Shown one piece after another: positions 1-42,901 of a stretch of DNA of 42,901 nucleotides (within the stretch, counting starts at the first letter, position 1; each line of letters begins with the position of its first letter). This DNA is from Octopus bimaculoides (lineage: Eukaryota): positions 69,290,984-69,333,884 of the forward strand of contig NC_068984.1 of NCBI RefSeq assembly GCF_001194135.2. The letters are read 5' to 3'. A program made the position numbers and the translations under genes. The notes beneath the pieces are model-generated. The model saw only the letters and a list, made by a program, of their open reading frames with translations, was not told the DNA's origin and did not search any database.

Positions 1-1111
1 ATATATATATATATATATAAATATAAATATACATACATATATACATACATCTATAATATAAATTGAACCTGGGCGACCATTGTATTCTTTCTTGTCTCCA
101 GGTTCACGGCCAAACGGCTGGGTGGATTCGCGTGAAAAATGGCACACATGTGGGGACGGATGCACAGATTGGAACGCGCTATGTATTTTTCCTAGCCCCC
201 ATAGTTACAGAGAAAATTGATTAAAACAACCTGCGTACGTGCGTGTATGTGAGTGAGTGTCACTGAAGCCATTTACACATACATACATACATACATACAT
301 AAATAATTACTCGCTCTCTCTCTTTCTTTCTTTTTCTCTCTCTCTCATATACACACACACCATCAACATTACTCTCTCTATCTCGCACATCCCATCAAAC
401 ATACACACACACACACACACAAACATACGCACGCACATTGATTCTTCCGTCACACGCCAACTTCAAAAACTGTCCATATCTCTTTTCATTAGATGCCAAC
501 TTCAAAAGAACCCGTTTCCCCAAAACACATATAAAAAAAATATTTTCACTTTTCCCACCATTGATCGAGAGATAAAACACAAACCAACTTCTGTTGACTG
601 CAAAACTCCCGCTAAATTAGACGCAAAAATCACACGCACACATACACACACACGTCTATTTCATGTATTTCGGTTTCTCTATGATTATACACATGTCCAA
701 TACAATAGATCTCATACATTTTCGTCTTCAACGGGTAAGTATCTATTTTGTAATATAACTTGTTTTTCTATAAGTGTATAACAATTACTTCTTCCATACT
801 CCTTCACATAGCTTCTATCTTCACTTTTCTTAAATTGGATACGTCTGCTATTAATTCTTACATACAATTTCCCCGCTCATTCTTACAGCTTCATTTTCAG
901 TTACAGCAATTCTTAACCTCAACTTCTTAATGCCTCTTCTATATATTCCTAGCGCCCATACTTACCGAGAACAGCGATAGAAACTTTTCTTTTGCAATTC
1001 CCGTTTCTTCGATCATTAGCACAACGAGTTGCTCACACACCATGAACTTTCTCATTCAAACAACATATGTTGAATTAGAGCATAAATACAGTATGGAGAT
1101 TTATCTCCTAT

Positions 1112-1468
1112 GGAAAGTTCCAAGGAAGGGGAGGAATTACTTCGTGGAATGATCCGAGGAGGGTGCGAATAACTTCCTAGAAAGATCCGAGGAATTCCTG
1201 GGAAGTCCCGAGTACTTCCTGGAAAGTTCCGTGGAATTCCTGGGAAGTTCCACTGATTTCATGAAAAGTTCCAACGACGGACATTCCTGGGAAATTCCGA
1301 GGATTTCATGGAAAATTCTGAGGATTTCATGGAAAGTTCCGATAATTTCCTGGGAAGTTCCAAGGAAGGACCCCTGGAAAGCTCCGAGGAGGAGCTACTT
1401 CCTAAAAATTCAGAATACTTCCTGGAAAATTCCGAGGATTTCATGGAAACTTCCGAGTTATTCATAGA
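1112..1468. repeat. 21-bp minisatellite (consensus about GGAAAGTTCCGAGGATTTCMT) running into an assembly gap
   Basis: Unit starts at 1179, 1200, 1221, 1242, 1263, then 1289, 1310, 1331, 1352, then 1424, 1445. Confidence 0.85.
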
Positions 1469-2240
1469 NNNNNNNNNNNNNNNNNNNNNNNNNNNNNNNN
1501 NNNNNNNNNNNNNNNNNNNNNNNNNNNNNNNNNNNNNNNNNNNNNNNNNNNNNNNNNNNNNNNNNNNNNNNNNNNNNNNNNNNNNNNNNNNNNNNNNNNN
1601 NNNNNNNNNNNNNNNNNNNNNNNNNNNNNNNNNNNNNNNNNNNNNNNNNNNNNNNNNNNNNNNNNNNNNNNNNNNNNNNNNNNNNNNNNNNNNNNNNNNN
1701 NNNNNNNNNNNNNNNNNNNNNNNNNNNNNNNNNNNNNNNNNNNNNNNNNNNNNNNNNNNNNNNNNNNNNNNNNNNNNNNNNNNNNNNNNNNNNNNNNNNN
1801 NNNNNNNNNNNNNNNNNNNNNNNNNNNNNNNNNNNNNNNNNNNNNNNNNNNNNNNNNNNNNNNNNNNNNNNNNNNNNNNNNNNNNNNNNNNNNNNNNNNN
1901 NNNNNNNNNNNNNNNNNNNNNNNNNNNNNNNNNNNNNNNNNNNNNNNNNNNNNNNNNNNNNNNNNNNNNNNNNNNNNNNNNNNNNNNNNNNNNNNNNNNN
2001 NNNNNNNNNNNNNNNNNNNNNNNNNNNNNNNNNNNNNNNNNNNNNNNNNNNNNNNNNNNNNNNNNNNNNNNNNNNNNNNNNNNNNNNNNNNNNNNNNNNN
2101 NNNNNNNNNNNNNNNNNNNNNNNNNNNNNNNNNNNNNNNNNNNNNNNNNNNNNNNNNNNNNNNNNNNNNNNNNNNNNNNNNNNNNNNNNNNNNNNNNNNN
2201 NNNNNNNNNNNNNNNNNNNNNNNNNNNNNNNNNNNNNNNN
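1469..2240. other. Assembly gap (others at 3261-3389, 4632-4653, 33085-33100 and 41674-42007)
   Basis: Runs of N. Confidence 0.99.
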
Positions 2241-2245
2241 TAATC

Positions 2246-2510
2246 AAAATTTATACTCCCAAGTTTTACAGCCAACCATCTTGAATGGACCGGCCACTGG
2301 TCAAGATGTTCTTATAACTCCAATGTCCACCCCCACCCCCCCTTCCTCCTATACGATCTACAAGTTTAAGCAGCTTCAAATTCCTGTCAAACTCTCCTTT
2401 GCAATGGCAATAAATAAGGCACAGGGTCAATAATTGCAAATGCTTGGTTTAAATCTCACAGAGCAAGTGTTCTCCCACAGTTAACACTACGTTGGATGCT
2501 ACCGTGTTGC
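2246..2510 (+). pseudogene. Helitron RepHel (PIF1-like helicase) C-terminal relic
   Basis: Translates as QPTILNGPATGQDVLI...FKQLQIPVKLSFAMAINKAQGQ*LQMLGLNLTEQVFSHS*HYVGCYRV. This matches the Helitron motifs FPVRLAFAMTINKAQGQSL and FSHGQLYVACSRV and has two in-frame stops. Confidence 0.85.
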
Positions 2511-2701
2511 CAGGCCACATGTCTATACATTTGTGCATCAGAAGGGAAAACGAGAAACGTTGCCTACAAAGAAGCGGTCCATTGAAAAGACGGCATTTCT
2601 TCACATCAAAATCACCCCAGTCATCTGTTACCTTAAAAGCTTCGTACTTGCCGTGCCAGCCAACGTAAGTCAAAGACACACAACTTCACTCATTCACTCT
2701 A

Positions 2702-2777
<76 letters not shown>

Positions 2778-3620
2778 ACGCGCGCGTGCACGTCCATTTC
2801 ATATGTCTTCCAATTTCTGCTTTGTGCAAATAAATTTTTTACGGATACACCTGCTTACAAAAATTGGGATTAAGGTATAATTTCTTTCTATGTTCATATA
2901 AATGTTTTAATGATTATACAGACGTTCAGTAGAATAGCTCTCAGAAACAGACTACGTACAAATTCTTTCTTCACAACTCCTTAAGCCATTTTCTGACAGG
3001 GGGTGATGAAATCTTCATACAGCTAGAGGCTCCAATTGAAACAGGAGACCCGAAATGATAAGGTTTAGAAATGGTGTAATAGATTATGCCTAACCAAAAA
3101 CGATCACAGCCACACCATCCAAACAGGCCGGGTGAAACCGGGTTTAGCTGCTAGTGGTCAACTTTCTTTTCACTCCAGCCGCTGTGAAGGCAAGACGAAC
3201 TACTAGCGTTCTACCTCAGATTCGCGTTTGGCCGTACGGCTTTTGAACGTTGCTTTCACTNNNNNNNNNNNNNNNNNNNNNNNNNNNNNNNNNNNNNNNN
3301 NNNNNNNNNNNNNNNNNNNNNNNNNNNNNNNNNNNNNNNNNNNNNNNNNNNNNNNNNNNNNNNNNNNNNNNNNNNNNNNNNNNNNNNNNTTCTGTCTTAT
3401 TTTCGAAACGTCTAGATAGAATAGAGACAGCTGATGAAGGGATATTCCAAGTGGCTTTCCGTTTTCCTATGTGTTCGTTCCGTTGTCTGTAGTTCATTGT
3501 TCTAACGTCCTGTACCCTGATATGCATATATATACACATGTAGATGTAAGTATGTACATATATGTGTGTATACATGTATATATATTCTTTGTATTATTAT
3601 ATATATATATATATATATAT

Positions 3621-3682
<62 letters not shown>

Positions 3683-3807
3683 GTAGGTATATATATTTAT
3701 ATATGTATATATGTATATGTATGTATGTATATATGTATGTATGTATAAAAATGTTTTTGATGGACACAGACAGGTATGTGACAGGCAGAGGTACAGTGGT
3801 GATAGAT

Positions 3808-4100
3808 CCAAGTATGGCTGTATGGTTAGGGATTTTGCTCCCCATGTACATGGTTTCAGGTTCAGTTCCACTGAGCAGCAGCTTGGAGAAATGCTTTCTT
3901 GTATCGCCTCAGGATAAGCAAAGCCTTGTGGATTAATATGGTCAGAGGAAAATAAAAGGAGCCTGTCATATAAATATATGTGTGTTTTACGTGTCTTTGT
4001 GCTGTCTTGTCTTGACATCACACAAAACTTATCAACATACATAGCCATGATACAAGTGGTGTCAATTGCTAGGTGAGGGCAATGACAGGTAGGGCATCTA
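3808..4100 (+). mobile_element. Degraded tRNA-derived SINE
   Basis: A-box-like TGGCTGTATGGTTAG and B-box-like GGTTCAGTTCC; diverged similarity to the copy at 6312. Confidence 0.55.
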
Positions 4101-4302
4101 CTCATAGAAAATGTGTCTCAATGAATCTCATTTGATTCTTGCCAGCATAAGAAAATGAACACAAAATTGACAACACTGCATACATTCCTTTAATGTAAAT
4201 ACACACTCTAATAGTGGTCAACAGCACTTCTAAAATCTTACACAACCAAATGAAAGATGTATCATTTGTTAGGTGGGTTTGACTTGTAAACATACTTGTG
4301 AG

Positions 4303-4343
<41 letters not shown>

Positions 4344-4574
4344 ACATGTCCACTTATCCATTACTATACATATGCACACACATATGTATATGAAGGTGTA
4401 TATCAATGTATGTGTGTGCAGACATATAGATGTATGCGTATATGATTGTGTGCATGTATGTATCTTTGGACATGTATTTGTTTACATCTGTATAGGCATT
4501 TGTGTAATCTCTGTTGACATTTCTCCTCTCAATAAATTGAGTGGTGGTCAGGAGGGAAGGATGATGATGATGAT

Positions 4575-4605
<31 letters not shown>

Positions 4606-6311
4606 TGGAGTAGGAGTAGGAGGAAGAGGGANNNNNNNNNNNNNNNNNNNNNNGGAGGAGGAAGAGGAGGAGGAGGAGGAGGAGGAGGAGGAAGTGGAGT
4701 AGGAGTAGGAGGAAGAGGGATCTTACTGCAGAAGTTTAATATCAGCATTACAATACATGTGTGGACAATGGACTGTTTGGATGTGATTATTTTGGTGCAT
4801 TCTTTGTTAATATGTTTGTAAGCAGAGTTCTGAGTGTGCATGCAATTTTTTGTCTCTAAAATGTGTGTGTGTGTTTGTAAGTTTTCTACAAGTATCTTGG
4901 GAGCGTATAGTTGTATTGCATATAAAAGATGCATTCTATAGTTTTGAAATTACTCTAATCATTTCAATTGACAAAAACAATAAAAACCAATAAGATTGTT
5001 TAAATGTTCAACAGTAGAATTATTTGAACTCAACTGATATTGAGAAGAAAGTGTCAATTTAAGCCAAAAGGAAAACTTTCATTGCTTCCTGTGAGGTGAA
5101 AAATACTATGAAATTCTAGGAAAGAGATTTTTAGTTCCACAAATGACATTGTGAGTGATAAATATTTATTTGCTGAATCAGAATTATTCAAAGATACTCA
5201 GATACAAATCTAAATCTTTGAAAATATTTTATATTAGATTTGCTCACATAAACGTCTTTTTCATCACTGGATATCTTTGAAGACTAGAAAATAGATTTTG
5301 CTGCAAAGCTAAGAAATTATTGTATTCCGTCATCTTGTCTAAACTAAATAATGTAATCAGCAGGTAATACTGAAATTTGATAAAGAAATTTGAAGAACTT
5401 CTGAGAAGCTCTCTATCCTTGACTAAATTAATCAGCGTAAGACTTTGTGAAGATTCTAGTTCATTGGAAATATTGCTCTGAGGACTTTTCACTTAATTCA
5501 AGACTAAATCTACAAATGCAAGCATCCGATTGCTATATTCTAACCATCTTTTACTCATTGAATTCTGATTAATAAATATTCAAGACTTGATAAAGAAGAT
5601 ATTGTTTGGGAAGATGCTGTTTTGTGAATCTTTCATTATCATTTAATGTAAAGGTGGTGGTTTCATGAGAACTTACCACCAAAATTACAGCTGTTGTAAG
5701 TTCTAAACAAACTGTGTCAGTGATCTGGTATTGATTTCTTGTCAAAACCATCTTAGTTGTATTGCACTAATGCAATTTATAACAGTATGAGCATCAGAAA
5801 ATTCCTATTTCCAGTTTCTAAATCTAGTACTTCAAGCTTGTATCAGAAATCCTTTATCATTTGTCCAGAATTTGCAGTGATGAAATTGCAGAAACAATAG
5901 AGCACTAGATTGAATGCTTAGTGGTATTTAGTTTATCCTTCTAAACTCTGAACTAAAATCCACAAGGATTTAAACTTAGAGCTTACAATCTTTAGAGTTT
6001 TCAGTTTTGACATAGCTTGGCATCTCTCTCAAATTCATAAATAAATACCAAATATATAGCATGATTGATTGAATTCCACTGACTACATACATTTCCTTAC
6101 AAAAGTGTGGCTTTATGGCTAAGTAAAATAAGTTATTATTTGACGGGCATTAAGTAAATTTATTAGTAATTTTCATGATGTTGCCAATGTCATTAATGAT
6201 GAGAATGATGGAAGTGGTGGTGGTGGTGGTGGTGAAAACAACCATAGTAGAGGCAACTGTGGTAGTGCTTTCAGTGAGGAGCCTGAAACTCTTAATAGTA
6301 TGTAAATAAAA

Positions 6312-6705
6312 GGCGCAGGAGTGGCTGTGTGGTAAGTAGCTTGCTTAGCAACCACATAGTTCCGGGTTCAGTCCCACTGCATGGCACCTTGGGCAAGTGT
6401 CTTCTACTATAGCCTCGGGCCGACCAAAGCCTGGTGAGTGGATTTGGTAGGCGGAAACTGAAAGAAGCCCGTCGTATATATGTATATATATATATATCCA
6501 TGTGTGTTTGTCCCTCCACCATCGCTTGACAACCGATGCTGGTGTGTTTACGTCCCCGTAACTTAGCGGTTCGGCAAAAAGAGACCGATAGAATAAGTAC
6601 TAGGCTTACAAAGAATAAGTCCTGGGGTCGATTTTCTCGACGAAAGGCGGTGCTCCAGCATGGCTGCAGTCAAATGACTGAAACAAGTAAAAGAGTAAAA
6701 GAGTA
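6312..6705 (+). mobile_element. Full-length tRNA/CORE-type SINE (head, (TA)n, tail module)
   Basis: Head GGCGCAGGAGTGGCTGTGTGGTAAG, B-box GGTTCAGTCCC, CORE-like ACCTTGGGCAAGT and a (GTAAAAGA)n end. Several copies occur in the window. Resembles octopus OR-type SINEs; the family name was not verified. Confidence 0.85.
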
Positions 6706-7643
6706 ATAGGGTGTACTTTCAGAAAGACGTGACTTCTATTTGTAGCAAACAAACCAATAACACAGAGGCTTCTTCTTGTACATTCCACTAATGGTTGATA
6801 AAAACAGGAAAGACTAAAGGGTCCTTTTAGCATTCCATACTTTCCCTTTATTCCTCAACCAGCTAACAGGATACATTAGGTGCATTTTATTATGAAACAA
6901 GCATACAACATACAACAAAATGGTCCTCACTGCTCAATGGAGTCATTATTTGTTCTGGTTGATGGCATCAGCAGAGTGAATAGACAAACACAAAAAAAGC
7001 AGTTGCAAATGAAGGAGGGTAACATTAGAAATAGTGGTGCTTGAAATGGGGGTGGTGGAAGGACTGAGTGATAAGGAGGCAATATTGAAGTGAAGGATGA
7101 CAGTAATGGTAGGGGGTTACTGAGAGGGAGATACTAATGGAAGCTACATGTCTGCTGGCAAGAGATGGTGGAGGGAGGGAGGGAGGGAGGGAGAAAGGTG
7201 GGGTGAAGAGGAGGAAGGTGAGGAGAGAGTACTCAATGGTTTTAGGAGTGGTTAAAGGCAAAAGAATTGGTTAGATGTCAACAATGAGTGATGTGAAGGA
7301 GAGGAAGGGAATTGGTAGCTTAATGTAGAAGGGGAGTGATGTTTTCTGGAGGAAAAGAGAGAGAGAGAGAGAGTGTGTGTGTATGTGTGTACATCTGTGT
7401 GTGTGCATCTGTGTGAGTGTGTGCGTGTGAGTGGTAATAGAGAAAAGTAGAAAGGAAAAGGTGTACTGGATGCCACCAGTGATGCAAGTATCCAGGAAGA
7501 TGTCCTGTAAGTCATGCTGACATTGTTGCTGTTTATAACAACTCTAGCTGAAGTTGTTATAAATTTGATAAATGCCAAAACATGAAGATCTTGACCCTTG
7601 ATTCAATCTATAATTTCTTCTGATTAATCAAAATATATATACA

Positions 7644-7803
7644 GGCGCAGGAGTGGCTGTGTGGTAAATAGCTTACTTACCAGCCACATAGTTCTGGGTT
7701 CATTCCACAGCATGGCACCTTGGGCAAGCGTCTGCTACTATAGCCTCGGGCTGACCAAAGCCTTGTGAGTGGATTTGGTAGATGGAAACTGAAAGAAGCC
7801 CGT

Positions 7804-7841
<38 letters not shown>

Positions 7842-8037
7842 ACTTGTTTCCGTCATTTGACTGCAGCCATGCTGGAGCACCGCCTTTAGTCGAGAAAATC
7901 GACCCCAGGACTTATTCTTTGTAAGCCTAGTACTTATTCTATCGGTCTCTTTTTGACGAACCGCTAAGTTACGGGGACGTATGTGTGTGTATATGTTTGT
8001 GTGTCTGTGTTTGTCCACCCCACCATCGCTTGACAAC
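7644..8037 (+). mobile_element. Rearranged copy of the same SINE (head +, tail module inverted at 7838-7980)
   Basis: Direct alignment by eye to 6312-6705. Confidence 0.85.
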
Positions 8038-8617
8038 TTATGGCTCAGTTTAATATAACTGTCTGACTTTTGGTACTTTTAATGGAATATGCTTTGTTGC
8101 AAGCTGTTAAGCCAATTTTGTGATTTGAAGATCACAAGATGTCTAAGTGGCACTGCCTCCTTCTCCAACCTATGACTCACAGTTCCTTACTCCTTCCATA
8201 TCAACATCAATCTCAGAGACCCTGTAAATTTTCTGGATACTGCCCTTCCTTCTTCAACTACTTCATAAAAACTTTATTTATTCCAATGTAGGCATAAGAT
8301 TTTTCAGAGAATGGTGACAAGTGTCTTTTCCAAGGGAGAAAAGTTTCTTTTCAAAATAAAGTAAATAAATGTATAACGTAAACAAAGGATTTTCATAAGT
8401 TTCTGTAATATATTTTGTATTTATTTTATATTGAAATATAAAATCACTGCCTTCCACACATACAAGCTTGTTCTTTCAGGTGCCAGTGCCACTTAAAAAG
8501 CACCTGTGCCAGTGCTGCATTAATTTCCACTTACAAAGCAACTTGTCCAAGGTGCCATGCAATAAGATCAAACACACCATATCTCCACCATAACTGGAAG
8601 AGTACTGTCAGGATCAG

Positions 8618-8653
8618 TTACCCTAACCCTAACCCTAACCCTAACCCTTACCC
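8618..8653. repeat. Short interstitial (CCCTAA)n telomere-like repeat
   Basis: (CCCTAA)4 at 8621-8644, then CCCTTACCC. Confidence 0.8.
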
Positions 8654-8675
8654 AAATTATCTTGTGACATCTAGC

Positions 8676-9078
8676 CAGTGCTGGATTAACCACTAAGCAA
8701 AATAAGCACATGCTTAGGACATTAAGGGAAATAAGGAGCACCACAGAAATGGTAAATGATTTACGGTACAAAAGAAATCACTTTAAACTTGCTAAAATAA
8801 TATTCAGGATGCCCTTATCCCTACTAAGTATAGATGCAGATGTGTTACCTAAGATTAATTTTGAGGATTAATTTTCAAAAAAGTAGGAGAAAACTTTTCG
8901 AATATAAGTGGAAGTATACAAAAGTAAGCATCATTTTCATTCTTACTATTTTGTTACAATTTGAAAAATAAAAATTAATTTCATGGTTTGTTAATTGTTT
9001 TATATTTTGAAATACATGATCTTTTATGGGGGCATCAAAAACTTTTAAGTTAGGCCTCGAGGTCTTAATCCAGCCATG
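8676..9078. mobile_element. hAT-like MITE (403 bp)
   Basis: TIRs CAGTGCTGGATTAA and TTAATCCAGCCATG match at 12/14. The 8-bp flanks CATCTAGC and TACCCAGC match at 5/8 with only transition differences, consistent with a decayed 8-bp TSD. Confidence 0.6.
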
Positions 9079-10539
9079 TACCCAGCTTTATTATTTTGCA
9101 TTCTGTGTTCCCAGGTCAGCTTTACCTTTTTTCCTTCCAAGATCAATAAAATATAAGTTAATCAAATCAACTTCTTTCTTGTACAAAACTTGTGACCTTG
9201 TGCATAGTTAAGAAATATTCATTATTGGTAATGCATATATATTTTTTTGCCATCTATAAATATATATCTACAAATATTTCTGTCAAGCACAAAAAACTTA
9301 AACAAACCCACTTAGCAATATCTGTGACCTTGTGTCAGAGATCCTTATGTATAATTAACTATTTATAGGTAAGTGCAATTCATTTTCTAATATCTCAGCA
9401 AAAGAAATAACGTAAGAAAAAAATATAGAAATGATAAAATATATATCACATGTTTGGTTTGTGTAATAAGTTATAATAAGGAAATACTTTCCAGATATCC
9501 AATATAAATATATTAAATCCATCCAGCTGTTGAAATGTATAACTAAATTTTCTTCCAATATCTAGCATTAATGAAAGCAAATCCATTTGCTTCAGATGAA
9601 GCAAGGTTAATATGCTGATATAAATATTGGCAAAACTGCTATAAAATAATGGGCTGATTTTATTCAATATTTTCTCTTCAAATGTTCTTTCTCAAAATGC
9701 TGAAAAATACACACACCCACATGCACACATGTACACACACACACAAACACACACACACACACACACACATACACACACACACATGCACACACACACAATC
9801 ACTTGTACATTTATGTACATGCATACATACACAGATAAACAAATAAACAAACACACATACACATGCACACACACACACACACACACGCACACACACACAC
9901 ACAAACTTGTTAGAATTTATACTAATCACAGATGCATACACACATAAACAAATCATTAAAGAGTTAAAATGTGCAATTCGAGAAGTCCATAATAATACTA
10001 ATAATAATAATAATGATGATACTAATATTGAAAATAATAAAAACAATAATAATAAGAATGATAATAATAATTAATGTTGTTGTTGTTGTTGTTGTTGTTC
10101 CTGAGCTAATTAATCCTAAATTACCTCAAGCATTTTAGTTAATGGACTGCAATAGGTTAATGCTTGATATTTCCAATATCATTTATAAATCAAACTCCTT
10201 CGTACACATATTTTCACTCATTAACTCATACACAGGTGCTTACACACCTATAAGCACAAGTATGCACTAATAGCATAATTTAAGAAAATTTAATTTACAT
10301 ACACATACATCTATCTATCTGGTTATCTATGTATTTATTGATCTAGCAATCTATCTACCTATCTACCTAACCACCTTCCTACCTTTCTACCTATACACAC
10401 ACATATACAAATGTTTGTGCATTTATTTATTTATTTATTAAGACATATATACATATACACACACAAATAGATACACACCTGCACATATAAATATATATAT
10501 GCATTCATAAATATATATGTATATCTCTCTATATATATG

Positions 10540-10600
<61 letters not shown>

Positions 10601-10859
10601 GGATAGATAGATACATACATACATACACACATACACACATTCATAGACAGACAGATAGATAGATGTAGATATAGATATAGATATGGATACACAAAATACA
10701 CAGAGATGCATGCATATGTAAGAACATGGGTGAAAAACAAGGTGGAGAAAATAGTACTTGAATATCAAAGGTAGAGGCAAATATAGTGTGTTATTGTAGC
10801 TGAAAAAGTGCACAACATATCATTGTTTACTAATACAATGTGAGATGAGTCTGAAACAA

Positions 10860-11250
10860 CGGAAATGGAAAATACACCTAAATGTAATGTAAAGTATCTA
10901 GCAGCTACCCACTTAATAGCAATTTCTCAATCAAAAAAGTAGTCTATAGAGCTAAAGTTTAGGTGGTTAATAGTGCTATATGTTAAACATATCAGAACCA
11001 CAGAAACACGATGGGATCCTACTGGTACAGAGAATGTTTTTAATAACTAGAGACTAGATCCTCAGTGAGTTTATCCAAACATGTATGGCAACGGAAACAT
11101 GTTGGTACAACACCTTTCAAAATCAACTGGTTCATCTTAGAGAGAACAAATCCATACAAATATGAGTCTTACCACCATTTCATGAAATGCGCATTATGTT
11201 TGAGAGTGAATCACTTTATCCTGCTTCTGGTCAAGTTGGCCTTAACCTAA
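10860..11250 (+). pseudogene. Penelope-like element GIY-YIG endonuclease and C-terminal relic
   Basis: Fragments CKVSSSYPLNSNFSIKKVVYRAKV, KHIRTTETRW and LSKHVWQRKHVGTTPFKINWFILERTNPY...CALCLR match the PLE pattern CPLxGxCxxxxVVYKA...LSKxxW...IxWxIL...CxLC. Confidence 0.7.
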
Positions 11251-11377
11251 AAATCTAGTTGAAGACATTTTTCCAAATTTGGTTTTCAGCTTCCACACTT
11301 CCAACAAACCATAAATGCTCATAACTATTTCTCCCTACAACATATTGTAACAGATTTTATAATTATTCTGAATATGA

Positions 11378-11595
11378 AGGCAACAAGCTGGCAGAGTCGT
11401 TAGCATGCTGGATGAAATATTTAGCAGCAGCTTGACTGTCTTTTATGTTCTGAGTTCAAATTCTGCTGAGGTCGACTTTACCTTTCATCATTTTGAGGCC
11501 AAAAAATTAAGTACAAGTGAAACACTGGAGTTGATGTAATTTACTAGTCCCTTCCCACAAAATGTTAGGCTTTGTACCTATTCTAGAAGGGATTA
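11378..11595 (+). mobile_element. tRNA-derived SINE, second family (family B)
   Basis: AGCTGGCAGAGTCGTTAGCA head, B-box GAGTTCAAATTCTG and body GTCGACTTTACCTTTCATC; homologous to 16083-16305. Confidence 0.75.
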
Positions 11596-12190
11596 TCATT
11601 CTGAAAATGTTCGGGATCGTCATACTTTTAATTGACTCCTTATAATCATCACATTTAAGTCTCAGACAATATTTTTTAAGGGATTTTATATAGCTTTTCA
11701 TCGTTTATGCTTTAGGTTATACATATGGTTATTTTACTTACAAGAGTTTTAGATTATTAGTCCTATTCGAAATTATTGTGCCAACTTTGATTATTTTCCT
11801 TGTTCCCATATACTGTTTATCTACATTTTGTTTTCATTAACCGCTTAAGTAGAATACATCTTTAGAGCACTTTATGTAATTTCTCTATCTGATGTATGTT
11901 TTCTAATTGCTTCTATTTCCCTCCTATCTTATGTATAAATACCTATGTCTATACTAAATACAAGCTGTCAATGTAACTAATAGTGTGTTAGCTCTTAGTA
12001 CACATATCCTTTTCCAACATTGCATTTTCATCTTTCTCCTCTTTCCTTTCTTTTACTCTGCTGTAAAAGTATTTCCATTTTCTGCTTCTGTATCAATGGT
12101 TGTCTGCCTTTATGAATTGCAACACACAAGAGATAAAATAAAAACAATTACTGGCACATTTTATATACAAAGTAAAAAAAAATAAGCAAT

Positions 12191-12882
12191 GGCACAGGTG
12201 TGACTGTGTGGTAAGAAACTTGCTTCACAACGACATGGTTCCAGGTTCAGTCCCCCTGTGTGGTTCATTTGACAAGTGTCTTCTACTATAGCCTTGGGCT
12301 AACCAAAGCCTTGTGAGTGGATTTGGTAGACAGAAACTGAAAGAAGCCCATCATATACATATATATGTAACTACACGTGGACTGTTTGTGATTTTTTACC
12401 TCCGTCTTCCTTTTCTTTTGGACTTTCCTATGTCTCCTGTTTCCAAAGAAGAGCTTTGCTCAAAATGTAAAACAACCACTCTTTCCTTCCTTCTCTGACC
12501 GTCTTATTAATACTTTACATGTACCATGTTCTTGTGTTGTTGGTTTTTTCTTGTCTTTTTTCTCTTCTTTTTTGATTAACTATGTGTGTGTGTGTGTGTG
12601 TGTGTCTGTGTCTGTGTATGTATGTATGTATGTATGTATGTACGTATGTATGCATATACATCTATGTGTGTGTGTATTTGTATCTGTGTTTATCCCCACC
12701 ACTCCTTGACAACTGGTGTTGGTGTGCTTGATTCCCATATCTTGGCAGTTTGGCAAAAGAGACCCATAGAATAAGTACCTGGCTTAAAAAAAAAGATAAG
12801 TACTGGGGTTGATTCAACTAAAAATTCAAGGTGGTGCCCCAGCATGGTCACAGTCAAACAACTGAAACAAGTAAGAGATGAA
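12191..12882 (+). mobile_element. tRNA/CORE SINE interrupted by an unrelated repeat (about 12371-12580) and microsatellites
   Basis: Head at 12191-12365 and tail module at about 12680-12882 both align to 6312-6705. Confidence 0.75.
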
Positions 12883-13159
12883 TGATAATCTTTTAATGTT
12901 AAAAAAGTAGAAAATAATATTGAAGACCATAATTTACCTTCTTTCATCATAATATTTGTGTATAACAAAATAAATAATAACTTGACTCTTAAAACTTCAA
13001 GCATTAGTAAGGATTCGATTTTCTAAAGCCCATAAATTTAAAAATATACATGGCATACCTAGATACCCTTGGCAGCACACTGTTTAAGAGTCAGAGCTCT
13101 AGGTTGTCTCTATTCCTAGGATTTAGAAATGAATGCCAGGTTCCTTGGAAATATTATAT

Positions 13160-13335
13160 GTTCCTTTCGAGTGTTGTGCCTCATGGAAGCAAAGTAGCTG
13201 AGTTCCTTTTGAGCATTGGCCTTATGGAGGCAAAGTGGCTAAGTTCCTTTCAAGCATTGGGCCTCACAGAGGCAAAGTGGCTGAGTTCCTTTTGCTTTCG
13301 AGTGTTGGGCCTCACAGAGGTAATGACTGAGACCT
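13160..13335 (+). repeat. About 42-bp tandem repeat, 4 units
   Basis: Units start at 13160, 13202, 13243 and 13285; consensus about GTTCCTTTYGAGYRTTGGGCCTCAYRGAGGCAAAGTGGCTGA. Confidence 0.8.
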
Positions 13336-13640
13336 TTGGCATTATGATGTGCATGAGAAGAAAACCCATCAAGCTGGGCAAAATCGCAGTCATGGCAGAT
13401 ACAAGTGTCACGCAAATGGCACCCAGCCCGGTGGCATGTATAAGCACCTATTACACTCTCAGAGTGGTTGGCTTTAGGAAGGGCATCCAGCCATAGAAAA
13501 CCATGCCAAATCAGACTGAAGTCTGGTGCCTCCTTCCAGTTTACCAGCCCTGGACAAACCGTCCAACCCATGCTAGCATGGTCAAAGGACATTAAATGAC
13601 GACGACGACAACGACGATGATGATGATGGTGATGATTATT
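13336..13640 (+). mobile_element. RTE-LINE 3'-tail-derived repeat ending in (GAT)n
   Basis: GAGTGGTTGGCTTTAGGAAGGGCATCCAGCC...TTAAATGACGAC/(GAT)n is shared with the ends of the RTE copies at about 25.5-25.7 kb and 29.8-30.0 kb. Confidence 0.7.
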
Positions 13641-15053
13641 GCATGGCATCTTATCTTAGGGTAGATATATCTATTATCAATCTACTTAATGCAATGAATT
13701 AAGTTCTGACTTTTAAAAGTTGGTTTTAGATTTTAGAGGCATTGTTATACCTTATTTAGAACTAATTAGACTGAAATGAACCAGTAACAGCATAGTGTCT
13801 TGGTCATGAACATAACTCAATATCTGTAATAGGAGATGAAGTGTAGGCCCTATCTTCGTTACTCAACCAACTGAAAATCTTGATTGCTGGGTATGTAAAG
13901 AGTAAATAGTTCTTAGGTGTTCCTCTGAAACATAATTTTCTGCTTTTAGTCATGAATCTCTATCAAATTAAGCATAAATTTTGTCTCGTAATTCAATTAA
14001 CCAACATTTTAGGATGACAATTTTATAGATTGGCATAAGCAACAAATTTACATTGTCAATTGAATTACTCCTTGTATTTCTCTGGTATTTATTTAATCAA
14101 TGGCTAGGAGGACAAATTGAAGTCTACACTAACTTGTTTTAAACTCAGAACATAAAGAGAGAATACAAAGTAATGTTAGTTGTCAACATTGTTCATGTTG
14201 TTGATGAAATTATTGTCTGACCTCAGATCAGCTCTGAGTGAGCAATCACGATTAAATGCAATCTAACCATAATCAAACCCAACCCACTTGTTTTTTTTTT
14301 CTTTTTTTCCTCATATATAGTATTTCTATGACTGCATTATACAAGGTATAATTTTCTTAAAGATGATAGGCCATAATTTGAGAAATATTTAGTTGTTATT
14401 TCCAGTATGTCAAAGAACAGCAAAAAGGTTTCCATATTGATTTGAAATACTGCTGGTTGTAGCTGTTTTAACCACAACTCATTTCTGATCAAGCAAGCAT
14501 GATCAAAAGCATCCGAACCAAGCCCATACCTTCTTTAATTCTCTTTTTGAAGATATCATCTAATAAGAACTATATTATTTTGCATGTACTTACTATTTGT
14601 TAAGGCGGAAGAATATGATTTAAGTAATATTTAGCTGCTGTTTTTATCAGGGAAAGTGACCACATTAAAGACTCACAGCAAATAAATTATCATTTCTGCC
14701 ATTCTACAATCATTTGTAATACAGAAACGTAATGACTAAGGAATTATAAAAAAAGATGATTTCTCACATTCAGACAACAATATTTGATGTTTAACAATTG
14801 CTTTTTTGAGCTTGAAATTATAATAGTTGTCTGGTGTATAGGTTTACAGTATCCAGTCAGTTTTCTTCTTTTTGTTTGATTTCGTTTTTCCTTTTTTTTT
14901 TTTTTCGGTTTGTCATTTAAAAGTAGCTGTAAGGTTTCTTTCAGCTAAATGAAGCAAATAATTAAGTATGCCAAAATAACAACAAAAACGCTACTACTCT
15001 TGTTGTTGTTACTACTACTACTACTACTACTTATAATAATAATAATAATAATA

Positions 15054-15115
<62 letters not shown>

Positions 15116-15332
15116 TCTTTCTGTTATAGGCACAAGGCCTGGAATTTTGGTGTGGAGGGGGCTAGTTGATTATGTTGATTCCAGTGCATAACTGGTACTT
15201 ATTTCATTGACACCGAAAGAATGAAAGGCTAAGTAGACCTCAGAAAAATTTGAACTCAAAATGTAATGATGGACAAAATGTCATTAAGCATTATGCCCAC
15301 CATCCTAATGATTTTGGAAGCTTACTGCCTTT
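15116..15332 (-). mobile_element. Family-B SINE with a long (TAA)n tail at 15031-15115
   Basis: The reverse complement aligns to 16083-16305. Confidence 0.75.
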
Positions 15333-15414
15333 ATAATAATAATAACAATAATAATGTTAAATCTCTAAATGGGGTGGGGTATTAACAGTAACTGCACGAC
15401 AAAGTGAAGTATAT

Positions 15415-15615
15415 TTGCCACTTAAATGTGGCTGACCCCTTACCCAGAAACTCGAGTCCATACGTATAGCAGATCAAGATGGGAAAGATAACTTCTCTTT
15501 GCAAATATAGACAGGACACAGATGTGTGTCGATAGCCAGCTGGAGGAGATGTTCTCCTGGGGCTAAAAGCAACAGTAACATCCACCCTTAGGGGTCAGCC
15601 ACATTTAAGTGGCAA
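15415..15615. mobile_element. MITE-like fold-back element with perfect 26-bp inverted repeats
   Basis: TTGCCACTTAAATGTGGCTGACCCCT (15415-15440) is the exact reverse complement of AGGGGTCAGCCACATTTAAGTGGCAA (15590-15615). No clear TSD. Confidence 0.65.
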
Positions 15616-15814
15616 CAATAATAATCTTTTCTACTAAAGGCACAAAATCTGAAATTTGGTGGGGAGGGGTCTAGTTGATTACATTAACCCCAGTATTTCA
15701 CTGGTACTTAATTTATCGACCTTGGCAGAATCTAAACTCAGAACGTAGTGACAGGCGAAATACCACTAAGCATTTTGCCCAGTGGGCTAATAATTTTGCC
15801 AGCACACCACCTTT
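15616..15814 (-). mobile_element. Family-B SINE with an internal deletion
   Basis: The reverse complement aligns to 16083-16305 and lacks the CTTTGCCTTTCATCC segment. Confidence 0.75.
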
Positions 15815-15829
15815 ATAATAATAATAATA

Positions 15830-15861
<32 letters not shown>

Positions 15862-16082
15862 AACAACTGTAACAGCAGCAACAACAACAGCAACATGTGA
15901 TTCAATGGTAAAACATTATGATAGAATTATAGAAAAGAAAAGAGAATGTAAAAATTAACCACATTAACAAATAAAGCTAAGAAGAATTTCATTTCATTTC
16001 ATTTCATTTCAAAGTTTCAGCTCAGAGCTGCGGCCATGCTGATGCACCACCATGTAAAGAATGGTAATAATGATACAATTTA

Positions 16083-16305
16083 AGGCAGTGAGCTGGGAGA
16101 AACGTTAGCATGCTGGGCAAAATGCTTAGTGGTATTTCATCTGTCTTTATGTTCTGAGTTCAAATTCTGCCAAAGTTGACTTTGCCTTTCATCCTTTCGG
16201 GGTTGATAAATTAGGAACCAGTTGCATACTTGGGTAAATTTAGTCAACTGGCCCCCACTCCCCAAAAGTTTCGGGCCTTGTGCCCAGAGTAGAAAAGAAT
16301 AATGA
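16083..16305 (+). mobile_element. Family-B SINE
   Basis: GGCAGTGAGCTGGGAGAAACGTTAGCA head and B-box GAGTTCAAATTCTG. Confidence 0.8.
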
Positions 16306-16693
16306 TGCAATTTGATAAGAGGCCACATATATGCAAATGATATAATACATCATGATATAACTTAACTTTGGTGCTCATAACAACCTGTAAAGTGAGCACA
16401 CTGCATCCTATTGTTAAAGGCAAAAACACGACAAAAAGCAAGGGAAATAGAACTTACATTTTATTAGCAGTTAGCTGATCAAACAAAACCTGAATTCTGT
16501 GCCAACTACCATTTTGTTTCAGTTAAAAGCTAGTATAAATAGCTTCAGGTCTTCAGTATAGCTAAGCAATGTAACTCCTGTCACAAATACATGATAAAGC
16601 TTGTTAAAACATTTTGTTGTCTGTTTCTCTCTCTCTCTCTCACTTTCTGTCTATCTATATATATGTGTGTGAGTGCATATATATATGTATATA

Positions 16694-16749
<56 letters not shown>

Positions 16750-16786
16750 TTCACGATTCCTTTTTTAGGGAGAAAATACCACAATC

Positions 16787-18600
16787 ATATGCCAAATCCG
16801 ACACAACACAAAATTTTAATGAACACACAAATCATATAGACCCAAAGATCATAGTTTTGTTAAAAAGAAATCTCAACAAGAATGAGATGAACCTCCTATT
16901 AAAAGGTTTCGAGTTTACCCCAACACCCACCCCTAATCTCATTGAACTGTAATCTGATATTGAATATTTTATCCTCCACCTCCAACATAGAATTCTTCAG
17001 CAATAAGGATATAAATGATGAATCAATAGTCAGAAATGAATCCCACTTCACCCTCTACAAAGGAAATGGCAAATATTTAGATGCATATATAGACACAATT
17101 TCAAAATTTCCCCTAAATGCCTACAGATGCAAATAAAACCTTCATGAAGAAGAAGAGGAAGCATTACTAACATGGAAGAATGACAACTCAGTCATCCTAA
17201 AAGAAGCCGATAAAGGAGGAGCGATAGTAATCATGGACAAAGACTACTATAAAAATTAAAATATTGGAATTTTAACAAACCAAACCTTATACAAGGAAGA
17301 ACCAAGACGCCTAGAAAAGACAATAAGGAATAAAATCAGATGACTTATCGATGAATTCCAAGATTCCTTCACAGACAAAGGAAAAGATTATATATGAAAC
17401 TCTGTAATCAAAGAGAGCAATTTCTACAGATTATCCAAAATCCAGAAAAGCTCCAAAATACAAAGTGCCATAAATAAGCAGAAGAACCAATACATAAAAA
17501 TACTAAGGCCTGCTGACCTCAAACTAAGACCAATAGTTGCTGGACCTCAAGCACCAACACAAAAACTAAGTCATTTTTTAGATGTACTCCTAAAATCTCT
17601 GTGCCCTATAGTACCCAGTTATATATGGGACAACATAGATTTCATCCAGTACATCTTACTCACTGTCCAAGATGGTACTATACTTACATGTTTTGATGTC
17701 ACCAGTCTTTATACCAATATACCTCAGGCTTTAGGCCTGGAAGCAGTCAAACACTGGGTAGAGAAACATACAGGATGGATAAATGAACACTTCAAGACTA
17801 ACTTCATTCCCAAGGCTTCAAGCCTGGTACTGGAAGAAAATACCTTTAGATCCGATAATAAAACATATTGGTGGTTTGCACCCTCATATGCAACCTTAGT
17901 CATAGGATACTTGAAATAAAAACTTTATGAGGAAGTAGAGAAAACTTTTGATCAGGGGTACAAGAAATATATCATTAAAAAGTAGAAACACTTCATGAAT
18001 GATTGTTTCATCTTTTGGGACAGATCAAGTGAGGACCTAAGTATATTTAACAATATACTGAACACACATCACCTATCAATCAAATTCCCAATAGAATCTA
18101 GTTGCAATGAATTACTATTGCTGGATATCCACATAAACATACAGAACTCTGCAGTCACAACACATATTTTACAAAAACACTGCCTCACACCAATATTTAA
18201 ATTTCTACATCAAAAGAACATCTCATACAGCATGGCAAGACAAATCTGTGCTATAGTGACTGACCCCAAAATGTGTGAAATCTGACTCAACAAGCTCAAA
18301 GGCTTCCTCACAGTGCAGAAATACCCCTTAGGATTAATTAATGAGGGAATTAAAAAGGTGATGAAACTGAGCATCACCCAACTACAGACACCTAAGTAAA
18401 AAATTAATGAACACACGATTCTATTTGTTCACACACACAGTCCTGGGATAACCAACATTTTTCATGCCATAAAATCGAACTACAAAGCCCCAAAATAAAA
18501 AAAATCTGACTGAAAGGAACCCTTTACAGAATAGTAGATACCAAATAAAAAATTTTAGAAAGACACCTCACAAGAGCAGAATTCACATCGGAGAATCTAA
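16787..18600 (+). pseudogene. Penelope-like retroelement reverse transcriptase fossil
   Basis: Ordered motifs LLLKGFEFTPTP, KEADKGGAIVIMD, LRPIVAGP, FDVTSLYTNIP, FAPSYA, FMNDCFIFW (decayed xLDD), IKFPIE...LLDI and LTRAEF. It has multiple stops and frameshifts, the GTAMG motif is deleted, and no downstream GIY-YIG domain was seen. Confidence 0.9.
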
Positions 18601-18875
18601 TGACATTATATCAGCAAAACAATGATGGTATGTTTACATTCCCTGTAATTATTAGTCCTGATATACAGCACTCTGAACGTCAAATTCAACCATGGTCTAC
18701 TTGCATATTAGATTTAATTTGTCAATGAGTTTATCACCTCTGCCTTCCCTCTGGACTAAAAAAAAATTTTTGAATAAAAAAAAATCACATTCTGCTGCAA
18801 AGCACTTCCAAAGAGCAGTGTAGCAAAAAGAAATCAGGCAAGAATCGGTGAAAGGAAGAGAATTCAATCAGAAAT

Positions 18876-19092
18876 ATTATTTTCTACTCTAGGTACAAGG
18901 CCCGAAATTTTGGAGGAAGAGGCCAGTCAATTAGATCAACCCCAGTACGCAACTGGCACTTAATTTATAGACCCCGAAAGAATGAAAGGCAAAGTTGACC
19001 TCGGCAGAATTTGAACTCAGAACATAAAGACAGACGAAATACCGCTAAGCATTTCGCCCAGTGTGCTAACGTTTCTGCCAGCTTGCTGCTTT
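18876..19092 (-). mobile_element. Family-B SINE, well preserved
   Basis: The reverse complement aligns to 16083-16305. Confidence 0.8.
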
Positions 19093-19374
19093 AATCCAGT
19101 CACTAATATTGCCTCAACCATGTCACTGTCCAAAATAATGCCAGCATGGAAAAACAGAAATAAAACACACACACACACACACACGCACACACGCACATGC
19201 ACACACTCACATACACCTATGCAATATATAAATATGTATGTACACATACTCACACAGAAACACGCACACATCTTGTCCTGGTACCAAGAGAGCAATATTT
19301 GCTTGTTCTGATAATTGAAACTAACCATTACAAGTAAAATGTCCATCTTGGCTATATACTGTACTTTTCTGTTT

Positions 19375-20310
<936 letters not shown>

Positions 20311-20959
20311 GAGGTCATAATAAAGTTCTTATACTATTTTTAAGTTTGCAATACCTTTATTTTTATGCATGGTAGAATAAAGAACGATCAGTACAAAAAT
20401 GCATTATATTTTAGAATAGATTTATTTTTGAAATTGTTAATTTTCAACATGCCCTCCCCTTCACTATATATAGCTATTATAAAGCAAATCTGAAGACCTA
20501 GAAATAGATTTTTCAACTAACATTCAGCTGTAACCATAATGATATCACTCAGCCTGCAAGTCATCAATTCAATGAGGCTTAGTTGACTAGATAAATAGCG
20601 GTTGTTACATGTTACGCAGAATAAATGTAATGTAATTGATGATTTACAAACGATTAATAAATTTTATAAGTGTTTTAACTGAAAAACATAGATGGATCAG
20701 GCTTCTAAATACTTTTACGGATTATTTCTTTCATTTCTAGAACTAAAGATTCAAAATTCAAAATTGCAGGCAAACATTATAAGTAGCAAAGTGTTTAAGA
20801 GGTTCATTTCTCAACCTCGTGATTATGGGTGGATCTCACTAAATGGAATATTGAGAAAATGTCTCCTAAAATAGGAGGATGATCAATTCAATTCGTTGTG
20901 GGTGAAATTAGTAGAGGAGGTTGGTAGATGCAAAATAGATGTAAAGAGTGCTGTTGTAA

Positions 20960-21008
<49 letters not shown>

Positions 21009-21622
21009 CCACCATCTTCAGGTAAAACTTTAAACAAGTAAAATGTCAAACAAGTTAGTTATCATATATTGAATAAGACGATTCCAATGTCATTGAATAA
21101 GTCGTATTTTAAAGAATAACATACAAATTTATTGGAAAAATTAGAATGTGTGTACTGAACAGGAATACATGGAGCAGAGATCAAATGATTCTATTATTTA
21201 AATTCACATATCTAAAATACTTCATAGCTAATATTGGCATTGAGAATGTACAAGAATTGCAGAATGTTATAACCTTCAGTTGGCATTAAGGTAATCAGAA
21301 CCGAGTAGATATTTTGTCAGTTAAGTGAGCTAAAAGGGGACAACCTTGGGGCAGCAGAAAGCCATAAAACTGTCAGCAACCTTTAGTCTTATTCCATTCA
21401 GCTTAAGCAACATAGTATTCACATTCATACTCCTAGATGCATATATATATGCACACATGCACATAGATATATTCAAATTAAATTTATACCTATGGATATA
21501 CACAAACATACACACCATACCCTCTCACACACATATATACATACATATAAATATATACACATACACACATAAGTTTACATATATATATACATACATATAA
21601 ATATATACACATACACACATAG

Positions 21623-21665
<43 letters not shown>

Positions 21666-22703
21666 CATATCTACACAGACATATGCATACATATACAAGT
21701 ACACATATACATACACATATATATATATATATATTCACTTGTATGCACACGCATACATATTCATACATGCTCACACTCACACATTTACATACTCTTACAA
21801 AAATTTATAAATATATAAAATAATGATATATAAAGAAATCATTGACAAAGGACAGAGGGGTTAAGAAGTTATACACTGGACTATCAAGTATTTCATTTGT
21901 TATGAAATTTGCAAACAGATATAATGAGTCTACATTACAAGAAGTCTAATGACACAATTCGACATATTGCTTAAATCATATTTCAGTGAGATGAGTATAT
22001 TTAACTACATTACAATGTATGGTTAAATAGAAGCTAAAAAGTTAATGATAATTAGTAATTATTTGTAGTATGTTAGATAACAGGTTTAAAGAATGAAAAT
22101 CTGTTCCTAATGTTGTGTGAGCATTTCACCCTGAGTTCACTAGATTTGTTAAGGGTGTTACTTGAATATTTAAGTATTTCCCATAATTCAGTGCTGCAAA
22201 GACAATACCTATATCAATTGTTTGAATGAGGTAATGCACATTTTATAATGTTCCATGTTATTTGGAAGCTATTTTTTGTCTCTAATTACCAAATTTTTTT
22301 ATGAGTGATGTAACCTTAACCTTATTACATTTATTAAATTTGCAAGTTATTGAACCGATGTAGGTAAATGTGATTACATTATTCATTACATCACATCTAT
22401 TGATAACATTTTTAGTGAGACATAAATAATTGAGAGGGCATAGAAGTGTGTTGCTACAATTACATAATTTAGGAGGTTTATGGATATCCGTACTATCAGT
22501 GTTATTTGAGGATCACAGAGAGAGATAAGTATCATTAAACCCAATAGAATTATTCATATTATCCAGGGTTACTGAAGAGTCAATGGGATTGTTATTAGTA
22601 TTTGCACTTTTTGTTTGCTCTGATCATCTATATTAGAATCGTTTTGAATGTTATCAGGGTTGGTTTTATCATTATCAGGGTTAGAGTTTATGTCATCATT
22701 GAC

Positions 22704-23240
22704 GCATTTTTCATATGACTCGGTACCTGTTTCCATTCATGTGCGTTAACTACAGCATTTAAGCATTTTAGCTTGTTTTTCTAGCAGTGTTTGCGTTTCT
22801 TAGCACCCTAGTCACATTTATGACAATTATAATTCTTCCTTTTAGTGAAACATTGCAACCAGCTGTTTATATTAATTTTATGTATACACATTAGTGAATC
22901 ACAAAATCATCTTCTAATATAAATGTCATAAACATATATACTAATATAGAAGTAAGCCAAGGAAAGCCAAGATCAAGTGGGCTTCAGGCAATGGAAATTG
23001 CTGAAACTGATGTCAGTATTAAAAATTCTCAATCAGCATTTTTCAGATGATTCAGTTCCCTGAATATATAGTGTATATGTTCTCGTTCGTGTGCATTAAC
23101 TACAGAATTAGAGCATTTTAGCTAATATTTCTAGCAATGTAGTTGTTTCTTAATACCCTAGTCATGTTTAGGGACAATTATAATTCTCCAGTTTGGTGAA
23201 ACATTGCAACTTGCTGTTTATATTAATTCTATACATGCAT
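22704..23240. repeat. Diverged direct duplication of about 190 bp (22704-22890 and 23036-23240)
   Basis: Shared blocks TTAACTACAG...AGCATTTTAGCT...CCCTAGTCA...GACAATTATAATTCT...GTGAAACATTGCAAC...GCTGTTTATATTAATT. Confidence 0.8.
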
Positions 23241-23309
23241 ATACATATATGCAGGATAACAAAAAAAAGTAAACACTTGCAGACAAAGTTGACTCTATTG
23301 CAACCAATT

Positions 23310-23708
23310 TGTCAAAAGAATATTGGTGGCACTTAAAAAATTAAAACAGCCACCATGTTTAAACACAACCATCCAGATATTTTTGTGTGGAACCACAATA
23401 AAAAGATATGGTCTGATTTGCAAATCAGCTGCCATCTGGACACCAATGTGGTTTGAAAAATACAAGAGACAAAGGATTTCTATGGATCATTAATAAGGAG
23501 ATTGTAAATCCAGTACCCAAAATACACTTTCAGCTTCATACCCATTATTATTGGAGCAACAGCATACATACCAACCCATCTGGAAAAAAGAATGGCTGAA
23601 CATGGGTTCTTGAGGACAGAATGCAAATCTTTAATTCACACACTACTAATGATCACAGTAGCTGGGACTATAAGAATATGCAAATCCGTAAGATTTAAAG
23701 GATTATAA
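23310..23708 (+). pseudogene. 3' end of an RLE-type non-LTR retrotransposon (R4/Dong/NeSL-like endonuclease)
   Basis: 23343-23708 translates as KTATMFKHNHPDIFVWNHNKKIWSDLQISCHLDTNVV*KIQETKDFYGSLIRRL*IQYPKYTFSFIPIIIGATAYIP...GTIRICKS. This is the PD..(D/E)xS..K...Y..L...PIIIGA restriction-like endonuclease signature, with two stops. Confidence 0.8.
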
Positions 23709-24599
23709 GCAAAACAAGATGTTTTTTTTCACAACTTTGCTATCAAGCTAGAGGTCAGTCAGAATTAATTCCAAATTAAAATGAGAATGAGAACAAACAA
23801 ACATTTATACACACATGCATACATACTAACATACATACACACATAAATACATACGTACATACATACATTCATACAAAACATCTTTGGTAGAAATGAACAG
23901 AACAAGTAATAGGGTTATTGAACAGACAGTTAGGGTCTTTTCACTGAAGTAAAACATAACAGGCAAACACACCATTAGGTTCTGACATAAGCTTTTAAGC
24001 ATAAAGAGGAAAAGAAGAAAAAGCAACGAATAAAGAAAAGAATTCTGTGCATGAGAATGCAAAGAGGGAAAGAATATATGTGCCATGGTAGATTGTGAGA
24101 AATAAGGAAAAGGATTTGTAGGATAGAAGGAAAAAAAATGAGGAAGAGAAATAAAGAGAGAGAGAGAGAGAGAGAGAGACAAAGAAGAATGAGAGGAAGA
24201 ACTTGGCAAAATCATGTAAACAAACTGTCAATTGAAAAATTTGTCTAGCTTTATACTTAAAATACAAAAGTAAGCAGAGGGAAAAATAGCCAAGAAATAT
24301 AAGAAAAATAAATACTCAAATACACACATATACATCCAGATATTTATGTAAGTATATATACATCCATCCATCCCTCTATCTATCTATCTATCTATTTATC
24401 TATATATCTGTCTGTCTGTATGTATGTCTGTCTGCCTGCCTGCCTGCCTGCCTGTCTGTCTATCTATCTATCTATCTATCTATATATTTATCTGTCTGTC
24501 TGTCTGTCTGTCTCTGTATGTGTGTGTGTGTGTGTGTGCATGTGTGTGTATACATATATATAAACATACACATCTATATATGTATATATATATAAATTA

Positions 24600-25670
24600 T
24601 TTAAAAGAAAAATTGCATGCATCAGATATTGTGTGCAAGAGAGAAGACTCTGCTGCGATGGTCATATGATGTGTATGGATGAGGATAGCTGCATTAAAAA
24701 GTACTGATTTCTTATCTAATTGTGGAAGGAACCTGTGGAAGGGCTAGACCAAGGAAGATGTGGGATGGACTGGTGAGAAATAATCTTCAGATGTTGGGCC
24801 TCACAAAAAAGATGACAAGGAACTGAGACTTCTCCGGATTTGATGTGCTTGAGAAGACATCTAAAGCAAAGTAAAACCATGCCCATCCATAGTTACAGGC
24901 ATTTCATTTATAGCCATGCCCCCTCACACACAATCTGTCCCCTGTCAAAACTTCCCACAACCCATTTTCCCAACACCCTCAACACCCACTGTAGAACCCC
25001 TCTACTCTCCTTTCATGTGCCTATTCACACACTCTTCATGCCCTCAAATATCCACCATACCCCACTTCCAGCCTTTTCAATATTCATCATCATTACTTGC
25101 TACATCCATGTCTTTCCCATCTCTAAGCATCTACTCTCACACTTTCATAGAACATTTCACTCTATCCTCTTTGTACTTCTAATACTCCCCCATTGCTTCT
25201 TGATAATAAGCATCAATGCATCTCCAACACCATATATTTCTCTCTCTCTCTCTTTCTTATTATGATTATCTCTTTATCTATCTCTCTCACCCACTCCCAC
25301 CATCCTCTCTTTCCTTGTCCTAGTGGGGTGGTCAAGTATCTCCTCTATCTTAAAGACACTTATCTTTGTCCCTGTATTATACCCTAACCTCTAGTCTGGC
25401 ACACAAATACTTCCCTTGGTTCCACTCTCTGTTTCAGCTGAGAGGTCTTTGCTTTGCAAGCTACTTAGTGACCCTCTGGTGCTGATGCTGCATGAAAAGC
25501 ACCCAGTATACTTTGTAAAGGGGGTGGCATTAGGATAGGCATGTAGCCATAGAAACCATGCCAAAAACAGACAACTGGAACTTGGTGCAGTCCTCTGGCT
25601 TGCCTGCTCCTGTCAAGCCATCCAAACTCACACCAGCCTGGAAAATAAATGTTAAATGATGATGATGATG
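24600..25670 (+). mobile_element. 5'-truncated RTE LINE: RT C-terminus, CT-rich 3'UTR and (GAT)n tail
   Basis: ...GTCGRARPRKMWDGLVRNNLQMLGLT..., followed by a UTR homologous to 29150-29915. Confidence 0.8.
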
Positions 25671-25689
25671 AGAGTATACATACATGCAT

Positions 25690-25790
25690 GGCACCTTGGA
25701 CGAGTGTCTTCTACTACAGCTCTGGTCAATCAAAGCCTCGAGAAGATTTGGTTGATGGAAACTGAAATAAGCCCATCATATATACATGTG
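25690..25790 (+). mobile_element. tRNA/CORE SINE fragment
   Basis: GGCACCTTGGACGAGTGTCTTCTACTACAGC...GGAAACTGAAATAAGCCC. Confidence 0.65.
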
Positions 25791-25828
25791 TGTGTGTGTG
25801 TATATATATACATAATAAGTACAAACAT

Positions 25829-25891
<63 letters not shown>

Positions 25892-27624
25892 TATACACAT
25901 ACAAACACACATACACATACACACACACAATAAATATATGTTACAATCCAAGCTGTGTACATGTGGTGCACATTTGCATGTTCGCATTAATCTAGTATAT
26001 GTATTTAGATATTTAACTTTAAATGTGATACACATAGTGATGAAAAATTTTTGTGCAGTCAGTTTTACAGAAGACTGTTCAACGTGACTAATAACTCTGA
26101 GTTCTTCATACATTTTTCTATCATTTAAGCCTAAGAAAAATATACTTTTATTGTGAAATTAAAAAGTTTGTGTTAATTTAAGGTAAATAGGTGCTTTACT
26201 GCCCCCCACCCCCTCGAGGTCGCAGACATTTTGATGTAACTTTTTTTCTACTGAACCAAATCTCAAACTATTTATGCCAAAGTGTAGCTGAGGAAGTGTC
26301 CTCTTTAAAACTGTTAATAGTTTGCGATTTAGTTGAGAACTGGATTAGTGGTGAAGCTTGGAAGCTGCTGCAATTGATGAAATGATGAGCTTAAGAATAT
26401 ATCCATCCACTACAGTGGTTGAATGATATAATGCACCCATAATTTATTGTGAAATTTTTTACAATCTAATAGACTTGATTAGGGAAGGCTACATATTATG
26501 GCCATGAACATAGTACAGAAGGAGTATAAAATACAAATCGCTGGTACTTTAGTTGTCCGGCCAATATAATATTAATTCAACCAGCCATTACTTGTATTCT
26601 TCAATATACAAAATATTCAATATATAAAAAGAATTACCAAGATATGCACAGTCATGTTTCTACAAATCTATGTATGAATGTATTTATGTTGGTAGGTATA
26701 CATATAAGCTCATATATATATATATATATTTCCACACACACATACATATATACATACCTACATTCATATATATATATATATACGTACATGTGTTATACAT
26801 ACACATATGTACATATAGGTATGTATATAAGTATATCTAAGTTGTCTGTATGTATTTGCATACTTATGTACATTGGTCTTGCTGTCTACAACATTTTGTT
26901 TTATTAACTTGTGTTTTAAATTAGTTATTGCCATGCTATCTTTTTCAATTACAATAACTTACCAACAAATAATTATGACTTTTTTTCTTCCCTAGTATAT
27001 ATTTTATATTCTTTTTCTGTTTTTTAGGCAACTAGTTAGATACACTAGACATTAACTGGGACAAAAGAAAATAAAAACAAAATGACAATGAATGTAAAAA
27101 GACAAGAAAATATTTCCAAAGTATTTATGATTCTTCTGTAACAAACATATACGATATATTTTCTTTTCATTTATAACTGGTTCTGTATTTAGAGATCATA
27201 TAGTAGCTGAAATTTGTTTCTATCACTTAAAGACAAATGGGCAAGAGATAAATCATTGATTTTCAAAAGAGGAAACCTAATTGATAAATTGTCTTAGATA
27301 AGATTTATCTTCATGCTTTGGTAATCAAGGAATTCAGAAATAAATCTCCTCGAAACTAAAAGAACTGGCTGTATTTTCTGAATTTTAAATAGGAAATTTG
27401 TGACTGAAACACTCTGTCTTTGTGCATTTTCAAAAGAAGAAAAGCATTTGTGCATTACAAAGATATTCTGTGTAGCTTCAATGAAGATGATAAGTGTCTG
27501 TGATGGCTCTGGGATTTGTCTGAACATTGGTGAAGGTCAATGCAAAGGTTGCTGAAAATACTAAGATGGTTTGACTGTTTATGTGAAAAATTTTGTTAGT
27601 ATTAAAAAACTGTTCTTTTGCAAA

Positions 27625-27790
27625 GGTATAGCTTGTGGTTAAAAAGTTTGGTTTACAATTGTGTGTTTCTGGGTTCAATCCTACTATAAAGAATCGTGAT
27701 GAAGAGTCTACTATTGTAGCCTCAGGTTGGCCTGTAACTTGTGATTGAAATTTGGTAGATGGAAACTGTGCAGAAGCCCATGCATCACCC
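27625..27790 (+). mobile_element. Degraded tRNA/CORE SINE head
   Basis: GCTTGTGGTTAAAAAG...GGGTTCAATCC...TCTACTATTGTAGCCTCAGG...GGAAACTGTGCAGAAGCCC. Confidence 0.6.
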
Positions 27791-28227
27791 TACTCATCAT
27801 CATCATCAAAAGCAGCAACAGCAGCAGTAACACCACCACCACCACTACCACCACCACCACCACCACCACGACAGCCACCACCATCTTCTTCATTGTTTAA
27901 TGTTCCTTTTCCCATGCTGGCAATAAATTGGATGGTTTGAGAGGAACTGACAAGCCAGAGGACAATGTCATGCTCCAACATCTGTTTTGACATGCTTTCT
28001 ATAGCTCATGCTATTCATATTACCAACCACTTTACAGAACGTACTTTGTACTTTCTTGGAAGCAATGGAACTAATGATGCCACCAAAGTAGCCAGAAGAT
28101 GAGACCTATCAACTGAGTAAGGGTAGAGTACTGAAGAAGGTGAAAGTAGGATAGAGGAAAAGGAACTGGTGTTTTGCGGAAGTGAAAATATATGGCTTCC
28201 CCAGCTGGAAAAAAAGAGAGATTATCA

Positions 28228-28665
28228 GTGGAGCACTAAGAGCACCGGCTGAGCATGAGCGTTGCCAGAGCAGCTGTCTGACTTCCACACCAGTGGCATG
28301 TAAATAGCACCATTTGAGTGTAATCATTACCAGCGTCGCCTTCCTGGCACATGGAAAGACATTCGAGCGAGGTCGTTGCCAGTGCTGCCAGACTGGCTCC
28401 TGTGCAGGTGGCACATAAAATACACCATTCTGAGTGTGGCCGTTGTCAGTACCGCCTGACTGACCTTCGTGCCGGTGGCACGTAAAAGCACCCACTACAC
28501 TCTCGGAGTGGTTGGCGTTAGGAAGGGCATCCAGCTGTAGAAACTCTGCTAAATCAGATTGGAGCCTGGCATAGCCATCTGGTTCACCAGTCCTCAGTCA
28601 AATCGTCCATCCCATGCTAGCATAGAAAGTGGACGTTAAACGACGACGATGATGAGGATGATGAT
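28228..28665 (+). mobile_element. Repeat with internal ~60-bp GGTGGCACRTAAAA units and the RTE-type (GAT)n tail
   Basis: Repeated GTGGCAYRTAAAA-CACC...CGTTGCCAG units, then the AGGAAGGGCATCCAGC tail; a homolog lies at 36780-37050. Confidence 0.75.
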
Positions 28666-28702
28666 ATATATATGTATGTATGTATATATGTTCACATTGA
28701 CC

Positions 28703-30010
28703 TCACCCTTAGAGTGAAATACAGATTGCATGATACCTGTGTACAAACAACTATACTACATGCCAACAAAACATGGGTTGTGACTATAGAAGACCTACAA
28801 AGATATGAAAGAAATGAAGCCAGTAGGTTCTGCTGGATGGGTAATACCAGTTTGCATGAATACAAAGCGTAAATGATTTTAAAAAGAGACTGGGTCTAAG
28901 AGGCATCAGATGTAGTGTGGAAGAAAGAAGACTGTGCTGGTATGGTCATGTGATGCATATGGATGAGGGCAGTTGCATAAAGAAGTGCCAAACTTTAATT
29001 TTGGTGGGAACCTGTGGAAGAGGTAAACCAAGGAAGATGTGAGATGAAATGGTGAGAAATGAGCTTCAGATGTTGAGACTCATAGAGGGGATGACAAAGG
29101 ACCAAGGCCTCCTGTGATTTGCAGTACTTGAGAAGACACATCAAGCTAAGTAAAACCATGGCCATCCATACATACAGGCATATCCTTTATGGCCATGCTC
29201 CCTTTCCCTTTCCCTTACACACACACACACACACACATAATTTTGTACTCTGTACTCTGGCAAAACTTCTCCCCAACCCATTTTCTCCATGCTTTGTGGG
29301 CCCCTCCAACTTTCCTTCATGTGCTTATCTGCTTACTCCCCATACCCACCTCCTAGTCGCACCAATTCATCTTACCATCATTTGCTCTCTCTAAACATCA
29401 CCCCTCACACTCTGATGGGATATCCCCCTCTATCTCCTCCCCTGTGGGTAGGCCCTTTCTCTCTTACTTTCACTGTCTCTCTATCATTCCCTCTTACTCT
29501 CCCACCTCCCTCTCCTTCCTTGTCTTACTGGGATAGCCATGTATCTCCTCTACACTATGATAGCTATCTCTGTCTCTCTAATATACTTTAAGCTCTCATC
29601 TGGCACACAACCATTTCTTTGTTTCATTATGTCTCTCAGCTGGTAGATTTTTGTCTTGCAAGCTATTTGCTGACACTACTGATGCTGATGCCACATAAAA
29701 AACATCTTTTGCTGGAGGTCACATAAAAAAACACCCAAGCTGACGCCACATGCAAAGCACCCTCTATACTTTGTAAAGTGGTTGACGTTAGGAGGAGCAT
29801 CCAGCCATAGAAACCATAGCAAAACAGACAACTGGAGCCTGGTGCAACTCTCCAGTTTACCAGCTCCTTTCAAACCACCCAACCCGTTCCTGCATGGGGA
29901 AACAAACGTTAAATGAAGATGATGATGATGATGATGATGATGAGATGATAATGGTGGTGGTGGTGGTGGTGATGATGATGATAATGATTATGATGATGAT
30001 GATGATGATG
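28703..30010 (+). mobile_element. 5'-truncated RTE LINE (same family as 24600-25670)
   Basis: RVKYRLHDTCVQTTILHANKTWVVTIEDLQRYERNEASRFCWM...WYGHVMHMDE...GTCGRGKPRK, then the 3'UTR and (GAT)n. Confidence 0.85.
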
Positions 30011-30029
30011 AGGAGGAGGATATATGACA

Positions 30030-31450
30030 TATAGCTATCTATATGTCTGTCAGCAGCAGTAGCTAGATGCCACATTGTTTCTAAGCATCACCATGCAAAG
30101 GCTCTCCTGTTCTTTCTGTGTTGTGCCAGGCTCTTGTTTCCAATCCATTCTTTGATGGTATCAGTTCACAAACATCTTTACATTTTTGGTAGTTTCTTGT
30201 TCTCATACCCTCAACACTTCTTGGGTAGTGACTCATAGTGCATTGTATATCCAGGTTATGATAGCTTTGTGAACTTGAATTTTGGCAATAAATGTATTTG
30301 GAATTTCAGCTCTTCTAGTACTACAGCATTTGTTACCTTGTCTTTCGAGCTTATCATACCCAATCTGTGAAAAATCCATATCTGAAAGTTTTCCGTCTTT
30401 TTTCTGTATAACTGTGTACATATAACAATTTACAAGCCATAATCAAATTTAGATGCTGTGTTACGTCTGTTGAAGTGAAAATCTTTTTGTTTTTATATAT
30501 ATACATATATAAATGTAGTTGAACCTTATGTATTCTTTAAGTAACTTCTCGATGACCTTCCTGATTATTATTTGTACTAAATACTTGAAAATGTCACTTG
30601 CTCAAACTTCTATCTCCCTACCACTACATTTGCTTCCTTTTGTTTTGCCTTACTAATAACCATTCTCTTTGTTAATTTTACATTCATATTTAAAACTCTC
30701 CTGTCACTTTACTTTTTAACAACTTCCACAATTTCTTGTAATTTCTCATTGCAGTCTGCCAGTAGATATGTATTATCAGGAAATATTATTTACATCCATA
30801 CCACTGACTGTGATTTCTTTGATCTTATTAAATTCCCTGAATATATACTGAGTATGTATATCTGATAAGCTTAATGATAACACACATCCTTGTTTTACAA
30901 CCCTTTTGATCTTTGCTGGTTCTGACCAATTCTGGACTATTCTGAAGGCTGCCATTCAAACAATACACAAACAGCACAAATAATTCTGATGTCCTTTCCT
31001 TCTATGACAACATTTTTAAAGAAGTGATGAGCTCTCATTGATGTATGCAGTCAAACACCTTGGCATTATCTGTGGAGCAAACAAATAGATCTTTTAGTAC
31101 TTCTAGAGTGTTGAAGCAGAATATGGCATACCATGTTCTGCTCTTGGCTCGAAATTCAAATTCTGCATCTAGTTTGTTTTTTTATTTTTCCTAACATGAC
31201 TGCAAGAAATATTTTTCAGAGCCTAAGACATGACGCCAATAGTCCTGAAGTCAAAGCACTTGTTGGTCTTGGGCTTTTCCAGTAGGGCAATAAATAGAAA
31301 TGTTTTGAAGTCTTCAGGGAAGTGTCCAGAGTAATAGACATCAATGAAAAGATCTACGAGTCCTCATCATCCGACATTAAAGGAGCAAAAGTTTTAAGTC
31401 TGAGATGTGATATGCCATCATGGAAATGAAAAAAGATAAACTAGATACTT
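30030..31450 (-). pseudogene. RTE (BovB-like) LINE reverse transcriptase fossil
   Basis: Minus-strand fragments GHFPEDFKTFLFIALLEKP...CFDFRTI, DNAKVFDCI, GKDIRII, IKRVVKQGCVLS, VNNI...TYLLADCNEKLQEIV and KDKVTN; heavily frameshifted. Confidence 0.75.
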
Positions 31451-31545
31451 GTGAAATATTTATAGCACTAGGAGATTATGGAATTGATACACTCACATGT
31501 TTTCTATGACATCTATGACTCTGGTCACCTTGCTGAATACATACA

Positions 31546-31578
<33 letters not shown>

Positions 31579-31609
31579 GCATGAGTATGTGTGTGTTTGT
31601 GTGTGTGTA

Positions 31610-31648
<39 letters not shown>

Positions 31649-31787
31649 ATGAAAAGGTTGCAAGAAGCAATGAAAATTTTAGAAAAATAAAAAAGAAATA
31701 AGTGGCAATTTTACCAGTGAGTGTGTTAAATTATAAGGCACTAAAAGAGAATGACTCTCCTCAGACACAACAGTACATATATATATA

Positions 31788-33077
31788 CAGGGTGGGGAAG
31801 CAAAATTTACAATATTTTGAGGCAAGGATTGAAAGACAGTGTATGACCAATTAGTTTATTGAAAGTCATGAGAATTTATTTGCCACAAGAAAATTTACAT
31901 AATAGAAAATGTTTTTATTCCATGTGTCCTCCTTCTTTCTCAATAACTGCCTTCACACGCTTCCTGAAACTTGCGCAAGTGTTCCTCAAATATTCGGGAG
32001 ACAACTTCTCCCATTTTTCTTTAATAGTATCATTAAGAGAGTCGACATTGCTGTGTGATATTCTATTAGTAGCATGTTCTAAAACGCCCCAAATAGCATA
32101 ATCTAGAGTGTTTAGATCTGGGCAAGAAGGCGGCCATAAACATGATTCCAAAAAATTGCTCAAGTTGGATTTGCAGAAATCTTGTATTTTTCTAGCTGTG
32201 TGGGCTGGAGCACCATCCTGTGTCCATACATAATTACCATCTGGGTAGTTTGCTTTAAGCCATAGCAATACCTGGTATCTCAGAGTCTTGTAGTAAGTAT
32301 TAACATTGATCTTTTCATCAGCTTTGTAGAATTTTATAGGCATTTTCTTTCCATCGGAAGCCACAACTCCAAAAGCCATAACCTGAGCAGAATGTTTTGT
32401 TTTGAATGTCCCCTTAACCTCATCTGTTGATTTTGCAATAAATCTGTCATTTCTGTGGTTCAGAACAGCATCAACAGTGAAGATCTTTTCATCTGAAAAG
32501 AGCGTTACAATGGAGGATTTTTTCTTGAACCATGTACTAATTTTATTGCACCTTTCCAATCTCTTTTCCTTCATAGCTGTTGTCAACAAGTGTTTTGGTG
32601 TTCTTGTGTAAGATTTTAACCTCAAATCATATTTTACTGCATTTCTAATGGTCTTGTTGTCTACCTCAAGTTCAATTGCCATCTTTCTCATGGATTTGGT
32701 TGGATCCTTTAGGACTTTGGATTTGAGAGCTTTAATAAAAGCTTTGGTGCGTTTTTTGTTGATTCCTCCACTTCCAGACTTCCTCGTAATGGTTTTGCTC
32801 ATAGCCATTCTATTCTTTACATTATAAACAGTCTTTATGGACACTCCAACTATTCTTGAAATCTCCTTTGGTGTGACGAGTGCATTCAGCAAATCACACA
32901 CTCTTTGACATTTGCTTTCCTTATTACTCACATGGGCAAAAGTTTCTGAAAAGGTAAGGATAATAGTGTCAGGCATTATTTTGACATCAATATATGCTAG
33001 GTTTCAAAACAATTGACTTAGTGCCTGCTGAGAAAAAACAACTTAACGGTCATTGTAAATTTTGCTTCCCCACTCTG
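31788..33077 (-). mobile_element. Complete Tc1/mariner element, DD37D (maT) family, 1290 bp
   Basis: TIRs CAGGGTGGGGAAGCAAAATTTACAAT (31788-31813) and ATTGTAAATTTTGCTTCCCCACTCTG (33052-33077) match at 25/26. TA lies on both flanks (31786-87 and 33078-79). Confidence 0.95.
31915..32976 (-). CDS. DD37D (maT-type) transposase, uninterrupted 353-aa ORF
   Basis: N-terminal HTH-like region; catalytic FSDEKIF, QDGAPAH and PDLNTLDY with 37 residues counted between the second and third Asp. Confidence 0.93.
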   Translation of the reverse strand: MPDTIILTFSETFAHVSNKESKCQRVCDLLNALVTPKEISRIVGVSIKTVYNVKNRMAMSKTITRKSGSGGINKKRTKAFIKALKSKVLKDPTKSMRKMAIELEVDNKTIRNAVKYDLRLKSYTRTPKHLLTTAMKEKRLERCNKISTWFKKKSSIVTLFSDEKIFTVDAVLNHRNDRFIAKSTDEVKGTFKTKHSAQVMAFGVVASDGKKMPIKFYKADEKINVNTYYKTLRYQVLLWLKANYPDGNYVWTQDGAPAHTARKIQDFCKSNLSNFLESCLWPPSCPDLNTLDYAIWGVLEHATNRISHSNVDSLNDTIKEKWEKLSPEYLRNTCASFRKRVKAVIEKEGGHME

Positions 33078-33100
33078 TATATATNNNNNNNNNNNNNNNN

Positions 33101-33139
<39 letters not shown>

Positions 33140-33166
33140 GTATATAGATAGATAGATAGATAGATA

Positions 33167-33930
33167 TCATCATCATCATCATCATCATCATTTAACATCT
33201 CTTGTCCAAGCTAGCATGGGCTGGATGGTTTGACCAGAGCTGGGAAGCTGAGAGCTGCATCAGACTCCAGTTAGATTTGGAATGGTTTCTATGGCTGGAT
33301 GCAGCCCAGGACTCTTGCAGGTCAATCCTCCCCAACAAGGGAACCGGTCTTAACACTTTTGCTGTGGAGTAGGCATCTCGGTCCTTTGTCATCTCACCTG
33401 AAAGGTTCAGCATTTTGAGGTTGTTCGTCAGCATTTTGTTCCATGTCTTCCTGGGTCTCCCACTTCCACATGTTCCATCTACTTTGAGAGATCGACACTT
33501 CTTTATGGAGCTTTCAACATCCAACCACATCATCTGACTAAACTAGTGTAGTCTTTTCTCTTGTATACCATGTTTAATTCCTCATATGCCTAACTTCTCT
33601 CTCAAAGCACAAGCACTGTCGAACATGTACACTTACATTACATATCCAGCAGAGCACACTAGCCTTGTTTCTTTCTAACTTTTGCATATTCTCTGTGTTT
33701 AGGGCTCATAGCTCACTACCATGTAGAATTGCTGTCTGTATACATGCATCATACAATATTCCTTTAACTTGGAGAGAGAAACTATTTGTAGCCAACAAAA
33801 TTAACAGCTCTCTGAATTTCTTTCATCTTATTCTTATTCTACCTATCACACTCTCTGTGTCCTCCCCTACTACTAACTTGGCCCCCTAGGTAGCAGAAAT
33901 TATCTACTACCTCTAATGAGCCACCAGGGC
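33167..33930 (-). mobile_element. RTE LINE fragment (same family as 28703) with the 3'UTR largely deleted
   Basis: LEVVDNFCYLG...KKFRELL...QVKGILYDACIQTAILHGSE...VDGTCGSGRPRKTW joined almost directly to the tail; (CAT)n on the + strand at 33167-33190. Confidence 0.8.
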
Positions 33931-34519
33931 TTTTGAGAGAATCAATTTCCTGAGTCTCTATAGTTATTAAGGACCCTGTGCATCTTCCACAATGAGCATT
34001 GAAGCCTCCAGCATTGAGACCATGCTCCTGAAGTTGCTGCTACACTAGGTAGGGCACATCCCAATGATAAAAAATCATCATCTGCCAAAGATTTCACTGT
34101 ATGGTAAACTCTCCACCAGCTATCATGAAAGAAGGGCACCAAAGAAGCCATACAAGAATTGTTTGAAAAAATCTCTTGGTGCCTATCACGTAGTCCATCA
34201 CCAGTGAACCACCTCAGCTGGGGACCATGCTGCTTGTCATATCACCATCAAACATGTCTCCTCCTTCAAAAACTATTATCAAGGACAAAGGGCTTTGGGA
34301 GGAGGAACTGCAACACCATGCCATCAAATCCTGACCAGACTGTAAACTGCAGCCTGCCTGACTTACATTGGCCTTGTCAGCCATGAGCATGCCTGCAGTC
34401 AAGTTGGACCAGCCCTTTCTTAATCATTGTTCATGAAACATACCACAGATATAGGAAGAGAGAGAGATTCCTTTGACACAGATTTTTTTCTTACTTCCTG
34501 TCATACAAGTAATTTGGCA

Positions 34520-34680
34520 ACCTCACTAATGCAGGTGCCATGAACAAAGCATCCAGTATACACTGTAAAATGAATGGTGTGAGAAAGGGCATCCAACCAA
34601 AGCTGACACTGGAACTTGCTGCAGCCCTGCAGGTCACTGGATCTTGTCAAACCATCCGACTCATGCTGGCATGGGTTGGA
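34520..34680 (+). mobile_element. RTE-type tail fragment
   Basis: AAAGCATCCAGTATACACTGTAAAATG...GAAAGGGCATCCA...TGTCAAACCATCC...CATGCTGGCATGG. Confidence 0.55.
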
Positions 34681-34718
34681 GGAATTGACAGGATGAGGAT
34701 TAAGATATAGGTGTATGA

Positions 34719-34754
<36 letters not shown>

Positions 34755-35620
34755 ATATGTGTGTCTGTCAGTATTTGCATATACCTGTTTCAACATCCAC
34801 TAGTTGTATCTCTATATTGTAAGGCAACCTAAAATCCTCAATAAATGTAGAGAGATAAGTACCAAAGTGAAATGAATATGATGGGTGATGTTCTCAAATT
34901 AAAACTTTGAAGTGGTTCTCCTGGTCACGGCCTAATGACTGAAACAAATGAAAACACAAGAGATTAAATGAATGATAGAGAAATTTAAATTAAAATGAAA
35001 AATTAAAATTTTAAACAGTTTTAAGTGAAGTAAATTGCATTTGAAGTTTACAAATTCTTTCAATTTCATTTTCACAATGTTTTGAATAACATTTGATTAA
35101 ATAAAAGGATCTCAAAAGAATATCCTCTTCTTCCTAACAGTTATATATTCGCTATATCAAATTAATACTTAATGACCAATTCATAGGATAATTTCCATGT
35201 TGGCTCCAAGAAATCTGCTCTCTTTCTTTATCGCCAAAACATTTTCCTCATAACTGTCAAATATTTGAAATGTTAGATATCGGTTTGCACATAGGGTCAC
35301 TCCATTATCAATTTACTTCAAATATTTTATAAGTGATCCCTGCCAATGCCTGATGACTTACCATATATTTGATAATAACTTTACATCATGTTTCTCTATT
35401 GTGAATAAATTCTGTCTCATTCATTTATAGACCTTCTGTAAGATTTCTTCTATCTTAAATATTCACATCTTCACAAAGCATTTTCCTTTCAATTCATCTA
35501 AAGGCTAGTAATGTGTATATTCAGTTTACACATACATGTGTGTGCGTGTGTGTTTGTGTGTCTGTGTTTGTGTGTGTGTGTTTGTGTGTGTGTGTTTGTG
35601 TGTGTGTGTTTGTGTGTGTG

Positions 35621-35755
35621 TGGCTTAGTGGCTAGAGTGTTGCACTCATGACTAAGATTGTGGTTTTGATTCCTCAGGCAATGCATTGTATTCTTGAGCA
35701 AAACACTTCATTCCATGTTGCTCCAGTCCACTCAGCTGATAAAAATTAGTAATAC
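35621..35755 (+). mobile_element. tRNA-derived SINE, third type
   Basis: A-box TGGCTTAGTGG, B-box-like GGTTTTGATTCC, then TTGAGCAAAACACTTCAT...CCAGTCCACTCAGCTG. Confidence 0.6.
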
Positions 35756-36601
35756 CCAAAACTTTTTGGATATTCCATCAGCAAATTATGAACATTATGA
35801 TTCTTATGTAATCCAAGCTTCATGAAAGAGCTGTCGAGTTCAGAAATTATATATTCCCTTCTTAGTATTCAGCATTTTTTATGCTATATGTAAATATATA
35901 TGTATACATATACATATATATGCATATATATGTCAAACCTGTGTTTCTCTGCATCACTACCTCTATAGGTGTATGCATAAATGTGTGTGTGCGTGTGTGT
36001 ACATACATTACATATGTATATATTCTTTTATTCTTTTACTTTTTTCAACCATTTGACTGCGGCCATGCTGGAGCACTGACTTAAAAACAGTATTAATCCT
36101 TCCCTGGCAAGGAATTGAAAACTGGTCTCCCACTGTACAACCAAATATAAATATATACATGATACGATTGGCTGCAGCTGTGTAGCCTATCTTTTAGGAG
36201 TACATGTAGTCTAGTTTACCAGCTCTTGACATATAATACCTTGATTAACCTTGTTGGAGGTCATTACAAAGCCAAAATATACCACTTCAACTGCTTCAAA
36301 AGCCATTCGTAGTGCTGCAAGAACTGTGTGAAGCAGCTTTTCCCTGGATGGAAACCGTGCTCAATAATGTTCAGCAAGTCATTTTCTAAGAACTTTATCA
36401 GTTTAGCCCTATGGCTTTATTAATATGTGAAGTCAGAGAGAAGAGCTTGTAGGTTTTATCCCCCGCTTCACTCCTACCATTAAGAAGGGCACATATGATG
36501 AATTCTTTTAGCATTTGAGAAATTTACCTTTTGCAAAGAAACTTGGGAAAAGTAACTGAAGTGGTTTCCCTAAAGCGTGTTATGCACACATACACATTAA
36601 T

Positions 36602-37050
36602 AGGCACAGATGTGGCTGTGTGGTAAGAAGTTTGCTTCCCAACCACATGGTTCCAGGTTCAGTCCCACTGTGTGGAATCTTGCACAAGTGTCTTCTACTA
36701 TTGTCTCAGGCAGACCAAAGCCTTGTGAATTGATTTTGTAGACAGAAACTGAAAGAGGCCCATTGTGTATGTATATATTGGACTGACTCCTGTGCAGGTA
36801 GCACATAAAAAAACACCATTTGAGCGTGGCCGTTGCCAGTACCACCAGACTGACCCTCGTGCTGGTGGCATGTAAAAAGCACCCACTACACTCTGAGAGT
36901 GGTGGTTGGCGTTAGGAAGGGCATCCAGGTGTAGAAACTCTGCTAGATCAGATTGGAATCTGGTGTAGCGATCTGGTTCGCCAGTCCCCAGTCAAATCAT
37001 CCAACCCATGCTAGCATGGAAAGCGGACGTTAAATTATGATGATGATGTA
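36602..37050 (+). mobile_element. Chimeric SINE: tRNA/CORE head fused to the GGTGGCAC-repeat/RTE-tail module
   Basis: 36602-36775 aligns to the 6312 head; 36780-37050 aligns to 28390-28665. Confidence 0.8.
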
Positions 37051-37884
37051 TATATATATATATATATGTGTGTGTAAATAGATAGACAGACAGACAGACA
37101 GAGAGACAGACAGACAGATAGAAAGATAGATAGATAGATATTTGTAGATACACACAATGAAGAGGATGATGATGTATGTATAGATACACAGAGACATAAA
37201 TATGGATAAACATAAATATATGCACTAATATGAAAGAAATAATGGTTATTACTACTATTATACAACCAGTTACAATGCCAAGATAGCTGCATGCATGTTT
37301 TCAATATACAAACTTACATACACAAACGTACATATATACGAAACAATATTCATTTACGCACTTTGACCCATACACACCCACATATACTCTCACACCCACA
37401 AACACATAAACACTGGCCATTTACATACTGTAATACATGCAAAGAAACTCGTCCCAAAACACTCATTTCATTGATCATGCCTTCAAATCATGATATCTCT
37501 AGAAGCGAGTGAATTATAAGATTATTATTACATATTTCCATATATTATGCCATATATTACATAACATTATATGATTTGTATAACATTGTATGAGATATGG
37601 AATGAAAATATTGTCTCTTTATGGAAACAATTGAAATGTTAATTTGACTTTTCCTTTCCTGACTTAAATTATTACTTTTATTACTCACTCTGCGAGGCTT
37701 ATATTAAGCCTATTGGATCCATACCTTGGAGTAATGTAGATCTCATCTCCCCTTTATATCAATTGAAGTCTTCCGGATCGCCTTTTGATTTTGGAATGCT
37801 ATGCTAGCTAGGATGCTACTTGTTGTGCTAATGAGGTAATAGCCAGGATTATAGTTATGCCCTCAATCTATATGTATATATACC

Positions 37885-38395
<511 letters not shown>

Positions 38396-38559
38396 TGTGT
38401 GCGTGTGTGAGTGTGTGCATGTGTGAGTAATTCTGAAAAGTGTTCATTCTAGAATGATTACATTTGTTATTAGAAAACAAATAATTCTTCTTTAACAATA
38501 AATATTGCATTCAAATAAATGGGAAAACAATGAGAACTGCAAAGGCATCTTTTACAACA

Positions 38560-39170
38560 TGAATTATATGATTCTTGGAAGGAAAAAAGTTTATGACTTG
38601 GGGTTATTTTTGCTGAGAGTTTCTAAAATCATATTTAAGAGAGTATTGGTTAACATTCTTTAATGTCTGTTACATATTTTGGAAGAGATATAAGAAAGAT
38701 CATACAAAATTTCAAAAATTATTTCGTAGCATTCATGAATCATTCAAATTCACAATGGAAATTAATAAAAGAGAACTTCCATTTCCGGATATTCTGATGA
38801 TTAAGGAAAATCAGATTATTACAGCTGATCTCTATCACAATGAAATGGATATACACTAGTAATTAGATTCACTATCCAACTCATATTAAAAGAAATATCC
38901 CATTTAATATAATAAATTTTATATGTGCAGTAGTTACAGATTCAACTAGAAGTGAGAGAGAACTGGAAGATCTGAAAGTATTTCTCTAAGGACAAAAATA
39001 GCCAAAGCACTTAATAAACAATGGCATAACAAAAGGGAAAAAGAAAACATCAAAATACCTGACTTACAAGAAACTCTCACAATGAAGGAAAAAGACAGAA
39101 ATAGAAGCATTCCATTTGTAGTCGTCTGCAACATCATGCATACTACCATTCGTTATGTTCCAGTTCTACA
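38560..39170 (+). pseudogene. Second Penelope-like RT fossil (C-terminal half)
   Basis: WLTFFNVCYIFW...FRSIHESFKFTMEINKRELPFPDIL...ADLY...KRNIPFN...ICAVVTDS is collinear with 17990-18400. Confidence 0.8.
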
Positions 39171-39366
39171 TATGTCACCATTTTTTAGCATGGCAATTGA
39201 AAAATTACAAGTTATTAGCAATGCAAGATAACCACTGTTTGTTTGTTTGTTTTTTTTTTAATTTAGGAAACATCAAATTTACAGCAGAAAAAGAAATTAG
39301 ATGAGTAACTAAATGTGAAGACTTTTCTGAAGGCTGGACCACTTTTGCTTTTAGATCATCTAAATC

Positions 39367-39413
39367 ATGGCTGAACCGATACTAAAGGACACCAGCAACA
39401 ATCTGTATCATGA
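39367..39413 (+). CDS. Candidate start-codon exon of an unidentified host gene (MAEPILKDTSNNLYH-)
   Basis: Acceptor CTTTTGCTTTTAG (ends 39354), Kozak-like AATCATGG, open frame and donor GA|GTAAGT at 39414. No homology was recognised and no next exon was found. Confidence 0.3.
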
Positions 39414-41265
39414 GTAAGTGAATGACATCAATATTCCTAATTAGCAGCACTAATCATGAGTGAATGATGATCACTGTTTGTGGTTGCTCAGCCTCATAGA
39501 AATAGCATTTGAATTTTCTGGAATAATACTCTATCATTAATTATAAAAACAATAATACATTGGACAAATATCATCATTATAAACATCCGTTTATGCCTAC
39601 TTTTTCATGCTGGACAGATCATCACAGTCAAAGTCATTTCCTATAGCACTGTTAGGTGAATCAGAGGATTTGTGAGGTGGTTTCCTAGTATGGCTGCAGC
39701 TTAGTGATAAAAGATAGAAGACATTAAGAATTTTTACTAAAACAGTATGGGTGAAATTTGGGATAAAAGGCTATCAGAGGAATAGCATTTAAATATCATG
39801 AGTCGAGTCTTATTACACAGTCATATTAATTCTGCCCGAGGTTTAGGTCACAGATATATGTATCAGTAGAATATCCAGCCACTTATGCTATCAGTCAATG
39901 GATTAGAGGTTTCATTGATCAAGCAAATGAAATACTTATTCATAATCAAAATTGGTGGAATAGCAATAAAGTTATTATTTGTGAGAAGATTAATTTGGGT
40001 TAAAATTCAAGTTAATTAGAATAGGGATCCTGCTTAAAATTTTTTCAACTCCTCTTATCTCATGTCGTATCATAGTTAGTTGAAAAACATGAGACATTCT
40101 ATTACAGAAAATAGTGTGATTTTACAAATATTGAAATCATACAGTAGGTGTGGTTTCGTTTATAAGAAACAAATAAATAAATTGAAAAAAAAGCCCCAAC
40201 TATGTAGCTTATACATTCTATCCATTACATGTTATCTATAGCTGGATGTCATTCCTTTAAATTAGCCACTTTTATCATGTCAACAGCACATGATGTAGTC
40301 CTACATCTATGAAAAGGCAGCATGGTCAGAGATGGAACAGATTTGATTAATACCAGGGCTAAACTGGAGTTAAATGACAACACTTCTGTGAAAAAGTGAA
40401 TATCATTACTTCATATACACTCACTCACTCTTAATCTTAGATCACAGATTTTTGTGTTTACAAATTTCACTCAATCTTTTTACTTTTTAAGTTATTTTTC
40501 TTTCGCAGAAGAAATAATATAAAAGATATCCAATGATGCAATGCTTTGTAATAAATATTAAATGGTTTGTTCTCTTATTTTCTTCCATTGCATTTGTTTA
40601 AGGCCTTAGAAAAAAAAAAAGCAAAAAAAGATTTATCACGTCAGAATTTTGTGATATTTATCTTTTATATTTTTAATGCAAACGTTTCTGTCTTTATCTA
40701 TATGGAAGCTTGGATAAAATAATCTTACAGTTGTTCTCTTTGTATATTAACTCCCCTTCTTTATCTGAATTATATTATTTAATTTACTTATATTTTTTAC
40801 TTACTTTTGTCATTCCCTCTTCTATTAACTTTTTATTCTTTTTCAATATCAACGTTTTTTCATGTAGATAGTGAGGAAAAGTATTTTTCCTCTCTCTTAT
40901 GTTTCTATATTTTTATCAACTTTACATTTTTTTTTTTCATCTGAATATCTCTTTTTATATTTTCAATTTCATTCTCTATTAAGTTTTTATTTTCAATGCA
41001 AGGACTTTTATTGGTAGGAAAGCAGGGGATTCTATATTTTTATTAAGTTTTTTTTTTTTTTTTTTTGGCTTGAATTATATTTTATTTCAGTTTATATTAT
41101 TAAAGTTTTGTAATTTTTCTTCCAATAAATTTTATTTATTTATTTTTGTCATTACGTCAATTTTCTGCTCATGCTAAATATTAAAAAAAAACCTCTTCTT
41201 GTGACAAATAAATCCCCTTGATATCTGCCTGATCAATACAATATATTTTGACAGAAGATGTTCAA

Positions 41266-41307
<42 letters not shown>

Positions 41308-41336
41308 GTGATCTTTTGCCAAAATTTGAAACGAAT

Positions 41337-41383
<47 letters not shown>

Positions 41384-41542
41384 TAATAATAATGATAATG
41401 GTGATGACAATAAAACAATGAAAATATTTTCAAAGATGCGTACATGCACACACACATATAAATATAAATATAAGAAAATGTATATATTAATATAAATAAA
41501 TATATATCCAAATCCATATCTATGAACCAATACATATGTATA

Positions 41543-41589
<47 letters not shown>

Positions 41590-42101
41590 GTAATATATAA
41601 TATATATATATATAACTATATATATGTAATGTGCATAATATATATAAATACATATATGTAATATGTATAATATNNNNNNNNNNNNNNNNNNNNNNNNNNN
41701 NNNNNNNNNNNNNNNNNNNNNNNNNNNNNNNNNNNNNNNNNNNNNNNNNNNNNNNNNNNNNNNNNNNNNNNNNNNNNNNNNNNNNNNNNNNNNNNNNNNN
41801 NNNNNNNNNNNNNNNNNNNNNNNNNNNNNNNNNNNNNNNNNNNNNNNNNNNNNNNNNNNNNNNNNNNNNNNNNNNNNNNNNNNNNNNNNNNNNNNNNNNN
41901 NNNNNNNNNNNNNNNNNNNNNNNNNNNNNNNNNNNNNNNNNNNNNNNNNNNNNNNNNNNNNNNNNNNNNNNNNNNNNNNNNNNNNNNNNNNNNNNNNNNN
42001 NNNNNNNATATATATATACATATGTGTGTGTATACATATATATATATATATATTATATGCATGCATACATATACATACATACAAACACATTATATATGCA
42101 T

Positions 42102-42135
<34 letters not shown>

Positions 42136-42394
42136 ATGATGTCTAAATTAAGCATCTGCAAAAGGAATGCCAGCTTATCCAAATTTTGCACCTGTATTAA
42201 ATTAAGCCATACATGAAGCCTGGCTATAAAAGGAGAGGTAGGAAGAAAATTGATATCCTTAATCCAATTTTCCAGTCGTAAATTTCTAGGATTTTGCTGC
42301 AGGCAAATATCCATATTCAATGGAATTTATATATTTTTATACATAGAGCTGCTTTTGTGAGAAACTAAATTTAAAATCCTTTCAGCAGAATTTG

Positions 42395-42434
<40 letters not shown>

Positions 42435-42532
42435 TATACACACATACATACACACACAAACATATATATATATATTTGTGTGGCTGTTCATGAGCACATA
42501 TAATAAGTCAGTGATATATATGCATGATTATG

Positions 42533-42725
42533 GTGCTGAGGTAAGAGAATCGTTAGTGTGCGGGGCAAAAATGCTTAGTGGCATTTCATCTAAGTTCAAA
42601 TTCCACTGACGTTGAGTTTCCTTTCATCTTTTGGGGTGAATGAAATAAGTACCAGTTGAAGATTGTGGCCAATGTAATTATTTCCACCACCACCCTAAAA
42701 ATGCAGGACTCACATCAAAATTTTA
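42533..42725 (+). mobile_element. Degraded family-B SINE
   Basis: GGGCAAAAATGCTTAGTGGCATTTCATC...AGTTCAAATTCC...CCTTTCATC...AAATAAGTACCAG. Confidence 0.7.
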
Positions 42726-42901
42726 AATTGATATATATATATGCATGATAATGTTTGTATATATGTTAATACATATATATATATCATCATCATCATGCAT
42801 GAATATGTATAATATATATGTGTGTATGCATGTGGGGGTGTGTCTTTTTCTGAGTGCATATATAAATGCATGTGCATATATATATATAAATATATATATA
42901 T

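What the first reader, a model, noticed from the sequence alone, without database searches (positions are those of the whole stretch)
1112..1468. Helitron-borne, helically phased array of overlapping kappaB-like and STAT-like motifs
Seen: GGGRNNYYCC matches at 1200 (GGGAAGTCCC), 1242, 1289 (GGGAAATTCC) and 1352, with near-matches GGAAAGTTCC, GGAAAATTCC or GGAAACTTCC at 1112, 1221, 1331, 1424 and 1445. TTCN3GAA occurs at 1141, 1174, 1216, 1305, 1326, 1419 and 1440, usually overlapping the kappaB-like word. The 21-bp period is about two helical turns, and the array runs into a 772-N gap, so it may be much longer. Known: these are the Rel/NF-kB and STAT (GAS) consensus sites, and Helitrons have spread regulatory sites elsewhere (HSEs in C. 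elegans, MSL sites in Drosophila miranda). Inferred: a mobile composite immune or stress enhancer cassette, or a transcription-factor sponge. Each unit also holds a two-pentamer GAAnnTTC half-HSE, but no three-pentamer HSE was seen. It could still be a coincidental palindromic minisatellite.
Basis: partly seen in the sequence, partly recalled or inferred. Interest (0 to 1): 0.72.

Follow-up and report, generated by a model that had tools for sequence, protein, structure and literature searches.

The report
Palindromic minisatellite beside Helitron remnant
This is a decaying 21-bp tandem repeat built from the palindromic words TTCC and GGAA, sitting next to a broken piece of a Helitron transposon in the octopus genome; its resemblance to NF-kB and STAT binding sites follows from that one palindrome, and nothing I could test shows it to be a mobile immune enhancer.

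Summary
The array (about 17 units, window 1104-1468, unit TTCMTGGRAANTTCCGAGGAW) is a genuine 21-bp tandem repeat that runs into the 772-N gap. The window is Octopus bimaculoides chromosome CM046604.1.

The kB-like, GAS-like and half-HSE words are overlapping readings of one palindromic core, TTCC-N2/3-GGAA-N-TTCC. One A/G position switches a unit between an exact GAS match and an exact kB match.

Helical phasing does not hold across the array. Indels of 3-6 bp reset the register (Rayleigh R 0.17 at 10.5 bp, not significant). No three-pentamer HSE is present.

A Helitron is present only as the last 90-120 codons of Rep/Hel, right of the gap (2242-2604), with two in-frame stops and a frameshift. 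No Rep/Hel sequence lies left of the array or elsewhere in the window. No second copy of the array or its flanks could be retrieved, so "Helitron-borne" is adjacency across a gap, not shown.

Core columns are modestly better conserved than spacer columns (0.89 vs 0.71, p about 0.02). All changes at the unit's one CpG, which spans the core-spacer boundary, are CpG-decay transitions.

Best reading: an ordinary, decaying, slippage-prone palindromic minisatellite. Low interest.

The parts
1104..1468 (.). Degenerate minisatellite of about 17 units. Unit: TTCMTGGRAANTTCCGAGGAW (21 bp), made of two 10/11-bp TTCC..GGAA palindromic half-units. The left-edge units (1104-1173) are the most decayed. The last unit is cut by the gap.
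   Evidence: TRF periods 21, 10, 42 and 89. Wrap-around alignment to the unit. Autocorrelation and column conservation. Motif coordinates.
1469..2240 (.). Assembly gap of 772 N. It hides the right end of the array and its junction with the Helitron fragment. Gap lengths in the window vary (16-772), so they look like size estimates.
2242..2604 (+). Helitron Rep/Hel C-terminal pseudogene: the helicase segment after the Pif1 2B domain, including the INKAQGQ and FSHGQLYV motifs. It has in-frame stops after codon 63 and at codon 80 of the fragment, and a frameshift near 2511-2523. The protein C-terminus falls near 2582-2604.
   Evidence: phmmer against PDB: Helraiser 7lcc residues 1376-1460, E 1.6e-10. 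tblastn of 147 relatives: P0128 aa 1566-1651 of 1753, P0051 aa 867-950 of 979. P0128 and P0051 carry Helitron_like_N + PIF1 + Pif1_2B. Profile search returns PIF1/PIF6-like helicases of many animals.
277..437 (.). Microsatellite block (ACAT)n, (CT)n, (CA)n upstream of the array. A similar (CT)n(CA)n block lies at 2697-2779, after the Helitron fragment.
   Evidence: self-blastn
651..714 (+). Two short boxes (651-666 and 681-714) that recur in the same order and orientation at 2789-2804 and 2910-2943. Probably pieces of an unidentified interspersed repeat that flanks both sides of the array-gap-Helitron block.
946..984 (+). 39-bp box, 79% identical to 189-227. The similarity begins exactly at TTCCTAG. 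Its nature is unknown. It could be a transposon terminus about 120 bp upstream of the array.
3127..3153 (+). Weak candidate for a Helitron 3' end: an imperfect CCGGGT/ACCGGG hairpin, then CTAG followed by T. Not statistically supported.
   Evidence: Read. Fold z-score 0.04.

Best explanation
The array is a non-coding, decaying minisatellite. It probably grew from a short palindromic seed (TTCC-N2/3-GGAA, about 10.5 bp) by replication slippage and unequal exchange. Two half-units first became a 21-bp unit, and blocks of 2 and about 4 units were then duplicated (42- and 89-bp periods). Because the seed is palindromic, a single strand can fold back on itself. That would favour slippage and probably also explains why the short-read assembly breaks inside the array. 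The kB-like (GGRAANTTCC), GAS-like (TTCMTGGAA), STAT6-type (TTCCTGGGAA), half-HSE (GAANNTTC) and ETS-core (GGAA) words are overlapping readings of this one palindrome and come as a by-product. The array lies next to, and possibly inside, a dead and heavily truncated Helitron copy. Shown: the repeat structure, the motif collapse, the loss of phase, the Helitron remnant and the CpG decay. Inferred: the slippage origin and the absence of a regulatory function.
For: 1. Repeat anatomy. Periods are 21, 10, 42 and 89, with 71-78% matches and the most eroded units at the left edge.
2. Motif collapse. In 12 clean units the consensus is TTCCTGGAAAGTTCCGAGGAT. Column 8 is A in 8 units, giving an exact GAS match where columns 6-7 are intact. 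It is G in 4 units, giving an exact GGGRNNYYCC match. The two exact matches are therefore alternatives, not a composite. GGAA and TTCC occur 17 times each in 357 bp, against 169 and 198 in the whole window.
3. No phasing. Indels of +5, +3 and +6 bp reset the register. Rayleigh R is 0.17 at 10.5 bp and 0.21 at 21 bp.
4. Neutral-looking decay. The unit's only CpG (columns 15-16) is changed in 5 of 12 units, always to TpG or CpA. The window's CpG o/e is 0.29.
5. Fold-back potential. The single strand folds better than shuffles (z -3.3, 1 of 100 shuffles as good).
6. Not coding. All six frames of the consensus unit are open, so the open frames through the array say nothing for coding. The best + strand reading needs a frameshift near 1280. 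There is no Pfam family and no protein relative.
7. Recurrence. Two unrelated metagenome contigs carry independent (GGAAATTTCC[T])n arrays with 10/11/21-bp periods, so this type of palindromic array arises repeatedly.
8. No other copy of the array or its flanks exists in 42.9 kb.
Against: Core columns 1-15 are better conserved than spacer columns 16-21: 0.889 vs 0.710, permutation p 0.02, best of 21 rotations. Selection on the core would predict this, but the comparison is weak. There are only 12 units, they are related by block duplication, and several of the changes counted in the spacer are CpG-decay transitions at column 16.

A random 21-bp tandem repeat rarely carries this motif load (1.5e-4 to 2e-3), so the content is not generic to minisatellites.

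Function was not tested. No binding, accessibility or expression data were available, and no genome-wide copy count could be made.
Confidence: 0.75

Rival explanations
1. The array is an internal (cargo) tandem repeat of a Helitron-type element and is copied around the genome with it. The models are the central tandem repeats of non-autonomous Helentrons (Cg_HINE in oyster, DINE-TR1 in Drosophila). This concerns location and spread. It is compatible with the array having no regulatory function.
For: A Helitron Rep/Hel C-terminal fragment lies on the same strand immediately right of the gap. The layout upstream is microsatellites at 277-437 and 631-653, then about 450 bp of unique sequence, then the array. 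This resembles the Cg_HINE left flank: microsatellite, a 10-500 bp variable segment, then the tandem repeats (PMC7492417). A 39-bp box whose similarity starts sharply at TTCCTAG lies about 120 bp upstream of the array and could be an element terminus. Helitrons expanded in octopus about 25 My ago (PMC13282606).
Against: No Rep/Hel coding lies left of the array or anywhere else in the window. A 772-bp gap cannot hold the missing 3-5 kb of Rep/Hel, so the copy is at best a deletion derivative. No termini were identified, and the candidate 3' hairpin has z 0.04. Microsatellites are everywhere in this window (178 TRF rows), so the HINE-like layout may be coincidence. The helicase relatives end at the helicase, as in canonical Helitrons, not Helentrons. 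No second copy was available to test co-occurrence.
Confidence: 0.25
2. The array is a functional composite Rel/STAT (or ETS/HSF) binding platform. This is the reader's hypothesis: an enhancer cassette or a transcription-factor sponge.
For: There are four exact GGGRNNYYCC and seven exact TTCN3GAA matches in 357 bp, far above shuffles. GGGAAATTCC at 1289 matches the kB consensus exactly. Core columns are somewhat better conserved than spacer columns. The array retains more CpG than its surroundings (o/e 0.72 vs 0.29). There are precedents for Helitrons spreading HSEs (PMC6927752).
Against: All the motifs are one palindrome, and exact kB and exact GAS matches are mutually exclusive within a unit. 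There is no phase coherence and no trimeric HSE. Units are decaying by CpG transitions and indels, and one of these destroys the kB-like word at 1310. No ORF of 90 codons or more that was scanned against Pfam matched a family, apart from a mariner-like transposase. With hundreds of known 12-13-bit consensus motifs, about one match per random 21-bp unit is expected; this is my own estimate, not a computation.
Confidence: 0.04
3. The array is a remnant of protein-coding sequence: a heptad repeat F-[LM]-[EG]-[SN]-S-x-[ED], for example a captured gene fragment.
For: 21 bp equals 7 codons. A + strand frame is open from 1308 to the gap, and several unit spacings that deviate from 21 are still multiples of 3 (24, 48).
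Against: All six frames of the consensus unit are open, and the opposite strand is equally open. Frame is lost at two spacings, 88 and 47 bp. The variable columns are not third-codon positions in the open frame (read). There is no Pfam family and no relative among 5.8 billion proteins.
Confidence: 0.03

Closest known systems
Ordinary minisatellites whose units happen to contain transcription-factor consensus words. From my own knowledge: the human HRAS1 28-bp minisatellite reported to bind Rel/NF-kB proteins. From the literature: hTERT VNTRs with putative NF-kB sites (PMC2915984).
   Same: A tandem array of 10-100-bp units, with degenerate copies and higher-order periods. Factor-like words are repeated once per unit.
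   Different: Those cases have binding or reporter data; this one has none. This unit is AT-richer and palindromic (TTCC/GGAA), not the G-rich type of classical human minisatellites.
Central tandem repeats of non-autonomous Helentrons: Cg_HINE in Crassostrea gigas (PMC7492417) and DINE-1/DINE-TR1 in Drosophila (PMC4067079)
   Same: The host is a mollusc. A tandem array lies downstream of a microsatellite-bearing flank and next to rolling-circle transposon sequence.
   Different: Cg_HINE elements are defined by subterminal inverted repeats, a 3' palindrome and many copies. None of these could be shown here. The protein remnant here looks like a canonical Helitron Rep/Hel C-terminus, and the relatives it was compared with end at the helicase.
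Helitron-carried heat-shock elements in Caenorhabditis (PMC6927752).
   Same: Repetitive factor-like motifs occur in the neighbourhood of Helitron sequence.
   Different: In those cases motif-bearing Helitrons are numerous, bound by the factor in ChIP data, and linked to gene responses. Here there is a single locus, no demonstrated inclusion in the element, and no trimeric HSE.
GGAA-type repeats bound by factors in human cells (GGAA microsatellites and EWS-FLI1; satellite III GGAAT repeats and HSF1). From my own knowledge.
   Same: A high density of GGAA/TTCC cores.
   Different: Those are 4-5-bp simple repeats on one strand. This is a 21-bp palindromic unit in an octopus, and binding is untested.

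Membership tests
Minisatellite (non-coding tandem repeat, unit 10-100 bp) | Head-to-tail copies of a 10-100-bp unit | tested here: met
   TRF period 21: 9.0 copies at 71% matches, plus about 3 copies at 77-78%. Wrap-around alignment gives about 17 units.
Minisatellite (non-coding tandem repeat, unit 10-100 bp) | Not protein-coding | tested here: met
   All six frames of the unit are open, the frame is broken twice, and there is no Pfam family and no protein relative.
Minisatellite (non-coding tandem repeat, unit 10-100 bp) | Copy-number variation between individuals | not testable with these tools
   No population or long-read data were available.
Helitron-internal (cargo) tandem repeat | The array lies between the 5' TC terminus and the 3' hairpin-CTRR terminus of one element | tested here: inconclusive
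   No termini were identified. The candidate hairpin plus CTAG at 3127-3153 folds no better than shuffles. The junction is hidden in the gap.
Helitron-internal (cargo) tandem repeat | Rep/Hel or other family-specific Helitron sequence on both sides of the array | tested here: not met
   Rep/Hel similarity occurs only at 2242-2604, right of the array. There is none in 1-1111.
Helitron-internal (cargo) tandem repeat | The same array is present in other copies of the element | not testable with these tools
   There is no second copy in the window. The protein routes retrieved no same-family octopus copy.
Helentron non-autonomous element with central repeats (HINE) | 5' subTIR plus inverted repeat plus microsatellite, then central repeats, then 3' subTIR plus palindrome | tested here: inconclusive
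   Microsatellites lie upstream but are ubiquitous in the window. No subTIR was found: the 39-bp box has no inverted copy. The right flank is hidden in the gap.
kB (Rel/NF-kB) site cluster | Matches to GGGRNNYYCC | tested here: met
   4 exact and 6 one-mismatch words. 34 of 2000 shuffles reach the exact count, and 0 of 2000 reach the one-mismatch count.
kB (Rel/NF-kB) site cluster | Binding by a Rel-homology protein, or a kB-dependent response | not testable with these tools
   Needs EMSA, DAP-seq or a reporter.
GAS (STAT) site cluster | TTCN3GAA palindromes | tested here: met
   7 matches, with 0 of 2000 shuffles reaching that count. They are exact only in units where column 8 is A.
Heat-shock element | At least three contiguous inverted nGAAn pentamers | tested here: not met
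   0 matches to GAANNTTCNNGAA or TTCNNGAANNTTC in the array.
Helically phased binding-site array | Sites keep a common rotational register (multiples of about 10.5 bp) along the array | tested here: not met
   Spacings are 88, 21, 21, 47, 42, 21, 24, 48 and 21 bp. Rayleigh R is 0.17 at 10.5 bp (p about 0.76) and 0.21 at 21 bp (p about 0.65).

The most novel reading that the evidence does not exclude
The array is one member of a dispersed family of Helitron-carried TTCC/GGAA minisatellites in octopus genomes. Their palindromic cores would be bound by Rel, STAT or ETS factors, so that a rolling-circle transposon has seeded inducible enhancers or factor sinks in a cephalopod. The modest excess conservation of core over spacer columns and the retained CpGs are the only hints.
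Probability: 0.04. Interest if true: 0.65.

Novelty: new member of a known kind. Interest (0 to 1): 0.12.

Why it matters
As it stands, it matters little. It is one more degenerate minisatellite in a repeat-rich, probably intergenic or intronic, stretch of the Octopus bimaculoides genome, beside a dead Helitron fragment.

It is a useful caution. A palindromic GGAA/TTCC repeat will automatically score as kB, GAS, STAT6, ETS and half-HSE at once, so motif co-occurrence inside a tandem repeat counts as one observation.

If the same array proved to be carried by many Helitron copies and bound by immune transcription factors, it would extend TE-driven regulatory rewiring to cephalopods.

Tried and rejected
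- Other copies in the window. Self-blastn of 600-3260 against the window found only microsatellite matches and the array's own internal matches.
- Other copies through proteins. The helicase fragment as a query shared words with 4 candidates and none scored. A six-frame concatenation of the array gave 8000 candidates and none scored, so arrays are not called as genes. A profile of Helitron C-termini returned 7024 generic PIF1/PIF6-like helicases at 37-49% identity. None of the 120 listed that carry a source name is from an octopus, so no same-family copy could be picked out.
- Rep/Hel left of the array. Pfam on six frames of 1-1111 and tblastn with 147 Helitron-type proteins both found nothing.
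- Helitron 3' terminus. The hairpin plus CTAG at 3127-3153 is not better than shuffles, so I do not claim it.
- Coding repeat. Rejected: six open frames, frame breaks, no homologues.
- Tandem Helitron copies. The boxes shared between 631-714 and 2743-2943 suggested this, but nothing helicase-like lies upstream of the left boxes, so I rejected it.
- Metagenome scan for the two-unit pattern. It found only two unrelated analogue arrays.
- A Helentron endonuclease downstream of the helicase. Pfam found nothing in the + frames of 2241-3260.

Full report
**Where the window comes from.** An intact 353-codon mariner-like transposase ORF at 31915-32976 (- strand) is recorded on chromosome CM046604.1 of assembly GCA_001194135.2. 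The 5-kb locus fetched around it is identical to the window. The assembly accession belongs to Octopus bimaculoides (PMC8967140). The window is CM046604.1:69,290,984-69,333,884, and the array is 69,292,087-69,292,451. The window is 35% G+C and has five N gaps of 16-772 bp. It is crowded with microsatellites: 178 TRF rows.

- GGGRNNYYCC occurs at 1200, 1242, 1289 and 1352.
- One-mismatch words (GGRRNNYYCC) occur at 1112, 1221, 1331, 1376, 1424 and 1445.
- TTCN3GAA occurs at 1141, 1174, 1216, 1305, 1326, 1419 and 1440.
- There are also seven TTCN4GAA, six GAANNTTC and no three-pentamer HSE.
- Ten of the window's twelve GGRRNNYYCC words lie in these 357 bp.
- TRF reports period 21 (1174-1367, 9.0 copies, 71% matches; 1396-1465, about 3 copies, 77-78%). 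It also reports a 10-bp sub-period and higher-order periods of 42 and 89 bp.
- Autocorrelation peaks at lags 21 (0.54), 42 (0.44) and 11 (0.42), against a background of 0.25.
- The last unit is cut by the 772-N gap.
- None of 2000 dinucleotide shuffles reach the observed kB-1mm, GAS, STAT6-type or half-HSE counts. Random 21-bp tandem arrays of the same composition reach them in only 1.5e-4 to 2e-3 of trials. The motif load is therefore real and is not a generic property of tandem repeats.

**What the unit is.** A wrap-around alignment segments 1104-1468 into about 17 units. The left-most units (1104-1173) are the most eroded, and indels sit in the spacer. Twelve clean units give the consensus TTCCTGGAAAGTTCCGAGGAT, or TTCMTGGRAANTTCCGAGGAW with its variable columns. 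The unit is two palindromic half-units of 10-11 bp, each TTCC-N2/3-GGAA. GGAA and TTCC each occur 17 times in the array, against 169 and 198 in the whole window.

Every factor-like word is a reading of this palindrome:
- columns 1-9 give the GAS word;
- columns 6-15 give the kB-like word;
- columns 1-10 give the STAT6-type word;
- columns 7-14 give the half-HSE.

Column 8 is A in 8 units and G in 4. With A, the unit reads TTCCTGGAA (exact GAS where columns 6-7 are intact) and GGAAAGTTCC (kB with one mismatch). With G, it reads GGGAAGTTCC (exact kB) and loses the N3 GAS word. Exact kB and exact GAS are therefore alternatives at one polymorphic column, not a composite site.

**Phasing.** The 21-bp register holds only in runs of two or three units. 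Spacings between kB-like words are 88, 21, 21, 47, 42, 21, 24, 48 and 21 bp. The 47- and 48-bp steps put neighbouring runs on roughly opposite faces of the helix. Rayleigh tests give R 0.17 at 10.5 bp and 0.21 at 21 bp, neither significant. "Helically phased array" describes the unit length, not the array.

**Conservation inside the array.** Columns 1-15 (the palindromic core) average 0.889 identity to consensus and columns 16-21 average 0.710. The permutation p is 0.02, and this is the best of 21 rotations. This is the one result that leans towards constraint on the core, but it is weak. There are only twelve units. They are related by block duplication (the 42- and 89-bp periods). The unit's only CpG (columns 15-16) is changed in 5 of 12 units, always to TpG or CpA, so part of the spacer's lower score is CpG decay at column 16. 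This is the signature of methylation-driven decay in a window whose CpG o/e is 0.29. One of these changes destroys the kB-like word at 1310. The array's own CpG o/e is 0.72. This could mean it is young, homogenised or less methylated; I cannot tell which.

**Coding?** 21 bp is seven codons, and a + strand frame is open from 1308 into the gap. But all six frames of the consensus unit are open, and the opposite strand is equally open. The + strand reading needs a frameshift near 1280. The translations match no Pfam family and no protein in the 5.8-billion-sequence collection. I reject a coding repeat.

**Fold-back potential.** The single strand of the array folds at -58.8 kcal/mol, against -44.6 +/- 4.3 for shuffles (z -3.3). 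The segment 1284-1398 gives z -3.5. This fits the palindromic seed and supports, by inference, slippage-prone replication and the assembly break.

**The Helitron.** Right of the gap, frame +2 of 2242-2604 encodes the C-terminal helicase segment of a Helitron Rep/Hel.
- It matches Helraiser (7lcc) residues 1376-1460 of 1496 at E 1.6e-10, and PIF1 helicases more weakly.
- A full HMMER scan of 1.84 billion representatives found 147 relatives.
- Two long relatives, P0128 and P0051, carry Helitron_like_N + PIF1 + Pif1_2B.
- tblastn of all 147 against the window hits only 2242-2604, at the extreme C-terminus of the proteins: P0128 aa 1566-1651 of 1753, P0051 aa 867-950 of 979. A frame change occurs near 2511-2523.
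- The fragment has two in-frame stops.
- A profile search returned thousands of PIF1/PIF6-like helicases from spiders, aphids, bats, nematodes and others at 37-49% identity.

The remnant is therefore real, old and broken. No Rep/Hel similarity and no Pfam domain exists in 1-1111. The 772-bp gap cannot hold the missing 3-5 kb of ORF. A hairpin-CTAG candidate for the 3' end at 3127-3153 folds no better than shuffles. Whether the array lies inside a deletion derivative of the element or merely beside a 5'-truncated fragment cannot be decided from this window.

**Attempts to find other copies.**
- The window holds no second copy of the array or its flanks.
- The collections reachable by DNA pattern do not include the octopus genome. 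A metagenome scan with a two-unit degenerate pattern found only two unrelated contigs, with (GGAAATTTCC[T])n arrays of 10/11/21-bp period. These are analogues. They show that this kind of palindromic array arises independently.
- The protein routes failed.

**Flanks.** Two short boxes (651-666 and 681-714) recur in the same order at 2789-2804 and 2910-2943, each downstream of (CT)n/(CA)n tracts. A 39-bp box at 946-984, about 120 bp upstream of the array, is 79% identical to 189-227, and the similarity starts sharply at TTCCTAG. These look like pieces of unidentified interspersed repeats. The second could be an element terminus, but I could not test that. The layout of microsatellite, variable segment and tandem repeats recalls the oyster Cg_HINE Helentron derivatives (PMC7492417). 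However, microsatellites are ubiquitous here, and none of the defining subterminal repeats were found.

**Comparison with known systems.** Tandem repeats carried by rolling-circle transposons are known in molluscs and flies (PMC7492417, PMC4067079). Helitron-spread HSEs are known in Caenorhabditis (PMC6927752). Helitrons expanded in octopus about 25 My ago (PMC13282606). Minisatellites with factor-like words are also long known. On present evidence this locus is a new instance of a known kind.

**Look-elsewhere estimate (my own, not computed).** A 12-13-bit consensus is expected about 0.005 times per random 21-bp unit on two strands. A few hundred known specificities therefore give roughly one match per unit. 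A GGAA/TTCC palindrome necessarily matches several related consensus words at once.

**Verdict.** The interpretation as a Helitron-borne, helically phased composite immune enhancer is not supported beyond adjacency to a Helitron remnant. The best explanation is a decaying palindromic minisatellite (confidence about 0.75). The cargo-repeat variant (about 0.25) is not exclusive with that reading. A functional binding platform is about 0.04.

Noticed in passing
window 31915-32976 (-): An intact 353-codon Tc1/mariner-type transposase ORF (DDE_3 plus HTH domains). The identical protein is on record as a called gene in GCA_001194135.2, so this may be a young or still active element.
   Followed up: partly
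window 651-714 and 2789-2943 (+): Two short boxes (16 bp and 34 bp) recur in the same order and orientation on both sides of the array-gap-Helitron block. Each lies downstream of (CT)n/(CA)n tracts. They are probably fragments of an unidentified interspersed repeat.
   Followed up: partly
window 189-227 and 946-984 (+): A 39-bp direct repeat, 79% identical, whose similarity begins sharply at TTCCTAG. This looks like the edge of a repeated element. The second copy lies about 120 bp upstream of the array.
   Followed up: partly
window 8620-8653: An interstitial telomere-like repeat, (ACCCTA) x 5.7, 96% matches.
   Followed up: no
window 13160-13292 and 28360-28487: Two further minisatellite-like repeats: a 42-bp unit x 3.2 (83% matches) and a 67-bp unit x 1.9 (77%). 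They are unrelated to the TTCC/GGAA array.
   Followed up: no
proteins P0001-P0004: Several Helitron-type helicase predictions from other genomes contain 3-6 tandem copies of the same C-terminal helicase segment found in this window. This suggests internal tandem duplication of that part of Helitrons, or read-through gene models across tandem Helitron copies.
   Followed up: no
L002 2462-2521; L003 116-227: Two unrelated metagenome contigs carry (GGAAATTTCC[T])n arrays with 10/11/21-bp periods. They are independent analogues of the octopus array.
   Followed up: partly
window, whole; array 1104-1468: CpG observed/expected is 0.29 for the window but 0.72 inside the array. The array keeps more CpG than its surroundings even though 5 of 12 units show CpG-type transitions.
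   Followed up: partly
window 4560-4718: (GAT)n, (GAG)n and (GGA)n trinucleotide tracts flank a 22-N gap. They give long spurious ORFs on both strands.
   Followed up: no
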